Source: Patescibacteria group bacterium
Lineage (GTDB): Bacteria; Patescibacteriota; Microgenomatia; 0-14-0-10-38-17
Assembly: GCA_050953885.1 (NCBI GenBank)
Contig: JBMNNJ010000001.1
Span: 143,437 to 207,436, forward strand
Length of the DNA stretch: 64,000 bases
Reading direction: 5' to 3'
Shown here: positions 1 to 64,000 of the stretch, one piece after another
Numbering within the stretch: the first letter of the stretch is position 1
Layout: each line of letters starts with the position of its first letter
The notes under the pieces: generated by a model
The model's input: the letters and a program-made list of their open reading frames with translations, nothing else
Told to the model about the DNA's origin: nothing
The model's database searches: none
Program-made: the position numbers and the translations under genes

Positions 1-300
1 TGAAAGGAGTCAGGATGACAGAAAAGCGTCAGAATGATGGTTGGGGGAGGCATCAGGATGACGATAGTCGTGCCGTCATTCCGGACTTGATCCGGAATCT
101 GTGTTATTGTCAGAAAACGCAGATCCTGACTTTCGTCAGGATGACGGTGAGAGAAATTAGGATGACGGTTATGGGAAGCATTAGGATGACGATAGCCGTG
201 CCGTCATTCCGGACTTGATCCGGAATCTGTGTTATTGCCAGAAAACGCAGATCCTGACTTTCGTCAGGATGACAGAAAAACGTCAGAATGACGGCGGGAG
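1..300. repeat. Two tandem copies of composite hairpin repeat family A (unit ~140 bp: gtcattccggacttgatccggaatctgtgttattgccagaaaacgcagatcctgactttcgtcaggatgac)
   Basis: Direct tandem duplication visible in the sequence. The same modules recur at more than 14 other loci. ORFs 15..218 and 215..520 are translations of these repeats. Confidence 0.85.
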
Positions 301-303
301 GAA

Positions 304-1539
304 TCAGGAATCTGCTTTTGCCAAAATAGAAACAACAAATTTTTGGTTTAAGAAAAAGCGCAAAATTTCTCCCAAAAGAAGGCTGGCGGCTCCTCCCAAG
401 ATACCAAACTTTTGCGACAAGATAATTGCCAAGAGAAAAACAAAAATAAAATGGCCCACGGCCCAAGGCAAAAACTGCTTGACGCGGGATGAATTTTCAA
501 TAATGTTGGCGGCAAGATAATTAAAAAACAAAAGAGGAAAGATAAGACCCAAAATTTTTAAGGAAGGCACCGCCGGCAGATAACGCTCTCCATAAACTAA
601 ATTAATAAAGAAATTACCGCCAAAAAGGAAAAAAACCAAAGGGATAAGGCCTAAGGCAATCACCAAGGCTCCCGCCCGAAGATAAATTTTGCCCAGTTTT
701 TTCTTATCGGTAAGCAGGAGACGGGAAAAAGCGGGGGCAAGAGCTAAAGAAATGGCTTGGGGGATTAAAACCCCGGCTTCTAAAAATTTGGAGATAGAGC
801 CATAAATGCCGGCCCAGTAATCGCCCATAGTTTGGCCAATGGTAATTAAAGGAATGCGCAGATAAAAATTGCCCATAATTACCAGAAGAGCAAAGAAGCG
901 GCATTCTTTCCAAACCAAAAGAGCCGTTTTTTTCTCAAATTTAGGCTTGAGGGGCAAATTTAATTTTTTTGCCCGAACAAGGAGACCCAAAACCGTTAAA
1001 AGCAAGGCCGCCAGATAGCTAACAAAAAGCCAAGGAACCCCTAAGCCACGTCGCACCGCCGCTATACCCAAGACGGCTCCTGATAATGAAAAGAAAATAT
1101 TTGCCCAGACACCGCTAAGCACCTCTTCGCGGGCGTTTTGGAAAGAAATAATGAGGTGGAAAATGTTTTGAGGGAAAAAAAGAAGCGAGAAGATAATTAA
1201 AGAGATTAGTTTTTCTCCCGAAAGGCCCATTAAGAAACCAAGAATAATAACTAAAAACAAAGTTAAAAATGCCAATATTGTCTTTAAACCCAAAAGATGG
1301 CGGAAATAATCTTCGGCTTTATCCAAATGGCGGGGTAGGTTTTTCAAAATGTAGCGTTCGATACCAAAGTCGGCCACGGGCAAAAAATTATAAACAAAAC
1401 CCAGCACCCAAGCGTAAATACCAAAATTTTCAACGCTAAGAGTGCGCGCTAAAAAAATAAAGTAAAAAAAGCCAATAAGCCGGCTTATCACTTGTCCCAA
1501 AAGCAGGTAAAAACCGTTTTTAGCAATTTTCTTCTCCAT
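304..1539 (-). CDS. Polysaccharide biosynthesis / oligosaccharide flippase (Wzx, MOP superfamily) membrane protein
   Basis: 411 aa with more than 10 predicted TM helices. Typical Wzx N-terminus (LLGQVISRLIGFFYFIFLAR). Sits in a glycan locus. Confidence 0.65.
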   Translation of the reverse strand: MEKKIAKNGFYLLLGQVISRLIGFFYFIFLARTLSVENFGIYAWVLGFVYNFLPVADFGIERYILKNLPRHLDKAEDYFRHLLGLKTILAFLTLFLVIILGFLMGLSGEKLISLIIFSLLFFPQNIFHLIISFQNAREEVLSGVWANIFFSLSGAVLGIAAVRRGLGVPWLFVSYLAALLLTVLGLLVRAKKLNLPLKPKFEKKTALLVWKECRFFALLVIMGNFYLRIPLITIGQTMGDYWAGIYGSISKFLEAGVLIPQAISLALAPAFSRLLLTDKKKLGKIYLRAGALVIALGLIPLVFFLFGGNFFINLVYGERYLPAVPSLKILGLIFPLLFFNYLAANIIENSSRVKQFLPWAVGHFIFVFLLAIILSQKFGILGGAASLLLGEILRFFLNQKFVVSILAKADS

Positions 1540-1886
1540 TAGATTTAATAATAGCAGAAAAAAATGAGGCGGTTAAATTTTACTCAGGCGTTAACCCTGG
1601 CATGGAAATTCTTGTTTGGCAAAATTGTTCTTGGAAAAATCAGCTGCCGTTTTAAGCAAAGAAGAGCTGGGTGATTTGGCCAAGCTTTTGGAGGGTTTTG
1701 AACAAAAGCTTACTTTAGAAAGTCGGGGAAAATATTGGGCCAAAGTGGCCCTTGACCAATATAAAAAGCTGATGCGATCAAGCCAGGGGAAAAAAAGTAA
1801 TGGATAACGCGTAACCAGTAACTCGTAACAATTAATAAGGAAATCACTTCGCAGGGGTAATATTTTTTCGTGCTACTATAAAATAA

Positions 1887-3524
1887 ATGGACAAAAAAAA
1901 GCTCCCTTTTTTAGTTCTGGTTATCTTTTTCGGCCTTTTCCTCTTTCAGACAATTGCCAATATCACCAGCATTCCCTTTGCCGATTATGACGAAGCCCAT
2001 CGTGCCGAAGGGGCGCGCAATATGCGGCAGGAAGGCTTCTATCTTTTTCCCCTTGTCGGCAGTCCTTATTATCAACAATCTTCTTTTTCTCTTTCTTATT
2101 CTCTTGACCAAACCAAAACTCTTTACGGCCAAACAAGCCGCCCCCCTTTGGTTTTTAATTTAATGGCCATTTCTTCCGGATTTTTTGGTGATGTTGAATG
2201 GGCCTATCGTTTGCCAAGCTTAATTTTTGGCATCGCTTCTTTTGGCGCCATTATCATTGCCGCTTACTTTTTGGCCAAGAAAAAACCTAATTTTTTTGCT
2301 CTGGCGGTAGCTCTTTTGGCGGCCTTTACCTCTTACGATTGGTGGCTTTCCTCGCAAATGGCTCATTTGGACACGGCCATTTCTCTTTTCACCGCCTTGG
2401 CTGTTTTTTTGCTTATCATTTTTGCCCAAGAAAAAAATAAAATCTTTTTATTTTTAAGCGGCTTTTTTTTAGCCTTGGCGATTCTTTCTAAAGGCCAGCC
2501 GGTGGTGATTTTTCTTTTTCCGTTAGTTTATCTTTTTTTCACCCGAAAGATAAACTTTAAAGAAGCGCTTCTTCTTGGCTTAACTGCCTTTTTGGTTCTT
2601 TTTCCCTGGATAGCCGCTTTTGACGCCACCCTTGGCTTTGGTTCCTGGTTTAAAACCTATTTTGAGGGTTATTTAAGCGCCCCTTCCGCCACCAAAATTG
2701 GCGGCGGCGACCCCACCCAGGCGGCACCAATTTTTTGGTATTTAAGATGGTGGTTTGACACATTGCGGCCGGGAGTTTTTTTGTTTGGAGCTTTTTTCTT
2801 GCTTGACTTAATCCAGAAAAGGCTTTCTTGGCAAAAAACTGCCCTGCTTTTTTATATTTTCGGCGGTTTTGGCTTTTTTTCTTATGCTAAAAGCAAGGTC
2901 TGGTGGTATGTTTTGCCGGTTTTGCCGGCGCTTGCCGTTTATCTTTATCTGGCGATCGCCGATTACCTAAAAGAGAGGAAGAACGGTTTAGTTAATCTTT
3001 CTTTAGCCCTTATTGTTGCCTCCTTGCCTCTTTTTCTTTGGCAAACCAACACCATTTCTTTAGCCTATGGCCTGATCACCACTTTAATTGTTTTCTTAAT
3101 CTTAAAACTGCCCCTTGCCAATTACTTGTCGCGTATTACCGATTACCGGTTTCCTGTTGCCAGTTACGTATTACGTATCACTCATTACTTTCTCTTCCCC
3201 CTTTCTTTCTTGCTGGGTCTTACTTTTTTCTTTTTCCGCTTTCCTGCTCCTCAGCCAATCCACTCTGAAACCAAAGATGTTGGCCAATTTTTCCAAAGCC
3301 TTTCCTATCCTAAGTGCTTATGGACAGAAGAGGATTTCCCCTATGAGGCGATTCTTTATTATTCCCGGGTGGGGGAATTAGACTATTTTGGCGAGGATAA
3401 ATCCCTAAAGTCGGATTGTCAAAACTATCTTGTCGCCAGCAAACCCCTCGAGGGCCAAAAAATTATTTATCAAAATGGCCCGGTAAGGTTGTATAAAATG
3501 GATAACGCCTCTTATTTGGACTAG
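1887..3524 (+). CDS. GT-C family membrane glycosyltransferase (ArnT/PMT_2-like, GT39/GT83-type)
   Basis: 545 aa polytopic protein. N-terminal loop DYDEAHRAEGARNM resembles the DE..Y/R..A..M motif of ArnT/PMT enzymes. Confidence 0.55.
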   Translation: MDKKKLPFLVLVIFFGLFLFQTIANITSIPFADYDEAHRAEGARNMRQEGFYLFPLVGSPYYQQSSFSLSYSLDQTKTLYGQTSRPPLVFNLMAISSGFFGDVEWAYRLPSLIFGIASFGAIIIAAYFLAKKKPNFFALAVALLAAFTSYDWWLSSQMAHLDTAISLFTALAVFLLIIFAQEKNKIFLFLSGFFLALAILSKGQPVVIFLFPLVYLFFTRKINFKEALLLGLTAFLVLFPWIAAFDATLGFGSWFKTYFEGYLSAPSATKIGGGDPTQAAPIFWYLRWWFDTLRPGVFLFGAFFLLDLIQKRLSWQKTALLFYIFGGFGFFSYAKSKVWWYVLPVLPALAVYLYLAIADYLKERKNGLVNLSLALIVASLPLFLWQTNTISLAYGLITTLIVFLILKLPLANYLSRITDYRFPVASYVLRITHYFLFPLSFLLGLTFFFFRFPAPQPIHSETKDVGQFFQSLSYPKCLWTEEDFPYEAILYYSRVGELDYFGEDKSLKSDCQNYLVASKPLEGQKIIYQNGPVRLYKMDNASYLD

Positions 3525-3959
3525 TGCAATTTAACCGCGCGCCAAGCTTTATTTGAAATAAATATTGGAGTAGCGGAGTTTCCACCAGAGGCGGACAAGT
3601 ACTCCACGCCAATTTCTGGCGCAAACTAAAGTTTGCTACTCCAAAAAACACTGGATTAGCGGACTTAGCGTCCGCGCTCATCCCCCAAACTGTTGGCAAT
3701 AAACTCTAAGCACTGTTCCAACAGTTCTTTGGTATTATAGAAGACAATGATAACGGAATAGAATCATCGTTTTTTTAAGGCTTCTCCGCAAACAGCGCAA
3801 TAATAGTTTTCCTCTGTTATTTTGGGAAGAGCAGTTTCGGAGCCTGCGCCTACACCCCTAGAACCTTTAAGATAAGTAAATGCGGTAATAAATCTTCTCT
3901 TAAATTTTTTCTGTCTTTACTATTTTCTCTGGTAATGGATTTTAGGTTGTTAATTAGCA

Positions 3960-4575
3960 TTTTTTATATTGTTAATAACAACTTTTGAAATTGCCTCTTT
4001 TTTTCATATCCACAAAACAAATCTTCTTTTATATTTTTATAAACAAAACTCCCAAACCGTTTTTGTATTTCCGTGTTGATTTTCTCGTAATACTGGTCAG
4101 GGAGTGAATCATTTTGGGAATTAGTTATATTTTGCCAGCATATATTCAAGCGATAAAATGGGAGGGCTGGCGCAGATGGTTGGCTAAATATTCTTTATAA
4201 TTAGTGGGGTTTTTCCGGATTATTAATGTAGGGTTGAAAAACATACCAGCCCATTTTCAAATTAACTAAACAACCAGCATTAAGCAGTTTTTGAATCTTT
4301 TTATTGAGGTTATCACCCGTTTTACCAATAAGAATTTGGGCGGTTTTTTTTGTTAAACAACGCCAATTTTTCTAGGTTCTCTTGAGATTTTATTCCAGAT
4401 ATGCCATACATTATATCCCAATAATGAAATAAAAATGGTAAAAAGTCAAATTTTTGCAGATTTTTTCTGGCGCCATCAGTTGAATTACTATCAACAATAA
4501 TTATTTCATAGAAAAACGGTTTAGTGTTATTTGGGGTAGCGGACTTTAGCCCATGCCTTTTTTCTCTCGTCATCC
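3960..4575 (-). pseudogene. Decayed GT2-like glycosyltransferase remnant (fragments 4322..4573 and 3964..4149)
   Basis: The 83-aa ORF contains FYEIIIVDSNSTDGA, a GT2 N-terminal DxD-region signature, then runs into stops and frame changes. No intact gene in 1.1 kb. Confidence 0.35.
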
Positions 4576-4680
4576 TGACGAAAGTCAGAATCTGGCCACA
4601 ATTACAAATGACTAATTACCAATTACCAATTACTTATTACTTATTACCTATTACTTATTATCAATTATGCTAAAATCTAA
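4557..4680. repeat. Single family-A hairpin (catcctgacgaaagtcagaatc) followed by a degenerate TTACYWA heptamer array
   Basis: Sequence identity to the H1 module. The heptamer array is the reverse complement of the GTAACT minisatellite seen at 24055. Confidence 0.6.
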
Positions 4681-4685
4681 AAGCA

Positions 4686-5612
4686 ATGACTACCAAGCCC
4701 TATTTTTCCTTTATCGTGCCGGTTTATAACGAGCAAGACAATATTGTTCCGCTTCATAAAGAAATTGTTGCTGTTGCCAAAACCTTAAAAAAACCTTTTG
4801 AGATTATTTTTGTTGACGACGGCTCAAGCGATAAAACCTTAGAAAACTTAAAAAAGCTAACGCCAATTAAAATTTTGGTTTTGCGTAAAAACTCCGGCCA
4901 ATCGGCGGCTTTGGATGCCGGCATTAAGGCTTCGCAGGGAGAAATTCTAATAACAATGGACGGCGACGGTCAAAACGATCCGGCTGATGTGCCCAAGATG
5001 CTTGCCAAGCTTAATGGCTTTGACGCTGTTTGCGGCTGGCGCTATAAGCGCCAAGACCCTTTTTCCAAGCGCTTTATTTCCCGAGGCGCCCGTTTCCTAC
5101 GTTCTTTTTTGGTGGCCGATAAGGTTCATGATTCCGGCTGTACTTTGCGGGTTTGCAAAAGAGAGTGTTTTGAGGATTTGGATTTATACGGGGAGATGCA
5201 CCGAATGATTCCCGCCCTTTTGGTTTGGAACGGTTTTCGCTTAACCGAGGTAAAAGTAAATCATCGCCCCCGCACCAAAGGCAAAACTAAATATTCTTGG
5301 AAAAGAACCTTTAAGGGTTTTTTGGATATGCTTGATGTTTGGTTTTGGCGAAAATACCAATCGCGCCCCTTGCATCTTTTTGGCGGCGTCGGTTTAATTT
5401 TAATCTTTTTCTCTTTCCTCTTCGGCTTGTCTTTGATAATAAGAAGGGCTTTTTTTGGCTATTCCTTGGCCGACAAAATTTGGCCGCTGGTGGCGGTGAC
5501 CGGTTTTATCACCGGTATTCAGCTTTTAATCTTCGGCCTTCTGGCTAACCTGATTATTAAAACAGAAAAAAAGCATCATTTTTATCGTATTAAAGAGATT
5601 ATTAAAAAATGA
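4686..5612 (+). CDS. GT2 polyprenyl-phosphate glycosyltransferase (ArnC/GtrB/DPM1-like) with C-terminal TM anchor
   Basis: [27 protein letters not shown] and MDGDGQNDP motifs. Two C-terminal TM helices. Confidence 0.8.
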
Positions 5613-6299
5613 AGTTTTTAGTTACCGGAAATGCCGGCTTTATCGGCTTTCATCTTACCAAGCGTCTTCTCGAGGAAGGCCAAGAAGTAGTGGGGGTGGA
5701 TAATTTAAATTCCTACTACGACCCGCAATTAAAAAAATCCCCTTCAGCGAGATGATGAAGATTAACAAGCCGATTTCCTTATACGCCGCCACCAAAACCG
5801 CCAACGAGCTTTATGCTCATATTTACCATCATCTTTATGGTTTTAATGCCATTGGCTTAAGGTTTTTTCCCGTTTATGACCCTTGGGCCGACCGGATATG
5901 ACCCTTTTTTTATTTACCAAAGCAATTTTAGAAGATAAGCCAATCAAAGTTTTTAACCAGGGCCAAATGAAGCGCGATTTTACCTATATCGACGATATTG
6001 TTGATGGGATAATGGCCTCTTTGAATAAAGTATCCGAACTTGGTTATGAAGTTTTTAACTTGGGTTGCGCCGACTCGGTTAATCTATTAGACTTTATTAA
6101 AACCATTGAGAAAAGCTTGGGCAAAAGAGCCAAAAAAGAATTTTTACCCCTTCAGCCCGGCGATGTGCCGGCCACCTTTGCCGATGTTTCCAAAGCCAAA
6201 AAACTCTTAGGCTATCAGCCTAAAGTTAAAGTTGAAGAAGGGGTAAGGAAGTTTGTTAACTGGTATCGACAGTATTACCAGGGGGCAGAGGGGAAATAA
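5609..6299 (+). pseudogene. NAD-dependent sugar epimerase (UDP-glucuronate 4-epimerase/CapI-like) pseudogene
   Basis: N-terminus [43 protein letters not shown] (Rossmann GxxGxxG). It jumps directly to [23 protein letters not shown] (YxxxK), so about 100 codons are missing. A later 1-nt loss (tgggg to tggg) shifts the frame before GRPDMTLFLFTKAILE. Three frame fragments in total. Confidence 0.8.
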
Positions 6300-6325
6300 T
6301 TCGTAACAGGTAACGGGTATCGCAG

Positions 6326-6357
6326 CCCCCGGAGTGGCGAAATTGCCCCTCCGGGGG
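6326..6357 (+). terminator. Perfect 9-bp stem hairpin (cccccggag ... ctccggggg) downstream of the epimerase pseudogene
   Basis: Inverted repeat seen directly. The downstream T-tract is weak (ttgttgc). Confidence 0.35.
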
Positions 6358-6405
6358 TTGTTGCTATATATGTCTTAGAAGTAAGGGAAGATTTTTAATT
6401 AACCC

Positions 6406-7110
6406 ATGAAAAAACTTTGGCAGGTTATTCTTGGCCTTTTGCTAGCGGCCTCTTTAGGGTTTAATTTTTATTTTCTTCGGGAAAAAGAAGCGCCTTTTCA
6501 GGATAAAGAAACCTTTAAGGTAGAAGAAGTGCTTGACGGCGACTCTTTTATTATCCCCCTTGACCAAACAATCCGTTTGGCAAACATCGACGCCCCGCCC
6601 CTGGAATTCTGTTTTGGCCGGGAGGCCAAGGAAGCTTTAGAAAAAATGATTTTAGGGAAAAATGTTAGAATTGAAAAAGTGGGCAAAGATAATTACAACC
6701 GCCTCCTTGCCTTGGTTTATTTAGATGATCAGTTTATTAATGAAATTTTACTAACAAACGGTTGGGCGAAATATGTTTCCGGAGGGAGCAATAATGAGAA
6801 GATAACAGATTTGCTTAAAGAAAAAGATCGGGAAGCAAAGGAGAATAAAAGAGGGGTTTGGAGCGAGGAATGTTACCAAAAAGAAAATCCGGTGGACCCC
6901 GCCTGCAACATTAAGGGCAATTTAGGCAAACACGAACACGGCGAGAAAAAAACTTATCATTATCCGGGTTGTTCGGAATATGAACGGACGGTGGTGGAGG
7001 CAGATTTAGGCGAGCGCTGGTTTTGCTCGGAAGAAGAAGCGATAAAGGCCGGTTTCACCAAATCGGAGCATTGCTTTAAAGAATACGAAAAGCCCGGTGG
7101 GAAGCAATAG
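6406..7110 (+). CDS. Secreted thermonuclease (SNase/staphylococcal nuclease-like) with Cys-containing C-terminal domain
   Basis: Signal/TM N-terminus. VLDGDSFII...IRLANIDAPP matches the SNase DGDT...R..GIDAPE core. The C-terminal CNIKGN...YHYPGC...WFCSEEEA module is common on secreted nucleases. Confidence 0.7.
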   Translation: MKKLWQVILGLLLAASLGFNFYFLREKEAPFQDKETFKVEEVLDGDSFIIPLDQTIRLANIDAPPLEFCFGREAKEALEKMILGKNVRIEKVGKDNYNRLLALVYLDDQFINEILLTNGWAKYVSGGSNNEKITDLLKEKDREAKENKRGVWSEECYQKENPVDPACNIKGNLGKHEHGEKKTYHYPGCSEYERTVVEADLGERWFCSEEEAIKAGFTKSEHCFKEYEKPGGKQ

Positions 7111-7230
7111 CGTTTTCCTTTTACCAGAGTTGCGGGTTAGCCGTTACGGGCCGCAAAATCGTGTTAAAATAAATTTATGAGCGCTCCCCAAAAACTGCCA
7201 AACCAGCTCAAACCTCTATTTTGATTCACC

Positions 7231-7675
7231 GACCCCGAAAGGCTGGATTTAAACAAAAATAAAGTTGATATTATTCACCAAGTTTTGGCCCTGGGATCGC
7301 TGGAAGATATCAAGCTTCTTTTTTCTCTTTATCCCCGCGAAGAAATTCGTCGGGTTTTCTTAAAAACCCCCCGCAATATTTATACCCCAAAAGGTTTTGA
7401 TTTTATTAAAAACTTTATTCTTAAGGAAAAAAAGCCTCTTTCTTTTAACCGTTATGCCAAAAATATACTTGGACCAGTCGCTCGACCTTGAAAGAAAAAA
7501 AACGCTTAAAATTCTCTCGCCACTTAAAAAGGAAGCTGTTTTGGGTGGGGGCACGGCTTTGGCTTTACAATTAGGCCACCGAAAATCTTTTGATTTTAAT
7601 CTTTTTTTAGACCGACCGATTAATAGCCCCTTTAAAAACAATGTTTTTAATCTCTTTGGAAATAACATTAATTAG
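7231..7675 (+). pseudogene. Truncated, frame-disrupted AbiEii-like nucleotidyltransferase remnant (N-terminal ~74 aa from ATG 7454) plus an upstream frame-shifted fragment
   Basis: MPKIYLDQSLDLERKKTLKILSPLKKEAVLGGGTALALQLGHRKSFDFNLF carries the GGTAL...R.S.D.D nucleotidyltransferase signature but stops after about 74 aa. The preceding ORF is in another frame. Confidence 0.45.
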
Positions 7676-7750
7676 AGGAGGGGCTGAAGAAAACAATAAA
7701 ATACTATCGCGAGACGCTTGAAGCGCTTGAGGCGTGATACATGTCTCAAA

Positions 7751-8473
7751 TTAACTAAATTTTTCAATTTCCTTAAGAAGCGGTTTGGGAAACTCTTTAA
7801 CTAAACCCCTCATACTGTAGGGCAAAAGGTGGGCAAGCTCTTTTTGAAAGTTTATTTGTTTTTTTTCTAAAAGCTCGGGAATGGGTAATAGTTTTTCCCT
7901 TAGCCCTGCCGGAATATAACCGCCTCTAAGTAAATAATAGATGTCAAAAAAATCCCGAGGCTTTGCCCTAGTCAACGCCGCTGATATTTTTTCTTCAATC
8001 AGAACCGTTTCTTCTAATAAATACACGGTGTAATTGGGAATAAAATCATTAACAATTAATACCACCTCTTTTTTAATATTTTTCTCTTTTCTTTGTGAGC
8101 CTTGGAAGGAGAGATTAACTCTTTCCTGGTGAATGCTTACCGCCAATTCGGCTAAATACCCTCCGGAAGTTTTCTTAGATTCAATAATTTGGGGTTGAAA
8201 ATTTTCTTTTTCCAGATCACCTAAGACTGAAAGAACCGTTTTTTCTATTTGGGGGAAAGTGATATCTTCTAAAGTAAAGTCCAAATCTTCGGAAAAACGA
8301 GGGCTTTGGTAGACAATTTTTAAGGCAGTGCCGCCTTTGAATAACATTTTTCGGCCATCTTTTTTCTGGTACAAGAAGCTTAAAAAAACATTTTGCGCAT
8401 ATTCGCGAAAAATGTTGTCGGGGGTGGTTTGATTTTTTCCCGCCAGCTTGAGCAAGTAATCTTTATTGAGCAT
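7751..8473 (-). CDS. AbiEii/AbiGii-family nucleotidyltransferase toxin (type IV TA)
   Basis: LFKGGTALKIVYQSPRFSEDLDF motif. 240 aa. Overlaps the upstream antitoxin gene by 11 nt. Confidence 0.65.
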   Translation of the reverse strand: MLNKDYLLKLAGKNQTTPDNIFREYAQNVFLSFLYQKKDGRKMLFKGGTALKIVYQSPRFSEDLDFTLEDITFPQIEKTVLSVLGDLEKENFQPQIIESKKTSGGYLAELAVSIHQERVNLSFQGSQRKEKNIKKEVVLIVNDFIPNYTVYLLEETVLIEEKISAALTRAKPRDFFDIYYLLRGGYIPAGLREKLLPIPELLEKKQINFQKELAHLLPYSMRGLVKEFPKPLLKEIEKFS

Positions 8474-9038
8474 ATTTTTTTACTAAATTTAATAATTTTT
8501 GGTTATTAAACATTTTGGCGTAGTCAACTAATTTTTCTTTTTTTATTTTCTTTAAATTAAGACGAGAGTTAATTTCTTTTTGTCCCAGGGCAACAAAATA
8601 TAAATAATCAGCCACGGCTTTTTCTACTTCGGCAATTAAGTAGTTTTCTTTTTTAAAATATCCCCCGAACGCTGTTTGTTTTATTTTTTGGTAACGATAT
8701 TCTTTTCCCTGGCAGATAAAACTTCTTGTGGGCTTTGGAGTAACAGAAATTATGGAATAAATTATTTCCGGGATAATACCATTTTGGGACAAAACAGTCT
8801 CCATACTGATATACGAGGGGTAATAGAGTTTGCCGGCCAGCTCGTAGCTATCGGGAGAATAATCTTTAAAGAAGTAATATCCCTTTTTGGGGTTAATAAC
8901 AAGATTTTTCTTTTTATATCTTTTAAGAATTGCCCGCGCGGCGTCGTAATTTAGGCCGCTAATTTCCTGAAAATCCTGCAAAGAAAAATAGTTAATCTTT
9001 TTGTTTTGGAATTTTTCTAAAATCTCTATGTACTTCAT
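8463..9038 (-). CDS. AbiEi-like antitoxin / transcriptional regulator (type IV TA partner)
   Basis: 191 aa, translationally coupled upstream of the AbiEii gene. The N-terminal region resembles wHTH AbiEi proteins. Confidence 0.55.
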   Translation of the reverse strand: MKYIEILEKFQNKKINYFSLQDFQEISGLNYDAARAILKRYKKKNLVINPKKGYYFFKDYSPDSYELAGKLYYPSYISMETVLSQNGIIPEIIYSIISVTPKPTRSFICQGKEYRYQKIKQTAFGGYFKKENYLIAEVEKAVADYLYFVALGQKEINSRLNLKKIKKEKLVDYAKMFNNQKLLNLVKKYAQ

Positions 9039-9180
9039 TTCAGTAAAGATACTCTTTTATATCTTTACTGAAATAGTACTTAAACTATTCCCTTTTGTCA
9101 AGCGGCTTATTTACTGCCTATCCGGCAGGCAGGTCAGCAAGGACGGATAAACAGTCCCGCGCCAGTATTCTTGTTATCGG

Positions 9181-9236
9181 CATGATTTCATGATTTAATG
9201 ATCTTGTGTTCTTGTGATTTAATGATTTAATGATCC
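9181..9236 (+). promoter_or_regulatory. Three direct copies of TGATTTAATGAT just upstream of the GT4 gene
   Basis: catgatttcatgatttaatgat...tgatttaatgatttaatgat seen directly. Position fits an operator or promoter element. Confidence 0.3.
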
Positions 9237-10381
9237 CTATGAAAATCTTAATGCTCAACTACGAATTCCCCCCCTTGGGCGGCGGGGCAGCTAACGCTAA
9301 CTATTATCTCTTGAAAGAATTTTCTAAAGATAAAGACTTAGAAATAGATGTTATCACCTCTTCTGTTGGCAGATTTGAAAAAAGCAAATTTTCTGAAAAC
9401 ATTAATCTTTATCGTTTAGATATAGGAAAAAATAAGGATAATCTTCATTATCAAACTAATAAAGATTTATTACTTTTTTCTCTAAAAGCTTTTAAAGAAT
9501 CTATAAAGTTAAATAAAAAGAATAATTACGATTTAATTCATGCCTGGTTTGGAATTCCCTGTGGTTTTATCGCAATGTTTCTTCACAAGCCGTTTTTGGT
9601 GGCCCTGAGGGGCTCTGATGTGCCATTTTATAACCCTAGATTTAGAGTAGTAGACAAATATTTTTTTAAATATTTAAGTAGAGTTATTTGGAAAAAATCG
9701 AGCTCCGTGGTAGCCAATTCAGAGGGCTTAAAAACATTGGCCAAAGAGACTTCTCCCAAGCAAAAAATAGCAGTCATTTACAATGGAGTTGATACTAATG
9801 AATTTTTGCCGGTAAACCGTAAAAAAGCAGGAAAAACTCTAAGGATAATTTTAGTGTCCAGATTAATAAAAAGAAAGGGAATAAATTATTTGCTTGACGC
9901 TTTAACCCAAATAAAGCAAGAAAATTTTCATTTGATGGTTATTGGCGATGGAAATCAAAGAGAGTATTTGGAAAAAATGGCCAAAGAAGCAGGCTTAGTT
10001 AATAAGGTTTCTTTCTTAGGATTGGTATCTCATAAAAGCATATCCCAATATTATTCTCAAAGCGACCTATTTATTTTGCCATCTTTAAATGAGGGTATGA
10101 GTAATACTGTTCTAGAAGCAATGGCTAGTGGTTTACCAATTATCACTACGAACGTTGGCGGATCAAAAGAACTAATTAAGGGCAACGGCTTTGTTGTTAA
10201 TCCCCGTTCCTCAGAAGAGATATTAGACGCAATTAGAAAATATCTTGCCGACCCAAGTCTTTTAACAAAACATGGCAAGGAATCAAGAAGAATAGCTGAA
10301 AGAATGAGTTGGGAAAACGTAGCCAAAGATTATAAAAATCTCTATAATTCGCTTTTAAAAAACATAAATGAAAGTAGATAA
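9230..10381 (+). CDS. GT4 glycosyltransferase
   Basis: EX7E-type C-terminal motif NEGMSNTVLEAMASGLPIITTNVGG. 383 aa. Confidence 0.85.
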   Translation: MIPMKILMLNYEFPPLGGGAANANYYLLKEFSKDKDLEIDVITSSVGRFEKSKFSENINLYRLDIGKNKDNLHYQTNKDLLLFSLKAFKESIKLNKKNNYDLIHAWFGIPCGFIAMFLHKPFLVALRGSDVPFYNPRFRVVDKYFFKYLSRVIWKKSSSVVANSEGLKTLAKETSPKQKIAVIYNGVDTNEFLPVNRKKAGKTLRIILVSRLIKRKGINYLLDALTQIKQENFHLMVIGDGNQREYLEKMAKEAGLVNKVSFLGLVSHKSISQYYSQSDLFILPSLNEGMSNTVLEAMASGLPIITTNVGGSKELIKGNGFVVNPRSSEEILDAIRKYLADPSLLTKHGKESRRIAERMSWENVAKDYKNLYNSLLKNINESR

Positions 10382-11222
10382 TTTTCTTTTAAGTTCTTTA
10401 TACAATAAGTTAGATTTTCCTATTCGGTTTGTTTATTCTCATTCTCCTTTTTTAAACAAATTGTTGTTTTGGAAACTTTATTCATCAGATTTTGAGAAAT
10501 TAGATTCTCAATTCGAAAATATGAAGCTGATAGTTAAAGATAATGGTTTTGACTTTAATAATAAAATTTGCCTAGAACTTGGGCCCGGCAATTCTTATAT
10601 CAACGCATATAATCTTTTAATGAATGGAGCAAAAAAGGTCTTTTTAATTGATAAATTTTCTCGGAGAATAAAAACAAAAAAACAAAAAGATTTTTTTAAA
10701 AAAGAGGTAGAATTTATAAAAAAGAAATATAAAGAGGAAAAACTTTTTTTTATTAAAGAAAATTCCATTAATTCTCAGTATATAGAGTTTATTGAGGGAG
10801 ATATCAGAGACTTAAATTTAAATAGTAAGGTTGATTTTGTTTTGACTAAAAGCGTTTTAGAACACATCAAAAACATAAAGCAAACGATTACTAAATTATC
10901 CAAAATAACCAAAAATAACGGTTTTAATTATCACTATATAGATTTGAGAGATCATTATAATTTCAGCTCTCCCTTCCTGTTTTATAAATATTCTCCGGAA
11001 ACTTGGAATAAAGCCTTAACTAGAGAAGGAAGAACTTATACTAACAGACTAAGATATGATCAGTATTTAGATATTTTTAAAGAAAATAATTTTAACGTTG
11101 TTTACCAACAGTTAGAAAGGTTTACGGTTTTAAACAATCAAAAAATCTTTAAAGAATTTAACAAACATAAAGAATTCTTAGACATAGGTATTGCTAAGGT
11201 TTTACTTAAAAAAAATGATTAA
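10368..11222 (+). CDS. Class I SAM-dependent methyltransferase
   Basis: LELGPGNS glycine-rich motif I. Acidic motif II region (FLIDKF). Confidence 0.55.
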   Translation: MKVDNFLLSSLYNKLDFPIRFVYSHSPFLNKLLFWKLYSSDFEKLDSQFENMKLIVKDNGFDFNNKICLELGPGNSYINAYNLLMNGAKKVFLIDKFSRRIKTKKQKDFFKKEVEFIKKKYKEEKLFFIKENSINSQYIEFIEGDIRDLNLNSKVDFVLTKSVLEHIKNIKQTITKLSKITKNNGFNYHYIDLRDHYNFSSPFLFYKYSPETWNKALTREGRTYTNRLRYDQYLDIFKENNFNVVYQQLERFTVLNNQKIFKEFNKHKEFLDIGIAKVLLKKND

Positions 11223-12567
11223 TTATCGTAAACCTATTATTTATTCTGCTCTCTATTTATCTGGGAGTAAGATTCCTCAATATTTTAAAGAGATAAAAAG
11301 AATAGAGAGATTCTCCGATAAAGAAATTAAATTTTATCAGGAGGAAAAACTAAAGCTGGTCTTGCTTTATGCTTGGAAAAATGTGCCCTATTACCATAAT
11401 GTTTTGTCTAGTACAGAAGTGGTTAATAACGACAAGGTAAATTTAAGTAATTTTTCTAAAATTCCCGTTTTAACTAAAAAAATCATTAGAAAAGAGGGCA
11501 AGAATTTATATTCTGTCAAACGAAGAAATGGTTCATATGAAAACACTTCTGGAGGCTCGACTGGAGAGCCAGTCAGGTTTTTACAAGATAAAGAATATGA
11601 CGATTGGAATATTGCTACAAAAATTAGTTATAAGAAATATGGTGGCCAAGATATTGGCGAAAGAGAACTTCGTTTGTGGGGATCAGAAAGAGATCTTCTA
11701 GAGGGCAAAGAAAAACTATCAATTAGATTAAGAAATTGGTTATATAACCGGAAAGAACTCAATTCTTTTAAGATGTCGGAAAACAACATGAGAAATTTTG
11801 TTCAGGAATGGAACAAATTTAAACCGACTTGGGTAGAGGCCTATGTCCAATCTATTTACGAATTTGCCCGATTTATAAAAAAGAACAATCTTCCAATATA
11901 TTCACCCAAGGGAGTATTAACCTCAGCAGGAACCTTGTATCCGGAAATGAAGGATTTGATTGGTGATGTTTTTAATTGCTCAGTTTTTAATCGTTATGGC
12001 TCAAGAGAGGTTGGCGCAGTAGCTTGTTCTTGTACAGAAAATAAAGGGCTGCATTTAAGTGTTTTCAATAATTACTTAGAAATATTAGATAAGAAACATA
12101 AACCATGCTTGCCAGACGAAATAGGCAAGGTTTTTATAACTACATTGAATAATTTTTCTATGCCCCTTATTAGATATGACATTGGAGATATTGGTAGCTT
12201 TTCTAAAGAAAAATGCTCTTGTGGCGTAAATTTACCGCTATTAGAAAAAATTGAGGGTAGAGAGATAACTGTTTTTAAAACTAAAAATGGAAAGATAATC
12301 CCTGGAGAGTTTTTTATTCATTTTATTGGTGTAGTTTTTAATAAGGATGCAATTTCTAAGTTTCAGGTTATCCAAAAAGATTATGATTTAATTGAAATTA
12401 AAGTTGTTTTGGCAAATAGAAGTAAGTTTGAAAAAGATAAACCAGAAATAGAACAATCAATAAGAAAAACAATGGGCAGTGAATGTCGGATAAAATGGCT
12501 AGTGGTTAATAGTATACCGTCTCTTAAAAATGGAAAATATCTTTATACAATTAGCTTAGTTGAATAG
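11215..12567 (+). CDS. CapK-like / coenzyme F390 synthetase-family adenylate-forming enzyme (phenylacetate-CoA-ligase superfamily)
   Basis: TSGGSTGEP AMP-binding P-loop-like motif. The overall pattern matches capsule CapK proteins. ATG at 11215 overlaps the previous stop. Confidence 0.6.
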   Translation: MINYRKPIIYSALYLSGSKIPQYFKEIKRIERFSDKEIKFYQEEKLKLVLLYAWKNVPYYHNVLSSTEVVNNDKVNLSNFSKIPVLTKKIIRKEGKNLYSVKRRNGSYENTSGGSTGEPVRFLQDKEYDDWNIATKISYKKYGGQDIGERELRLWGSERDLLEGKEKLSIRLRNWLYNRKELNSFKMSENNMRNFVQEWNKFKPTWVEAYVQSIYEFARFIKKNNLPIYSPKGVLTSAGTLYPEMKDLIGDVFNCSVFNRYGSREVGAVACSCTENKGLHLSVFNNYLEILDKKHKPCLPDEIGKVFITTLNNFSMPLIRYDIGDIGSFSKEKCSCGVNLPLLEKIEGREITVFKTKNGKIIPGEFFIHFIGVVFNKDAISKFQVIQKDYDLIEIKVVLANRSKFEKDKPEIEQSIRKTMGSECRIKWLVVNSIPSLKNGKYLYTISLVE

Positions 12568-12572
12568 AGATT

Positions 12573-13595
12573 ATGAGAAATAAAGTGGTGATTAAAAAAT
12601 TTGACGAGAAGAATTATTTGAATCAGGTTAGTGAAGTTTTGGAAAAAGACTTTTCCTTTCAAAAGAAGCTGAAAAATGTAAAAACAGTTTTTATTAAACC
12701 GAATTTGGTTAGCGATGTAGATTCTTATATTAAAAACGGCTCTAATACTGACATAAGAATAATAGAATCCATTCTTTACTACTTGAATAAGTTTCCTAAT
12801 CTAAAAGTTTATCTTGGTGAAAGTGAAACGGGAACAAAAACAAAGGGAAGGAAATTAATCTATGCTCTTGAAAATATGGGAGTAATAGATTTACAAAAGA
12901 GGTATGATTTTGAGATAGTAAATCTCACCGAAGACATTCAGATAGAAACACCCATTCCTAACGGCAAATTTCTTAAAAAAATAAAGCTTGGCAAAACATT
13001 CTTAGAATCCGATTTAATAATTAATTTGCCTAAAATAAAGACCCATAAATATGCTACTATCACCTGTTCTCTTAAAAATATGTTTGGAGTTATCCCCGAT
13101 CCGCTTAGGATTGTTTATCATCAAAATATCCATCAGGTAGTAGCGGATTTAAATAAACCTTTTTATCAAAAGATTTTCACCATTACTGATGGCGTTGTTT
13201 GTATGGAAGGGCAAGGCCCTCTATACGGTGTTCCCAGAAAATTGGGGATTATTATGTTTTCTAGCAACCCTCTAGCCAATGACTATGTTGCCTGTAGGGT
13301 GATGAAGATAGACCCTAGTGAAGTCAAACATTTGCAACTAGCCAACGAATGGGCAAAACTAGATTTCTCTGAGACAGAAATATTGTCCTACAAACCGATA
13401 AATAAAATTTCAAATAAACCGTTTGCCATGGCCAATAAGAACGCATTCGTGAAGCTGGAAGGTTTTTTGATGCAGAACCCTTTTATTGTCAGATTATTAT
13501 TTAACGATTGGTTTAGGAAAAATATAACTAAAAAAATAAGCTTTATTACTGATAGAATGAGAGGCGGTAGCTACAAATGGTATGAACAAAAATAA
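12573..13595 (+). CDS. DUF362-like domain protein
   Basis: VFIKPNLV motif typical of DUF362. 340 aa. Confidence 0.45.
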   Translation: MRNKVVIKKFDEKNYLNQVSEVLEKDFSFQKKLKNVKTVFIKPNLVSDVDSYIKNGSNTDIRIIESILYYLNKFPNLKVYLGESETGTKTKGRKLIYALENMGVIDLQKRYDFEIVNLTEDIQIETPIPNGKFLKKIKLGKTFLESDLIINLPKIKTHKYATITCSLKNMFGVIPDPLRIVYHQNIHQVVADLNKPFYQKIFTITDGVVCMEGQGPLYGVPRKLGIIMFSSNPLANDYVACRVMKIDPSEVKHLQLANEWAKLDFSETEILSYKPINKISNKPFAMANKNAFVKLEGFLMQNPFIVRLLFNDWFRKNITKKISFITDRMRGGSYKWYEQK

Positions 13596-14568
13596 TAAAT
13601 CTGCAATAACAGTATTAAATTGGAACGGTAAAAAATTCCTTAAAGATTGTTTGTCTGCTGTTTACGAACAAACAGAAAAGAACTTTGAGGTTTATTTCGT
13701 TGATAATGGTTCAACTGATGGATCTATAGAATTTGTTAAAAATAACTTTCCTAAAACAAAAATCGTCAGCTTGGACAAAAATTATGGTTTTGCTAAAGGG
13801 ACTAACGAAGGGATAAAGGAAGCATTCAAAGATAAAAAAGTAAAATATATTATTTGTTTAAATAATGACACGATTGTTAGTAAAAATTGGCTAAAAGAAT
13901 TGGTAAATACAGCACAAAAAGACAATAAGATCGGCGCTGTTTGTAGTAAATCTTATTTTAAAGACGGCAAAACTATTCAAAACGCCGGGCTTATTTATAC
14001 CCCCGCAATCGGAATAAATAAGGTGGGTGGAATTTCTTTGGGATACGGTTTTGCTGATAAGGAAGCGCCAGAATTATCTAAAGAAATTGAAATTTTTGCT
14101 CCTGGAGGTATAGCTCCATTGTATAGGCGCGACGTTTTAGAAAAAATATACCAAAGAGACGGTGAAATTTTTGATGAGGACTTCTTTGCCTATGCCGAAG
14201 ATCTAGATCTTGGTTTTAGAATTAGAAAACTGGGATATAAAAGTGTTTTATCGCCCAAGGCAACCCTTATCCATTTACATTCACAAACTGGCGGTGTGGC
14301 CTCGCCCTTTAAGGCATTTTACTCGGAAAGGAACTCTATTTTGACAGCAATTAAGAATTTATCATTGAAAGATTTGCTGCTTTTCCCTTTACGAAACATT
14401 GCGTTAAAAATATCTTATTTTTTCAAAAAACATGAATCGGTGGAAAGTTTAAAAAAGGAGGTTGGTTTTATTAAAATGTTTTTGATTGTTATAAAAGCTC
14501 ATTTATCAGCAATCGTATTAACCCCTAAAATGTTTGTAAAAAGAGCAAAGATAAAATACAAAAAATGA
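13582..14568 (+). CDS. GT2 glycosyltransferase
   Basis: ITVLNWNGKKFL...VYFVDNGSTDGS and a DLDLGFR region. Confidence 0.8.
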   Translation: MNKNNKSAITVLNWNGKKFLKDCLSAVYEQTEKNFEVYFVDNGSTDGSIEFVKNNFPKTKIVSLDKNYGFAKGTNEGIKEAFKDKKVKYIICLNNDTIVSKNWLKELVNTAQKDNKIGAVCSKSYFKDGKTIQNAGLIYTPAIGINKVGGISLGYGFADKEAPELSKEIEIFAPGGIAPLYRRDVLEKIYQRDGEIFDEDFFAYAEDLDLGFRIRKLGYKSVLSPKATLIHLHSQTGGVASPFKAFYSERNSILTAIKNLSLKDLLLFPLRNIALKISYFFKKHESVESLKKEVGFIKMFLIVIKAHLSAIVLTPKMFVKRAKIKYKK

Positions 14569-15233
14569 AGCAAAAAATCCCTCTAATTAGTATTGTTGTT
14601 TTGAACTGGAACGGTTTGCTTTTTTTGAAGGAGACTATCCCACCACTTTTAGATATTGACTATCCCAATTATGAAGTTATTGTTGTGGATAATGGCTCAA
14701 CCGATAAAAGCGTAAAATTTTTAAAAAAATTCAAAAAAATAAAAATTATTAAAAATAAAGAAAATTTGGGTTATTCAAAGGGGAAAAATATTGGCATAGG
14801 TCTGGCGAAAGGAGAATATATTCTTTCTTTGGATAATGACATTTTAATAAAAGACAAATATCTTCTAGGAAAATTATTAAAAATGTATAAAAGCAGAAAG
14901 GGGGTGGGTTTCCTTCAAATTCCTCTATTAGATAAAAACAAAACAAAAACACACTACTATGGCGTCTATTACTCCGTATATGGATTAAACATGCACAGAA
15001 AAGAAGTCGATATTAAGAAAATTACAGAGAATAAAGATAGTTTAGTAAAAATTGTTGGGCCAACCGGTGGTTTTTTCTTTATTAAGAAAGACGCTTGGGA
15101 AGATATTGGTGGCTTTGATGAATCGCAAGGGTTTCATATAGATGATGTTGACATTGGTCCTAGATCGATGATTTTTGATTATGAAAACTTTCTATATACA
15201 AAAAGTTATGCCATTCATTTAGAGATAAATTAA
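14565..15233 (+). CDS. GT2 glycosyltransferase (short)
   Basis: ISIVVLNWNGLLFL...VIVVDNGSTDKS. 222 aa, so possibly C-terminally truncated. Confidence 0.7.
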   Translation: MKQKIPLISIVVLNWNGLLFLKETIPPLLDIDYPNYEVIVVDNGSTDKSVKFLKKFKKIKIIKNKENLGYSKGKNIGIGLAKGEYILSLDNDILIKDKYLLGKLLKMYKSRKGVGFLQIPLLDKNKTKTHYYGVYYSVYGLNMHRKEVDIKKITENKDSLVKIVGPTGGFFFIKKDAWEDIGGFDESQGFHIDDVDIGPRSMIFDYENFLYTKSYAIHLEIN

Positions 15234-15268
15234 ACCGCCAAAATTTGAATAGTTTAAGTTTTAGAAAG

Positions 15269-16555
15269 ATGATTAACAAAGTTAGGCTTGAAGCAAGAAA
15301 AATAATCCAAAAAAATAAAACCCTTTTTGAGAATTTTATTTCCTTATCGCTTTTACAGGGGTTGGATTATATTTTCCCCCTTATTACTCTTCCCTATTTA
15401 GTCCGGGTTTTGGGACCAGAAAAATATGGCCTAACTGCCTTTGCCGCCGCTTTAGTCGGCTATTTTATGATTATTACCAACTATGGTTTTAATTATTCAG
15501 CCGTAAGAGATATTGCCATCACCAGAGAAGACGAGAAAAAAACATCAACGGTTTTTATGTCGGTAATGATTATAAAGATTCTTTTGTTCTTGTTAAGCCT
15601 GATTATTTTTTTAGGAATAGTTCTTTCTTTCCAAAAGTTCAGGACAGAGCTTCCCCTTTTTTTATTTTCCTTTTTGGCGATTATTGGCAACATTGCTTTT
15701 CCGGTTTGGTTTTTCCAAGGAATGGAAAAAATGAAATACATTACCATCTTTAATATTGTCGCCAAAGCTTTTTTCACCCTTTTGGTTTTTTTGGTTATTA
15801 AATCGGCTAGTGATTATATTTATGTTCCCCTTTTAAACTCTTTGGGCATAATTGTTTCGGGTTTATGCTCTTTATTTTTTATTTTTAAAAATTTTAAGAT
15901 AAGGTTTTTGCTTCCCTCACGGGAGGAAATAAAAAAACAATTTTTAGGCGGCTGGCACTTTTTCGTTTCCAGCTTTTTTATTAATCTTTATACCAACAAT
16001 ACCAACACGTTTCTTTTAGGGCTTCTTACCAACAATGAAATGGTGGGTTATTTCTCCGGCGCGGAGAAAATTATTAGAGCCTTCACGGGCCTTATCGCTC
16101 CCGTTTCTCAAGCAGTTTATCCCCACCTTAGCAGGTTATTTATTCAAGCCAAAGAGGCAAGCTTAAAGTTTATTAGAAAATTAGAGTTTCTTTTGGGAGG
16201 GATTTTCCTTGCTGTTTCTTTATCTTTATTTCTTTTTGCTTCTCCAATTGTTAAAATTATTCTCGGAGAAGAGTATTTGCCCTCAATTTTAATAATAAGA
16301 ATTATGGCGATTTTACCGTTTTTAATTACCATGAGCAACGTTTTTGGAGTACAAGGTCTTTTTGCTTTTGGTATTTCCCAAAAAGCTTCTAAAATTTTTA
16401 TTACCGCTTCATTTCTTCACATTCCTATGTTCATATTATTAACAAAACTCTTTTCAATTAACGGTAGCGCTCTTGCGGTAGTTTTAACAGAAAGTTTAGT
16501 TACAATCCTTTGTTTTCTTTATTTTAAAAATTTTTTGAGAAAAGAGCAGACTTAG
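15269..16555 (+). CDS. Wzx-like oligosaccharide flippase (MOP family)
   Basis: More than 10 TM helices. LVRVLGPEKYGLTAF region typical of polysaccharide-biosynthesis (PST) proteins. Confidence 0.65.
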   Translation: MINKVRLEARKIIQKNKTLFENFISLSLLQGLDYIFPLITLPYLVRVLGPEKYGLTAFAAALVGYFMIITNYGFNYSAVRDIAITREDEKKTSTVFMSVMIIKILLFLLSLIIFLGIVLSFQKFRTELPLFLFSFLAIIGNIAFPVWFFQGMEKMKYITIFNIVAKAFFTLLVFLVIKSASDYIYVPLLNSLGIIVSGLCSLFFIFKNFKIRFLLPSREEIKKQFLGGWHFFVSSFFINLYTNNTNTFLLGLLTNNEMVGYFSGAEKIIRAFTGLIAPVSQAVYPHLSRLFIQAKEASLKFIRKLEFLLGGIFLAVSLSLFLFASPIVKIILGEEYLPSILIIRIMAILPFLITMSNVFGVQGLFAFGISQKASKIFITASFLHIPMFILLTKLFSINGSALAVVLTESLVTILCFLYFKNFLRKEQT

Positions 16556-16577
16556 GCAGTTTTTAAATAAAAAATTC

Positions 16578-17663
16578 ATGAAATACGATTATTTAATCGT
16601 TGGAGCCGGTTTTTCGGGGGCAGTTTTAGCCGAAAGATTGTCTAGTGTTGGTAAAAAAGTTTTGGTGGTTGAAAAAAGAAACCATATTGGTGGAAACTGT
16701 TATGATTTTTTTGATAAAAATGGCGTTTTGGTTCATAAATATGGGCCTCATTACTTTAGAACCAATTCTGACCAAGTGGTTGAATATCTTTCCCAATTTA
16801 CCGATTGGTTGCCTCAAGAATTTAAAGTAAGGGCTTTTGTTAAAAAAGAATTATACCCTTTGCCTATAAATAGAGACACTCTTAACGCTTTTTTTAGGGT
16901 TAATTTAAAAACAGAAGAAGAAGCAGAAAAGTTTTTGGAAGAAAAAAAAGAGAAAATTAAAAACCCCCAAAACGCCGAAGAGCAAGTTTTATCCTTAGCC
17001 GGAAGAGAAATTTATGAGGCTTTTTTTAAAAACTATACTATTAAGCAATGGGGTATCCACCCCAAAAATCTTGACGCTTCGGTTACCGCCAGAATTCCCA
17101 TTAGAACCAACGCCAACGATTGTTATTTTAACGATAAATTTCAGGCAATGCCAAAAGAAGGCTACACTAAGATTTTTGAAAAAATGTTCGAGAAGTGCAA
17201 GGTTCTTTTAGAAACCGACTATCGAGAAATAAAAAATAAAATTTCTTATCAAAACATTATTTACACGGGGCCAATAGACGCTTTTTTTAATTATAAATAT
17301 GGTAAATTACCTTATAGAAGTCTGAAAATTAAATTTGAAAACTATAAAAAAGAATTTTATCAAGATTGGGCGCAAATTAACTACCCCAACGATTATAAAT
17401 TTACGAGGATTGTCGAGATTAAGCATGTTACAAAACAAAAAATACCTTGTACAACCATAAGCAAAGAATACCCAACTTGGGAAGGCGAACCATATTATCC
17501 TGTTCCCAACCCAAATAATGAAAAAATATATCAAAAATACGAAAGGGAAGCCCAAAAAATAAGAAATGTTTATTTTATCGGAAGACTGGCTCAATATAGG
17601 TATTTGAATATGGATCAGGTGATAAAAAACGCTTTAGAATTTTTTGAAGAAATGAAAAAATAA
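16578..17663 (+). CDS. glf: UDP-galactopyranose mutase
   Basis: MKYDYLIVGAGFSGAVLAERL FAD-binding fold. HIGGNCYD and GPHYFRTN motifs. 361 aa. Confidence 0.9.
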   Translation: MKYDYLIVGAGFSGAVLAERLSSVGKKVLVVEKRNHIGGNCYDFFDKNGVLVHKYGPHYFRTNSDQVVEYLSQFTDWLPQEFKVRAFVKKELYPLPINRDTLNAFFRVNLKTEEEAEKFLEEKKEKIKNPQNAEEQVLSLAGREIYEAFFKNYTIKQWGIHPKNLDASVTARIPIRTNANDCYFNDKFQAMPKEGYTKIFEKMFEKCKVLLETDYREIKNKISYQNIIYTGPIDAFFNYKYGKLPYRSLKIKFENYKKEFYQDWAQINYPNDYKFTRIVEIKHVTKQKIPCTTISKEYPTWEGEPYYPVPNPNNEKIYQKYEREAQKIRNVYFIGRLAQYRYLNMDQVIKNALEFFEEMKK

Positions 17664-17667
17664 ACGA

Positions 17668-18498
17668 ATGAGCATAATAGAAAAATTTTTATCATTGCTT
17701 TTTACATTGTTGACCAACCCCAAGATCTTAGTAGTAAAAACAATGAGGCCTTTATTTTTTTTGCCCTTTACCCTAAGGCTTAAGTTTGATGCCGTTAGCC
17801 GCCCACACTACGCTTACTGTCTTTTTCAAGCAGCAAAAGAGGCAAAGGCCTTAGGAATAAATAGAATAAGTGCTATAGAATTTGGTGTGGCTGGTGGGCA
17901 GGGAATAATGGCGATGGAAAAATTATCCAGCGAAATAGAAAAAATTACGAAGGTAAAAATTGATATTTACGGTTTTGATCTAGAAAGAGGCTTACCTAAA
18001 CCTAAAGATTTTCGTGATTTACCCTATGTTTGGAAATCGGGATTTTATAAAATGAATTACAAAAAATTATCTGAATGTTTAACTAAGGCCAAGCTTATCT
18101 TAGGAGACGTGAAAGAAACGACTCCTAAGTTTATCAAAAAGAACATTGCCCCAATAGGATTTATTGCCTTTGATTTAGATTATTATTCTTCAACAAGAGA
18201 GGCTTTTAAGATTTTTGATGCGAACAGGGAGAAATTACTGCCAAGGGTTTTTTGCTATTTTGACGACACTATTGGCCCAGATGAAGAGCTTCATTCAAGT
18301 TATACAGGAGAGCTTCTGGCTATTAAAGAATTTAACAGAAAAAATAAGAGTAAAAAGATTTGTAAAATTAACGGGCTTATTTATAAAAGGAAAGTTCCAA
18401 AAGGGTGGAATGAACAGGTCTATATATTACACTTATTTAATCACCCTTTGTATACTGAATACATTTATCCAGGTAATGATAGGCAATTAATAATTTGA
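17668..18498 (+). CDS. Hypothetical protein, possible TylF/MycF-like class I SAM methyltransferase
   Basis: IEFGVAGGQGIMAME (G-rich motif). FDLDYYSST acidic motif. Weak. Confidence 0.35.
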   Translation: MSIIEKFLSLLFTLLTNPKILVVKTMRPLFFLPFTLRLKFDAVSRPHYAYCLFQAAKEAKALGINRISAIEFGVAGGQGIMAMEKLSSEIEKITKVKIDIYGFDLERGLPKPKDFRDLPYVWKSGFYKMNYKKLSECLTKAKLILGDVKETTPKFIKKNIAPIGFIAFDLDYYSSTREAFKIFDANREKLLPRVFCYFDDTIGPDEELHSSYTGELLAIKEFNRKNKSKKICKINGLIYKRKVPKGWNEQVYILHLFNHPLYTEYIYPGNDRQLII

Positions 18499-18508
18499 AA
18501 AAATAAAA

Positions 18509-19399
18509 ATGCCTAAAAAAGAAAAAATCGCCGCCAATGTGGTTACTTACAACAGAAAAGATCTTTTAAGAGAATGCCTTAATTCTCTTTTAGCGCAGAC
18601 AAGAAAACCGAATTCAATCATCATCGTTGATAATAATTCTACTGATGGAACAAAAGAAATGGTAGAAAAAGAGTTTTTAGATAATCCGATTTTTGATTAT
18701 GTGAGACTAAACGAGAACACCGGTAGCGCGGGAGGCCAATATACCGGCATCAAAAGAGCCTACGAAAAAGGTTTTGACTGGGTTTGGTGTATGGATGATG
18801 ATGCGACACCAAAAAAACAATGTTTAAAGAATTTGCTTGTTTCTAAAGAAAGCTGTAAAAAGGCAAAAGTATTAGTTCCAGTTAAGATTAGCATAAACGG
18901 TAATGAACAAGGGTCTCATGTGGGCGTTTTTTCTAGCCCCTTCTTGCGTATTAAGCCAGCAAATAGGTCTTCCAAATTAATTGAATTTAGTTCGTTTGTT
19001 GGTCCATTATTCAGTAAAGATGTTATACGAGAAATTGGTTTACCAAACAAAGACCTATTTATTTGGCATGATGATTATGAGTATTTTTTAAGAATAAAAA
19101 CAGCCGGATTTAAAACTTATCTTGTTGATAGTGCGGTTGTCATTCATAACGACGACTATGGGAGACAAAAGAAGAAGCAATTGGGTTGGAAGAATTATTA
19201 TGGTTGGAGAAATAAATTCTATATTAAAAAGAAATATTGTAAGCCTTTTTGGTTTTATTTGTATTTAGTGGTTTTTTTATTATGGCAAACTTCTGAAATA
19301 ATTTTTGTTTATCATCAACCAAAATATATAGAAACCTTGAGTAAAGCTCTTCTTAATGGCCTAAATGGTAAGCTGGGCTTTATTGGTTTTGATATTTAA
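18509..19399 (+). CDS. GT2 glycosyltransferase (candidate galactofuranosyltransferase, next to glf)
   Basis: ANVVTYNRKDLL...IIIVDNNSTDGT...WCMDDDA (DxD). Confidence 0.7.
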   Translation: MPKKEKIAANVVTYNRKDLLRECLNSLLAQTRKPNSIIIVDNNSTDGTKEMVEKEFLDNPIFDYVRLNENTGSAGGQYTGIKRAYEKGFDWVWCMDDDATPKKQCLKNLLVSKESCKKAKVLVPVKISINGNEQGSHVGVFSSPFLRIKPANRSSKLIEFSSFVGPLFSKDVIREIGLPNKDLFIWHDDYEYFLRIKTAGFKTYLVDSAVVIHNDDYGRQKKKQLGWKNYYGWRNKFYIKKKYCKPFWFYLYLVVFLLWQTSEIIFVYHQPKYIETLSKALLNGLNGKLGFIGFDI

Positions 19400-22388
19400 C
19401 TTCATAAAGGGTGAATTTATTGATAGTGGCAAAATTTCTGTAATTTTCTTTTATGGTTTGATTTATTTCGCTATTGTTCTGATCAAAGCTTTCTTCTAAA
19501 AAAGTCCATGAAGTTATTCTGCCAGATCCTACAACATACCTAGGTCTTTGTTCCTGAATGTTTACTGCTATTTCTTTTTTCGAAAAACAAAATTTGGCAT
19601 TATCACCCTCTTGGCAGAAGAAAGGAACCCCCGTATCCCTATAAACCCAGGGAGAAGTTATCTTTAATATATTAGTAGGTCTTACTTCCGCCGCCAGCGC
19701 CGTATCGGCAGTGAAAATTAAATCTGTTTCCGATGTTTTTTTGTTTACGAACTCAACAACCTCCTGTAAGTCTTGGTAGCTATAGACAACGGCATTATCT
19801 ACTTTTTTTGTTTGAGAAATAATATTGCTAAAAAGTAGACTTGCAAAAAGCAGATAAGCAAAAGGTTTCGCTGTTTTAGCTTTTGTCAGGAATGGTGACA
19901 AAAAAGATATTACAAGGGGAAATAAAAACGACATCATGGCGGGGCTATGATTAATATCATTTGGTGAGCTACCACCGCTTAACAACCGAACATAGTAGGC
20001 AAAATAAGAAAAATTAAGAATAATAGATAGAAAAATTATATTTTCGTCTTTGATTGCTTCATTCTTTTTTTTCAAGATTTCCCCCTTCAACAGGAGAAAA
20101 AGCGCTAATAAAAATGTTAACAGGGCAATAATATGACAATAAAAGTTATAGTAAACAAATTTTTCTGTACCGACAGATATTAGTGAAAGATAAAATAAAT
20201 AAATAAATAATAAAATTAATGACGATTTTTCTAATAATCTCTTTCTAGAAATTAAAAATATTAAAAAGAAAATTAATATAGAAAAATAGCCGTTTTCTAA
20301 TACTGTGTTTGGCCAAAAAGAGGATATGAAACTATTTTTAAATAATTGAGATGTCACTGCTATATAGAGAAAAAGGCCAACGGATGAAAACATCCAGCTT
20401 AGATAAACTATGCTTTTAATTTTAAATTTTTTTGAGATCGTTTTGACAACGGGGATTGTTACAAGTAAAACAAGAGAAATTTTTTGATATAGGATTACAT
20501 CGTTCCAAACATAGGTAATTAAGTTGTTAATAGGGGATCCTAACAGATTAAATAAAAGAATTATTAAACCTGAAGACAGAAAGTAAAAAATAAAATAAAG
20601 TAATATTTTCGAAAATCGTTCTTCGTCCTTAAGATATCTAACTGCTTCTATATAAAAAAGAGAAAGAAAAATTAACAATCCGCCCTTATAAGTAAATGTA
20701 CTTATTGCAACGATAATGGACGATATAAAAAATGCCGACGGAATATTTTTTTTAAGGTATAAGAAGAATAGTGAAACAGAAGTAATTGAAAATATTTGAA
20801 AAAATACTTTATCTAATCCAAGGTTAATGGGGTTAATTATTTTGGAAAAGATTGAAGATATCGCAAGAAATAAAAAAGCACTTTTTTTATCAGTTGCTTT
20901 TTTTATTATTAGATAATTTAGGGCTAAAAAAAGAATTTGGTAAAAGACGACTAGTGTTCTTTGATTCTTTATGGTTGTTTTTAAGAAAGAAAAAAATGGT
21001 CTTATCATAAGCAAAGAACCGGGTTCTCTAAACCAAAAGTCATCATATAAATTAAGTTCTTCTTTCATCATTCTAATTGCGTATAAGGAGTGTCCCTCGT
21101 CGGAACCAATATCGGCAGTGGTTATTTGAGAAGTTTGATTAGAAATAAAAGTGAGAAAAAGCAAGGCAATAATTATCCAATTGGGCTGTTTCGCCCCCTT
21201 TTTTAGAAAAAATGAAGAAATAAAGAATAAAATTATTAAAAATCCCTCTATGATTATTTTTCGATTTAAGATAGTTAAGTTCAGACACGGTATTATGATA
21301 AGTGCTGCTAATGAAAGATAAGGCATTATTTTTATAATTCTTGTTTTTGTTTTTGTATTCTTAGAAACATAAAAGTAGACAACAGTTTCTAGCGTTAAGA
21401 AAAGAGTAGCAAGACTAGAGAAAGAGAGGCCGTTGTTTATAGACTTACTTACTTTTTTTAGAATATTTTCCCAAATCGATCCGATATTATTTTTCAGCTC
21501 CCCCTTATTGTAAACATACCTTGAATAAAGATAAGGTTGGTTGTTTTTATCAACCGAGGCAAAAACATAAAGGGCGGGGGTTTCTTCGTCGGGTTGCTTT
21601 TTGCCGGCTAATTCTACCAGATAGGTTTTGCTTTCGGATTCTTCAATTATAGGAAAACCAAAGGGGTAAAGATGGCTAGGAGCGGCTTGGTCAAAATAAT
21701 AGGTGTTTTCATAAAACCAGTTCTCGGCACCTTTTTCCTTAATGCGGAAAATGATTTCGGCCGGTTCATAATAGGCGATTTCTTCAAGGGGTTCTTCTTC
21801 GGCCAGATCGTCTTGGCCGATAGGTTGCTCTTTTTGGGTTTCCTGGTCGATTATTTCTTCCTCTATTTCCTCTTCCGGCTTTATCTCTATAATCTCCCCT
21901 TCTTCATTAAAGCCCAAAGCCTTTTCTTGAACCGAGAGTTTAACTCCCATCGTGCCCAAATTATTGGAATCGGCCGTAAATTCTTGGGAAATGAGCGTGT
22001 TTTCCACCAAAGGAACTTCTTTGGCGGCTTTAAAGCTTTTCGGGTGGCTTTCGTAAACCAGTGGCGAGCCGTACTGGAAAATAGCGTAGCCCACCAAAAA
22101 AGTTAGGATTAAGAGGAGATTGACGCCGGTGAGAAGGAGAAATTTCTTGGCGCTTTTAGAATGGGGGAAAAGATAAACTAAAAAAGCGACAATCTGACGC
22201 CAATTAATTAAAGCAACAAAAATAACCAGCCAAAAAGCAGCGCGGTTAAGTTGCGGTTGGCTAATACCTAAAGAAAACGAAAAAAAAGAGGCCAGGCGGG
22301 TAAAAAGCGTTAAAAGAAGTAAAGAGAAGGCAAGAGCATTAAAAAAGCGGCGCAGTTTTGGGAAAAAAGAAGGCTTTTTTAAGTCCAT
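19380..22388 (-). CDS. Very large (about 1000 aa) polytopic membrane protein with ArnT/PMT-like GT-C core and N-terminal acidic extension
   Basis: More than 15 TM segments. DEGHSLYAIRMM loop motif like the other GT-C proteins here. Glu-rich spacer EEEIEEEIIDQETQKEQ in the N-terminal 300 aa. Confidence 0.45.
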   Translation of the reverse strand: MDLKKPSFFPKLRRFFNALAFSLLLLTLFTRLASFFSFSLGISQPQLNRAAFWLVIFVALINWRQIVAFLVYLFPHSKSAKKFLLLTGVNLLLILTFLVGYAIFQYGSPLVYESHPKSFKAAKEVPLVENTLISQEFTADSNNLGTMGVKLSVQEKALGFNEEGEIIEIKPEEEIEEEIIDQETQKEQPIGQDDLAEEEPLEEIAYYEPAEIIFRIKEKGAENWFYENTYYFDQAAPSHLYPFGFPIIEESESKTYLVELAGKKQPDEETPALYVFASVDKNNQPYLYSRYVYNKGELKNNIGSIWENILKKVSKSINNGLSFSSLATLFLTLETVVYFYVSKNTKTKTRIIKIMPYLSLAALIIIPCLNLTILNRKIIIEGFLIILFFISSFFLKKGAKQPNWIIIALLFLTFISNQTSQITTADIGSDEGHSLYAIRMMKEELNLYDDFWFREPGSLLMIRPFFSFLKTTIKNQRTLVVFYQILFLALNYLIIKKATDKKSAFLFLAISSIFSKIINPINLGLDKVFFQIFSITSVSLFFLYLKKNIPSAFFISSIIVAISTFTYKGGLLIFLSLFYIEAVRYLKDEERFSKILLYFIFYFLSSGLIILLFNLLGSPINNLITYVWNDVILYQKISLVLLVTIPVVKTISKKFKIKSIVYLSWMFSSVGLFLYIAVTSQLFKNSFISSFWPNTVLENGYFSILIFFLIFLISRKRLLEKSSLILLFIYLFYLSLISVGTEKFVYYNFYCHIIALLTFLLALFLLLKGEILKKKNEAIKDENIIFLSIILNFSYFAYYVRLLSGGSSPNDINHSPAMMSFLFPLVISFLSPFLTKAKTAKPFAYLLFASLLFSNIISQTKKVDNAVVYSYQDLQEVVEFVNKKTSETDLIFTADTALAAEVRPTNILKITSPWVYRDTGVPFFCQEGDNAKFCFSKKEIAVNIQEQRPRYVVGSGRITSWTFLEESFDQNNSEINQTIKENYRNFATINKFTLYEVKYQNQ

Positions 22389-22454
22389 CGCTAGTTGTAA
22401 AAAGATTTGGTTTTTATTATAGCGTATTTATTAACAAGTAATACGTAACTCGTA

Positions 22455-22545
22455 ACTGGTAACTAACGCAGATTCTGACTTTCGTCAGAATGACAGAAAA
22501 GTGCCAGAATGACAATTACGATTATCGTCAAAATGACGGAGCAAG
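22455..22545. repeat. Family-A hairpin repeat block abutting the 3' end of the paralog gene
   Basis: aacgcagattctgactttcgtcagaatgac... The gene stop lies at the repeat boundary. Confidence 0.8.
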
Positions 22546-23151
22546 CTCTCCCGGATCACGGATGGTGAAGGGAAGGCGGTCACTTTCCCGGCCATCATAT
22601 TTTTTAACATACAAGTCGCCTTTAAAAAAACGAGGCGGGTGGGGCTGAACGGCAACAATTTTTTCTTCCCCCCATTCTTTGATTTGAAATTCAAGGTCGT
22701 CAACAAAAACTTTTCCCGGTTGCCAAGCGGGCCCAAAATTTTTGCCTTCAATAATAATTTCCATCCCCACCATTGACCAATTGATCTCTTTTGGCTCACC
22801 CACCGTGGCCCATGAAGAAAGAATTCGGTAAATTTTTGGCTCTTCCTGTAGACGCTGGTAAAAATCAGTATAGACACGGTTAACCACCAAACCCACCAAC
22901 AAGGCGGTGAAAAAAACCGGCCAAAATTTAGCACCAACTTCCCTTGCCCGACGGGAAAAATAGTTAACCGAAAAGACTGCCAAAAAAACCGCCAGAAGCA
23001 AAAAGGTTTTTTGAGACGAGGAAATATGCTTTAAAACCAAAAATTTTTCCGTTAAAAGATATTCGGCGGGAATAATTAAAAGAAAGTAGAAAATAATGGT
23101 TTGGGCAACCACAAGCAGGTTAGGGAGAAGAAATTTTTTAAAAAAAGCCAT
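22528..23151 (-). CDS. Small membrane protein (3 N-terminal TM helices plus C-terminal domain), tandem paralog 1
   Basis: 207 aa, about 90% identical to the 23409..24032 product. Confidence 0.55.
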   Translation of the reverse strand: MAFFKKFLLPNLLVVAQTIIFYFLLIIPAEYLLTEKFLVLKHISSSQKTFLLLAVFLAVFSVNYFSRRAREVGAKFWPVFFTALLVGLVVNRVYTDFYQRLQEEPKIYRILSSWATVGEPKEINWSMVGMEIIIEGKNFGPAWQPGKVFVDDLEFQIKEWGEEKIVAVQPHPPRFFKGDLYVKKYDGRESDRLPFTIRDPGELAPSF

Positions 23152-23225
23152 TGATAAGAAAAGTATAACACTAATCGGGGAACGCGTAACTGGTAACTGG
23201 TAATACGTAATACGTAACTCGTAAC

Positions 23226-23440
23226 TGGTAACTAACGCAGATTCTGACTTTCGTCAGAATGACGGTTAGAGGAAGCACCAGGATGACGACGGTCGCGCCG
23301 TCATTCCGGACTTGATCCGGAATCTGTGCTATTGCCAGAAAACGCAGATTCTGACTTTCGTCAGAATGACGGCTAGGGGAAGCGTCAGAATGACGGTTAC
23401 GATTAGCGTCAGAATGACGGAGCAAGCTCTCCCGGATCAC
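23226..23440. repeat. Family-A composite repeat block between the tandem paralogs
   Basis: Contains the H1, H2 and gtcagaatgacg modules. Confidence 0.85.
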
Positions 23441-24032
23441 GGATGGTGAAAGGGAGGCGGCTACTTTCCCGACCATTATATTTTTGAACATACAAGCCGC
23501 CTTTAAAAAAATGGGGCGGGTGGGGCTGAATAACAATAATTTTCTCTTCTCCCCATTCTTTGATTTGAAATTCAAGGCCGTCAACAAAAACTTTTCCCGG
23601 TTGCCAAGCGGGCCCAAAATTTTTACCGTCAATAATAATTTCCATTCCCACCATTGACCAATCAATCTCTTTTGGCTCACCCACCGTGGCCCATGAAGAA
23701 AGAATTCGGTAAATTTTTGGCTCTTCCTGTAGACGCTGGTAAAAATCAGTATAGACACGGTTAACCACCAAACCCACCAACAAGGCGGTGAAAAAAACCG
23801 GCCAAAATTTGGCGCCAATTTTCCTTACCCGGCGGGAAAAATAGTTAACCAAAAAGACCGTTAAAAAAACCGCCAAAAGCAAAAAAGTTTTTTGAGACGA
23901 GGGAATATGCTTTAAAACCAAAAATTTTTCCGTTAAAAGATATTCGGCAGGAATAATTAAAAGAAAGTAGAAAATAATGGTTTGGGCAACCACAAGCAGG
24001 TTGGGGAGAAGAAATTTTTTAAAAGAAAACAT
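23409..24032 (-). CDS. Small membrane protein, tandem paralog 2
   Basis: 207 aa. Same architecture and same repeat-abutted 3' end as paralog 1. Confidence 0.55.
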   Translation of the reverse strand: MFSFKKFLLPNLLVVAQTIIFYFLLIIPAEYLLTEKFLVLKHIPSSQKTFLLLAVFLTVFLVNYFSRRVRKIGAKFWPVFFTALLVGLVVNRVYTDFYQRLQEEPKIYRILSSWATVGEPKEIDWSMVGMEIIIDGKNFGPAWQPGKVFVDGLEFQIKEWGEEKIIVIQPHPPHFFKGGLYVQKYNGRESSRLPFTIRDPGELAPSF

Positions 24033-24054
24033 GACAAGAAAAGTATAACACTAA

Positions 24055-24215
24055 TCGGGGAATACGTAACTAGTAACTGGTAATACATAACTAGTAACTG
24101 GTAATACGTAACTAGTAACTCGTAATACGTAACTAGTAACTGGTAATTCGTAACTCGTAACTGGTAATTCGTAACTAGTAACTGGTAATACGTAACTCGT
24201 AACTGGTAACTAACG
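24055..24215. repeat. GTAACT-type minisatellite (7-bp units NGTAAYW with 21-bp higher-order period, about 8 periods)
   Basis: gtaactagtaactggtaatac repeated. Shorter arrays at 22430-22455, 23170-23225, 4617-4672 and 50590-50690. Confidence 0.85.
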
Positions 24216-24535
24216 CAGATTCTGACTTTCGTCAGAATGACGGCTAGGGGAAGCGTCAGAATGACAATTACGATTAGCGTCATTCTGAACTTGATTCAGA
24301 ATCTGTTTTAAAAAAAACTAAAACGCAGATTCTGACTTTCGTCAGAATGACAGAAAAGCGGCAGGATGACAACAGTCGTGCCGTCATTCCGGACTTGATC
24401 CGGAATCTGTATTATTGCCAGAAAACGCAGATTCTGGCTTTCGCCAGAATGACAAAAAAACGTCAGAATGACAAAGAAGCATCAGAATGACGGTTAGGGG
24501 AAGCATCAGGATAACGTCCTTATTATCAAGAAGCC
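24215..24535. repeat. Family-A composite repeat array
   Basis: H1, H5 (cattctgaacttgattcagaatc) and H2 modules. Confidence 0.85.
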
Positions 24536-24539
24536 AATT

Positions 24540-25235
24540 TTAGAAACTTTCGTTAACCGCTTCTAAGGCAAAAGGAAGGCCGGAAAAGGGCTTGTGGGGG
24601 CTATCCTTTTTGGCAAAAACTAAAGCCGTTTCCCGATCTCCCATAAAATGCCAAATTAGTTTTAAATCTTTTAAAAGAGAGAGGTTTTCTTGAACAGAAC
24701 GAGAATAAACTTGAGTATGGTTGCGGCGAGATTCGCGGGCAGACCGAAAAGAAGGCAAAAAAGAAACTAAAGGTTCAGAAAAAATGCTTACCACCACTCC
24801 TTCTTTAGTTAAGGTTCGTCCGGCTTCTTTGCCAAAACAAGATAATTTTTCGTTATCCATAAAACTGGTGGTGCCGTCAAGCCAAATAAGATCAAGGCTC
24901 TCGTTGGCAAAGGGCATCTTGGCCAAATCGGCTTGAACACGAAAAAGCTTTTTTTCCTTCGAAGGCAAGGGAAGGCTAGCTTTTTCAAACGGCTGACGAT
25001 TAAAATCAAGAAGATAAATTTCATCTTTTTTTTGGGGCCGAAAATAACCGCAGTCGTTAATAAAAGCGGCCGCGGTGGAGCTGTGGGGAGAAAACCCGCC
25101 CAAAACCAACCTTAAACTTTCTTTTTTAGCTAAAGGAGAGCAAGAGGATTCCTTTAAAACCCTCTTAAGTAAGCCACGGCCAAGGCGGCAGTAGTAAGAC
25201 TCCGGGCAGATTTGGTAATACTCTTTCCACCCCAT
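24540..25235 (-). CDS. Hypothetical protein, possible class I SAM-dependent methyltransferase
   Basis: LVLGGFSP (G-rich) and DLIWLDG motifs. Weak. Confidence 0.35.
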   Translation of the reverse strand: MGWKEYYQICPESYYCRLGRGLLKRVLKESSCSPLAKKESLRLVLGGFSPHSSTAAAFINDCGYFRPQKKDEIYLLDFNRQPFEKASLPLPSKEKKLFRVQADLAKMPFANESLDLIWLDGTTSFMDNEKLSCFGKEAGRTLTKEGVVVSIFSEPLVSFLPSFRSARESRRNHTQVYSRSVQENLSLLKDLKLIWHFMGDRETALVFAKKDSPHKPFSGLPFALEAVNESF

Positions 25236-25378
25236 CGTTTATATCCAGCTTGTTTGGCTGGGAATAAATATAACCTATATTATAACCTAAGGAGACTAAA
25301 AAAGAAATCAAACCGTTCCCCGGAAGTTGTTGGGGCGGCTACCGCGATAATTCTGGTTTATCAAGACTAAAAAGAAGA

Positions 25379-25846
25379 CTACTCTAATCTCTTAACCAGA
25401 TAAACAGCAGGGATAAAAAGATGACCCTCCTTGGGAGGATTATCCCAAAAATTAGTTCCCCACATCGGGGAATATCTTTTTTCGTCGCAAAGATCGAGTA
25501 TTTCATCGCTCGCGACGCTAAGGGGATGAACCTCAAAAACTTGATAGAAAGCGTTATTAACACTAAACTTATCTCCTTTATTTGTAAAATCGCCTCCCGC
25601 CTTATTTAAAGCCTCGATTAATTTTTCCGGTGTGCCAAGCTGGGAATAATCCTCTGCGGGAATCTTATTTAAAAAACGCCAAAAATTTTGCGCATTTTCG
25701 GCAATATTTTCCCTTGTTTTTTGATCCCCCATTTCTTCTCCCTGCGCTTCTTTCTCGAGCGCCTTAGCTCTTACTTCTTCTATTAGAGTTATTTTTTGGG
25801 GCGTTTGCTCTGGGCTATTATCAACCGTAATTTCTCCTTCGGCCAT
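25379..25846 (-). CDS. Acidic hypothetical protein
   Basis: 155-aa ORF with coding-like composition. No recognisable motif. Confidence 0.45.
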   Translation of the reverse strand: MAEGEITVDNSPEQTPQKITLIEEVRAKALEKEAQGEEMGDQKTRENIAENAQNFWRFLNKIPAEDYSQLGTPEKLIEALNKAGGDFTNKGDKFSVNNAFYQVFEVHPLSVASDEILDLCDEKRYSPMWGTNFWDNPPKEGHLFIPAVYLVKRLE

Positions 25847-25919
25847 AATATTTTATTGACTTATATTGACTATACTGACATTATTATAATTATTATAAAG
25901 GAAAAAACAACCTTTTACC

Positions 25920-26429
25920 ATGAAGAAAAAATATCTTCTTATTATTCCCTTGATTTTAATAACCATCGCGGCGATTGCCGCGGTAGCTTTTCCAAGAGGA
26001 AATCAGCCTGCTTTTCCGCCTAAAGAAGAAACTAACTTTTTTAAAGACGGTGAAAAAATTAAGCTTTTGGTTGAAAACGTTGAATTTGAGTCAGAGGTAG
26101 TTAAAAACCCGGCGGCGCGAGCCAAAGGCTTGGGGGGAAGAAGCGATCTTTGCCCTCAATGCGGAATGCTTTTTATTTTTGAAGCCGATGGCAACCATGC
26201 TTTTTGGATGAAAGACACGCTTATCCCCTTGGATATTATTTGGCTTGATAAAAATTGGCAGGTGGTGGATTTTGTTGCCTTTGCCCAGCCGCAGGCAGGC
26301 CGCCCTGATGAGGAATTGCCTGTTTACCGCCCAAAAACCCCTGCCCGCTATGTTTTGGAACTGCCGGGAGGGACGGTGGAAAAAATCAGGGGGTTTAAAA
26401 TTGGCAGTCGGGTGGAATTAGAAAAGTAA
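25920..26429 (+). CDS. DUF192-domain secreted/membrane-anchored protein
   Basis: N-terminal TM segment. GMLFIFEADGNHAFWMKDTLIPLDIIWLD matches the DUF192 core. Confidence 0.7.
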   Translation: MKKKYLLIIPLILITIAAIAAVAFPRGNQPAFPPKEETNFFKDGEKIKLLVENVEFESEVVKNPAARAKGLGGRSDLCPQCGMLFIFEADGNHAFWMKDTLIPLDIIWLDKNWQVVDFVAFAQPQAGRPDEELPVYRPKTPARYVLELPGGTVEKIRGFKIGSRVELEK

Positions 26430-26465
26430 GCTCCCGAGGTTTGAAGCTATTTAACTCCGGGGGTT

Positions 26466-26650
26466 AGCAAAGTTAGATCCTGACTTTCGTCAGGATGACA
26501 CTAACCGCCATTCTGAACTTGATTCAGAATCAGTCTTAAAAAAACTAAAACGCAGATTCTGACTTTCGTCAGAATGACAGTTAGGGGAAGCGTCAGAATG
26601 ACAGAAAAACGTCAGAATGACAATTACGATTAGCGTCATCCTGATAAGAA
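26466..26650. repeat. Family-A composite repeat block
   Basis: H1/H5 modules. Nearly identical to 24280-24360 and 29385-29460. Confidence 0.85.
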
Positions 26651-26680
26651 GCGATAAGATAATGGTGCTATAATAGCCTT

Positions 26681-27076
26681 ATGAGTGAAAAAGAAATTTG
26701 GGAGCAAAAAAGCTTTGCTGATTTTGGCGGCGATGCCAAAGAAAGCAAAGAAGCCTCAAATTACTACTTAATCCCCAAAGGAACGATTGTTTGGCCCCAA
26801 AAGGAAGGGGGGATTATTAACTACTATCGCGGCGCGCTTATCGAAAGCGCCTTAGCCACGCCGGTTTTTGAAGAAACTGAAGATAAAAAACAAAAAAGAG
26901 AAAAAGGTTTATTATTTTGGGAATTATTGGGAACAAGTCGCGAATTGCCTGACGGCTCAATAGTGGTAAAAAATAACGCCACTTTATATTTCGACGGTCG
27001 TTATTGGCAAATTAAATCAGGAGACGTTATTGCCACCGACTCAAAAAAAGAAAATAAGATTAGCAAAATCAAATGA
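26681..27076 (+). CDS. Hypothetical protein
   Basis: 131 aa. Translationally coupled (ATGA overlap) to the downstream GT4. Confidence 0.45.
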   Translation: MSEKEIWEQKSFADFGGDAKESKEASNYYLIPKGTIVWPQKEGGIINYYRGALIESALATPVFEETEDKKQKREKGLLFWELLGTSRELPDGSIVVKNNATLYFDGRYWQIKSGDVIATDSKKENKISKIK

Positions 27077-28206
27077 TTATCGGTGTTGATGGCAATGAAG
27101 CCAATACAGAAAAAAGAGTCGGGGTGGGTCAGTATTCTTTAGCGCTTCTTGGCTTTTGGCAAAAGTGGGCCAATAGGGAAAATCAATTTTGGGTTTATCT
27201 TCACGGCCCGGCTAACCAAAAAGTTCTTCCCCCTCCTTGTCCTTATTTTTCCTACCTTTCCTTTGGCCCCCAAAAGTTTTGGACCCAATTTGCTCTGCCG
27301 GCCAAACTTTATTCCCAAAAAGAAAAGCCCCATGCCTTTTTTTCTCCCGCTCATTATTCTCCCCGTTTTTCACCAATACCCACCGTTTTAACTATCCACG
27401 ACCTTGCCTTTTTTTACTACCCCAAAGAGTTTAAAACCCGCGATCTTTGGCAATTAAAACGCTGGACAGCTTATTCGGTTAAAAAAGCCCAAAAAATTAT
27501 TGCCGTTTCGCAAAACTCCAAAAATGATTTAATTCGTTTCTATGGCTTGCCGGAGGAAAAAATTAGCGTTGTTTACAACGGCTATGACCGGGAAAGATTT
27601 TCCCCCAAAAAAAATAAAAGAGAAATCGGCAGAGTGCGGAAAAAATACCAAACCGGCGCCGATTATCTTCTTTACGTGGGCACTCTTCAGCCCCGAAAAA
27701 ACATTATCAGCTTAATTAAAGCCTTCCCTTTTATCTTAAATCAAGATCAGCGCCGCCGCAAAACCTTGAAGCTGGTGATCGCCGGCAAAAAGGGCTGGCT
27801 TTATGAAAATCTTTTTAACACGGTACGAGAATTAAAGCTAACCGAAAAGGTTATTTTTACCGATTTTGTTGCCGACGAGGATTTGCCCTATCTTTTAAGC
27901 GGCGCCAGGCTCTTTGTTCTTCCCTCCTTGTATGAAGGCTTTGGCCTCACCGCTCTTGAGGCGATGGCCTGCGGCGCGCCGGTTTTGGTTTCCAAAAACT
28001 CTTCTTTACCGGAGGTGGTGGGAGAAGCCGGCCTTTATCTTGAAAACCCCGAGGATTTACAAGAAATTAGCCAAAAAGTGGGGCAAATTCTTGATAGCCG
28101 CGATTTGGCGGCAAGCCTTGCCAAAAAAGGCTTGGAGCAAGCCCAAAAGTTTTCTTGGGAAAAATGCGCAAAAGAAACGCTGGAAATTATTAAAAAGACA
28201 ACGTAA
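27073..28206 (+). CDS. GT4 glycosyltransferase
   Basis: [28 protein letters not shown]. Confidence 0.85.
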
Positions 28207-28439
28207 CTATTGTTCTCGCCTTAAATTTGGAGTCAGAGTTGATTATTTAAAGTTAAAAGTCAAAATTCAAAAGTCAAAAGTGCAAGTCAAAATTAAAAAG
28301 TAACGTCACCCCTGAATTAGATTCAGGATCAGGCTCTGAGCTTGATTCAGAATTTTGCGTGAAATGCCTGAAATGTATGAGACGTTTGAAACGTAAAAAC
28401 ATTAAACGATTCAGGCGATTCAAACCTCAAGCGTTTCAA

Positions 28440-28880
28440 GCATCAAGCTTTAAGGCCGATCCTGACTTTCGTCAGAATGACGGTTAGGGGAAGCGTCAGG
28501 ATGACGACAGCCGTGCCGTCATTCCGGACTTGTCCCGCCATAGCGGGATCCGCCTCAGGCAGAATCCGGAATTTATGTTATTGTAAGAAAACGCAGATCC
28601 TGACTTTCGTCAGGATGACGGTTAGGGGAAGCGTCAGGATGACGATAACCGTGCCGTCATTCCGGACTTGATCCGGAATCTGTGCTATTACCAGAAAACG
28701 CAGATTCTGACTTTCGTCAGAATGACAAAAAAAACGTCAGAATGACGATAACCGTGCCGTCATTCCGGACTTGATCCGGAATCTGTGTTATTACCAGAAA
28801 ACGCAGATCCTGACTTTCGTCAGGATGACAAAAAAAACGTTAGGATGACGATTAGTGAAAGCGTCAGGATGACGGTTACG
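28440..28880. repeat. About 4 tandem units (about 110 bp each) of the family-A composite hairpin repeat
   Basis: Each unit is gatcctgactttcgtcaggatgac-ggttaggggaagc-gtcaggatgacg-...-gtcattccggacttgatccggaatctgtgttattaccagaaaacgca. Unit 1 carries a nested ccgccatagcgggatccgcctcaggc insertion. Confidence 0.9.
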
Positions 28881-29178
28881 GAAATAATTCTGGCCACAAG
28901 TCCTTAAACTCAGGGTTACTTTTTCTAATTAATTCCAACTTCCATTCTCTTCGCCAACTTTTTAGCTGTTTTTCTCTCTTTATCGCTTCTTCTATGTTGT
29001 CAAAAACTTCAAAATAAAGAAGCTTGTTAAGATGATACTTTTTAGTAAAGCCTTCAACTAACTCCTCTTTATGTTGGCTAATCCGATGATAAAAATCGGC
29101 AGTTACTCCAATATAAAGGGTGGGGCGATCGTTACCCATAATATAAACAACAGCTTGCTTTTCCATTTTTAATTTCAA
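28876..29178 (-). CDS. GIY-YIG nuclease family protein (UPF0213/YhbQ-like)
   Basis: VYIMGNDRPTLYIGVTADFYHRISQHK (GIY...YIG). About 95 aa. Confidence 0.8.
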   Translation of the reverse strand: MKLKMEKQAVVYIMGNDRPTLYIGVTADFYHRISQHKEELVEGFTKKYHLNKLLYFEVFDNIEEAIKREKQLKSWRREWKLELIRKSNPEFKDLWPELFP

Positions 29179-29179
29179 A

Positions 29180-29500
29180 AACTAAAACGCAGATCCTGAC
29201 TTTCGTCAGGATGACGGCTACGGGAAGCGTCAGAATGACAATAACCGTGCCGTCATTCCGGACTTGATCCGCCATAGCGGGATCCGCCTCAGGCGGAATC
29301 CGGAATCTGTGTTATTATCAGAAAACGCAGATTATGACTTTCGTCAGAATGACAAAAAAGCGTCAGGATGATACTGACCGTCATCCTGAACTTGATTCAG
29401 GATCTGTTTTAAAAAAACTAAAACGCAGATCCTGACTTTCGTCAGGATGACGGTTAGGGGAAGCGCCAGAATGACAGAAAAGCGTCAGGGTAACGCCTCC
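29180..29500. repeat. Family-A composite repeat array
   Basis: H1, H2 with nested H4, and H5 modules. Confidence 0.9.
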
Positions 29501-30603
29501 AAACTTTCCAAAACCTCTCGGGCGGTTTTTTGCCAAGAAAATTTTTGCGCCTGTTGAAGACCTTTTTTTATCATTTCCCCTCTTAATTTAGGATTATTGG
29601 CTATTTTTTCCATCGCCTTCCTAATCTCCTCGGATTTCTCGGGATTAACCAAAATTCCCGCCTCTCCGGCCGCCTCGGGAAGACTGGAGACATTGCTGGT
29701 AATAACCGGCGCACCAGAGGCCATTGCTTCCAAAATCGGCAAGCCAAAGCCTTCGTAAAGCGAAGGATAAACAAAACAAAGAGCGCCGGCGTAAAGAGAA
29801 GGCAAATCCTCATCCGGCACATAACCTAAAAGTTTTAAATTTTTAGTTGCCGACTTTAAACTCTGATCGCCCCAACCTGTTTTGCCGACAATTGCTAATT
29901 GCCACCCTCTTTTATTTTCCAAACCGTCAAAAGCCTCAATTAAACGTGGCAAATTTTTGCGTGGTTCCCGCGTTCCTACCGCCAAAAAATAATCACCAAG
30001 CCCATATTTTTTCTTCACCGCTTTTATTTTCCCCTCGCCTTGGGGGCAAAAATGGCGATGATCCACTCCGGGATAAACCACTTTAATTTTCTCTTTGTTA
30101 AGATCAATTATTTTTTCCAAATCGCGCCTCGTGCTTTGAGAACTAGCAAAAACCAAATCGGCTTCTTTTTTTACCCATTTCATCCGGTTTTTATGAGCGT
30201 TAATTATCTTTTCAGGCAGAGTTTGCGGGTATTGCCAAGGAACTAAATCATGGACAACGGTAACCAACTTGGCTTTTTCTGCCGGCGGCTGGGTCCAGTC
30301 GGAAGCAAAAAAAATATCCACTTTTCCCACCAGCGTTTCCACCGGCAAAAGATGGGTTCGGTTCCAAAACCAGTCTAAGAGAGTAGGGGGGTAGGGAACA
30401 ATTTTGGCTTTTACCCGACCGGGATATTTCTTTTGTAGTTTCCTCGCAAAATTGATAAGGATTTGTTTTTGCCGCAGGGAGCCGCCAAAAAGAAGATAGC
30501 GGTTTTTTTTATCGACAACCAAAAGGTTTTCCACCAAATTTTTGGCGTAAACGCTTACCCCCGTACCGTAAACAATTTGGGAAATATCAACGGCAATGGT
30601 CAC
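29485..30603 (-). CDS. GT4 glycosyltransferase
   Basis: [36 protein letters not shown] start likely. Confidence 0.85.
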
Positions 30604-30816
30604 GGAAAAAAAATTATTAAACTATTAAATAGCTTAATTACTAAAAATTCAAAATGCAAAAGTCAAAAGTCAAAATTTAAAGTCAAAAGTCAAAAGTTTT
30701 TGTTTCACTTTTTAATTTTAACTTTTGAATTCCCTATGGGGGAAGAAATATGCACCTAAAAAATAAACGAGAAAGCAGAGAAAATCACCAATCGATTTTT
30801 TCTATTTTACCATTTT

Positions 30817-31536
30817 ATGCTAAAATTATCCCAAATGGTTAAGAAGCTCCCCTCGCTTTCAATTTTTTTCCCCTTCTACAACGAGGAGGCCAATATTGCC
30901 GCCCAAACCAAAGAGGCCTTAAAAGTTGCTCCCCAATTTTCCCAAAAGTGGGAAATTATTTTGGTTAACGACGGCTCAGCGGATAAAACAGGTAAAATTG
31001 CCCAAGAATTAGCCAAAAAATATCCCGGCGTGCACGCCGTCAGCCATTCCCAAAACCGCGGCTATGGCGCCGCCATTAAAACCGGTTTAAAAGCAAGCCG
31101 ATACGAGTGGATCTTTTTTTCCGACGGCGACCGTCAATTTGACTTAAAAGAATTAAGCAAGCTGGTGGAGAAAAGCGAGGAGGCCGATTTAATTATCGGC
31201 TACCGGCAAAAGCGAGCCGATCCTTTTATCCGCCTTGCCAACGCCAAGCTTTTTAATTTTTTAATTCGCCTGCTTTTTGGCTTAAAAGTGAAAGACGTTG
31301 ACTGCGCTTTCAAGCTAATTAAGAAAGAGGTGGTTGACAACATTGGGCCGCTTAAATCCGACGGCGCCTTGGTTTCAAGTGAACTTTTAATTAAGGCCCA
31401 GAAAAAAGGCTATAAAATTTTGGAGGTGCCGGTGAGCCATTACCCCCGCAAAGCAGGCAAACAAACCGGCGCTAACCCCCGCGTTATTTTTAAAGCTTTT
31501 TACGATATTGCCGCTCTCTGGCAAGACTTAAAATGA
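30817..31536 (+). CDS. GT2 glycosyltransferase (DPM1/dolichyl-P-glucosyltransferase-like, soluble)
   Basis: FFPFYNEEANI...ILVNDGSADKT...FSDGDRQFD. Confidence 0.8.
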   Translation: MLKLSQMVKKLPSLSIFFPFYNEEANIAAQTKEALKVAPQFSQKWEIILVNDGSADKTGKIAQELAKKYPGVHAVSHSQNRGYGAAIKTGLKASRYEWIFFSDGDRQFDLKELSKLVEKSEEADLIIGYRQKRADPFIRLANAKLFNFLIRLLFGLKVKDVDCAFKLIKKEVVDNIGPLKSDGALVSSELLIKAQKKGYKILEVPVSHYPRKAGKQTGANPRVIFKAFYDIAALWQDLK

Positions 31537-32132
31537 TTAACTTAACCGATAAAACCGGCCAAAAGCTAACTTTTGCCCAAGCCCTTCAAAAAGGGTGGAA
31601 AAGAGTGGGGGCTATTTTTTTAGATGCTAAATTAATGCTTTTGCGCTGGACGGGGTATATTCCTTCGCACGCTTTGCGAAAAACTATCTATCGGCTGGCG
31701 GGAGTAAAAATAGGGAAGGGTTCTACTCTTCATATGTGGGCTAATTTTTTCCAAACTCATAATATTGTTATCGGCCAAGACACGATTATTGGCGACCATT
31801 GCTTTTTAGACGGCCGCGCTCCTTTAAAGATCGGCAGCCATACCGCCATTGCCTCTCAAGTTTTAATTTACAACTCCGAGCATAATGTCCACGACCCGCA
31901 TTTTGCCGCCATTGAAGAGCCGGTGGAAATTGGCGACTATGTTTTTATTGGCGCCCGGGCAATTATTCTGCCGGGGGTAAAAATTGGCAATGGCGCGGTG
32001 GTGGCCGCCGGCGCAGTGGTAACCAAAGACGTGCCGGAAAAAACTATTGTGGGCGGCGTGCCGGCCCGGGAAATCGGCAAGAGAGAAATCCCCCTAAATT
32101 ACCGACTGGGAAGAGCAAGATTGTTTCAGTAA
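31533..32132 (+). CDS. Hexapeptide-repeat (LbH) sugar O-acetyltransferase (WbbJ/WcaF-like)
   Basis: IGDHCFLDGRAP...IGDYVFIGARAIILPGVKIGNGAVVAAGAVV hexapeptide repeats. Confidence 0.8.
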   Translation: MINLTDKTGQKLTFAQALQKGWKRVGAIFLDAKLMLLRWTGYIPSHALRKTIYRLAGVKIGKGSTLHMWANFFQTHNIVIGQDTIIGDHCFLDGRAPLKIGSHTAIASQVLIYNSEHNVHDPHFAAIEEPVEIGDYVFIGARAIILPGVKIGNGAVVAAGAVVTKDVPEKTIVGGVPAREIGKREIPLNYRLGRARLFQ

Positions 32133-32189
32133 AAAGAGAAATTAGAAATTCGCCTTGCTTTGGCGGGACGGAAATTAAGAAATTAGGAG

Positions 32190-32813
32190 ATGAAAAAATT
32201 TTTTTTCTTAAATTGGCCACGAAAGGCTAAAATTCTTTATGGCCTGCTTTTTTTGGTCAGTCTTTTTTATCTTTTCCTGCCCGGCCCGCCTGTTCCCCAA
32301 TTAGGAGAGAATTTCCCTTTTGAAATAGGCTTTATCAGCCAAATGATGGGCGAGCCGGTGGCCACTTTCTACACCAACCAAGGGCAAGAAGAGGTGTTAT
32401 TGTTTTTCCAAAAAAAATATTCTCACAGCCCCCTTTTAAACCTTCCTCTTTTGGTTCAAAAAACCGATTATTTCCCCCAAGAGGCCTATGAACTTATAAA
32501 CGATATGCACAGCGCCAAAAATACCAATTTCTTAGTGGAATTTCGCCAACCCGGCCGAGAATCCTTGGTTATCAAAGGATATGGGGAAACTAACCCCGAA
32601 GAAATAAGTCAAAAAGACACTAAGAAAATAATTAGTTTTAAACCTGAAGACGGCAAAGAATATCATCTTCAAATAACTGTTTATCAGATTAAAACCCCAC
32701 CGGCGATAAGGGTTTTAATGCTTTGTCTTATTTTCTTAATCACGCCGGTGGTTTTTTTGGGGATAATAAAAACAGTAGGGGAGACCTGGAGGAAGCTAAG
32801 CACACGGGATTAA
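32190..32813 (+). CDS. Hypothetical membrane-anchored protein
   Basis: N-terminal and C-terminal TM segments. The 3' end runs into repeat module D. Confidence 0.4.
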   Translation: MKKFFFLNWPRKAKILYGLLFLVSLFYLFLPGPPVPQLGENFPFEIGFISQMMGEPVATFYTNQGQEEVLLFFQKKYSHSPLLNLPLLVQKTDYFPQEAYELINDMHSAKNTNFLVEFRQPGRESLVIKGYGETNPEEISQKDTKKIISFKPEDGKEYHLQITVYQIKTPPAIRVLMLCLIFLITPVVFLGIIKTVGETWRKLSTRD

Positions 32814-32867
32814 ACAGGATTTTTACAGGATAAAACAGGATAAATCTTGATGAGGTGATGAGTATAG

Positions 32868-33010
32868 ACAAATTCAAATCTCAAATCTCAAAACTCAAAA
32901 CTACAACTCAAAACTTAAATCTAAAAAAAACAACTTTAAGCTTTAAAAAGTTTTAACATTTACCATGTAGTTTTGAGTTTTAACATTTGAGTTTTAACAT
33001 TTTAGCTTGC
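32868..33010. repeat. Family-B MITE-like element (acaactcaaaac...ttttaacatttaccatgtagttttgagtttt)
   Basis: Four copies in the window: 32868-33010, 40590-40760, 50856-51015 and 54660-54745. Imperfect terminal inverted repeats caaaactcaaaac/gttttgagtttt. Confidence 0.75.
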
Positions 33011-33071
33011 ATTTTAAGTTTATTTTCTTGTCCATTCGTTTCTCATTCGTGTTAATTCGTGTCTTTTAGCA

Positions 33072-34247
33072 ATGAAGCAATCTAAACCCATTTTATCAAT
33101 CATCATCGTCTCTTATAACACCAAGGAACTGTTGAAAGAATGCCTTGATTCCGTGGCTAAATCATTAGCCAGCGCTAATTTTAAAAGCAACCAAGAAAAG
33201 ATCCTGAATCAAGTTCAGAATGACGCTAATCGTAACCGTCATCCTAACTCCTCTCGCCGTCATCCTGACGATCCGCCAGCTGGCGGACAGGATCTGCCCT
33301 TGTCATTAACACAGATTCCGGATCAAGTCTGGAATGACAGTTTCCAAGTTCGTTACCCTGACTCTTCTCACCGTCATCCTGATGATCCGCCAGTTGGCGG
33401 ACAGGATCTACCCTTGGCCGAAATCATCGTTGTTGACAATAATTCCCGCGACGATTCGGTAGAAATGCTTGAAAATTTAAAATTGAAACTTGAAAATTCA
33501 ATGAAAATTGAAAATTTAAAATTGAAAATTATTATTAATAACGATAATCTTGGCTTTGCCAAGGCTAATAATCAGGGGATAAAAATAGCCGAAGGAAAAT
33601 ATGTCCTGCTTTTAAACTCCGATACTAAAATTGTTGAAGATAATTTTTTCCCAAAAATTATTAGTTTTTTGGAGAAAAATTCTGCGGTGGGAATTTTAGG
33701 ACCAAAACTAATTTGGGAAGACGGTAAAATTCAACCCTCGGGTGGTTATTTTCCTACTTTAGGTCGCCTCTTTGCCTGGGCTTTTTTCTTGGACGATTTA
33801 CCGGGCCTTTCAAAAATAATTAAAGCCTACCATCCCCACCCTAAGGACTGTCAAAAACCTCAAAGGCAAGACTGGGTTACCGGCGCCTGTTTCTGGGTGA
33901 AAAAGGAAGTTTTTGATAAAATAGGAATGCTTGACGAGGATTTTTTTATGTATGTGGAAGAACTGGAATTTTGTTTTCGCGCTAAAAAAGCGGGGTTTGA
34001 GGTGATTTATTATCCTCAGGCGAAACTTATTCATTACGGCGGGAAAAGCGGCACCGCTTTTAATACTGTTATAGGTGAATTTAAAGGCTTAAAACTTTTT
34101 TACCAGAAACACCAGCCGGCCTGGCAAAAACCGTTCCTAAATTTCCTCCTTAAGGCGGCCGCTTTTAACCGTTTTTTTTTCTTAGGAATTTTGGGGGGAA
34201 ATAAAGAAAAAAAAGAAATTTATCGAAAAGTTTTGGAAAGCAAGTAG
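33072..34247 (+). CDS. GT2 glycosyltransferase carrying an in-frame insertion of about 75 aa derived from family-A hairpin repeats
   Basis: N-terminus ILSIIIVSYNTKELL and EIIVVDNNSRDDS are split by NRNRHPNSSRRHPDDPPAGGQDLPLSLTQIPDQVWNDSFQVRYPDSSHRHPDDPPVGGQDLP. The DNA at 33196-33418 consists of the H5, H1+H3 and H2 repeat modules. Confidence 0.8.
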   Translation: MKQSKPILSIIIVSYNTKELLKECLDSVAKSLASANFKSNQEKILNQVQNDANRNRHPNSSRRHPDDPPAGGQDLPLSLTQIPDQVWNDSFQVRYPDSSHRHPDDPPVGGQDLPLAEIIVVDNNSRDDSVEMLENLKLKLENSMKIENLKLKIIINNDNLGFAKANNQGIKIAEGKYVLLLNSDTKIVEDNFFPKIISFLEKNSAVGILGPKLIWEDGKIQPSGGYFPTLGRLFAWAFFLDDLPGLSKIIKAYHPHPKDCQKPQRQDWVTGACFWVKKEVFDKIGMLDEDFFMYVEELEFCFRAKKAGFEVIYYPQAKLIHYGGKSGTAFNTVIGEFKGLKLFYQKHQPAWQKPFLNFLLKAAAFNRFFFLGILGGNKEKKEIYRKVLESK

Positions 34248-34297
34248 GCACTTGTAACACGTAATGCGTAATACGCAACTTGTAATAATTAATTATT

Positions 34298-35800
34298 ATG
34301 TCTCTTTTAAAAAATAAATTTTTTGCTTTGCTAAATTCCTTTCTTGATCACGCTTTGCCAATAGCAGCGCTGGTTTTGCTGGTTTTTATCCCTCTTTACC
34401 CTAAATTTCCCGCCCTTGATGTCCCCGGCACCTATGTTAAAATTCGCGTTGACGATTTTTTAGTGGCCGCCGCCCTCTTCCTTACTTTGCTTAAATTCCT
34501 CATTAACCGGCAAAAAGCCATGAAGGTGGGCATAAATCGAGCGATTATCCTCTACTGGGTTGTTGGCGGCGTTTCGCTTCTGGGGGCAATTTTTTCCCTC
34601 CAGCTGGTTTTTCCCCATCTGGCCATTCTCCATTTCCTGAGGCGAATCGAATATATGGGGCTTTTTTTCTTGGGTTTTTTTGCCTTAAGAAAGAAAAAAG
34701 AATTCGATGTTTTTTTAAACGGCCTTTTTTTAGCCACTTTTTTGGTTTTTATCTATGGCTTAGGGCAAAAATTCTTTGGCTGGCCGGTGGTTTCCACCAT
34801 GAATGAAGAATTTTCCAAGGGGATGCTCTTGCGGCTTGATGTTTGGGTACGTGTCAGCAGCACTTTTGCCGGCCATTATGATTTGGCCGCTTTTCTTTCT
34901 CTGGTTCTGCCTTTAATTTTGGCCTCTTTAATTAAAAGCCATTATCGAACAAAGCAAATCCTTCTGGGTTTTCTTTATTTTTTTGCTTATTACCTGCTTT
35001 TAAACACCGCCTCGCGAGTTTCTTTTGTGGCCTATTTAATCGCTATTTTTTGCCTGCTTATTTTCTTAAACAAAAAATGGCTGATTATTCCTGTGGTTGG
35101 CCTAAGCCTTTTGGGGATGCTTTTTTCCGAAGATATCACCCAGCGTTTTGCCGCCACCATTAAGATTGAAGCGCCCCGTCTGGCCGCCCGCCTGGAAAAA
35201 ACCCTTGACTTTCTTTCTCCCCAAGGATCGTCAAGAACTTCTTTTTTCCCAACACCCATCCCCTCACCCACCCCTGCCTTAACCCCTTCGCCAACACCTC
35301 TTACCGTCGTTACTAAAGTTACCCCCGGGGGGAGTAGGCCAACACCAACGCCAACGCCAACACCAACCCCCCTGTCAAGCGAAGAAGAGTTTTGGGAAGC
35401 GCAAAAAAGCGTTGAGCTGGGAGTAGAACGCTCGGGAGGAATTCGTTTTGATTACGAATGGCCCCGAGCCTTAAACCATTTTAAGAAAAGCCCGCTTTTG
35501 GGAACCGGTTTTTCTTCTTTAGGTTTGGCCACCGACAATGATTATTTACGCGCTTTAGGAGAAACTGGCCTCTTGGGGCTTTTATCATTCTTGCTTATTT
35601 TCCTTGAAGGGTTAAAATTAATTTTAGAAAAAGGCAAAAAAAGCTGGCAGGCCCAAGCAATGAGCGCTTCTGCGCTGGCGATGCTAGCTAATGCCTGTTT
35701 TATTGATGTCTTTGAAGCCTCAAAGGTGGCTTATATTTTTTGGTTATTACTAGGCCTAACCGTTGGCTACCTTAACGATGAACATCCCAAAAATTCTTAA
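34298..35800 (+). CDS. O-antigen ligase / Wzy-like polymerase family membrane protein with Pro/Thr-rich linker
   Basis: More than 10 TM helices. Large loop near the C-terminus. PTPTPTPTPTP low-complexity tract (35220-35390). Confidence 0.55.
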   Translation: MSLLKNKFFALLNSFLDHALPIAALVLLVFIPLYPKFPALDVPGTYVKIRVDDFLVAAALFLTLLKFLINRQKAMKVGINRAIILYWVVGGVSLLGAIFSLQLVFPHLAILHFLRRIEYMGLFFLGFFALRKKKEFDVFLNGLFLATFLVFIYGLGQKFFGWPVVSTMNEEFSKGMLLRLDVWVRVSSTFAGHYDLAAFLSLVLPLILASLIKSHYRTKQILLGFLYFFAYYLLLNTASRVSFVAYLIAIFCLLIFLNKKWLIIPVVGLSLLGMLFSEDITQRFAATIKIEAPRLAARLEKTLDFLSPQGSSRTSFFPTPIPSPTPALTPSPTPLTVVTKVTPGGSRPTPTPTPTPTPLSSEEEFWEAQKSVELGVERSGGIRFDYEWPRALNHFKKSPLLGTGFSSLGLATDNDYLRALGETGLLGLLSFLLIFLEGLKLILEKGKKSWQAQAMSASALAMLANACFIDVFEASKVAYIFWLLLGLTVGYLNDEHPKNS

Positions 35801-37253
35801 AAACGAAAAGCTCTGGCTGGCGCTTATTTTTTCCTTAGCGCTCCTTTTGCGGCTTTACAAAATTGATAATCCCATCGCCGACTGGCATTCCTGGCGCCAA
35901 GCCGACACCGCCGCCGTCAGTCGCAATTTTCTTAAATACGGTTTTAATCCTCTTTATCCCCGTTTTGACGATCTTTCCTCCATTCCCTCGGGGAAAGAAA
36001 ACCCCCAAGGCTGGCGTTTTGTGGAATTTCCCATTTTCAACCTTATCCACGCTGGTCTTTTTAAAGTATTTAATTATTTTAGCCTCGAAATTTGGGGGAG
36101 ACTAACGGCGGTGATTTCCTCGCTTTTTTCTCTTCTTTTTCTTTATCTTCTTTCTAAAAAATTTTTTGGCAAAAAAACCGCTTTCTTAACCGCTTTTTTC
36201 TTTGCCACCCTTCCTTTTAATGTTTACTACTCACGAGTGATTTTGCCCGAACCGCTAATGGTGGCTTTTTCTTTGGGAGCGCTTTATTTTTTTGTTGAAT
36301 TTATCGAAAATAAAAAAACTGCCCACTGGTTGGCGTCTTGCTTTTTGGGAATTTTGGCCCTGCTTAGCAAACCCTATGCCGTTTTTATTATGGGTCTGCC
36401 AATGGCCTATCTTGTTTTAGAAAAGCTTTTAAAAGAAAGAAAAGACAAAAAATCCCTTAGGAAAGATCTTTTTTTGACCATTTTGTACGTCATTTTTCTT
36501 TTTCTCCCCTTTTTTCTCTGGCGAACTTGGATGAAAAATTTTCCCGAGGGAATACCGGCCAATGAATGGCTTTTCAACGCCGGCGGTATGCGCCTTAAGC
36601 CGGTTTGGTGGCGCTGGCTCTTTTACGAAAGAATCGCCAAATTAATTTTGGGAGGGTGGGGCGCCACCTTTTTGGTTCTGGGATTAACCGCCAAAAAAAA
36701 TCATCGCGCTGATGGTTTTTTTTACTCCCTTATTGCCGGCGCTCTTTTGTTTTTGGTTGTTTTTGCCCGCGGCAATATTCAGCACGATTATTATCAGGCA
36801 TTAATTATCCCCGCTCTTTGTCTTTCCTTAGGCCGAGGCGCCAACCTTTTGCTGGAAAACTTTGAAAAAAAGTCTTCCCCATTTCTTCGTTATTGCCTAA
36901 CCGCTGTTTGCCTCCTTTTTACCCTTCTTTTCTCTTTTTTTGAGGTGCGAGGATATTATCAGGTTAATAATCCCGCCATTATGGAGGCGGGGCAACGGGC
37001 AGACATTATTTTGCCAAAAGACGCTAAAATAGTCGCTCCTTACGATGGCGATACCGCTTTTTTGTACCAAACCAATCGCCCGGGCTGGCCGGCAATGACC
37101 GGCTCAATTGATGATATGATTAAACTTGGCGCCACCCATTATGTTTCCGTTAATTTTGACGAAGATACCAAGGAAATAATGAAAAAGTATAAAATACTGG
37201 AGGAAACCAATAGATATGTAATTATAGAATTAATCTTAAAACCAAAAACTTAA
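35778..37253 (+). CDS. GT-C family membrane glycosyltransferase (ArnT/PMT_2-like)
   Basis: WHSWRQADTAAVSRNF loop motif. 13 or more TM helices. Confidence 0.6.
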   Translation: MNIPKILKNEKLWLALIFSLALLLRLYKIDNPIADWHSWRQADTAAVSRNFLKYGFNPLYPRFDDLSSIPSGKENPQGWRFVEFPIFNLIHAGLFKVFNYFSLEIWGRLTAVISSLFSLLFLYLLSKKFFGKKTAFLTAFFFATLPFNVYYSRVILPEPLMVAFSLGALYFFVEFIENKKTAHWLASCFLGILALLSKPYAVFIMGLPMAYLVLEKLLKERKDKKSLRKDLFLTILYVIFLFLPFFLWRTWMKNFPEGIPANEWLFNAGGMRLKPVWWRWLFYERIAKLILGGWGATFLVLGLTAKKNHRADGFFYSLIAGALLFLVVFARGNIQHDYYQALIIPALCLSLGRGANLLLENFEKKSSPFLRYCLTAVCLLFTLLFSFFEVRGYYQVNNPAIMEAGQRADIILPKDAKIVAPYDGDTAFLYQTNRPGWPAMTGSIDDMIKLGATHYVSVNFDEDTKEIMKKYKILEETNRYVIIELILKPKT

Positions 37254-37288
37254 AATCAAAATCTTATCCTAAATTTTAAATCTAAATT

Positions 37289-37657
37289 ATGGTCGAAAAC
37301 AAAAAAAATATTAAATATCGAGCATATGGTTTCGCTTTAGAGGTAATAAAATTGATTGATACTCTTCCAAACAAAAAAGCCTATTGGTCGCTTGGGGATC
37401 AGATATTAAGATCTGCTACCAGCATTGGTGCTAATATTGTTGAGGCAACTGGATCTTTAAGTAAAAAAGAGTTTATTAGGTTTTATTCTATCGCTCTCAA
37501 AAGCGCCAACGAAACAAAATTTTGGCTCTGTTTAATTAGAGACTCCCAGAAAGGTAACATTAAAATGGCGAGCAAGCTTCTCCAAGAAGCTAATGAATTA
37601 TCAAAAATGATTGGCGCCAGCATCTTAACGATGAAAGGCAAAAGAACAAAAGATTAA
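37289..37657 (+). CDS. Four-helix-bundle protein (TIGR02436 / 23S rRNA intervening-sequence protein family; Avd-like fold)
   Basis: YRAYGFALEVIKLIDTLP...QILRSATSIGANIVEA...SANETKFWL is the characteristic signature. Confidence 0.8.
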   Translation: MVENKKNIKYRAYGFALEVIKLIDTLPNKKAYWSLGDQILRSATSIGANIVEATGSLSKKEFIRFYSIALKSANETKFWLCLIRDSQKGNIKMASKLLQEANELSKMIGASILTMKGKRTKD

Positions 37658-37707
37658 AGATTTAAAATAAGATTTTGAATTTTGGATTTAAGATTTAAGA
37701 TAAAAAC

Positions 37708-38910
37708 ATGAAAATTTTAATGATCACCCCCTATCTTCCTTATCCGCCTTTGTCGGGGGGGCAAACACGCTCCTACAACTTAATTAAGCACCTTGCCAAA
37801 AATCATCAAATTACCCTTTTTGCTTTTATCCGCCAAAAAGAAGAAAATCAACAAGTTAAGGTTTTAAGAAAATATTGCCAAAAAATTAAAACTTTTGATC
37901 GCGGTCCGGCTTGGGCGCTCAAAAAAATCCTTTTTGCCGGCCTCACTCCTTATCCTTTTTTAATTGCTAATTATTATTCCCGCCGGTTGCAAAAAGCTAT
38001 CAAGGAAGAGCTTAAAAAAAATCATTATGATTTAATTCATGTGGAATGCTTTTATTTGATGCCCAACCTTAAGGGACAAAAGAAAATTCCGGTTGTTTTG
38101 GTTGACCAGACCATTGAATACGAGGTTTATCGCCATGTAGCCCAAACCCTTCCTCCTCATCTTTTTTTCTTAAAACCGTTTTATTATTTTGATGTTGCCA
38201 AGATTTATTTTTGGGAAAAGCGCTTTTGGAAAAAAGCCAGCCAAACGGCGGCTGTTTCCGAGGATGACAAAAAAATAATTAAAAAACATTTTCCCAAGCT
38301 AAAAGTGGCCGTGGTGGAAAATGGCGTTGATCCGGATAAATTTGTTAAAAAGACATACCGACGCGCCAGCCAGCCAACGATTCTTTTTGGGGTGGCTAAC
38401 TTTAAATGGGTGCAAAACCGCGAGGCGGCGGAGATTTTACTTAAAGAAATTTGGCCTCAAATTAAAAAAAGAGTCAAGAACGCCCAAGCGTGGATTATCG
38501 GTCGTTACGCCCCGCTTTATTTTGGTAATTTTGATGACCGAAAAAAAGGAATAACCGTTAAAGAAGCCGAGGATGTTAATTATTTCTATCAAAAAGCTTG
38601 GATTTTGGTGGCGCCCATCAGAAGCGGCGGCGGCAGTCGGACGAAGTTTTTTGAGGCAATGGCCGCCGGTTTGCCGGTGGTTACCACCCCCGAAGGAGCA
38701 GAGGGGCTGAAAGCCAAAAACAATCAGGAAATTATTATTGCCAAAAGCAACCGGGCCTTAATTAAAAAAAGCCTTCTTTTAATCCGCGATAAAAAATTGG
38801 CCCAGAAAATCGGCAAAAAAGGGCAAAAATTGGTTTTGGAAAAATATACTTGGGAAAAAAGCGCCCAAGCACTTGAGGAGGTTTATCGGAAAACAGTGAA
38901 GAAAAAATAA
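37708..38910 (+). CDS. GT4 glycosyltransferase
   Basis: GGGSRTKFFEAMAAGLPVVTT C-terminal motif. Confidence 0.8.
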   Translation: MKILMITPYLPYPPLSGGQTRSYNLIKHLAKNHQITLFAFIRQKEENQQVKVLRKYCQKIKTFDRGPAWALKKILFAGLTPYPFLIANYYSRRLQKAIKEELKKNHYDLIHVECFYLMPNLKGQKKIPVVLVDQTIEYEVYRHVAQTLPPHLFFLKPFYYFDVAKIYFWEKRFWKKASQTAAVSEDDKKIIKKHFPKLKVAVVENGVDPDKFVKKTYRRASQPTILFGVANFKWVQNREAAEILLKEIWPQIKKRVKNAQAWIIGRYAPLYFGNFDDRKKGITVKEAEDVNYFYQKAWILVAPIRSGGGSRTKFFEAMAAGLPVVTTPEGAEGLKAKNNQEIIIAKSNRALIKKSLLLIRDKKLAQKIGKKGQKLVLEKYTWEKSAQALEEVYRKTVKKK

Positions 38911-39317
38911 GGAAATAAGTGCGTAGAAAGAAAAACATTAGCAAAGCACACAGGATTAAACAGGATTTTTACAGGATAAAACAGAATAAATCTTGATGAG
39001 GTGATGAGTATATTAGCCTTATCGGTATAAATATATTTTACTGCTATATCAGTAAAAATTTAGAAGAAAAATAATTAACCAAAAACTTAATAAAGCTAAA
39101 AAGGAATTAAAACAGGGGCGATCGCCCCTTAAATAATTCCTTACCTGATAAAGATAAAGTTAGGCCTGTAATTTTTTCTATAGCAATTTAGTAGTTAACA
39201 ATTTATTCCGCCTGTGGCGAAACAATTTAACCATACTTATTTTATTGCGGCGCGGATTAAAAGTGCGCGCCAACCATTCGCTCATTCGTGTTAATTCGTG
39301 TCTTTTAACCATTAACA

Positions 39318-40514
39318 ATGAAACAATCGCCTGTTTTACTTTCCATCATCATCGTCTCTTATAATACCCGGGAGCTTTTGGAAAAATGCCTTGATTCCGT
39401 GATCAAATCATTAGCCGGCTCTAATCTTAAAAGCAACCAAGAAAAGATCCTGAATCAAGTTCAGGATGAGGCTAATCGCAACCGTCATTCTGACTCCTCT
39501 GGTCGTCATCCTGACCCCGCCAAGGGTGGGGCTAACCGTCATCCTGACGAAAGTCAGGATCTCTCCTTGTCATTAACACAGATTCCGGATCAAGTCCGGA
39601 ATGACAGTTTCCAAGTTCGTTACCCTGACTCTTCTCACCGTCATCCTGACGATCCGCCAGCTGGCGGACAGGATCTGCCCGCCGAAATCATCGTTGTTGA
39701 TAATAATTCCCGCGACGATTCGGTAGAAATGCTTGAAAATTTAAAATTGAAACTTAAAAATTCAATGAAAATTGAAAATTTAAAATTGAAAATTATTGTT
39801 AATAACGATAACACTGGCTTTGCCAAGGCTAATAATCAGGGGATAAAAATAGCCGAAGGAAAATATGTCCTCTTTTTGAATCCGGATACGATTGTTTTAC
39901 CCGAAACACTTCCTTTTATGCTTGAATTTATGAAAAAAAACCCCGCGGTAGGCGTGGCCACCTGTCGGGTAGAGCTTGTTGATGGAAAGCTGGACGAGGC
40001 TTGCCATCGGGGTTTTCCCACTCCCTGGAATGCCTTTTGCCATTTTTCGGGTTTGGAAAAACTTTTCCCCCATTCCCGACTTTTTGCCGGTTATTATTTA
40101 GGATATTTGGATCTTAACACCACCCACGAAATCGATAGTTGCGTCGGCGCGTTTATGTTAGTCCCTCGCCTGGTGGGCGAAAAAATCGGCTGGTGGGATG
40201 AAGATTATTTTTGGTATGGCGAGGACATTGATTTTTGTTATCGAGTGAAAAAGGCGGGTTTTAAGGTGATGTTTGTACCAAAAGTAAAAATCATCCATTA
40301 TAAAGGCGCCTCATCGGGAATTAAAAAAACCAAAAGCAAAGCCGACTTTAAAACACAAGAGAAGGCCATGCTTGCTTCAACCCAGGCGATGCGGATTTTT
40401 TACCAAAAACATTACCGGGGAAAATATCCTAAGCCCGTTGAGAAACTCGTTTTTTGGGGAATTAGTTTGCTTGAAAAAGCAAGGGTGAGAAAAATAAAAA
40501 AACAAAATGGCTAA
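39318..40514 (+). CDS. GT2 glycosyltransferase, paralog of 33072..34247, with in-frame repeat-derived insertion (about 80 aa)
   Basis: LSIIIVSYNTRELL ... NRNRHSDSSGRHPDPAKGGANRHPDESQDLSLSLTQIPDQVRNDSFQVRYPDSSHRHPDDPPAGGQDLP ... EIIVVDNNSRDDS. The DNA at 39436-39678 is hairpin repeat modules. Confidence 0.8.
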   Translation: MKQSPVLLSIIIVSYNTRELLEKCLDSVIKSLAGSNLKSNQEKILNQVQDEANRNRHSDSSGRHPDPAKGGANRHPDESQDLSLSLTQIPDQVRNDSFQVRYPDSSHRHPDDPPAGGQDLPAEIIVVDNNSRDDSVEMLENLKLKLKNSMKIENLKLKIIVNNDNTGFAKANNQGIKIAEGKYVLFLNPDTIVLPETLPFMLEFMKKNPAVGVATCRVELVDGKLDEACHRGFPTPWNAFCHFSGLEKLFPHSRLFAGYYLGYLDLNTTHEIDSCVGAFMLVPRLVGEKIGWWDEDYFWYGEDIDFCYRVKKAGFKVMFVPKVKIIHYKGASSGIKKTKSKADFKTQEKAMLASTQAMRIFYQKHYRGKYPKPVEKLVFWGISLLEKARVRKIKKQNG

Positions 40515-40759
40515 ATTGCGCAAAAATCTCAAAACGCAAATATCAAAAATAAAAACCTAATTCAAAATTCAAAAATAATAAATAAACTCAAATGTTAAAT
40601 CGCAAAACTCAAAACTACAACTCAAAACTAAAATCTAAAAAACAACTTTAAGCTTTAAAAAGTTTTAACATTTGCCATGTAGACCTGCCTTGCCGGCAGG
40701 CAGGTTTGCCATTTGCGTTTTGAGTTTTAAGCTATGGTTTTGGTCTTTGAGCTTGGTTT

Positions 40760-40960
40760 TGCTCCGCCAGCTGGCGGATTCATCAGAATGACGGCCACGA
40801 TTAGCATCATTCTGAACTTGATTCAGAATCGTTATTAATCTCTGAAGAACGCAGATCCTGACTTTCGTCAGAGCCTGTCCTGAATTTAATTCAGGAATGA
40901 CAGCTACGGGGATGATCCTGTCCGCCAGCTGGCGGATTAAATTTTAACTTTTGACTTTTT
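40760..40960. repeat. Family-A repeat block (H3 tccgccagctggcgga, H5, H1, H6 cctgaatttaattcagg)
   Basis: Seen directly. Confidence 0.85.
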
Positions 40961-40964
40961 CTGC

Positions 40965-42179
40965 ATGACACACAATACAATACATAATACCGACTCTTTA
41001 CTCCGTCTTGGCCTCGACACCCGGATGTGGGGGCCAAAGCATACTGGCATTGGCCGTTATGTGGAAAATTTGGCTGACCAGCTTATTGATCTTAAAAGCC
41101 AAAATAAATTTAAAGCAGAAATTATCCTTTTTGTGCGAAAAGAGGATTTGGCAACAATAAGAAAAAAATATGGCTCCAAAGTTAACTATAAAATTGCCGA
41201 TTTTCCCCATTACAGCCTTAAAGAACAACTTTTCTTACCTAAAATTCTTAAAGAAGCCCATTGCGATTTAGTCCATTTTCCCCATTTTAATGTCTCTCTT
41301 TTTTATCAGGCGCCCTTTGCCGTTACCATTCATGATTTAACGAAGCATTCTTTTGGCGGCCAAAAAGCCACCACCCGCTTTTTGCCGTTTTATTATCTAA
41401 AATATTTAGCTTACAAGGTGATTATTCGACAGGCAGTTAAAAAAGCCGCTATTATTTTTACCCCCAGCAATTTTGTTAAAAACCAGCTTGCTAAACAGTA
41501 CAAAGTTGACCCTTCAAAAATTATCGTTACCTATGAAGGGGTAGGGGAGAAATTTGCTCATTCGGAGAAAACTGATGAAACAACGCGAAGACAAATTCTT
41601 AGCCTATACCGCTTAAACAAGCCCTATTTACTTTATGTGGGTAATCTTTATCCTCATAAAAATATCCCCCTCCTTATAGAAGCGGTTAAAAGAGCCCGCC
41701 AAAAAATTCCCGCCCTTAATTTGGTGATTGTTTGCGGCCGTAATGTTTTTTGGGAACGGCTCAAGCAAGAAATTAAAAACTCCCAAAGCGAGTCCTTTGT
41801 CCGCCTTACCGGCTTTGTTCCTGATGAAGACTTGAAAGTTTTATATCAGGAAGCAACCGCTTTTGTTTTTCCTTCTCTCTCGGAGGGCTTTGGCCTGCCG
41901 GGACTTGAAGCGGCCAGTTTGGGTTGTCCGGTGGTCTCTTCCAACGCCACCTCTTTACCGGAAATTTACGGCTCGGCCGCTCTATATTTTAATCCCCACA
42001 ATCCCCAAGATATGGCAGAAAAAATTATTAAAATTTGCGAGGACGAAAAACTAAGGGAAAATTTAATTAAAAAAGGCTATCAACAGGTGAAGAAATATTC
42101 TTGGGAAAAAATGGCCGAAGAAACAATCGCCGGATACGAAAAGGCGGCATTAAAACACACAGGAGACAACAGGATTTAA
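40965..42179 (+). CDS. GT4 glycosyltransferase
   Basis: EGFGLPGLEAASLGCPVVSSNATSLPEIYG. Confidence 0.85.
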   Translation: MTHNTIHNTDSLLRLGLDTRMWGPKHTGIGRYVENLADQLIDLKSQNKFKAEIILFVRKEDLATIRKKYGSKVNYKIADFPHYSLKEQLFLPKILKEAHCDLVHFPHFNVSLFYQAPFAVTIHDLTKHSFGGQKATTRFLPFYYLKYLAYKVIIRQAVKKAAIIFTPSNFVKNQLAKQYKVDPSKIIVTYEGVGEKFAHSEKTDETTRRQILSLYRLNKPYLLYVGNLYPHKNIPLLIEAVKRARQKIPALNLVIVCGRNVFWERLKQEIKNSQSESFVRLTGFVPDEDLKVLYQEATAFVFPSLSEGFGLPGLEAASLGCPVVSSNATSLPEIYGSAALYFNPHNPQDMAEKIIKICEDEKLRENLIKKGYQQVKKYSWEKMAEETIAGYEKAALKHTGDNRI

Positions 42180-42242
42180 AACAGGATTGAAAAGGATAAG
42201 TCTTTAATTAGAACTATTAAGCCAAACAACTCGGGGGAGAAA

Positions 42243-42290
42243 TTTTAGCTATGACAAATTTTTAAGCGATCGCTTAAAAATTTGTCATAG
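42243..42290. repeat. Perfect 42-bp palindrome ctatgacaaatttttaagcgatcgcttaaaaatttgtcatag
   Basis: Identical second copy at 51706-51750. GCGATCGC core. Confidence 0.9.
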
Positions 42291-42299
42291 CGTATTATA

Positions 42300-42425
42300 A
42301 ATAATAATCTTGATTATAAATCTTGATTATAAAATTTGATCATAAAACCTAGCTATAAAACTTGATTAGGAAATTTGGTTATAAAACCTAACTACGAAAC
42401 CTAATTATAAATCTTGATTATAATT
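42300..42425 (+). repeat. About 9 degenerate tandem copies of a 13-nt unit (AYYTGATTATAAA)
   Basis: aatcttgattataaatcttgattataaaatttgatcataaaacctagctataaaacttgattaggaaatttggttataaa... lies upstream of the GT4 gene at 42546. Confidence 0.7.
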
Positions 42426-42545
42426 AGAATCCGTAGGGGCTGGATTTCCCGAGCCGTTTGATTGCGGGCGGGAAAACCCCGTCCCTACCATTCGCGTCCA
42501 TTCGTTTTTTATTCGCGTTAATTCGCGTATTTTAGCAATTTAACA

Positions 42546-43637
42546 ATGAAAACCGCTCTTGTTTACGACTGGCTTGACTCGTGGGGTGGGGCAGAGCGCC
42601 TTCTTTTCTCCCTTAAAAAAATTTTCCCCGAGGCGCCTCTTTATACCTCAATTTATAACCCCGAAAAAGCACCCTGGGCAAAAAATTTCCGCGTCTTTTC
42701 TTCTTTTTTACAAAAAATGCCCGGGGCGGCAAAAAAAAGAAAGGCTTACCTGCCTCTTTTGCCCCTTGCCTTTGAAACCTTTAATTTCGACCAATACGAC
42801 TTGGTTATTTCCGTCTCCAGTTTTGCCGCCAAAGGAATTATTACCAAGCCCCATACCTGTCATCTTGGCTATCTTCTTACTCCCACCCGCTTTTTGCACC
42901 ACCAGTATCCCCTTTATTTCTCCTCCCCTTTTAAGAGAACCCTTGCCAAACCTCTGGTTGGCTACTTAAAGCGCTGGGATAAAATCGCCGCTTTTCGGCC
43001 GGATAAGATCATCGCTATTTCCCAAACAGTGGCCAAAAGAACAGAAAAATACTACCAACAAGAGGCGGAAAAAATCATTTATCCGCCGGTGGACACCCAA
43101 AAATTTTTCCCGACCAAAAAAAGGGATAAAGGAGAAAAATATTTCCTTCTTGTTTCCCGACTCGAGCCTTATAAAAAAGTCGACTTGGCCATCAGCGCCT
43201 TTAATTCTTTGGGCTGGAAGCTTAAGATTGTGGGGAAAGGAAGTGAGGAAAAAAAGTTAAAAAAAATAAGTCGGAAAAATATTGAATTTTTAGGTAAAGT
43301 TTCTGATCAAAAACTTGTTTCTCTTTATCAAAATTGCCAAGCCGTTATTTTTCCTCAAGAAGAAGATTTTGGCCTTGTTCCCCTTGAGGCTCAAGCTTGC
43401 GGCCGGCCGGTAGTGGCTTTCCGTGGCGGAGGCGCTCGAGAAACAATTATTGATGGGAAAACCGGCCTTTTTTTCTTTCCCCAAACAGCCACAGCCTTGA
43501 AAAAAGCCCTTTTAAATTTTGACTCTCTTGGTTATAATGAAAGCACCTGTTACCAAAATGCGTTAAAATATAGTGAAGAACAATTCATTAAGGAATGGAA
43601 AAAGATAATCGGGCAAGCTATCGATAAGAAAGAATAA
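42546..43637 (+). CDS. GT4 glycosyltransferase
   Basis: EDFGLVPLEAQACGRPVVAFRGGGARETIIDGKTGLFF. Confidence 0.85.
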   Translation: MKTALVYDWLDSWGGAERLLFSLKKIFPEAPLYTSIYNPEKAPWAKNFRVFSSFLQKMPGAAKKRKAYLPLLPLAFETFNFDQYDLVISVSSFAAKGIITKPHTCHLGYLLTPTRFLHHQYPLYFSSPFKRTLAKPLVGYLKRWDKIAAFRPDKIIAISQTVAKRTEKYYQQEAEKIIYPPVDTQKFFPTKKRDKGEKYFLLVSRLEPYKKVDLAISAFNSLGWKLKIVGKGSEEKKLKKISRKNIEFLGKVSDQKLVSLYQNCQAVIFPQEEDFGLVPLEAQACGRPVVAFRGGGARETIIDGKTGLFFFPQTATALKKALLNFDSLGYNESTCYQNALKYSEEQFIKEWKKIIGQAIDKKE

Positions 43638-43729
43638 AAACTCTAAAAGATTAAAGCGCAAAGAGCAAAGCGCAAAACCAAGCTCAAAGACCAAAACCAG
43701 AACTTGAAAATATTTTTGAACTTTGCTCT

Positions 43730-43930
43730 GGTTTTGTCCGCCAGCTGGCGGATCGTCAGAATGACGGCTACAATTATTGTCATTCTGAACTTGTCCCGCC
43801 ATAACGGGATCCGCATCGGGCGGGATCCAGAATCAAAAACAGATTCTGACTTTCGTCAGAATGACAATGACTGTCATTTATCCGTCGGTGGGCAAATTCG
43901 TCAGAATGACAGTTACGTTCAGCCCGCAGC
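43730..43930. repeat. Family-A repeat block (H3, H5 with nested H4, H1)
   Basis: ORF 43704..43943 is a translation of this repeat. Confidence 0.85.
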
Positions 43931-43965
43931 AATGAAACAATGAAACAATGAAACAATGAAACAAT
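43931..43965 (+). repeat. 4.5 tandem copies of the 8-bp unit CAATGAAA abutting the manC start codon
   Basis: caatgaaacaatgaaacaatgaaacaatgaaacaatgctc. Each unit encodes an ATG-AAA-CAA-TGA mini-ORF. The last copy (tga to tgc) opens the ManC frame. Confidence 0.85.
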
Positions 43966-45038
43966 GCTCTTACATCTTAATCATCTGCGGCGGGGGAGGG
44001 ACAAGGCTTTGGCCATTGTCACGCCCAAAAAGCCCGAAGCAATTCTTGCCTCTTTTTGGAGAAAAAAATCTTCTTGCCCAAACGGTCGAGCGCGCTCAAA
44101 AAGTTGTCCCCTCCCAAAGAATTTTCTTTGTCGCCGGCCGGGAATATGCCGGCGATATTCTTAAAAGCGCTCCCCAGGTGCCTCCCCAAAACCTGATTAT
44201 CGAGCCTGATAAAAAACACACCGCCGCCGCCATCATCTTAGGCAACGCTAAAATTGCCCAAAAAGATCCCGAAGCCATTATTACCAATCTCTGGTCAGAC
44301 CAATTAGTAAAAAATAACCAAAATTTTCAAAAAGATGTTAAGAAAGCAATGGAAGCTTCCCAACAAAAAAAGGCGCTCGTGGCCATTGGCATTAAGCCAA
44401 CTTTTCCCCACACCGGCTTTGGCTATATTGAAACCGGTCGGGAAATTGCCCCCCAAATTTTTGAAGTAAAACAATTTCGAGAAAAGCCCGACGAGAAAAC
44501 CGCCGCCCGCTTTTTGGCGGCCGGCAATTTTTATTGGAATTTAGGCACCTATACCTGGCCAGCAGGGGTGTTTTTTGCCGAGCTTAAAAAAACCCACCCG
44601 CCGCTTTTTGCCTCCTTGAAAAAAATCCAAAAGGCCATAGGAGGAGAAAACGAGTGGGAAGAAATTAAAAAAATTTATCAGGAAATTACCCCTATTTCGA
44701 TTGATGAAGCGGTGGCGGAAAAAACCAAAAACATGCTTATGCTTTCGGCTACTTTTGATTGGTATGATGTGGGTGACTGGCAGGCGGTTTGGGAAAAAAG
44801 CCCCAAGGATAAAAACGGCAATGTGATTTTACCAACCAACAACGGGAAAACTGTTCTTTGGCAGGCTAAAAACAGCCTCTTTTTGTCAACCAAAAAACTA
44901 ATCGCCGCCTGCGGCGTCGAAAACTTAATTGTGGTGGAAACTAAAGACGCCATTTTAATTTGCCCTAAGAATAAAAGTCAGGAAGTTAAAGATCTTTTGG
45001 AAGAAGTTAAAAAACAAGATCCTCGTTATGCCGAATAA
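43956..45038 (+). CDS. manC: Mannose-1-phosphate guanylyltransferase-like sugar nucleotidyltransferase
   Basis: ILIICGGGGTRLWPLSRPKSPKQFLPL nucleotidyltransferase signature. 360 aa. Confidence 0.8.
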   Translation: MKQCSYILIICGGGGTRLWPLSRPKSPKQFLPLFGEKNLLAQTVERAQKVVPSQRIFFVAGREYAGDILKSAPQVPPQNLIIEPDKKHTAAAIILGNAKIAQKDPEAIITNLWSDQLVKNNQNFQKDVKKAMEASQQKKALVAIGIKPTFPHTGFGYIETGREIAPQIFEVKQFREKPDEKTAARFLAAGNFYWNLGTYTWPAGVFFAELKKTHPPLFASLKKIQKAIGGENEWEEIKKIYQEITPISIDEAVAEKTKNMLMLSATFDWYDVGDWQAVWEKSPKDKNGNVILPTNNGKTVLWQAKNSLFLSTKKLIAACGVENLIVVETKDAILICPKNKSQEVKDLLEEVKKQDPRYAE

Positions 45039-45699
45039 AAGCCAAAAAATCCAAGATCGCCTTTATTTCTTCGTCAAAAGAGCGCTTGACCTTTTCTTAG
45101 CTATTATCCTCTTAATCCTTACTCTGCCAGTGTGGATTTTAACCGCCATCGCCATTAAAATTGAATCGCCCGAAGGTCCGGTTTTTGCCGATGTGCCTCC
45201 CCGCGTCGGAAAAAATGGCCGACTTTTCAAGATTTATAAGTTTCGCTCCATGATTCCCAACGCCCACCAGCTGTTGCGCACCGACCCCCGCTTTAAAAAG
45301 CTATACGAGGAATACAAAAATAACAGCTATAAGCTAAATCATGACCCGCGGGTAACGCGGGTAGGCAACTTTATCCGCAAGTATTCCATTGATGAATTGC
45401 CGCAATTAATTAATGTTTTAAAGGGGGAAATGAGCATTGTTGGGCCGCGCCCCTATTATGCTGACGAGTTGGCCGAACAAACTAAAAAATATCCCCACAC
45501 CAAAAATTTAATTAAAAAAACTTTAGAGGTGAAGCCCGGCATCACCGGCCTTTGGCAAGTCTCCGGCCGTTCGGAGGTAGATTTTGAGGAAAGAATTGCC
45601 TTAGACGCCCGTTATGCCCAACGCCGCAATCTTTTAGACGATGTGGTAATATTATTAAAGTCGCCATGGGCGGTCTTGAGCGGCAAGGGAGCAAAATGA
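45028..45699 (+). CDS. Polyprenyl-phosphate sugar phosphotransferase (bacterial sugar transferase, WbaP/WcaJ C-terminal-domain type)
   Basis: [21 protein letters not shown] motif. Single N-terminal TM segment. Confidence 0.85.
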
Positions 45700-47630
45700 A
45701 AGAAAAAATAACCGAAATCCCCAACTTGGAAGAAACGGTCCCCGAGAAAAAAATAACTTTTTTTCAGAAAAGAAAGAAGGTTATTTTCGGGGCGGCAATT
45801 TTTCTCCTCGTCTTTTTAGGGCTTATTTACTTCTTTGCCGTTGGCCCGGTTTTGGCTTTAAAAAAAGATCTTGCCGCCGGTCAGGCTCTTGCCGGCCAGA
45901 TAAAACAAGGATTAGAAGAGAAAAATCTTGCTTTCATCCGCGAAAAAATTCCCGAAACCCAAAATTTGGTTTACCAAGTACAGCAGAAAACAAAACGGTT
46001 GGGTTGGGTAAAAATCTTACCCCGCTACGGCGATTATTATCAAAACGCTCAATTTGCTCTTGCCGCCGCCTCACCTTTACTTGAAGCGGCTAATTTAACC
46101 ATCGAAGCCGTTTACCCTTATGCCGATATTCTTGGTTTTGAAACCGCCCAGGAGGCAAGCTCGGCGGGAGAAACTACCCAAGACCGAATTGCTTTCCTGC
46201 TTCAAAGCAGTCACGATTTGGCCGGAAAAATTGAAGGTATCAACACCCAATTAAAGTTGGCCAATGAGCAAATTCAAAAGATTAACCCCGGGGCTTTGCC
46301 GGAAGAATTTCAAGGCTTGAAAATTCAGGAAGAAGCAATAAAAATCAAAAAAACTTTTGAAGAAATCCTGCCGATAACCGGCGGGTTAAAACCGGTGCTT
46401 GAAAATCTTCCCTATTTTTTAGGCAAGACGGAAAAGATGACCTATTTGGTTCTTTTTCAAAATGATGCCGAATTGCGTCCCAGCGGCGGCTTTTTAACCG
46501 CTTATGCCATTCTGGAGGTAGAGGACGGTAAATTCACCCCTGTTTCCTCCCATGATATTTACGACTTGGACGCCCGCTTCAACAAAAGAATTGAGGCACC
46601 TCGTCCCATCAGGGATTATCTCCCCAATGTTTATTACTGGAACCTGCGCGATATGAATCTTTCTCCTGATTTTAAAGTTTCCATGGAAACTTTTTACTCA
46701 TACTACCAACAAGTTCCCGGCCAACCAAAAGTGGAGGGCATCTTTGCCGTTGACACCCAATTTTTAACTTCTCTTCTTAAAGTTATTGGCGAGGTTAGCG
46801 TTCCCGGTTGGGGAGAATTTTCCGCCGTTGCCGACCAGCGTTGTCATGGCTGCCCCCAAGTGGTTTACGAACTTGAAAGAATGGCTGATAAACCGCTGGG
46901 GACAATTCGGACAGAAAGAAAAGCGGTTTTAGGGCCTTTAATGCACACCATTCTTCTTCATGTGATGGGCGCTTCTACCGACAAGATTCCCGGCCTTTTT
47001 GAGGCGCTTATTACCGGCATTGAGGGCAAGCATCTTTTGTTTTATTTCCCGAAGGTAGAAAAACAGGCGGCCATTGAAGCCCTTAATTTGGGGGGAAGGG
47101 TGCAGGAAACAGATGGTGATTATTTTTTGTTGGTAGACACCAATTTTGCCGGCGCCAAATCAAATATGTTTATTGAGCAAACAGTGGAAGATAAAATCAA
47201 CATTAGCGATAATGGCCGGATTAAACACGAGGTGGTAATTAAATACCAAAATCCCTTCCCGGCTTCCGACTGCAACTTGGAAAGCGGTGGTCTCTGCCTT
47301 AACGGCCTTTACCGCAACTGGTTCCGGCTTTATGTGCCCAAGGGAAGCGCGCTTTTGGAAATGAAAGGTTCGGAGAAAGAACCTTTAGTTTACGAAGAAT
47401 TGGGGAAAACGGTTTTTGAGGGGTTTTTTGGGGAAAAATTCCCTCTTTACCCCAACGGCGGCACTAATCTGGTGAGCATTACCTACGAAACGCCGTTGAC
47501 AGCCGAGAACCAGCCATATCAATTGCTCATCCAAAAACAAGCCGGCACCAAGGACAATGCCTATAAAATTTCTTTTCAGGAAGAAAGAGAAGAATTTTTG
47601 CTTAAAAGCGATAAAACATTGCGTTGGTAA
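45696..47630 (+). CDS. Large membrane-anchored protein of unknown function (possibly DUF4012-like)
   Basis: N-terminal TM segment, 640 aa extracytoplasmic body. Coupled (ATGA) to the sugar transferase. The domain identity is from memory and unverified. Confidence 0.5.
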   Translation: MKEKITEIPNLEETVPEKKITFFQKRKKVIFGAAIFLLVFLGLIYFFAVGPVLALKKDLAAGQALAGQIKQGLEEKNLAFIREKIPETQNLVYQVQQKTKRLGWVKILPRYGDYYQNAQFALAAASPLLEAANLTIEAVYPYADILGFETAQEASSAGETTQDRIAFLLQSSHDLAGKIEGINTQLKLANEQIQKINPGALPEEFQGLKIQEEAIKIKKTFEEILPITGGLKPVLENLPYFLGKTEKMTYLVLFQNDAELRPSGGFLTAYAILEVEDGKFTPVSSHDIYDLDARFNKRIEAPRPIRDYLPNVYYWNLRDMNLSPDFKVSMETFYSYYQQVPGQPKVEGIFAVDTQFLTSLLKVIGEVSVPGWGEFSAVADQRCHGCPQVVYELERMADKPLGTIRTERKAVLGPLMHTILLHVMGASTDKIPGLFEALITGIEGKHLLFYFPKVEKQAAIEALNLGGRVQETDGDYFLLVDTNFAGAKSNMFIEQTVEDKINISDNGRIKHEVVIKYQNPFPASDCNLESGGLCLNGLYRNWFRLYVPKGSALLEMKGSEKEPLVYEELGKTVFEGFFGEKFPLYPNGGTNLVSITYETPLTAENQPYQLLIQKQAGTKDNAYKISFQEEREEFLLKSDKTLRW

Positions 47631-47638
47631 AATAAAAA

Positions 47639-48181
47639 ATGAGCGGCCGGTTTTATTCCCTTGAAGGCATGGTGATTAACCGCCGTAATTTTGGCGAAGC
47701 CGATCGGCTCATCACTATTTTCCCCAAAAAGCAAGGCAAAACGATTCTTTTGGCGCCGGGGGTGAGGAAAATTACCTCCCGCCGAGGGCCTAAAATAGAA
47801 TTTTTTAATCTTGTCAGCGTCGAGGCAACTCGAGGAAAAACTTGGGATATTTTAACCGAAGCAGAAAGCAAAAAAACTTTTCCTCATCTTAAAAAGGATT
47901 TAAAACGAATTAATGTTGCCTACCAGCTTTGCGAGTTAACCGATCGCTTTATTCCCGAAGGAGAAGAAAATGAAGCCGTTTTCGACCTCCTTTTGGAAAG
48001 CCTGACCCGCCTTGACGAGCCAATTGCCTTTCTTAATTTCGATAATTTACTTTTCCAATTTAAAGCGCGTCTTTTAATCGCCACCGGCTTTTGGCCAAAA
48101 GATGCTAAAATAGCACCAGAAGAAATTGACCGTTATATTGAAAAAATTATTCAGGGAAAGATAAGAAGCGCAAAAATTTAG
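47639..48181 (+). CDS. recO: DNA repair protein RecO (short form)
   Basis: LEGMVINRRNFGEADRLITIFPKKQGKTILLAPGVRK matches the RecO N-terminal OB fold. 180 aa, so it lacks the usual C-terminal region. Confidence 0.6.
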   Translation: MSGRFYSLEGMVINRRNFGEADRLITIFPKKQGKTILLAPGVRKITSRRGPKIEFFNLVSVEATRGKTWDILTEAESKKTFPHLKKDLKRINVAYQLCELTDRFIPEGEENEAVFDLLLESLTRLDEPIAFLNFDNLLFQFKARLLIATGFWPKDAKIAPEEIDRYIEKIIQGKIRSAKI

Positions 48182-48239
48182 TAAGCACACAAGGTTAAAC
48201 AGGATAAAAAAATCGTTATAAAATGTTATATTGTCTCGT

Positions 48240-48355
48240 CGAAAACCGTCATTCTGAACTTGATTCAGAATCAGGATAGATCCTGACTTTCGTCAGGATG
48301 ACGGTTACGGAAATGATTCTGTCCGCCGGCTGGCGGATCGTCAGAATGACGAATT
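48240..48355. repeat. Family-A repeat block (H5, H1, H3)
   Basis: Seen directly. Confidence 0.8.
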
Positions 48356-48509
48356 GCCATACCCATTACAAATTACGAGTTATTCATTACATATTACGAA
48401 TGATTTTTAGCGCGAACTAACCGCCGCACCATTCAGTGCGGGGCACGAGTTCGCTATTCCATTTGTGTCTTATACCTCACCCTCTATACTAAATACTAAA
48501 TACAACCCT

Positions 48510-49823
48510 ATGGCTACTTTAGACCAAATCGTTTCCCTTTGCAAAAGGCGGGGATTTGTTTTTCCCGGCTCCTCCCTTTACGGAGGATTAGCCAATTCTT
48601 GGGATTATGGCCCTTATGGGGCTGCCTTGAAAAAAAATATTAAGGATCTTTGGTGGCAAACATTTGTAGAAAGACGTTCTGATATTTATGGCTTGGATGG
48701 CTCAATTATTCTTTCCCCAAAAGTTTGGGAGGCGTCAGGCCATGTGGCTCGTTTTACCGATCCAGTTCGTGAATGCAGCGGTTGCCACAAGCGTTTTCGA
48801 ACTGACAAAATCGGGGAAGAAACCAAAAAATGCCCCGAATGCGGTCAGGCTTTAGGCCCAAAAACTTTCTTTAACCCGATGTTTAAAACTTATCTTGGCG
48901 TCAAGGAAGATAAAGCTTCTCTGGCTTACCTCCGACCGGAAACCGCCCAGGCGATTTTTATTAATTTTAAAAACGTTATTGACGCTTGCCACCCTCGGCT
49001 TCCCTTTGGTATTGCCCAGATGGGAAAATCTTTCCGCAATGAAATTACCGCCGGCAATTTCATTTTCCGCACCCTCGAATTTGAGCAAATGGAAATTGAA
49101 TACTTTATCCACGAAAAAGATTGGGAAGAAACTTTTAACTATTGGCTTGAACAAATGCTTGCCTTTGCCCAAAAAGTCGGCATTAAAAAAGACCACCTTA
49201 AAACTCGCGAACATCCCAAAGAAGAACTTTCTCATTATTCAAAAAAAACGGTTGACATTGAGTATCTTTTTCCGTTTGGCCAAAGTGAGCTTTATGGTTT
49301 GGCCTACCGCACCGACTACGATCTTAAAAATCACAGCGAAAAAAGCGGCGTTGATCTTTCCTATCAAGACCCAAAAAGCGGCGAGAAATTTTTCCCTCAT
49401 GTAGTCGAGCCCTCTTTTGGGCTGGAACGTACTATTTTAGCTCTCCTTTTAGACGCCTATCACGAAGAAGAGGTTAGGGGAGAAAAAAGAACCGTTTTGC
49501 GGCTGGCGCCACCAATTGCTCCCGTTAAGGTGGCTGTTTTCCCTCTTTTGGCCAATAAAGAGGATTTAGTAAAAGAGGCCAAAAGAGTTTTTAAGGAATT
49601 AGCCGCTTCTTTTATTAGCGAATTTGACGACATTGGCAACATTGGCAAGCGCTACCGGCGGCAAGACGAAATTGGCACCCCTTGGTGCGTTACTATTGAC
49701 TTTGACACCTTAAAAGATAATACTGTTACCGTGCGCGATCGCGACACCATGAAGCAGGAGCGGGTAAAAATTAATTCTTTGAATGATTATTTTGAGCAGA
49801 AATTAAAAAATGAAAACACTTAA
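48510..49823 (+). CDS. glyQS: Glycine--tRNA ligase (dimeric class II type)
   Basis: MATLDQIVSLCKRRGFVFPGSSLYGGLANSWDYGPYG is the canonical GlyRS N-terminus. ATG at 48510. Confidence 0.9.
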   Translation: MATLDQIVSLCKRRGFVFPGSSLYGGLANSWDYGPYGAALKKNIKDLWWQTFVERRSDIYGLDGSIILSPKVWEASGHVARFTDPVRECSGCHKRFRTDKIGEETKKCPECGQALGPKTFFNPMFKTYLGVKEDKASLAYLRPETAQAIFINFKNVIDACHPRLPFGIAQMGKSFRNEITAGNFIFRTLEFEQMEIEYFIHEKDWEETFNYWLEQMLAFAQKVGIKKDHLKTREHPKEELSHYSKKTVDIEYLFPFGQSELYGLAYRTDYDLKNHSEKSGVDLSYQDPKSGEKFFPHVVEPSFGLERTILALLLDAYHEEEVRGEKRTVLRLAPPIAPVKVAVFPLLANKEDLVKEAKRVFKELAASFISEFDDIGNIGKRYRRQDEIGTPWCVTIDFDTLKDNTVTVRDRDTMKQERVKINSLNDYFEQKLKNENT

Positions 49824-50553
49824 AAGATTTTCCAAAAAACAAAAAATTATTATCGGCGTTGTTTTTTTAATTCTCTTAGGCGGCCTTATTTTTTTTCTTC
49901 AAAAAAGAGGAGAGAGGGAGGGTTCCCCGACAATTTCTCCCACCCCGCAGGTTAACCGCATTATCCCCCTTAGCCTTGAAGAGATGCCTTATGTTGTCCT
50001 TTCTCCCAAAGAAAATAATCACTACTTAGTTCTTAAGCTTAAGAAAGTTAAAAACGCCGATGGGGTGGAGTTTGAATTAATTTATGAGTTGGAGGACGAA
50101 ATTAGCCGGGGGATTTCCGGCAAAATTGACTTAGAAGGGGAAGAGGCAGAAAAAGAGCTGATGTTAGGCACCTGTTCTAGCGGCACCTGCCGTTTCGACG
50201 AAGGGGTAACTGGCGGCCAGATAATCTTAAATCTTCTTCAAGGAAGCCAAATCCGTTCTTTGCACACCAATTTTGTCATTTTTGAAAAAGAAAGCGCTTC
50301 CCCAGATGGGAAAATTAGCGTTGAGGCGGCCAAAAAAGGGAATTTTCTTCTTTTGGAAGGTGGCGGTTTGCCGGAAAGCCTCGGGGAAGGAAAAGAATTG
50401 TTAGGCGGCCCTTACACCTTAGCCAGCGAGAACCAAAAAAGCTTCTTTACTATTACGGCAGAAAAGGGGAGTTTACTTTATTGGGATGAAAATGAATGGG
50501 TAGAAGCAGAGAAAGAAGAAGCGCCGCTGGGAACCTACGTGCTGGTAAAGTAG
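49810..50553 (+). CDS. Hypothetical membrane-anchored protein
   Basis: N-terminal TM segment. 247 aa. No motif recognised. Confidence 0.45.
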   Translation: MKTLKRFSKKQKIIIGVVFLILLGGLIFFLQKRGEREGSPTISPTPQVNRIIPLSLEEMPYVVLSPKENNHYLVLKLKKVKNADGVEFELIYELEDEISRGISGKIDLEGEEAEKELMLGTCSSGTCRFDEGVTGGQIILNLLQGSQIRSLHTNFVIFEKESASPDGKISVEAAKKGNFLLLEGGGLPESLGEGKELLGGPYTLASENQKSFFTITAEKGSLLYWDENEWVEAEKEEAPLGTYVLVK

Positions 50554-50694
50554 AGCCACACAGCTAAGAAGAACTTCTTAAAAAAAGTTAGTAATTCGTA
50601 ACTGGTAATCAGTAACTCGTAATTAAAAAAAATAATTCCGTCTTTGATAATTACGAGTTACGCATTACGGATTACTGATTTTTAATTTTACTCC

Positions 50695-50850
50695 CTCAGC
50701 TAGCGGATTCGTCAGAACCTGTCCTGAATTTAATTCAGGAATGACGACCACGATTAGCGTCATTCTGAACTTGATTCAGAATCAGTTAGATCCTGACTTT
50801 CGTCAGGATGACGGCTACAGGGATGATCCTATCCGCCAGCTGGCGAATTA
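50695..50850. repeat. Family-A repeat block, preceded by a GTAAC-type inverted-repeat hairpin (50590-50690)
   Basis: gtaattcgtaactggtaatcagtaactcgtaatt ... aattacgagttacgcattacggattactga. Confidence 0.8.
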
Positions 50851-51096
50851 AAACGACAACTCAAAACTCAAATCTAAAAAAAACAAATTTAAGTTTTAAA
50901 AAGTTTTAACATTTGCCATGTAGGCCTGCCTTGCCGGCAGGCAGGTTTGCCATTTGCGTTTTGAGATTTGAGTTTATGGTTTTGGTCTTTAAGTTTGACT
51001 TTGCCCTTTGGTCTTTTACTTTTGAGTTATCGCAAAACAACCCCTTTTTGACTAAGTCAGCCCCATCTCTTTTGGTGAAATAAACTTAATAAAAAT

Positions 51097-51172
51097 TGGT
51101 GCTCGCGCTTGGATTTGAACCAAGGACCTCATCGATGTGAACGATGCGCTCTGCCAGCTGAGCCACGCGAGC
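51097..51172 (-). tRNA. tRNA-Val (anticodon CAC)
   Basis: Reverse complement GCTCGCGTGGCTCAGCTGGCAGAGCGCATCGTTCACATCGATGAGGTCCTTGGTTCAAATCCAAGCGCGAGCACCA folds as a canonical cloverleaf: 7-bp acceptor, D stem GCTC/GAGC, anticodon stem CATCG/CGATG with loop TTCACAT, T stem CTTGG/CCAAG, encoded CCA. Confidence 0.9.
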
Positions 51173-51314
51173 ATGGCAAACTTAAAAACTAATAACATTA
51201 TACCATCGGTGAAAATAAAAGAGAAACCAGGAAACAACTTTCGCAACCACGGGAGTTGATTATTCTTGACAAAAGTGTCATCTTGACTAAAGCCATGATC
51301 TATTTTTGATTCTA

Positions 51315-51500
51315 AATCCCGCCTGAGGCGGATCCCGTTATGGCGGGACGAGTTCAGGATGACGGTCAACGTTATCCTAACCCCGCCAAAGGCGTGGCTG
51401 ACGAAAGTCAAAATCTTTTTTGATCCTGAATCAAGCTTAGAATGACGGTCAGCGTTATCCTGACCCCGCCAAAGGCGTGGCTGACGAAAGTCAGAATCTG
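51315..51500. repeat. Family-A repeat block (H4 cccgcctgaggcggatcccgttatggcggg, H1 variants)
   Basis: ORF 51052..51411 is spurious. It spans the tRNA and the repeats. Confidence 0.8.
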
Positions 51501-51935
51501 TTTTTTATTTTAAAATACCTAAAATAACCTCCGCAGGCTGGTTAAAATACACGAATTGACATTAAGCAAAAAACGAATAGACACGAATTTATAGGGGCGT
51601 ACACGTACCGCCCGCATATTGGTATGAATTATTTCCAACGGGGAAATTCTTCCCAACTGGCAATTCGTAAATCACTCCTACTGTAAGTTTATTATTTATA
51701 ATATGCTATGACAAATTTTTAAGCGATCGCTTAAAAATTTGTCATAAATAAACAGGTTTACCTAATCGACTAACATTCTTCTTTTAACCATAAGTCATTC
51801 TTCTTTTAATCACAAATTCTTCTCTTGAGCACAAAAGGTGAGGGTAATTTCTTTCTTCAGGAGGATATGTTTTGGATAATTTAGAAATTTCTATTGATTC
51901 TATTTTCTTTTCTTGTTCATTTATTTTCTAAAATT

Positions 51936-52330
51936 TAAAACCAAGTTTTTCAAGTAATTTTAAATATCCACTTGGTTTGGTGCCAAAACTTTTTAATCCC
52001 AAAAGGCTAAATTCTGTAATAATTTTCGCTTTTCTATTCCTCTTTAAAAGATTTATCATTCCCCGAATGGCTTTTTTTCCGCCCCTTCAATATCCATTTT
52101 AATAAAGTCAATTCTTAGGTTATTTCCCCTAAAATAATTATCTAGTGAAATCGCTTCAACTTCTAAAAACCGATCGCTTTGGGGTGAATCATACCGCCGA
52201 TGGCCTCCCAGATTATCTTTAATTAAACAAAACATGCCTCTCTGTTTTGCCAGCCACCGCCTTAGGCACTAAAATCATATCTTTATAACCGTTAAATGCC
52301 TATATTTTTTAAGCAGGAAAAGTTGGCCGG
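51936..52330 (-). pseudogene. FkbM-family methyltransferase pseudogene (fragmented)
   Basis: The minus-strand frames give IDFIKMDIEGAE (FkbM DxEGAE motif) and INLLKRNRKAKIITEFS...GYLKLLEKLGFKF, broken by stops and frame changes. No ORF of 60 aa or more lies in 51500-52620. Confidence 0.55.
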
Positions 52331-52627
52331 ATCTGGCTCAAAAGCAAAAACTCTTCCTTTTTTGCCAACACCATCGGTAAAAATAAAAGAAAAAGCAAGA
52401 AATAATTTTCGCAACTCTCAGGGTTAGTAAGCTTTTTAATCTTCTTAACAGAATTAATCTTAAACCAACAAACCCGTCTTTTTTTACTAGGAGACTATAT
52501 CAGGAACACAAGTTAATTTTTATTTTTTACACTTAATACATAATACTTCGTCCTTAATACTTTTTTACAAATTGCTTATTATTTTTCCCCTTGTTTTAAA
52601 AATAAAAAGAGGATTATAATAGAGGTC

Positions 52628-53212
52628 ATGAACACTCTTAAAAAAGTCTGGCGGGTTTTTTTGGAAGTTGTTCAAAATATCACCCTTGCCCTCTCCATTT
52701 TTGTTATTATCTACCTTTTCTTTTTCCGCCCTCATCAGGTTAACGGGATGTCAATGTATCCTAATTTTCATAACCGCGACTACATTCTCTCGGAAAAAAT
52801 TTCCTATCGCTTTCGGGAACCAAAGCGGGGCGAGGTGGTGATTTTTAAAGCTCCCCCTTCAGAAAGTTGCGCCGCCATTGAGTGCGAGTATATTAAAAGA
52901 ATTGTGGCCTTGCCGGACGAAAGGGTAGAAATTCGCGAGGGAGCTGTTTATATTGACGGCCAAAAACTGGAAGAGCCGTACCTTGCTGCCGCGACCAAAA
53001 CCCGCAGTGGGACATTTTTAAAGGAAAATGAACCTTATCAAATTCCGGAGGATTATTATCTTCTTTTAGGAGACAATCGTGACGGCTCACGCGACAGCCG
53101 TGACTTTGGACCGATTAAAAAAGAAGCGATTGTGGGCCGGGCTTGGTTGCGTTACTGGCCTCCCGAACAAATTGGCTTTACCCCCGAACCAGTTTACAAT
53201 TTTGCGCCCTAA
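52628..53212 (+). CDS. lepB: Signal peptidase I
   Basis: VNGMSMYPNF (Ser box). LLGDNRDGSRDSRDFGPI. GRAWLRYWP. Confidence 0.9.
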   Translation: MNTLKKVWRVFLEVVQNITLALSIFVIIYLFFFRPHQVNGMSMYPNFHNRDYILSEKISYRFREPKRGEVVIFKAPPSESCAAIECEYIKRIVALPDERVEIREGAVYIDGQKLEEPYLAAATKTRSGTFLKENEPYQIPEDYYLLLGDNRDGSRDSRDFGPIKKEAIVGRAWLRYWPPEQIGFTPEPVYNFAP

Positions 53213-54024
53213 CTTTTAATCCTTTTCAAAAAATCTTTTAAGTCTTCTTCTGTTTCGGTTAGCCCCCCACGAAAAACAAGGGTAATCTTAGTCTGCGTTC
53301 GCGAACGGCTTAAGGAGACTCGCGTTGTGGGCGGAAAACTTTCCTTAATCTCTCTTTCTATTTCTTGATACTGGTCTAAATTTTCTCTTGCTTCCTTCTC
53401 CTTTTCTTTTATAAACACCTCGCCTTGGTCTTTTAGGAGCCGGGCAATTTCCTCGGCCCGCCGCACTGATGCTTTTTCCTTCAAAATTTGCTTATAGGCA
53501 GTGACAATTTTCTCCGGAGGCTTTAAACCGGCAATTGCCCGCGCATGACCCTCACTTATTAATCCCGAAAGAAGGCCATCCTTAACCGCATCCGGCAGAG
53601 AAAGCAGGCGGATGGAATTGGAAATATAGGCTTCACTTTTCCCAATTTTCTCGGCAATTTCTGCCAAGCTCAAACCGAATTCCACCTCCAGGCGCTCAAA
53701 GGCTTTTGCCCGATCAAGGGGCCCTAAATCCTCTCTTTGGACATTTTCTATGAGAGCCCATTCCAGCATTTGCCGCGGATTAGTTTCTTTAACAATCGCC
53801 GGTACTTCTTTAAGGCCTAAAATTTTTGCCGACCGCCAGCGCCTCTCCCCGGCAATAATCTGATAGCCGGCAGGCGTTTTGGCAACCACCAGCGGCTCAA
53901 GAATGCCGTGCTGACGAATAGACTCAATTAAATCAGTTAAAGACTCGGGAGTGATCACTCCCCGCGGCTGAAGAGGATTGGGCTGGAGTTCATCAACAGG
54001 GATCTCAATAACTTGCTGGCTCAT
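53209..54024 (-). CDS. parB: ParB/Spo0J chromosome partitioning protein
   Basis: [19 protein letters not shown] ParB box. HTH region [18 protein letters not shown]. Confidence 0.9.
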
Positions 54025-54272
54025 AAGGGAATAACCTCAATAATTTTTTTCCCTTCTTTTTTAGCAAAAACAACTTTGCCCTTAGTTTTGGCAAAGATCG
54101 TAAAATCCCGCCCCATGGCCGTTCCTTTGCCGGGATGAAATTTTGTCCCTCGCTGGCGAATAATAATATTGCCCGATTGCGCCATTTGCTCTCCAAAAAT
54201 CTTCACCCCTAATCTTTTCCCGGGTCGAGGCGGTTTTTGATTTGCCTTTCCGGCCGCTTTTGTTTTAGACAT
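54021..54272 (-). CDS. rpmA: 50S ribosomal protein L27
   Basis: LGVKIFGEQ...[26 protein letters not shown]. Confidence 0.9.
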
Positions 54273-54282
54273 TTTCTAAAAA

Positions 54283-54621
54283 TTAAACATTAATACTTAA
54301 AATTTTAACCCGCGTAAGATCGGGGCGAAACCCCTTCACCCGGCGATAACGCGATTTGGCCCGATAGGTGGCCACCCGCACTTTTTCTCCCCGAAATTGA
54401 TTTAAAACCTCTGCCTCCACACTTGCCTTTGCTAATAACGGTTGGCCAATCTTTACTTCTTTATTTTTCGCCAAAAGAACTTTATCAAAGTTCACTTTTT
54501 CGCCTTCCTTTTTATCGCCTAGCCCCAAAACATCAATTTCCTCACCCGCCGCCACCCGATACTGCTGGCCACCCCACGAAATAATCGCGTATTGTGGATT
54601 ATCTTTTTGTTGACCGGTCAT
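54283..54621 (-). CDS. rplU: 50S ribosomal protein L21
   Basis: YAIISWGGQQYRV...RGEKVRVATYRAKSRYRRVKGFRPDLTRVKI. Confidence 0.85.
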   Translation of the reverse strand: MTGQQKDNPQYAIISWGGQQYRVAAGEEIDVLGLGDKKEGEKVNFDKVLLAKNKEVKIGQPLLAKASVEAEVLNQFRGEKVRVATYRAKSRYRRVKGFRPDLTRVKILSINV

Positions 54622-54783
54622 AAATAAACTAAATTCAAAGTTTAAAGTTACAAGTCAAATGGCAAAACTACAACTTAAAACTCAAATCTGGAAAAACAAT
54701 ATTTTAAAAAGATTTAAGATTTAACATGTAGTTTTGAGTTTTGTCCGCCAGCTGGCGGATTGACTTTTGACTTTTTCATTATA

Positions 54784-55848
54784 TCATTCCCTCCCGCTAA
54801 TATAAAGAGCTTCTTTTGGGGCCTGAAATCCTGCTTCGCGCCATAAGGAATGACAAAGGCCCAAACCAGCCATCGTTGCTATATAAGAGGAGCCACCGTA
54901 GGAAAGAAGGGGAAGAGTAATGCCGGTAATCGGTAGAAGACCTAAATTCATGCCAATATTAATCGTTGTCTGAACCAAAAGCAAGGTAAAAACACCAAAA
55001 ACAACTCCCTTTTCAAAAAGAGAAGTTTGGGCAAAGGCAATATCCAAAAGATGCCAAAAAAGAACCCCGTAAGACAAAAGCACCAAGGCTCCCCCGGCAA
55101 AGCCAAAAGACTCAACAAATGAAGCAAAAATTAAATCGTTATGGTATTCAGGCAAAAATGCTAGCCGGCTTTGAACTTGCAATCCCAAACCCCGACCCAA
55201 AAACCTCCCCGAACCAATGGCAATTAAGGCCTGAAGCGATTGATAATTACTCCCTAAGGGATCGGCTTGAGGATTAAAAAAAGAAATTAAACGCTCTTTT
55301 TGGAAAGGAGCCAAAAATTGCCAAAAAAGAGGCAAGAGAAGCAACCCCACTAAAGAGATTGCCAAAAAAGGCTTCCACGCTTTAGGACGAACTAAAATTA
55401 CCCCCAAACATCCCGCCAAAACGGTTAAAGTACTGCCTAAGTCAGGCTGAATGAAAATGAGAACGGCAATCAAAGCACTTACCAAAAAAGGAAACCAAAA
55501 ACCGGGGAGAAAAGCAACCAAAAGAATTGCTAAAGGTTTAATTGCTTCTGACGGCTGGAAAGAAAAAGACCCCAAAGATAACCATCTTGCCACCCCCCTG
55601 ACCCTTTGGCCCAAAAGTAAAGGGAGAAGCAGTAAAATAAAAGCAATCACCCCAAAAAAAGGGGCCAATTTTTTTAGCAATTTCCCCGGCAAAAAGGAAA
55701 CAAGAAAGAAAATCATAAAGCCGAGCGCCACACTAATTAATTGATTTTTTAAAGACTCGCTTTTAATGTCGCCTAAGAGAATTAAGCTGGAGGCGGTTAA
55801 AAAAACTACCGGCCCCAAAAGCCAACCGTCAATTTTGTTCTTTCTCAT
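54784..55848 (-). CDS. SEDS-family peptidoglycan glycosyltransferase (FtsW/RodA)
   Basis: PITGITLPLLSYGGSSYIATMAGLGL C-terminal signature. 10 TM helices. Confidence 0.85.
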   Translation of the reverse strand: MRKNKIDGWLLGPVVFLTASSLILLGDIKSESLKNQLISVALGFMIFFLVSFLPGKLLKKLAPFFGVIAFILLLLPLLLGQRVRGVARWLSLGSFSFQPSEAIKPLAILLVAFLPGFWFPFLVSALIAVLIFIQPDLGSTLTVLAGCLGVILVRPKAWKPFLAISLVGLLLLPLFWQFLAPFQKERLISFFNPQADPLGSNYQSLQALIAIGSGRFLGRGLGLQVQSRLAFLPEYHNDLIFASFVESFGFAGGALVLLSYGVLFWHLLDIAFAQTSLFEKGVVFGVFTLLLVQTTINIGMNLGLLPITGITLPLLSYGGSSYIATMAGLGLCHSLWREAGFQAPKEALYISGRE

Positions 55849-55860
55849 TTTAGGGGTTTC

Positions 55861-58797
55861 TTAAAGAGGCTTAATAACAATTTCTTCTCCTTCTTTTAAC
55901 ACCCGGGCGCCGGTTTTTTTCTTAATTTCTTCCTCAAACTCTTTCGGCCAAGAAGGAAGGGTTGCTTCTATCGGCTGACCGGGAGAAAGAGAGGCTTTTT
56001 GGCGAGCAGTTTGCAAAAGTCTGATTAATTCCCTCGCTTCACCTTCTTTTTCCAAAAGAGGAGTCATTCTTGTGTCCAATCTTACCTTTAATTCTTCTCC
56101 GCCCTTTTCTAAAACCACTTTTTTAACATTAAGCTCTTCCTTAATTAAGCGCGAGAGGTTTTCCTCAAGCGACTCAACGCCACCACCCTGAAGATAAACC
56201 GCCGCTAACGGTTGTCTCACTTTTATCCCCGCTTCTTTGCGCAAACGGTGGCCTTGATTACAAACTTCCCGCGCTAAAGCCATTTTTTTCTCCAATTCTT
56301 GATCCAAAAAGCTTTTCTCTTTTTTCGGCCAATTTTCAAGATGCACAGAAAGACCCTCTCCTAAATTCTGATAAACCTCTTCGGCCAAAAATGGTAAAAA
56401 AGGAGCCAAAATTTTGCTCAAAGTCAGTAAAACTTCATAAAGCGTTTCCAAACAGGCTTGGCGGTCTTTTTTGTCTTCGTTAGCTGGCTCAAGGCGAGAG
56501 CGGGAGCGGCGGACATACCAAAGAGAGAGGTCATTTTTAATAAAATCCTGAATTAAGCCGCTGGCCTGATAAGGTTGATAGCAATCTAAGTTGGCGCTTA
56601 CCTTGCCAATAAGATGATGAAGACGAGAAAGAATCCAGCGATCAAGCTCATGCTCGCTTCTTTTACCTTGAGGAGAAAAATCAGCCAAGGTGGCATAGGT
56701 AATAAAAAACCGATAAATATTCCAGAAAAAAAGATGGAATTGACGGCGGGTTTTTTGCGCCAGATGATAGCCAAAATTAAGATTCCTTTGGGGCGGTTGC
56801 TGCAAGTACATCCAACGCATCACGTCTACCCCTATTTTTTCCGCCGCCTCATCAAACCAAATAGCGTTTCCCTTGCTTTTGTGCATTTCCTCACCCTTCT
56901 CATCGCGCACCAGCCCATGGCCCAAAATTGTTTTTGTCGGCGGCGAATCTTCAAGCTCGGTGCTCATCGCAATCAACGAGTAAAACCAATTACGATATTG
57001 CCCGGGAAAACACTCTAAAATTAAGTCCGCCGGATACCATTGCCGCCAGTAGATTTTATCCCCTAAGTAACTTATCTGCCCAGTTTTAGGATCAATTAGT
57101 GTTGAGAAAGAAATAATGCCCGCGTCAAGCCAAGGATTGCCTACATCCGCAATTCTTCCGGCTTTCCCGCCGCAAACAGGGCAAGGGATTTTAACCTTAT
57201 CAATCCAGGGCCGATGGGGAGTATGGCCAGCAAATTCTTCAAAACCTTCGATTGCCTTTTTCTCCAACTCCTCTCGACTACCAATCACTTCAAAATGACC
57301 GCATTTGGGACATTCCCAAATAGGCAAAGCAAGCCCCCAATATCTCTTCTTAGAAATAAGCCAATCGTGCATATTGTTAAGCCAGTCCAATTCGCGCTCC
57401 AAACCAAAGCTGGGAATCCAGGTTATTTTTTTGGCCACCGCCATCATCCGCTGGCGCAAGGTTTTGCCGTCGGCTGGCCGGGGTTTATCCATGGCAATAT
57501 ACCACTCGTTAACCAAACGCCAAACTAATTCCGTTTCGCACCGCCAACAAACCGGATATTGGTGGCGATAGTTTTCGGTGGCAAAAAAATAAAGACCGCC
57601 GTCAATTTCCTTAAGCTTCTCAATAATTATTTGGGGATTTTCTTTAGCGTTTTTGCCGCTTAATTCTCCATATCCTTCAAGATAGCAAGCTTCTTCGTTA
57701 ATCACCGGGAAAATTACTTCACCGTATTGAAGCACTCTCTTTACTAAATGATAGTCTTCGGTGCCCGCGCCGGGAACAAGATGAACCACCCCCGTGCCTT
57801 CCTCTTCAGTAACCAAATCGGGGGCAAAAACAACTTCATGAAAGTGGGGGCTTTTCCCAACTTTTTCCAAAATTGGCAAAAAATCAAAAGGCGCCTGATA
57901 ATGAGTAACTTTTTCTTTCTTGATTAAATCTTTTCCTTTTACCTCCTTCAAAATTTTATATTTTCCTGACGGAAAAATCTTCCCCGCCATTTTTTTCCCT
58001 AACCAATATTTCTTTCCCTCAAAAGACAGCAAAACATAATCAAAATCAGGGTTAATCGCCAAAAGAGTATTGGCAGGAATTGTCCAAGGAGTTGTTGTCC
58101 AAGCAAGAAAAAATTCATCTTTAACCAGCCGGCCTTTCTTAACCACCGGCAGGCGAAAATAAACTGCTTCATGGGTTACTTCTTTATAGCCTTCGGTAAC
58201 GATTTCGTGTTGGGAAATGGCCGTACCGCAACGCGGGCACCAGGGAACCGCATCCTCGCCCTTATAAATAAGGCTGTCTTCATGGCATTTTTTCAAAAAG
58301 TGCCAGATCGTGTAGTTATTTTCCTCGCTCATCGTGTAGTAGGAGTGGTCCCAATCCATAAAATAGCCCAAACGCTTAGATTGCTCGGTTTGGATTTGGG
58401 CAAAATGAAGAGTGTGGTTTTTACAAGCCTCAATAAACTTATCAATGCCGTAGGCCTCAATCTCTTTCTTGGTTTTAAAGCCTAATTTTTTCTCCACCTC
58501 CACTTCTACCCAAAGGCCTTGGTTGTCAAAACCATTTTGAAACCTTTGGGCAAATCCTTGCATATTTTTGTAGCGTTGAAAAAGATCCTTATAAGTTCTT
58601 CCCCAAGCATGATGAATGCCCATGGGGTTATTGGCGGTAATCGGGCCGTCAAAGAAAGAAAAACGCCGCGAAGAGTGCTGGTTTTTCCTTAAATATTTTT
58701 CCAAAACCTTCTTTTCTTCCCAATAGGAAAGCCAATGATGCTCTTGGGCAACAAAATCGGGGTTTGCCTCCACCGGCGAAAATTTTTTCTTCCGCAT
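55861..58797 (-). CDS. ileS: Class I aminoacyl-tRNA synthetase, most likely isoleucine--tRNA ligase (type 2-like)
   Basis: HIGH-type motif PMGIHHAWGRTYKD, KMSKS-type MHKSKGN, and Zn-ribbon cysteines CPRCG/CPKCG. About 979 aa. IleRS versus ValRS was not resolved by eye. Confidence 0.6.
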   Translation of the reverse strand: MRKKKFSPVEANPDFVAQEHHWLSYWEEKKVLEKYLRKNQHSSRRFSFFDGPITANNPMGIHHAWGRTYKDLFQRYKNMQGFAQRFQNGFDNQGLWVEVEVEKKLGFKTKKEIEAYGIDKFIEACKNHTLHFAQIQTEQSKRLGYFMDWDHSYYTMSEENNYTIWHFLKKCHEDSLIYKGEDAVPWCPRCGTAISQHEIVTEGYKEVTHEAVYFRLPVVKKGRLVKDEFFLAWTTTPWTIPANTLLAINPDFDYVLLSFEGKKYWLGKKMAGKIFPSGKYKILKEVKGKDLIKKEKVTHYQAPFDFLPILEKVGKSPHFHEVVFAPDLVTEEEGTGVVHLVPGAGTEDYHLVKRVLQYGEVIFPVINEEACYLEGYGELSGKNAKENPQIIIEKLKEIDGGLYFFATENYRHQYPVCWRCETELVWRLVNEWYIAMDKPRPADGKTLRQRMMAVAKKITWIPSFGLERELDWLNNMHDWLISKKRYWGLALPIWECPKCGHFEVIGSREELEKKAIEGFEEFAGHTPHRPWIDKVKIPCPVCGGKAGRIADVGNPWLDAGIISFSTLIDPKTGQISYLGDKIYWRQWYPADLILECFPGQYRNWFYSLIAMSTELEDSPPTKTILGHGLVRDEKGEEMHKSKGNAIWFDEAAEKIGVDVMRWMYLQQPPQRNLNFGYHLAQKTRRQFHLFFWNIYRFFITYATLADFSPQGKRSEHELDRWILSRLHHLIGKVSANLDCYQPYQASGLIQDFIKNDLSLWYVRRSRSRLEPANEDKKDRQACLETLYEVLLTLSKILAPFLPFLAEEVYQNLGEGLSVHLENWPKKEKSFLDQELEKKMALAREVCNQGHRLRKEAGIKVRQPLAAVYLQGGGVESLEENLSRLIKEELNVKKVVLEKGGEELKVRLDTRMTPLLEKEGEARELIRLLQTARQKASLSPGQPIEATLPSWPKEFEEEIKKKTGARVLKEGEEIVIKPL

Positions 58798-58843
58798 GCT
58801 CTTTATTATAATACAAAAATTTACCAACAAAAAAACTAACTTT

Positions 58844-59706
58844 CCCGAGGTTCCTGCCTAATCAACCCCCGGAGTTGATTAGCTTGCAACCTCGGGGAAA
58901 AACTAATTACTAAATTACCAAGTGTTTTATTATTTCTAACTCTCTCTGATAGCCAGCTTGATCAAAAAGAAATTCTTGGTATGTTTGAAAATCTTTAAAA
59001 TAAGACATCACTGTATCTGTCTGGCAAAACCCCTTTTGCCTGTCTAAATATTGGCCCAATGATGACCAGGGGTAAAAAACCAATTCGTCAAGATCTTTGA
59101 CTATCGCCGCCGAATAAGGATTTAGATGAATATAGCGTGAAAGATGAAGAAGCTGCTCTTCCGTTTCCACTAATACTGCCTTAAAACGCCCCTGGAAAAG
59201 AGGCCCAACGCGCTCGTTTTTTTTATTGAAATACCGCGTGTGACTATTTTCTAAATTAGTCAAAAAATTAAGAATTCCATTGTCTTCTCTTTGCTTTAAA
59301 AGAAAATGAAAATGGTTAGGCATTAAGCAAAAGCAAATAATTTCTACTTGGGTTTTATCTTCTTTTTCCAAAGACATAAGAATCTCTTCTTTCTCTTCTC
59401 TGGGCATTTCAACAAACTTTGAATAACTCCCTGGATAATTATTAAAACGATAATAATTCATTAGCTTAATAAATCTTTCATAGTCTTTTTTACCAGAATT
59501 TAAAAAAATTGGCCTCGAATCAACGCCACGGTTAAAAATATGGTAATAGTGATCATTTACTAAGGGAATCTCTCTTCTGGGCATATATGATTATTTTTTA
59601 TCATTATCACCACTTTATTTCAAGCCATAACGAGTTGTAAAAACGGGATATATCCCGAGGTTCCTGCCTAATCAACCCCCGGAGTTGATTAGCTTGCAAC
59701 CTCGGG
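58844..59706 (-). mobile_element. IS200/IS605-like unit: Y1 HUH transposase gene flanked by two direct copies of a 54-nt imperfect hairpin
   Basis: Identical cccgaggttcctgcctaatcaacccccggagttgattagcttgcaacctcggg at 58844-58897 and 59654-59706 on the same strand. A partial third copy lies at 26431. Confidence 0.7.
58910..59584 (-). CDS. tnpA: IS200/IS605-family TnpA-like / REP-associated tyrosine transposase (RAYT)-like HUH enzyme
   Basis: YHIFNRGVDSRPIF N-terminal motif. MPNHFHFLL (HuH). Catalytic-Tyr motif RYIHLNPYSAAIV (Y..NP). 224 aa. Confidence 0.75.
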   Translation of the reverse strand: MPRREIPLVNDHYYHIFNRGVDSRPIFLNSGKKDYERFIKLMNYYRFNNYPGSYSKFVEMPREEKEEILMSLEKEDKTQVEIICFCLMPNHFHFLLKQREDNGILNFLTNLENSHTRYFNKKNERVGPLFQGRFKAVLVETEEQLLHLSRYIHLNPYSAAIVKDLDELVFYPWSSLGQYLDRQKGFCQTDTVMSYFKDFQTYQEFLFDQAGYQRELEIIKHLVI

Positions 59707-59800
59707 AAAAAGTAAATCCCTCTTTCCCTATTTACCTCTTGACAAGGAGGGTCTTTTTGGTGGAAAATGGATGAAAGTGGTGAAAAGTGGAAAAAGATCT

Positions 59801-60205
59801 ATGTTTTTAGGCACTTACCCGATATCATTTTCAAAAGAAAAAAATCGTCTGGCGCTGCCCGCCAAAATAAGAAATGAATTAAGCGGTCAGGCAGCCGTTT
59901 TAACGCGAGGTTTTGAAGGGTGTATCTTAGGCTACGACAAAAGAGAATGGGAAAAATCAGTCAACCGGGAATTAGAAACGCCAATTACCGAAGAAAGGGG
60001 ACGAGATATCCGCCGTTATCTTTTCTCGGCCGCGGCCATTGTTAAATTTGATCGTCAGGGAAGAATTGTTATCCCCACGATGTTAGCCGACTATGCCCAA
60101 TTAGCAGAAAAATTAGTCGTGGTTGGCGCCGGTGATCACTTTGAAATTTGGGAAGAAAGCCTATGGAAAAAACATCTAAACAAAATAAATCAGGCTTGGA
60201 AATAA
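59801..60205 (+). CDS. mraZ: Transcriptional regulator MraZ
   Basis: MFLGTYPISFSKEKNRLALPAKIR ... RQGRIVIP. Two MraZ half-domains. Confidence 0.85.
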   Translation: MFLGTYPISFSKEKNRLALPAKIRNELSGQAAVLTRGFEGCILGYDKREWEKSVNRELETPITEERGRDIRRYLFSAAAIVKFDRQGRIVIPTMLADYAQLAEKLVVVGAGDHFEIWEESLWKKHLNKINQAWK

Positions 60206-61173
60206 GCAGTTCTGCTGATAGTTTTTTTCATCAACCGGTTTTATTAAAAGAGGTTGAGGAACTTTTAAATATTAAAAAAGGGGAGTGGTATTTGGACGCA
60301 ACCGTAGGCGGTGGCGGCCATGCCAAGACAATTATCGCCAAAGGCGGGCATGTTTTAGGGCTTGACTGGGATAAGGAGGCGATTAAATTTGCGGCCAAAA
60401 CACTGGCTTCTTTTTCCCCTAACGGGGAAGTCTGCCCAACCCCGCCGTTTCTTGGAAACAGCGGGGGAAAGAACCAGAGTAGGCCCGATAAAGACTGGCT
60501 TCTTGTCCAAGAAAGCTTTGTTAACCTTGCGGCCGTGGTTGGCAAGTTTGGCTTAAAAGGAAAACTTGCCGGCATTCTTTTTGATTTAGGGGCAAGTTTT
60601 TATCAGTTAACCGCTCCCCAAAGAGGCTTTTCTTTTAAGAGCCAAAAGCTTGACATGAGGATGAGTCCGAAACAAGGGGTAACCGCGGCTGATTTATTAA
60701 AAGTGCTTTCCGAAAAAGAATTAGCCCAAATTTTTGAAAAATTTTCCCAAGAAGAGCTGGCCCGCCCTATTGCTAAAGCCATTGTTCAGGCGCGGCAAAA
60801 AAAACCTTTAGAAAGCGGCGAAGAATTGGCTGGGCTTATAGAAAGTGTTTATCGCCAAAAAGGCAGGAAACGAGGGAAAATTCATCCCGCCACCAAGGTT
60901 TTTCAGGCCTTGAGGATTGTTGTTAACGACGAGATTAATAATCTTAAAAAAACTCTTCCCCAAGCTTTAGAAGTTCTTAAAGAGGGCGGCCGATTGGTGG
61001 TGATTAGCTTTCACGAAGGGGAAGACCATGAGGTAAAAAATTTTTTCCGCGCTTGGGAAAAAGAAGGAAAAGTAAAAATTTTAACACCAAAACCGGTTTT
61101 ACCAGAAGAAACGGAAAAAAAACTTAATCCCGCTTCCCGAAGCGCTAAACTGCGCGCCATTTTAAAAATTTAA
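60163..61173 (+). CDS. rsmH: 16S rRNA (cytosine1402-N4)-methyltransferase RsmH (MraW)
   Basis: HQPVLLKEV...YLDATVGGGGHA...ISFHEGEDHEVK. Confidence 0.85.
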   Translation: MEKTSKQNKSGLEISSSADSFFHQPVLLKEVEELLNIKKGEWYLDATVGGGGHAKTIIAKGGHVLGLDWDKEAIKFAAKTLASFSPNGEVCPTPPFLGNSGGKNQSRPDKDWLLVQESFVNLAAVVGKFGLKGKLAGILFDLGASFYQLTAPQRGFSFKSQKLDMRMSPKQGVTAADLLKVLSEKELAQIFEKFSQEELARPIAKAIVQARQKKPLESGEELAGLIESVYRQKGRKRGKIHPATKVFQALRIVVNDEINNLKKTLPQALEVLKEGGRLVVISFHEGEDHEVKNFFRAWEKEGKVKILTPKPVLPEETEKKLNPASRSAKLRAILKI

Positions 61174-61178
61174 TTTCC

Positions 61179-61481
61179 ATGAAAGAAACTAAAAATTACA
61201 ACAACCAGCTTTTAATCGCTTTATCAATTGCCGCCGGTCTTTTGGTTTTGGGCCAAGTGGCAATTTTGCTTCTTTTTGGCGGCGGGGGGGTAGAAGCGGC
61301 GATTGTGGCGGATAAAAAAGCCGCCCTCTTAGAAGAAAATGAAAAATTAAAGAAAGAAATTACCCAAAAAACTTCCCTTAAAACACTTCAGGAAAGAGCC
61401 TTCCAACAAGGGTTTTCGACCACCAAACAAGTTGGTTTTTTAGAAACTAACAATACCGTCAATAATAGCAAAGATGAATGA
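61179..61481 (+). CDS. ftsL: FtsL-like small cell-division membrane protein
   Basis: Single TM segment plus coiled coil (LLEENEKLKKEITQK). Position between rsmH and ftsI. Confidence 0.55.
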   Translation: MKETKNYNNQLLIALSIAAGLLVLGQVAILLLFGGGGVEAAIVADKKAALLEENEKLKKEITQKTSLKTLQERAFQQGFSTTKQVGFLETNNTVNNSKDE

Positions 61482-63174
61482 AGCGAGGCGACTAAAATTT
61501 ACTTTTTTGGTTTTTTTTGGAGGTTTTCTCGCCGTCATTCTCCGCCTCGGTTGGTGGCAAATTTACCAAAAAGAGCCTCTCTTGGCCCAAGCGGAGAACC
61601 AGCGTTGGGAAGAAAAAAATGTTCCCGCTAAAAGAGGAGAAATTTTTTTCGCCGACCAGCACCCTCTTGCCTTAAGCTTGCCTTTTTACAACCTCTTCGC
61701 TTTTAAACCCGAATTAAAAGTTGATTTTCACACCCTAGGAGAGAAAATAAGCGCCCTTCTTGAAACCGACGCCCAAAAAAGAGAAAAACTGGAAAACTTA
61801 ATGGTGGAAAAGCTTAACCGAGCACCTCTTTGGATACCCCTTTACGAAAAAATCGAGCCTGATCAAAAAAAAGCCATTGACCAACTTGGGATTAACGGCC
61901 TCCACTTTGAGGAAAAATTCAGCCGTTTTTATCCCGAAGCTTCCCAGGCGGCTCATCTTCTCGGTTTTGTGGGTAAAAATGAAGAAGGAAAAGATCAAGG
62001 TTATTTTGGCTTAGAGGGTTTTTATGAGGAAAAATTAAAAGGCAAGGAAGGAAAAGTTATTCAGGAAAATGACGCCCTAGGCCGGCCAATTATTTTAGGC
62101 AATAATTACGAAATTCCTCCAAAAAATGGCGCTGACCTGATTCTTTTTTTAGATCGCCAACTACAGTGGATAGCCGAACAAAAACTCGAAGAAGGGGTTT
62201 TAAAATATGGCGCCAAAGAGGGACTGGTAATCATTACCAACCCCAAAGAAGGGAGTGTGCTGGCAATGGCGGCTTTCCCCGATTTTGATCCTAATGAATA
62301 CAGCCAAACCGACCCGCTGCTTTTTTTGAATCCGGCGATCTCGGCTACTTTTGAACCCGGCTCAATTTTTAAACCTTTAATCATGGCAATTGCCTTAGAA
62401 AACCAAGTAGTAACGCCGGAAACAATTTGTCCCTGCGAAGGGCCGCTTGAAATTGGCGAGTATCGCATTAGTACTTGGAACAATCAATATTATCCCCAGT
62501 CAACGATGACCGAAATTATCCAGCATTCCGATAATGTCGGCATGGCTTTTGTTGCCCAAAAAGTAGGTTTGGAAAAAACCCTAAGCGGCTTGGAAAAATT
62601 CGGCTTTGGAAAAATAACCGGCATTGACCTGCAAGGAGAAGTGAGCCCTGCTTTGAGAGAAGCAAAATATTGGTCGCCAATTGATTTAGCCACCTTAGGC
62701 TTCGGGCAAGGGATTGCCATTACCCCCATCCAGATGGTGCAGGCCATGGGCGCTATTGCCAATAACGGCAAAATGGTTTCTCCCCGCGTGGTTGCTTCAA
62801 TCGTTGACGGAAAAGAGAAACAAGAAGCAATTCCCAAAAAAGAACAATCGGTAATCAGTTCTCACACTTCCCAAGAAATAACCAAGATGATGGTTAACGC
62901 CGTTGATAACGGCGAGGCAAAATGGGCTAAAATCGAAGGAGCCAAAATCGCGGGGAAAACCGGCACCGCCCAAATCCCTATCAGCGGCCATTATGATCCC
63001 CAAAAAACCGTCGCTTCTTTTATTGGTTTTGCCCCCGCCGATAACCCTGAATTTTTAATGCTGGTCACTCTTAATGAGCCAACCACTTCTCCCTGGGCGG
63101 CAGAAACCGCCGCCCCGCTTTGGTTTGAGATTGCCCGCGAAATTTTTACCGTTAAGGGGATTAATCCGAAATAA
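61474..63174 (+). CDS. ftsI: Penicillin-binding protein (class B transpeptidase, FtsI/PBP2-like)
   Basis: SIFKP (SxxK), HSDNVG (SxN) and GKTGTAQ (KTG) motifs. Confidence 0.9.
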   Translation: MNEARRLKFTFLVFFGGFLAVILRLGWWQIYQKEPLLAQAENQRWEEKNVPAKRGEIFFADQHPLALSLPFYNLFAFKPELKVDFHTLGEKISALLETDAQKREKLENLMVEKLNRAPLWIPLYEKIEPDQKKAIDQLGINGLHFEEKFSRFYPEASQAAHLLGFVGKNEEGKDQGYFGLEGFYEEKLKGKEGKVIQENDALGRPIILGNNYEIPPKNGADLILFLDRQLQWIAEQKLEEGVLKYGAKEGLVIITNPKEGSVLAMAAFPDFDPNEYSQTDPLLFLNPAISATFEPGSIFKPLIMAIALENQVVTPETICPCEGPLEIGEYRISTWNNQYYPQSTMTEIIQHSDNVGMAFVAQKVGLEKTLSGLEKFGFGKITGIDLQGEVSPALREAKYWSPIDLATLGFGQGIAITPIQMVQAMGAIANNGKMVSPRVVASIVDGKEKQEAIPKKEQSVISSHTSQEITKMMVNAVDNGEAKWAKIEGAKIAGKTGTAQIPISGHYDPQKTVASFIGFAPADNPEFLMLVTLNEPTTSPWAAETAAPLWFEIAREIFTVKGINPK

Positions 63175-63491
63175 AGATAAAAATTTTATTGCTTCATTGT
63201 TATATTGTTTCATTGTTAAAGAAGCACACAGAATTAAACAGAATAAATCCCGTTAAATCCTGCGCCAATCATTCGTTTATTCGTGTTTATTCGTTTCCTA
63301 CTCGTGTTTCCGGGCGGACTAAAGTCCGCTATTCCAAAATAAAATGGAGTAGCGCAATTTATTGCGCGCCAATTATTCGCTCATTCGCGTCTATTCGTTT
63401 TAATTCGTGTTAATTTGCGTATTTTTAACAATGTAACAATGAAGCAATGAAACAATATCTTTCTTACCCCCTTGTGCTACAATAAATACTA

Positions 63492-64000
63492 ATGTCTTAT
63501 AAGCCGAAAGCGTTCTTAAGAAAAATTTTCCCCCAAAGGTTGGTTAACCTTTTCTTCCATCTTCCCCAGGCGATTTTTTGGACCTCTTTTTACCGTTTTC
63601 CCGCCAAAAAAATGACCGTCATCGGCGTTACCGGCACCGACGGGAAAACCACCACCGCCACTCTCCTCTGGCATATTCTTAGCAAAGCGGGTAAAAAAGC
63701 GGGCTTGGTTACCACCGTGGAGGCCAAAATCGGCAAAAAAAGCTTCGATACAGGGCTCCACGTTACCACCCCTCAACCAAGGCTTTTGCAAAAATTCTAC
63801 CGCGAGGCGCAAAAGGAGGGTAGCCAATATATGGTTGTTGAGGCCACTTCTCACGGTCTTGACCAATATCGTCTCTGGGGGAGCTATTTTTATGGGGGTA
63901 TCCTTACCAATATTACCGCGGAGCATCTTGATTACCATCAAACTTACGAAAGACTGGTTCAGGCAAAAGCCAAACTTTTTAAAAATGTCCGTTTTGCGGT
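63492..64000 (+). CDS. murE: UDP-N-acetylmuramoyl-tripeptide synthetase MurE (5' partial, continues beyond the window)
   Basis: VIGVTGTDGKTTT P-loop. EATSHGLDQ. The opposite-strand ORF 63516..63941 is spurious. Confidence 0.8.
   Translation, partial: MSYKPKAFLRKIFPQRLVNLFFHLPQAIFWTSFYRFPAKKMTVIGVTGTDGKTTTATLLWHILSKAGKKAGLVTTVEAKIGKKSFDTGLHVTTPQPRLLQKFYREAQKEGSQYMVVEATSHGLDQYRLWGSYFYGGILTNITAEHLDYHQTYERLVQAKAKLFKNVRFA

Follow-up and report, generated by a model that had tools for sequence, protein, structure and literature searches.

CGTC-tagged REP hairpins carried in frame by two GT2 glycosyltransferase genes of a Patescibacteria genome, and a GIY-YIG nuclease gene within their intergenic arrays

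Two GT2 glycosyltransferase paralogs with an interrupted GT-A domain

The window (the whole stretch of DNA analysed here, 64 kb of a Shapirobacteria-like CPR bacterium) carries two paralogous genes for family-2 glycosyltransferases (GT2), each holding an in-frame cluster of repeat hairpins:

33072..34247, + strand: GT2_A, insert-bearing family-2 glycosyltransferase of the GT-A fold (ORF of 391 aa; PF00535, 75.9 bits)
33196..33418, + strand: in-frame CGTC-REP cluster A (hairpins 33201-33225 and 33315-33339; nested hairpins 33272-33287 and 33386-33401)
39318..40514, + strand: GT2_B, paralogous insert-bearing GT2 glycosyltransferase (ORF of 398 aa; PF00535, 88.7 bits)
39436..39678, + strand: in-frame CGTC-REP cluster B (hairpins 39447-39471, 39537-39560 and 39582-39606; nested hairpin 39653-39668)

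Both proteins exceed the gathering score of PF00535 (23.3), placing them in the GT2 family. The profile match starts only after the insert, at profile position 23 in GT2_A and 27 in GT2_B (residues 111 and 121, respectively), and the insert thus separates beta1/alpha1 from the DxD strand, where the original prediction had put it with coordinates right to about 6 nt. The acidic motif expected of a GT-A enzyme is present, with D122, D127, N182 and D184 invariant in an alignment of 30 homologues.

The AF2 model of GT2_A has a mean pLDDT of 80.5, exceeding 90 over most of the GT-A core, and contains strands at residues 8-14, 116-123 and 149-156. The top Foldseek matches of this model are GT-A enzymes, namely GalNAc-T2 (E 2.8e-12), WrtF and RmlT, all at E about 1e-12. 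In the insert, residues 57-102 and 105-112 of GT2_A have pLDDT values below 50, which alone are not proof of disorder, and the modelled loop lies on the face opposite the active site. Polar residues plus proline and glycine make up 75-80% of the insert. The model thus agrees with the predicted location in a loop of a GT-A enzyme, and the insert apparently forms a floppy loop on the protein surface. Its translation is probable, judging from the open frame and the conservation of the N-terminal 32 residues.

A protein search with the 79-aa insert peptide returned just six short matches, all of them GT2 fragments or translated intergenic arrays, so the idea that this peptide is common in other protein families is unsupported. 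An intein, an intron or a bypass was also considered and discarded: the frame is open, no Rfam intron reaches its gathering score in the window, and the peptide has no Pfam match.

The inserted DNA belongs to the CGTC-tagged REPs

The DNA of the two inserts recurs between genes throughout the window, in about ten intergenic clusters that include the following:

40763..40936, no strand assigned: intergenic REP cluster just 3' of GT2_B
about 1-300, 23241-23420, 24219-24454, 26477-26579, 43737-43866, 48247-48351 and 50722-50847: further intergenic REP clusters

The four hairpin modules named in the original prediction have 23, 9, 9 and 14 matches in the window, against at most 0.03 expected from shuffles, and this enrichment, together with the two open reading frames, upholds the claim that REP-like hairpin DNA lies in frame within both paralogs. 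A strict hairpin search (tag, stem of AT plus 6 nt with no more than one mismatch, loop of 4-7 nt) recovered 36 hairpins in the 64 kb, where shuffles gave 0.34 on average. GT2_A and GT2_B contain five of the 36, and the rest are found outside the long ORFs or where an ORF has its stop codon. The tag is CGTC in 23 hairpins, TGTC in 12 and CCTC in one. The 8-bp stem starts with AT (ATCCTGAC, ATTCTGAC, ATTCCGGA or ATYCTGAA) and is free of mismatches in 31 of the 36; the loop it encloses is GAAA or CTTGA, and the tail reads CTG, CTA or CTT. Strand alternates within the arrays, which are thus inverted in organisation.

CGTC REPs have been defined by a CGTC tag (TGTC and CCTC being allowed), an 8-9 bp stem starting from AT, a loop of 4-5 nt and a consensus tail CCA, in a report that also classes the Rickettsia elements RPE-4 and RPE-6 with them (Di Nocera, De Gregorio and Rocco 2013, PMC3733652). 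Neisseria dRS3 belongs to the CGTC REPs as well. The window repeats share the tag, the stem and loop, the high copy number and the intergenic inverted dimers of this superfamily, and are likewise accompanied by no RAYT/IS200-type transposase among the scanned ORFs; no transposase or IS family of any kind was detected in the 30 ORFs scanned, about half of those in the window, which cover the glycan cluster and most neighbours of REP arrays. No Rfam family reaches its gathering score for the repeats. Permissive settings gave nothing beyond sub-threshold, chance-like hits, which were rejected: to miRNA models, and to CsrB, whose score of 28.9 bits (gathering score 71) comes from the repeated CAGGATGA. 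One 27-mer is shared by Sphingomonas, Thalassobaculum, Oceanisphaera, Acidimicrobiales and Shapirobacteria, and an Acidimicrobiales ORF for an Lhr-like helicase contains the same REP in the same RHPD frame.

The original prediction had labelled the repeats REP/MITE-like. The first half of that label stands, and 'REP' seems the better term, since inspection by eye revealed no terminal inverted repeats besides the hairpins themselves and no direct repeat or target-site duplication at the insert borders (AAGAAAAG/ATCCTG and GATCTGCCC/GCCGAA).

The genic inserts (about 225-240 nt) align collinearly with the intergenic arrays across about two array units. Cluster A translates roughly as ILNQVQND...RHPDDPPAGGQDLP...IPDQVWND...RHPDDPPVGGQDLP, and the coding frame alone is free of stops in the inserts, the remaining five frames containing 2-10. 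Spacers between the genic hairpins are unlike the intergenic spacers, in ways that preserve the frame. Relative to GT2_A, GT2_B carries 33 additional nt (CCCGCCAAGGGTGGGGCTAAC plus CGTCATCCTGAC); relative to GT2_B, GT2_A carries 12, a nested TCCGCCAGCTGGCGGA hairpin in place of AAGT within the loop. Both module indels were in the original prediction, and a 3-nt TTG indel at the 3' edge of the insert adds to them. Hairpins within the two genes are still nearly perfect (RNA fold z of -5.8 for cluster A and -4.6 for cluster B), which could reflect selection on the structure itself, beyond mere tolerance.

A stand-alone GIY-YIG nuclease gene is bracketed by CGTC REPs

About 4 kb upstream of GT2_A, two further REP arrays enclose a small nuclease gene:

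28310..28874, - strand: intergenic CGTC-REP array on the 3' side of the GIY-YIG gene (half-sites, then 2.8 copies of a 103-nt unit)
28876..29178, - strand: stand-alone GIY-YIG nuclease gene, about 96-100 aa (PF01541, 53.2 bits), inside the REP arrays
29193..29452, - strand: CGTC-REP array 5' of the GIY-YIG gene, intergenic

On the 5' side, the nearest hairpin stops 15 nt short of the listed ORF start (29178) and about 27 nt short of the ATG at about 29166. Among the 30 scanned ORFs this is the sole nuclease gene inside the arrays. Its product is distantly related to UPF0213, and the nearest solved structures are the UPF0213 proteins 1zg2 and 1ywl.

The same arrangement recurs well beyond this genome. 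Inverted CGTC REPs bracket the GIY-YIG homologues of 80 metagenome loci and those of named Proteobacteria: a REP adjoins the gene in 66 of the 80 loci and lies on both sides in 36 of 73, with orientations of 46:13 upstream and 65:23 downstream. CGTC REP density is 6.5/kb near the GIY-YIG gene compared with 0.31/kb further away, and the commonest tail among the flanking REPs elsewhere is CCA (70 of 147). The association spans CPR, Alpha-, Beta- and Gammaproteobacteria, with a degenerate form in a cyanobacterium. When 13 REP-containing genome loci were searched with the GIY-YIG protein (tblastn), a single distant copy was found, with one REP at about 230 nt and the REP used to define its locus at about 4 kb. 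The gene is thus not generally a neighbour of dispersed REPs, and the association runs from gene to REP.

The insertion site is shared across genomes while its content varies

Most GT2 homologues, many close ones among them, are about 300-310 aa long and lack the insert; a search had been proposed for such insert-free relatives. The related Shapirobacteria genome JAGPNC01, which includes a GT2_B orthologue (L011 460..1638; C-terminal part 89% identical), encodes three paralogs in which this site holds a linker-plus-insert segment, of 20, 84 and 98 aa respectively; all three are intact and in frame. Several metagenome orthologues also have inserts at this site. These occurrences contradict the suggestion of a recent insertion.

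Segment length changes even between closely matching proteins: GT2_A, P0001 and P0002 have C-terminal parts that are 96-98% identical and segments of 84, 69 and 53 aa. These segments keep the frame, in line with the predicted gain and loss of modules in multiples of three. Because protein databases hold intact ORFs only, the metagenome orthologue set is biased towards in-frame variants; five genes from two assembled genomes are free of this bias, and all five are in frame. Apparent in-frame REPs in L009 were not counted, as they lie upstream of the likely true start codon. Two candidate frameshifted or pseudogene alleles were also set aside. L014, a 712-nt contig of about 2x coverage that may be a chimera, has a GT2 5' fragment and REPs running into a stop codon and then a second GT2 start, and was excluded as evidence; L015 has high-GC foreign sequence directly after the insert and may be an assembly chimera.

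Repeats often break or chimerise assemblies, and L014 and L015 do look truncated or chimeric, which would be expected if the insert-bearing genes were pseudogenes, split genes or repeat-caused assembly artefacts. We consider this very improbable, however, given that both ORFs are uninterrupted, that N-terminal and catalytic residues are invariant in the 30 homologues, and that independent assemblies (the window, JAGPNC01 and the ENA contigs L103 and L104) share the insert-bearing architecture. From general knowledge of the fold, a GT-A enzyme without beta1 would not bind the nucleotide sugar, which also argues against pseudogenes.

Between orthologues the insert is 31% identical compared with 81-89% for the enzyme proper, a difference that fits a tolerated passenger. 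The original prediction had raised exaptation, in which the REP-encoded loop would itself have become functional, for instance as a spacer, an interaction segment or a means of membrane or partner targeting. The site is indeed occupied in several species and four paralog types, the polar, proline-rich composition is retained, and in the orthologues P0009, P0016, P0027 and P0094 unrelated repeat peptides fill the same loop. Yet the loop ranges from 20 to 98 aa within one genome, shows the low identity just given, is missing from many close homologues and, in the model, faces away from the active site. We find no indication of exaptation and regard it as improbable.

Heptamer arrays and gene conversion between the paralogs

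A second pair of repeats lies downstream of the REP clusters, and a single conversion tract spans both repeat blocks:

33469..33530, + strand: imperfect in-frame heptamer array in the GT2_A alpha2-beta3 loop, about nine copies of TTGAAAA encoding ENLKLKLENSMKIENLKLKI (TRF)
39733..39794, + strand: in-frame heptamer array of GT2_B (TRF)
33100..33620, + strand: gene-conversion tract of about 520 nt, GT2_A side (GT2_B counterpart at about 39346-39884; from sliding-window identity)

Matches to the heptamer pattern are almost confined to GT2_A and GT2_B, and the array marks a second variable site in the homologue alignment. The orthologue length variants seen, of 6 or 7 codons, are all frame-preserving.

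Over the tract, nucleotide identity in a sliding window is 83-98% except around the swapped hairpin module (about 33220-33318), where it is 43-70%; at about 33620 it drops to about 50%. At the protein level, the N-terminal cores of GT2_A and GT2_B share 89% amino acid identity and their C-terminal halves 35%. Across genomes, N-terminal modules group by genome and C-terminal halves by orthology type. The near-identity of the inserts despite unrelated C-terminal halves is explained by gene conversion of the 5' module among paralogs. By this sequence comparison, the two inserts are not independent, their 5' modules having been homogenised through the common tract, and the view of the two copies as separate events is abandoned.

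The same data bear on whether the intragenic REPs and heptamers act as a recombination or switching device, perhaps cut by the GIY-YIG nuclease, that swaps the 3' acceptor-specificity halves of GT2 genes or turns them on and off and so diversifies the glycan. Phase-variable simple-sequence repeats do occur in surface-glycan glycosyltransferase genes of Neisseria, Haemophilus and Campylobacter, and the window resembles such loci in having a tandem repeat, with a unit that is not a multiple of three, inside a glycosyltransferase coding sequence. That unit length would suit a switch, as would the intact genic hairpins, the REP-embedded GIY-YIG gene upstream, the rough centring of the conversion tract on both repeat blocks and the contrasting grouping of N- and C-terminal parts; moreover, the JAGPNC01 gene syntenic with GT2_A has a different C-terminal type. 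Unlike at phase-variable loci, however, the heptamer arrays are imperfect (74-75% matches and 10-11% indels by TRF), so slippage is expected to be slow, and the length variants keep the frame. All five genes of the two genomes are in frame, the sole out-of-frame variant sits on the possibly chimeric L014 contig, and conversion is possible without any nuclease. On balance we think a switching device unlikely, although less so than exaptation.

Discussion

The explanation that we favour, and hold to be probable, is that a CGTC-REP cluster entered the loop of an ancestral GT2 gene, where selection has kept the frame while the loop drifts and the paralogs are converted. The cluster would have entered the alpha1-beta2 connection in this Shapirobacteria lineage. 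This connection and the alpha2-beta3 connection, where the heptamer array lies, are on the side of the Rossmann-like sheet that faces away from the nucleotide-sugar site. Translation there of 20-98 polar, Pro/Gly-rich and probably disordered residues would not harm the fold. Selection on the enzyme would maintain the frame, with spacers reshaped to suit: an extra base brings back the RHPD frame, and neither the T-run nor the hydrophobic codons remain. The amino acids of the loop would drift, presumably neutrally, and whole REP modules may be gained and lost by recombination between the short direct repeats CGTCATCCTGAC and CAGGATCT. The 5' module from beta1 to beta4, both repeat inserts included, is gene-converted among the paralogs of a genome.

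Translated REPs within genes are a known phenomenon, for example as the RPEs of Rickettsia, and the GT2 case adds to it. The CGTC-REP report describes in-frame clusters encoding 43-82 aa in Thauera and R. conorii, and found no dedicated enzyme for these REPs (PMC3733652). The window repeats resemble its CGTC-1 and CGTC-2 REPs in tag, 8-bp AT stem and GAAA or CTTGA loops, and in their many, mostly intergenic copies, arranged head-to-head and tail-to-tail, with occasional in-frame translated clusters. They differ in their CPR/Patescibacteria host, no such host being named in the sections of that report drawn on here, in a CTG rather than CCA tail, in hairpins nested within the loops of other hairpins, in intragenic clusters of up to 98 aa (including a short native linker) and in flanking a GIY-YIG gene.

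RPEs are palindromic repeats found in frame at fold-compatible sites of housekeeping and metabolic genes (Ogata et al. 2000, as summarised in PMC10969869 and PMC3733652). The GT2 inserts share with them the in-frame position at a structurally permissive site of a coding gene. By these summaries, RPEs are discrete elements, each about 150 bp long and encoding a conserved peptide, whereas the GT2 inserts are modular arrays whose units are gained, lost and co-converted between paralogs; in the 64 kb examined, they affect one gene family, unlike RPEs.

The physical association of CGTC REPs with GIY-YIG genes extends across phyla, and it is more novel than the GT2 inserts themselves; a literature search for GIY-YIG in connection with REP, REPIN, RPE or palindromic repeats, in which subscription journals were not covered, returned nothing relevant. 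As in the REPIN/REPtron-RAYT systems, inverted copies of the dispersed REP flank one small nuclease gene. A REPtron combines an HUH/Y1 transposase with GTAG REPs, whereas here a GIY-YIG nuclease (PF01541) is paired with CGTC REPs and mobility of the unit is putative. The GIY-YIG gene may be a partner, perhaps the spreader, of CGTC REPs. We tentatively propose that these REPs are the cognate DNA of a small GIY-YIG family, the gene and two inward-facing REPs forming a compact unit, similar to a REPtron and about 400 bp long. The nuclease might create, copy or home into REP arrays and, by acting on the intragenic clusters, could promote gene conversion, through which the GT2 5' modules are homogenised and reshuffled.

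Taken as they stand, these observations add the Candidate Phyla Radiation, and enzymes of surface glycans, to the known cases of palindromic selfish DNA translated inside genes. The GT2 pair offers a clean example of two insertion-tolerant alpha-to-beta loops in the GT-A fold, and of paralogs whose N-terminal enzyme module evolves in concert. What generates or spreads CGTC-type REPs has been a question since at least 2013, and the REP-bracketed GIY-YIG gene makes it testable; the bracketing also suggests a function for a GIY-YIG family whose nearest solved structures are UPF0213 proteins of no assigned function.

Two glycosyltransferase genes with in-frame repeats

The window's sequence points to a CPR (Microgenomates/Shapirobacteria) genome. 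Candidatus Shapirobacteria and Microgenomates supply the best protein-similarity matches to its two GT2 glycosyltransferases, and window positions 30.8-37.3 kb are syntenic with contig JAGPNC010000006.1 of Shapirobacteria isolate Gw_SlDig_bin_51. Both GT2 proteins match PF00535 (Pfam) well over threshold, and each gene carries two in-frame repeat blocks, a cluster of short palindromic hairpin repeats (REPs) and an array of imperfect TTGAAAA heptamers in the alpha2-beta3 loop. Intergenic heptamer arrays also occur.

33072..34247: GT2_A, uninterrupted ORF of 391 aa, REP insert at 33196..33418
39318..40514: GT2_B, uninterrupted ORF of 398 aa, REP insert at 39436..39678
33469-33530: TTGAAAA array in GT2_A
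39733-39794: TTGAAAA array in GT2_B
4599-4667, 23181-23233, 24066-24212, 28249-28301, 30644-30697 and 32870-32927: intergenic heptamer arrays, with a different unit in each

The wider window has further features of note. GC content is 0.25-0.34 between ~9000 and 21000, clearly below the rest (0.39-0.47), and this block may represent a piece of the glycan cluster gained by horizontal transfer. A gene for a 23S rRNA intervening-sequence protein (PF05635; 37289-37657, +) stands alone among glycosyltransferase genes, far from any rRNA. Two tandem 207-aa ORFs (22528-23151 and 23409-24032, -) are 91% identical and without a Pfam match, with REP and heptamer arrays between and after them.

Identity and distribution of the repeats

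For the four hairpin modules named in the original prediction, the window contains 23, 9, 9 and 14 copies, where shuffles predict ≤0.03; copies not in the GT2 genes are located either outside the long ORFs or at the stop codon of an ORF. The GT2 inserts align collinearly with intergenic arrays across about two array units, and the prediction's observation of hairpin repeat DNA within two GT2 ORFs is therefore correct, with coordinates good to a few bases.

A strict hairpin search ([CT]GTC or CCTC tag, AT plus 6-nt stem, loop of 4-7 nt, ≤1 stem mismatch) found 36 hairpins in the window versus a shuffle mean of 0.34, tagged CGTC (23), TGTC (12) or CCTC (1). Their 8-bp stems start with AT, their loops are GAAA or CTTGA, and orientation alternates between neighbours, giving head-to-head and tail-to-tail dimers. 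These repeats fit the definition of CGTC-tagged REPs given by Di Nocera et al. 2013 (PMC3733652), a superfamily that takes in Neisseria dRS3 and Rickettsia RPE-4/RPE-6, although the tail is CTG in the window and CCA in the REPs described there. Exact copies of the 27-mer CGTCATCCTGACGAAAGTCAGGATCTG are present too in Sphingomonas, Thalassobaculum, Oceanisphaera, a Sphingobacteriaceae MAG, an Acidimicrobiales MAG and the related Shapirobacteria genome; no Rfam family covers the window repeats.

In JAGPNC01, the related Shapirobacteria genome, the IPDQVRND hairpin within L011 460-1638 and L013 5133-6296 has another hairpin nested in its loop (IPDPASPAGGQVRND). REP hairpins appear to insert into the loops of others. 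On the strand opposite the CGTC tag, array 28588-28929 (+) contains a series of CGUCAGGAUGACG hairpins whose loops include GGA, a motif resembling CsrA-binding sites; its CsrB/RsmB match is sub-threshold (28.9 bits vs a gathering score of 71) and probably due to chance.

Heptanucleotide tandem arrays are common in the window's intergenic DNA, with units such as AAAGTCA, AAAAGTC, AAACTCA, GTAACTA and CAATTAC, of the same kind as the arrays that encode the ENLKLKLENSMKIENLKLKI segment in both GT2 genes. Such arrays resemble the STRR repeats of cyanobacteria.

Position of the inserts in the GT-A fold

The PF00535 match begins only at profile position 23 in GT2_A (residue 111) and 27 in GT2_B (residue 121). 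Most of the 120 best homologues are ~300-310 aa long and cover ~70% of the query, and in six of them (P0004, P0005, P0018, P0039, P0078 and P0093) the aligned alpha1 is separated from the EIIVVDN strand by no more than a few residues. The AlphaFold2 model (mean pLDDT 80.5, pTM 0.78) places strands at residues 8-14, 116-123 and 149-156 and helices at residues 18-33 and 129-142, with pLDDT <50 at residues 57-102 and 105-112; Foldseek matched the GT-A enzymes GalNAc-T2, WrtF and RmlT (E ~1e-12).

The REP insert (alpha1 to beta2) and the heptamer array (alpha2 to beta3) each form an alpha-to-beta connection; as is established for Rossmann-like folds, such connections are found opposite the sheet's ligand-binding edge. 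The heptamer site differs among orthologues by 6 or 7 codons, and unrelated repeat peptides fill both loops of P0008-P0010, P0016, P0027 and P0094, a distribution that points to both loops as general insertion-tolerant sites.

Frame maintenance and age of the insert

Only the coding frame of each insert is free of stops, the other five having 2-10. Unit lengths of intergenic arrays (103 nt) are not multiples of three, and 5/7 arrays of at least ~180 nt have stops in all six frames. Genic spacers carry one extra base relative to intergenic ones, restoring the RHPD frame, and lack the T-run and RFLVI-type hydrophobic codons of the latter.

The linker-plus-insert segments of the three JAGPNC01 paralogs occupy one common site, measure 20, 84 and 98 aa and are all intact, which argues against a recent insertion; database orthologues are pre-selected for intact ORFs, and the five genes of the two assembled genomes form the bias-free set. 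GT2_A and its homologues P0001 and P0002 are 96-98% identical over the C-terminal 209 residues and have segments of 84, 69 and 53 aa, their DNA differing by whole-module indels that end in two short direct repeats, CGTCATCCTGAC and CAGGATCT. Between GT2_B and its JAGPNC01 orthologue J11, identity is 31% in the insert, compared with 81% in the N-terminal core and 89% in the C-terminal part, values that do not favour exaptation. Polar residues together with Pro and Gly make up 75-80% of the insert. The pattern is that of a putative tolerated passenger, constrained mainly in frame and solubility.

A contig of ~2x coverage (ENA ERZ795045; L014 1-712) carries a GT2 5' fragment whose REPs run out of frame into a stop, with a second GT2 5' start ~90 nt further on; it is either a real truncated duplicate made at repeats or an assembly chimera.

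Gene conversion and mosaic genes

N-terminal cores group by genome (GT2_A-GT2_B 89%; JAGPNC01 paralogs J10-J11 93%, J10-J13 92%), with 78-82% between the window and JAGPNC01 regardless of paralog type. C-terminal halves instead group by orthology into four types (84-98% within, 32-50% between). Nucleotide identity of GT2_A and GT2_B is 83-98% from ~33100 to ~33620, dipping at a swapped hairpin module, and ~50% beyond. Together, the two groupings and the identity tract therefore indicate that the 5' module, with both repeat blocks, evolves in concert by gene conversion, and the two copies do not represent independent insertions. The gene syntenic with GT2_A (JAGPNC010000006.1, L010 3010-3975) has the same N-terminal module and a different C-terminal type (46% identity). 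The GT2 genes of the cluster are mosaics in which a shared 5' module is combined with 3' halves that can be exchanged.

We consider the insert quite probably an old CGTC-REP passenger that is tolerated in a loop open to insertions, with its frame kept by selection on the enzyme and its spread among paralogs due to gene conversion. Of the original interpretation, the tolerated surface-loop cluster stands; recent insertion, independent insertions and exaptation do not.

Comparison with known in-frame repeats

In-frame palindromic repeats are well documented, for example the Rickettsia RPEs, and the GT2 insert is thus a further case of a known kind of event. PMC3733652 describes intragenic GTAG and CGTC REPs, with clusters in Thauera and R. 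conorii that encode 43-82 aa. An Lhr-like helicase ORF of an Acidimicrobiales MAG (L008 4742-5602, -) carries the same CGTC REP as the GT2 insert, just past the WH4 domain and in the same RHPD...ESQDL frame (RHSDSAPRRHPDSASRHPDSASRHPDESQDLP), echoing the published repair-gene bias. Our literature search found no report of REPs in Patescibacteria.

A GIY-YIG gene bracketed by CGTC REPs

One nuclease-type gene in the window is closely flanked by REP arrays on both sides:

28876..29178 (-): stand-alone GIY-YIG ORF (Pfam), ~96-100 aa
28310-28874 and 29193-29452: flanking REP arrays

Arrays begin at the stop codon of this gene; a further array stops 15 nt short of the listed ORF start, ~27 nt from its ATG. 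In a Pfam scan of 30 ORFs, taking in the glycan cluster and most array-adjoining ORFs, it was the sole nuclease-type gene adjoining arrays; no transposase was found, and the other ORFs were glycan-biosynthesis or housekeeping genes. The closest solved structures, distantly related, are the UPF0213 proteins 1zg2 and 1ywl, of unassigned function.

Homologues were gathered by protein similarity alone (loci L016-L022, L023-L102 and L105-L110). CGTC/TGTC hairpins bracket the gene in four independent CPR/metagenome contexts, lying ~5-15 nt downstream of the stop and ~6 to 130 nt upstream of the start; they are nearly the sole such hairpins per 10-kb locus. Across a further 80 metagenome loci (GC 29-71%), strict hairpins reached 6.48 per kb up to 150 nt from the gene, compared with 0.31 per kb elsewhere. 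A hairpin adjoins the gene in 66/80 loci, being the only kind in the locus in 41 of these 66, and both sides are occupied in 36/73. The hairpins are inverted, with tails facing the gene (46:13 upstream, 65:23 downstream), and comprise 43 different stems; the commonest, ATTCCCGC with tail CCA, matches the stem, loop and tail features given for CGTC-1 in PMC3733652. In named genomes the surroundings of the gene are as follows:

Azospirillum lipoferum 4B: gene between sufB and sufC, flanked on either side by a REP dimer
Sinorhizobium meliloti: gene flanked by CCTC-tagged arrays
Neisseria gonorrhoeae: gene inside arrays of CGTC-1-type hairpins
Aeromonas caviae: a single hairpin on either side, these two being the only strict hairpins within 5 kb
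Novosphingobium aromaticivorans: inverted CGTC hairpins whose stems do not start with AT
Planktothrix agardhii: TGTCATTCTGAG-type variants

PMC3733652 lists several of these organisms as CGTC-REP hosts and equates CGTC-1 with Neisseria dRS3. At the level of gene neighbourhoods, the loci demonstrate that small stand-alone GIY-YIG genes are bracketed by inverted CGTC REPs in CPR bacteria and Alpha-, Beta- and Gammaproteobacteria, with a degenerate form in a cyanobacterium.

The layout resembles that of REPtrons, in which REPs flank a RAYT gene, but involves CGTC REPs, a class reported without a dedicated enzyme. A literature search for GIY-YIG with REP, REPIN, RPE or palindromic repeats found nothing relevant. 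The nuclease could mobilise REPs, could home into tail-to-tail REP dimers, or could be a domesticated REP-processing enzyme. Reached by following the repeats, the association of GIY-YIG genes with CGTC REPs adds to the value of the GT2 finding itself.

Follow-up and report, generated by a model that had tools for sequence, protein, structure and literature searches.

A Y1 transposase-like gene between identical hairpins in a Patescibacteria genome resembles a REP/RAYT system

Results

The Y1 gene is bracketed by two identical direct hairpins

We analyzed a 64,000-nucleotide stretch of DNA (the window) from a Patescibacteria group bacterium. Between ileS (55861-58830, minus strand) and mraZ (59771-60205, plus strand) it contains an intact HUH/Y1 gene, of the single-strand DNA transposase-like type, coding for 224 aa (58910-59584, minus strand), delineated from its ORF, a profile match, alignments, an AF2 model and a fold search. 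Two 54-nt hairpin doublets bracket this gene. The upstream copy (59653-59706, including its 5' T) sits between the divergent mraZ and Y1 genes, and the downstream copy (58843-58896) lies 14 nt past the Y1 stop codon, ahead of ileS.

The repeats were found as two exact 53-nt matches (58844-58896 and 59654-59706), both on the plus strand and hence direct repeats; no such pair is expected, judging from 100 shuffles. Together with the preceding T, the copies are 100% identical over 54 nt in the same orientation. As single-stranded DNA, either strand of each copy folds into an imperfect hairpin (−16.8 to −22.5 kcal/mol, z −5.5 to −6.8), an energy that none of 200 shuffles equaled. Exact repeats and hairpin folds thereby confirm the initial annotation, which had described a 224-aa HUH protein between two identical, direct 54-nt imperfect palindromes. 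Each doublet is composed of two overlapping, inverted 33-nt units with the common core AACCC-CCG-GAGTT, and the motif GGGGWSAS is absent from the flanks.

A leader/promoter region (59585-59652, minus strand), identified by consensus matches only, spans the upstream hairpin to the Y1 start codon. It contains weak sigma-70-like hexamers at 59641-59612, and the promoter scan found such matches in the leader no more often than in shuffles. A small terminator-like hairpin, CGGGATATATCCCG, followed by a T run (59657-59644), overlaps the foot of the upstream hairpin; the terminator scan called neither flanking hairpin. Rfam returned no credible family over 58700-59900. The 64-kb window holds no tnpB/iscB-like ORF, as previously noted, and tblastn found no second Y1 copy in it.

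One more member of the hairpin family occurs in the window, a solo singlet at 26432-26465 (plus strand) made up of a T, CCCGAGGTTTGAAGCTATTTAAC and TCCGGGGGTT. A partial copy had been placed at 26431; it is real, and proves to be a degenerate half copy. Its sequence from 26433 to 26465 is CCCGAGGTTTGAAGCTATTTAACTCCGGGGGTT, which begins 3 nt past the stop of the ORF at 25920-26429 and is joined directly to a family-A module array. The core AACNCCNGGNGTT is found in three places only in the window (the two flanks and the 26433 site; 0.05 expected), giving just 3 hairpin units per 64 kb. An orthologous site, L091, carries a full doublet; the two sites differ by doublet versus singlet plus array turnover, with no simple empty site. 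The flank hairpin had been called distinct from the family-A modules, and indeed the modules show no sequence resemblance to the hairpin units and no flanking relation to the Y1 gene. Family-A modules often adjoin hairpin units.

The predicted protein fits TnpA-Y1 subclass 2.1

The Y1 ORF contains the motifs HYYHIFNRG, MPNHFHFLL and SRYIHLNP. A Pfam profile search matched it to PF01797 (38.3 bits, cutoff 23), bearing out the proposed Y1 homology, and the closest NCBIfam model is REP_Tyr_transpos (NF047646; 50.8 bits, below the equivalog cutoff of 80). The HUH histidines (His91 and His93) and the catalytic Tyr151 in RYIHLNP are all invariant across 110 homologous sequences. A conserved C-terminal extension carries YPWSS, and Pfam gave no match to Bac_DnaA_C, HTH_23, HTH_28 or another HTH domain at E values up to 1.

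The AF2 model of the protein has a pLDDT of 93.8. Using Foldseek, the top PDB match was 4er8_A, the E. coli TnpAREP (E 2.9e-7; TM 0.73 normalized to the target), with a sequence identity of ~15%. ISDra2 and IS608 TnpA chains rank behind it (E 3e-4 or weaker; TM 0.54-0.65), and the fold also matches 2xma and 2a6m. A sequence search of the PDB with the single protein returned nothing meaningful. Matches with the family profile were weak and non-discriminating (ISDra2, E 0.002 in the HUH region; 4er8, E 0.006 for residues 42-174); it was the fold search and not the sequence search that separated TnpAREP from ISDra2. Plasmid matches in tblastn (25-43% identical, mostly annotated "transposase") were uninformative. 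By sequence and modeled fold, the protein belongs to the Y1/HUH enzyme superfamily.

TnpA-Y1 subclass 2.1 (Quentin et al. 2018, PMC6006769) is equivalent to the Bertels group 1 RAYTs (PMC5581495) and to TIRYT/TIRtron (Di Nocera et al. 2013, PMC3733652). Its published signature consists of NH[YF]H, FQ, Y[IV]HLNP, an SS tail motif and a length of ~238 aa; subclass 1.1 TnpA proteins have a Y---Q Tyr motif and a median length of 152 aa (PMC6006769, Table 1). Set against this table, our alignments show NHFH, FQ, YIHLNP, the SS tail motif (WSS) and the length. By this motif signature alone, compared with the published table rather than aligned to reference 2.1 sequences, the protein fits TnpA-Y1 subclass 2.1, that is, Bertels group 1 RAYT or "TIRYT". 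The initial label had been "IS200/IS605-like (or RAYT-like)". RAYT-like is the better description, whereas the Y---NP motif, the C-terminal extension and the TnpAREP fold speak against IS200/IS605. The remark that the protein is about 80 aa longer than IS200 TnpA holds, at 224 aa versus the subclass 1.1 median.

Homologues share the gene-between-hairpins layout

The Y1 family comprises 441 clusters at 50% identity (E up to 1e-30) and is centered on CPR/Patescibacteria. Of 77 homologue loci, 45 have flanks that match each other better than any of 150 mismatched-pair controls. On the start-codon side these matches lie at approximately −20 to −70 nt, and on the stop-codon side at +1 to +60 nt. 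In 34 of the 45 loci the flanks are direct, and in 11 they are inverted. Hairpin sequences are specific to the lineage and, inside one MAG, even to the paralogue; some MAGs have two Y1 copies, and paralogues within one MAG are 52-66% identical. The two flanks are identical to each other within the window locus, L002 and L170, yet differ between these three, and in L084 the two flanks are not identical. Two distant homologues, L135 and L144 (48% identity), have inverted singlets from the window's repeat family on both sides; joined together, these half units would restore one hairpin. These comparisons show that a gene between matching hairpins is a family-wide property and that the hairpin sequence changes with the protein lineage. 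For most other lineages, the two flanking copies are the only ones within the 12-kb loci, so hairpin copy number may be low.

We also considered an orientation flip of the hairpin between the window and L002. The loop speaks for it and the arms do not, and with 11 versus 14 mismatches by orientation we left it undecided. The downstream hairpin of L002 has a T run directly after it.

The hairpin is a dispersed extragenic repeat

The hairpin pattern matched 102 metagenome stretches. We obtained 100 hairpin sites from 86 loci, falling into at least 42 flank clusters, or distinct contexts, and 94 of the 100 sites lie outside ORFs of at least 100 aa (coding background, 81%). At 80 of the 86 loci there is no Y1 gene on the contig, the contigs being mostly 1-6 kb long. 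The units are extragenic, often just past stop codons, and most singlets are without a T run. The hairpin is therefore a dispersed extragenic REP-like repeat. Its occurrence at many unrelated gene ends, as a generic terminator, had been named beforehand as grounds for doubting a mobilizer. It does occur at many gene ends, but this distribution is what a REP/RAYT system predicts, and it is no evidence against one; the upstream copy, with divergent genes on its two sides, cannot act as a terminator there.

The repeat comes in two discrete sizes, as singlets of 33 nt and doublets of 53 nt. At 50 of the 83 non-perfect sites the match ends straight after ...GGNGTT, with no right arm following; because the search pattern required ...GTT, the left limit of this breakpoint distribution was set by how the sites were found. 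Position −1 is a conserved T in 90% of 79 unique flanks, and there is neither a conserved target or cleavage tetranucleotide beside the hairpin nor a 5' GT[AG]G. The conserved IS200/IS605 target tetranucleotide suggested for the 5' side of the left hairpin is thus missing, with only the T at −1 conserved.

Intergenic arrays with the hairpin unit turn over between close relatives. A search for units carried by a metagenome contig yet missing from the orthologous window site gave no clean presence/absence case. Most cross-matches between window and metagenomes were family-A repeats and not orthologous DNA; L124, for example, shares with the window only a 170-nt non-coding segment. The several contexts per sample, on contigs unassigned to genomes, suggest many copies per genome.

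The cassette appears resident and recombining

With a dN/dS of 0.09, the Y1 gene is under strong purifying selection. Nucleotide identity to the orthologous locus L002, which delimits the cassette as an evolutionary block (58830-59722), is 95-100% in the flanks and 60-90% exactly between the outer edges of both hairpins. The dS of the cassette is 0.98, compared with 0.14-0.32 for neighboring genes, and the discordance with the neighbors runs in both directions. L084 is a recombinant with its breakpoint inside the Y1 gene, which fits ordinary homologous recombination. Taken together, these patterns indicate that the hairpin-gene-hairpin cassette evolves as a separate, recombining block.

The Y1 gene occupies the same mraZ-ileS locus in every close relative recovered (the window genome, L167, L084, L002, L170 and L083), and no empty or alternatively occupied mraZ-ileS site was found among these relatives. 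All 3 homologue pairs with at least 70% Y1 identity have neighboring genes in common. Between distant lineages the genomic context differs: among 80 distant loci, mraZ/rsmH (L044) and ileS (L046) each turned up at one locus, within 2-3.5 kb and never adjacent. The position between ileS and mraZ given by the initial annotation is correct; the insertion it had assumed there is not borne out, the site being the same in every close relative recovered. The Y1 unit thus appears to be resident, rather than hopping round the genome like an insertion sequence.

Discussion

With E. coli TnpAREP/REPtrons and Pseudomonas RAYT-REPIN systems (subclasses 2.2 and 2.5), the locus shares a single-copy HUH/Y1 gene with cognate palindromes on both sides, their further dispersal outside genes as singlets and inverted doublets, co-variation of protein and repeat, and vertical inheritance. 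Its Y---NP Tyr motif and best structural match (4ER8) are likewise those of TnpAREP. Classical REPtrons have a 5' GT[AG]G at the hairpin foot and inverted flanking REPs, whereas here this guide tetranucleotide is absent and the window flanks are direct. Unlike REPINs, the doublets are two overlapping units with one common apical core and not spacer-separated REPs. The Y1 score is under the NCBIfam equivalog cutoff, and copy number appears much lower than in TnpAREP and RAYT-REPIN systems.

The likeness to subclass 2.1/TIRYT lies in NH[YF]H, FQ replacing WQ/WE, Y[IV]HLNP, the Ser-Ser tail, a length of ~224-238 aa and low copy number. In the survey by Quentin et al., subclass 2.1 genes had no REP-like sequences nearby (PMC6006769), in contrast to the cognate repeats present here. 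Some TIRYT genes are flanked by self-complementary repeats of moderately abundant families, described as inverted repeats, many with GGGGWSAS (PMC3733652); our flanks, without GGGGWSAS, mostly consist of complete hairpins in direct repetition. Unlike subclass 2.1, whose subgroup 2.1.2 is described as heterogeneous in C-terminal HTH and GGGGWSAS features, the Y1 protein has no Bac_DnaA_C or HTH domain in Pfam. The clade studied here is centered on CPR/Patescibacteria, which those earlier sets barely sampled.

Could the locus instead be an autonomous IS200/IS605-type insertion sequence, in which the direct hairpins serve as active-strand LE and RE while the 0.9-kb unit transposes as a single-stranded circle? 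The HUH/Y1 fold, PF01797 and subterminal same-strand hairpins at both gene ends are shared with IS608 and ISDra2 (subclass 1.1). Moreover, direct orientation is the family norm (34/45), the block of elevated divergence stops exactly at the hairpins, dS is discordant with the neighbors in both directions, context varies between distant lineages and some MAGs hold two copies. We consider this reading unlikely, however, given a Tyr motif of Y---NP in place of Y---Q and a protein ~70-80 aa longer, with a conserved tail (224 aa versus the median of 152 aa). Identical left and right hairpins are unlike known members, and no conserved target or cleavage tetranucleotide was seen. Subclass 1.1 elements occur in multiple near-identical copies per genome, often accompanied by tnpB; the 64-kb window shows one copy and no tnpB, and paralogues in one MAG are 52-66% identical; the chromosomal locus is fixed in all close relatives, with neighbors common in 3/3 pairs at 70% Y1 identity or above, and the hairpin stands without the gene on the contig at 80/86 loci.

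Still less probable, in our estimate, is an integrative element using att-like recombination at the hairpin centre, whereby a one-hairpin circle would insert into a chromosomal hairpin from its own family and leave two full direct copies, the singlets being half-sites that such events leave behind. Such an element would account for the direct, identical flanks, the two discrete repeat forms with the right arm gone after ...GGNGTT in 50/83 non-perfect sites, the L135 and L144 half units that would rebuild one hairpin on joining, and the exchange of the cassette as a block. That breakpoint, however, has its left limit set by the ...GTT in the search pattern, L135 and L144 lack the outer arms that a target hairpin would contribute, the recovered relatives show no site that is empty or occupied otherwise, and the L084 breakpoint inside the gene fits ordinary homologous recombination. 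We give equally little weight to host regulatory palindromes, either terminators or dsDNA operators for the C-terminal helical domain, unmoved by Y1 and kept identical by gene conversion or binding selection. With divergently transcribed genes on its two sides, the upstream copy cannot be a terminator there; the terminator scan calls neither hairpin, most singlets are without a T run and Pfam finds no HTH domain in the protein. Invariant HUH and Tyr residues under strong purifying selection and the turnover of unit-bearing arrays between close relatives also argue against passive palindromes, even though the units are extragenic and often just past stop codons, a T run directly follows the L002 downstream copy, the upstream copy adjoins the promoter region and published subclass 2.1 tails resemble HTH domains.

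We regard it as reasonably probable that the locus is a resident REPtron/TIRtron-like unit, in which a single-copy class-2 Y1 enzyme gene, maintained by selection, is bracketed by its own cognate hairpins, which the enzyme processes. Catalysis and mobilization of the hairpins we infer by analogy, and the Y1 protein is a reasonable candidate mobilizer of the hairpin family. As in TnpAREP and IS608 TnpA, the protein would bind the folded hairpin on transiently single-stranded DNA and nick the DNA inside the unit or beside it, by way of a 5'-phosphotyrosyl intermediate. A cut unit could then be rejoined to another cut unit. Such rejoining could explain how units are dispersed, excised and reshuffled and how the two flanking copies stay identical, a form of concerted evolution. 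The hairpin-gene-hairpin block is probably swapped between strains by homologous recombination via the conserved flanks, or possibly by the enzyme itself.

A more speculative extension, which we advance tentatively and think somewhat doubtful, is that the family forms CPR-wide subclass-2.1 "direct-repeat REPtrons". Each enzyme would recognize a three-base-loop stem, here AACNC-CNG-GNGTT, together with 20 nt of 5' extension, and would cut at the hairpin centre. This would give singlets and doublets, allow cassettes to be swapped between strains and help to build the hypervariable composite intergenic arrays, with family-A modules, by which this streamlined genome is unusually rich in repeats. 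In that case, these systems would be the first of the REP/RAYT type to be described from Patescibacteria, and subclass 2.1 would possess cognate repeats.

Known mainly from Proteobacteria, REP/RAYT systems are the textbook example of how a domesticated transposase maintains a population of short mobile hairpins. The present locus resembles those of E. coli and Pseudomonas, and we found no published example of its kind for this protein subclass and bacterial group; a literature search combining REPIN/RAYT with Candidate Phyla Radiation or Patescibacteria yielded no account of such systems in these bacteria. Subclass 2.1 (group 1), the largest of the Y1 subclasses, is reported to lack cognate repeats (PMC6006769). 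In the present case, an enzyme of the 2.1 type comes with clear cognate hairpins, both around its gene and dispersed. To our knowledge, selfish or repeat DNA of any kind is unexpected in ultra-small CPR genomes. The defined 33-nt and 53-nt oligonucleotides offer a concrete, testable substrate for the biochemistry of subclass 2.1, and the hairpin system provides a handle on the turnover of intergenic repeat arrays in streamlined genomes.

A predicted RAYT-type transposase between direct hairpins

The Y1 gene (58910-59584, minus strand) encodes a 224-aa protein with the motifs HYYHIFNRG, MPNHFHFLL, and SRYIHLNP. It lies between two exact copies of the 53-mer CCCGAGGTTCCTGCCTAATCAACCCCCGGAGTTGATTAGCTTGCAACCTCGGG, at 58844-58896 and 59654-59706, both on the plus strand and thus direct repeats; the identity reaches 54 nt once the preceding T is counted. 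Shuffled sequences give no expected copies of such a repeat, and an imperfect hairpin is predicted from either of its strands (z of -5.5 to -6.8 for folding against shuffles). The ileS gene follows downstream on the same strand, and mraZ is divergently transcribed. Neither a tnpB-like ORF nor a second Y1 gene was found in the 64-kb window. The initial annotation had described the ORF, its motifs, the identical direct hairpins, and the missing TnpB, all of which held in every respect. The partial hairpin copy that it placed near 26431 is also real: this solo unit spans 26433-26465 and begins 3 nt past a stop codon. Between the upstream flanking hairpin and the Y1 promoter region, and overlapping the foot of the former, sits a small hairpin resembling a terminator, CGGGATATATCCCG and then TTTTT (59644-59657, minus strand), which is conserved only in part in L002, a contig from a close relative.

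The protein matches Pfam PF01797 (Y1_Tnp) well above the cutoff (38.3 bits versus 23), and its nearest NCBIfam model, REP_Tyr_transpos, scores 50.8 bits, under the cutoff of 80. The family is very large: at least 7981 of 8000 scored candidates matched at E ≤ 0.001 in a saturated word-indexed search, and when 50%-identity representatives were searched exhaustively, 441 clusters matched at E ≤ 1e-30 and 8180 at E ≤ 1e-10. Among the matches listed, nearly all are full-length (approximately 223-226 aa), and the few with a source name all come from Microgenomates-type CPR bacteria. Y14, H15, H91, H93, Y151, H153, N155, P156, and S175 are invariant in 110 aligned homologs.

The signature of this approximately 224-aa protein is NHFH, (L)FQ, YIHLNP, and WSS. 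Table 1 of Quentin et al. 2018 (PMC6006769) gives an NHFH/FQ/YIHLNP/SS-type signature to TnpA-Y1 subclass 2.1 (Bertels group 1), and DH[VI]H, Y---Q, and a median length of 152 aa to IS200 subclass 1.1. An AlphaFold model built from the alignment is confident, having a pLDDT of 93.8 and a pTM of 0.90. Its top PDB fold match is 4er8_A (E 2.9e-7, target-normalized TM 0.73, 183 aligned columns), which is E. coli TnpAREP in complex with a REP hairpin. The ISDra2 and IS608 TnpA chains rank lower (E 3e-4 or weaker, TM approximately 0.54-0.65); sequence profiles alone did not separate them from TnpAREP. Because of its motif signature, length, and fold match, the protein is classed as a class-2, RAYT-type Y1 enzyme with a TnpAREP-like fold; its assignment to subclass 2.1 is by motif signatures set against the published description, not by alignment to a reference 2.1 sequence. 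Of the two labels initially proposed, RAYT-like thus stands, with the subclass 2.1 signature and 4er8_A as top match. We rejected an IS200/IS605 TnpA identity on the signature, a tyrosine motif reading Y---NP and not Y---Q, the length, and the fold ranking.

Dispersal of the hairpin as a REP-like repeat

We searched a metagenome collection with a pattern covering the known variants of the flanking hairpin, here called H (CCCGRGGTT-N5-CTA-N3-4-AACNCCNGGNGTT), and obtained matches in 102 stretches. The hairpin occurs with and without the gene: only 6 of the 86 loci examined encode a Y1 homolog, absence here meaning none on a contig of mostly 1-6 kb. By flank similarity, 100 H sites form at least 42 clusters; 94 sites fall outside any ORF of at least 100 aa, although such ORFs hold 81% of contig bases. 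The window's family-A modules, abundant intergenic hairpins distinct from H, recur in 22 of the 86 loci, which ties those loci to the same lineage. These counts, drawn from the 64-kb window and unbinned contigs and so not per genome, show that H is a REP-like repeat scattered through extragenic DNA in singlet and doublet forms.

Singlets (65 sites) are 33-nt units of left arm plus core, after which similarity ends. Doublets (35 sites) are 53-nt hairpins in which two overlapping inverted units have a common core. Leaving perfect doublets aside, 50 of the remaining 83 sites lose the right arm within one base of ...GTT. Where this breakpoint distribution starts is set by the search pattern, but the almost complete lack of intermediate lengths is not imposed by it. 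A 5-bp stem closed by a three-base loop can form from the core, AACNC-CNG-GNGTT. Among 33 unique singlets the variable fourth pair of this stem is Watson-Crick in 17, and three pair types occur there, a variation that is suggestive, relatedness being uncorrected. The conserved 5' tetranucleotide envisaged in the initial annotation did not emerge: among 79 unique flanks, 90% have a T directly before the unit, and no GTAG- or TTAC-like tetranucleotide lies beside it.

The site orthologous to the window's solo unit holds a full doublet in one metagenome contig (L091) and a singlet in four others (L105, L109, L118, and L131). This region (26430-26680) lies between two conserved genes, with flanks 87-95% identical in these relatives. 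An H unit comes first in all of them, directly after the stop codon. Where sequence past the singlets was recovered, it holds arrays of other repeat modules, which vary from contig to contig, and module content differs in each relative in which the region was recovered. The region is a hotspot of repeat turnover, and such intergenic arrays turn over fast.

Repeats are very plentiful in the window for a bacterium with a small genome. Family-A modules build composite intergenic arrays at 1-320, 22400-24520, 26466-26660, 28440-29500, 33170-33420, 39440-39700, 40750-40940, 43720-43925, 48240-48340, 50680-50850, and 51270-51470, with 22 copies of CTGACTTTCGTCAG, 18 of CCGCCAGCTGGCGG-like sequences, and 41 of GTCAGRATGAC per 64 kb. 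The window showed no gene that would mobilize them, and in metagenome contigs they are often found directly beside H units (e.g., ...ggcggacagaatcat.ttttCCCG...). Tandem arrays of a 7-nt unit (GTAACTNG/GTAATAC...; 21-nt super-period) adjoin family-A modules at 24033-24231, 23153-23239, 1778-1843, 34242-34307, and 50572-50637. A non-coding segment of approximately 170 nt (39026-39196) with the hairpin GGGGCGATCGCCCC is approximately 75% conserved in a metagenome contig with no other relation to the window (L124, 2707-2880) and may be a small RNA gene or regulatory region.

Flanking hairpins vary with the gene across the family

At 80 homolog loci from species-representative genomes (33-55% identity), we matched 400 nt of sequence upstream of the gene against 400 nt downstream of it. 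Titled records were mostly Patescibacteria, with a few labeled Omnitrophota, Poribacteria, or cyanobacterium. Many Y1 contigs are titled "uncultured Gammaproteobacteria," "Nanoarchaeia," or "Bathyarchaeia" (L004, L005, L008, L012, L015, L020-L024, L039, L057, and others); these labels look unreliable and unfit for inferring the family's host range. In 45 loci the best flank match exceeded 32 bits, the highest score among 150 mismatched-pair controls, and 200-nt flanks again gave significance in 45 of 77. The matches are confined to narrow stretches, upstream at approximately 20-70 nt from the start codon and downstream at 1-60 nt past the stop codon. They align better as direct repeats in 34 of the 45 and as inverted repeats in 11, which we read as near-perfect palindromes matching almost equally either way. 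The matched sequences are hairpins that differ lineage by lineage, and two paralogs within one MAG carry different ones. Gene and hairpin are thus associated, and co-vary, across the family. The usual argument for tying RAYTs to REPs is just such a pairing, in which each protein has a repeat of its own.

Distant homologs (48% identity; L135 and L144/L149) are flanked by singlets of the window's H family, inverted and with the foot facing the gene, as in the classical REPtron layout. In several lineages (L006, L007, L010, L015, L018, and L019) the repeated flank unit contains a consensus TTGACA -35 box, so the downstream copy could act as an outward promoter toward the next gene.

Concerted flanks and block exchange among close relatives

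Six contigs encode 75-100% identical Y1 proteins (L001/L167, L084, L002, L170, and L083), and all of them place the gene between mraZ and ileS. In the window the flank copies are identical over 54 nt; in L002 they are identical over 66 nt, with a different hairpin sequence. L170 has a third variant with one base differing between copies, and L083 has 35 identical nt, its downstream copy being reduced to half. Alike within a genome and unlike between genomes, the two flanks show concerted evolution. Identity is not obligatory, since L084 (760-1900 of metagenome contig ERZ27249275 k141_248640) is a natural recombinant with two differing hairpins: the upstream one and the first approximately 60 nt of the gene are L002-type, the remainder window-type.

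Between the window and L002, flanking genes are 95-100% identical, and identity is 60-90% exactly between the hairpin outer edges (approximately 58830-59722). Against L002 or L170, Y1 dS is 0.98 and dN/dS 0.09, compared to a dS of 0.14-0.32 in six neighboring genes. Against L167 the discordance reverses (Y1 dS 0.016, ileS dS 0.104). The dN/dS in this codon analysis indicates strong purifying selection on the protein, and comparative sequence evidence shows a catalytic set that is intact and under selection. The cassette alleles have a history different from that of the surrounding chromosome; with dS discordant in both directions, this points not to fast adaptive change but to strain-to-strain exchange of the whole cassette as one block. 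Flanking genes are shared in 3 of 3 homolog pairs at 70% or greater Y1 identity, 7 of 24 at 60-70%, and approximately 1% below 60%. The gene thus stays at one locus for long spans of time and relocates only rarely.

A probable unit-processing activity

By analogy with TnpAREP and IS608 TnpA, we consider it probable that the Y1 enzyme processes H units. It would bind a folded unit on transiently single-stranded DNA and nick it via Tyr151, with His91 and His93 holding a metal ion; the cut end would then be joined to another cut unit. Through such joining, units would be dispersed, lost, or recombined, and the gene's own flanks would be kept homogeneous. We infer both the mobilization and the catalysis.

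A true IS200/IS605-type insertion sequence would likewise have direct hairpins and a divergence block bounded by them, but the tyrosine motif, single copy, fixed locus, and solo hairpins make this unlikely. Att-like integration at the hairpin center would account for direct identical flanks and discrete half-sites; we find it distinctly improbable, as L135 and L144 lack target arms, L084 is an ordinary recombinant, and the half-site pattern is affected by ascertainment through the search pattern. Little credence also goes to H hairpins being host terminators or operators that are not mobilized. Their extragenic positions, often just after stop codons, would suit such a role, but the upstream copy lies between divergent genes, the catalytic residues are invariant, and the arrays turn over.

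Relation to known REPtrons and TIRtrons

Systems of this kind are already known: REPtrons were reportedly described by Nunvar, Ton-Hoang, Messing, and Bertels and Rainey, and TIRtrons are also on record. In TIRtrons, RAYT-like genes have flanking repeats that are moderately abundant and in some cases self-complementary (Di Nocera et al., PMC3733652). Quentin et al. (PMC6006769) found no REP-like sequences at subclass 2.1 genes by automatic or manual search, whereas the window's 2.1-type enzyme has hairpins. The literature searched held no description of REP/RAYT systems in CPR/Patescibacteria, the sole co-mention being a KEGG K07491 annotation made in passing for an archaeon. Compared to known REPtrons and TIRtrons, the window's flanks are complete hairpins in direct orientation, its doublets consist of overlapping units built around a single apical core, with no GTAG, and the present clade is centered on CPR/Patescibacteria.
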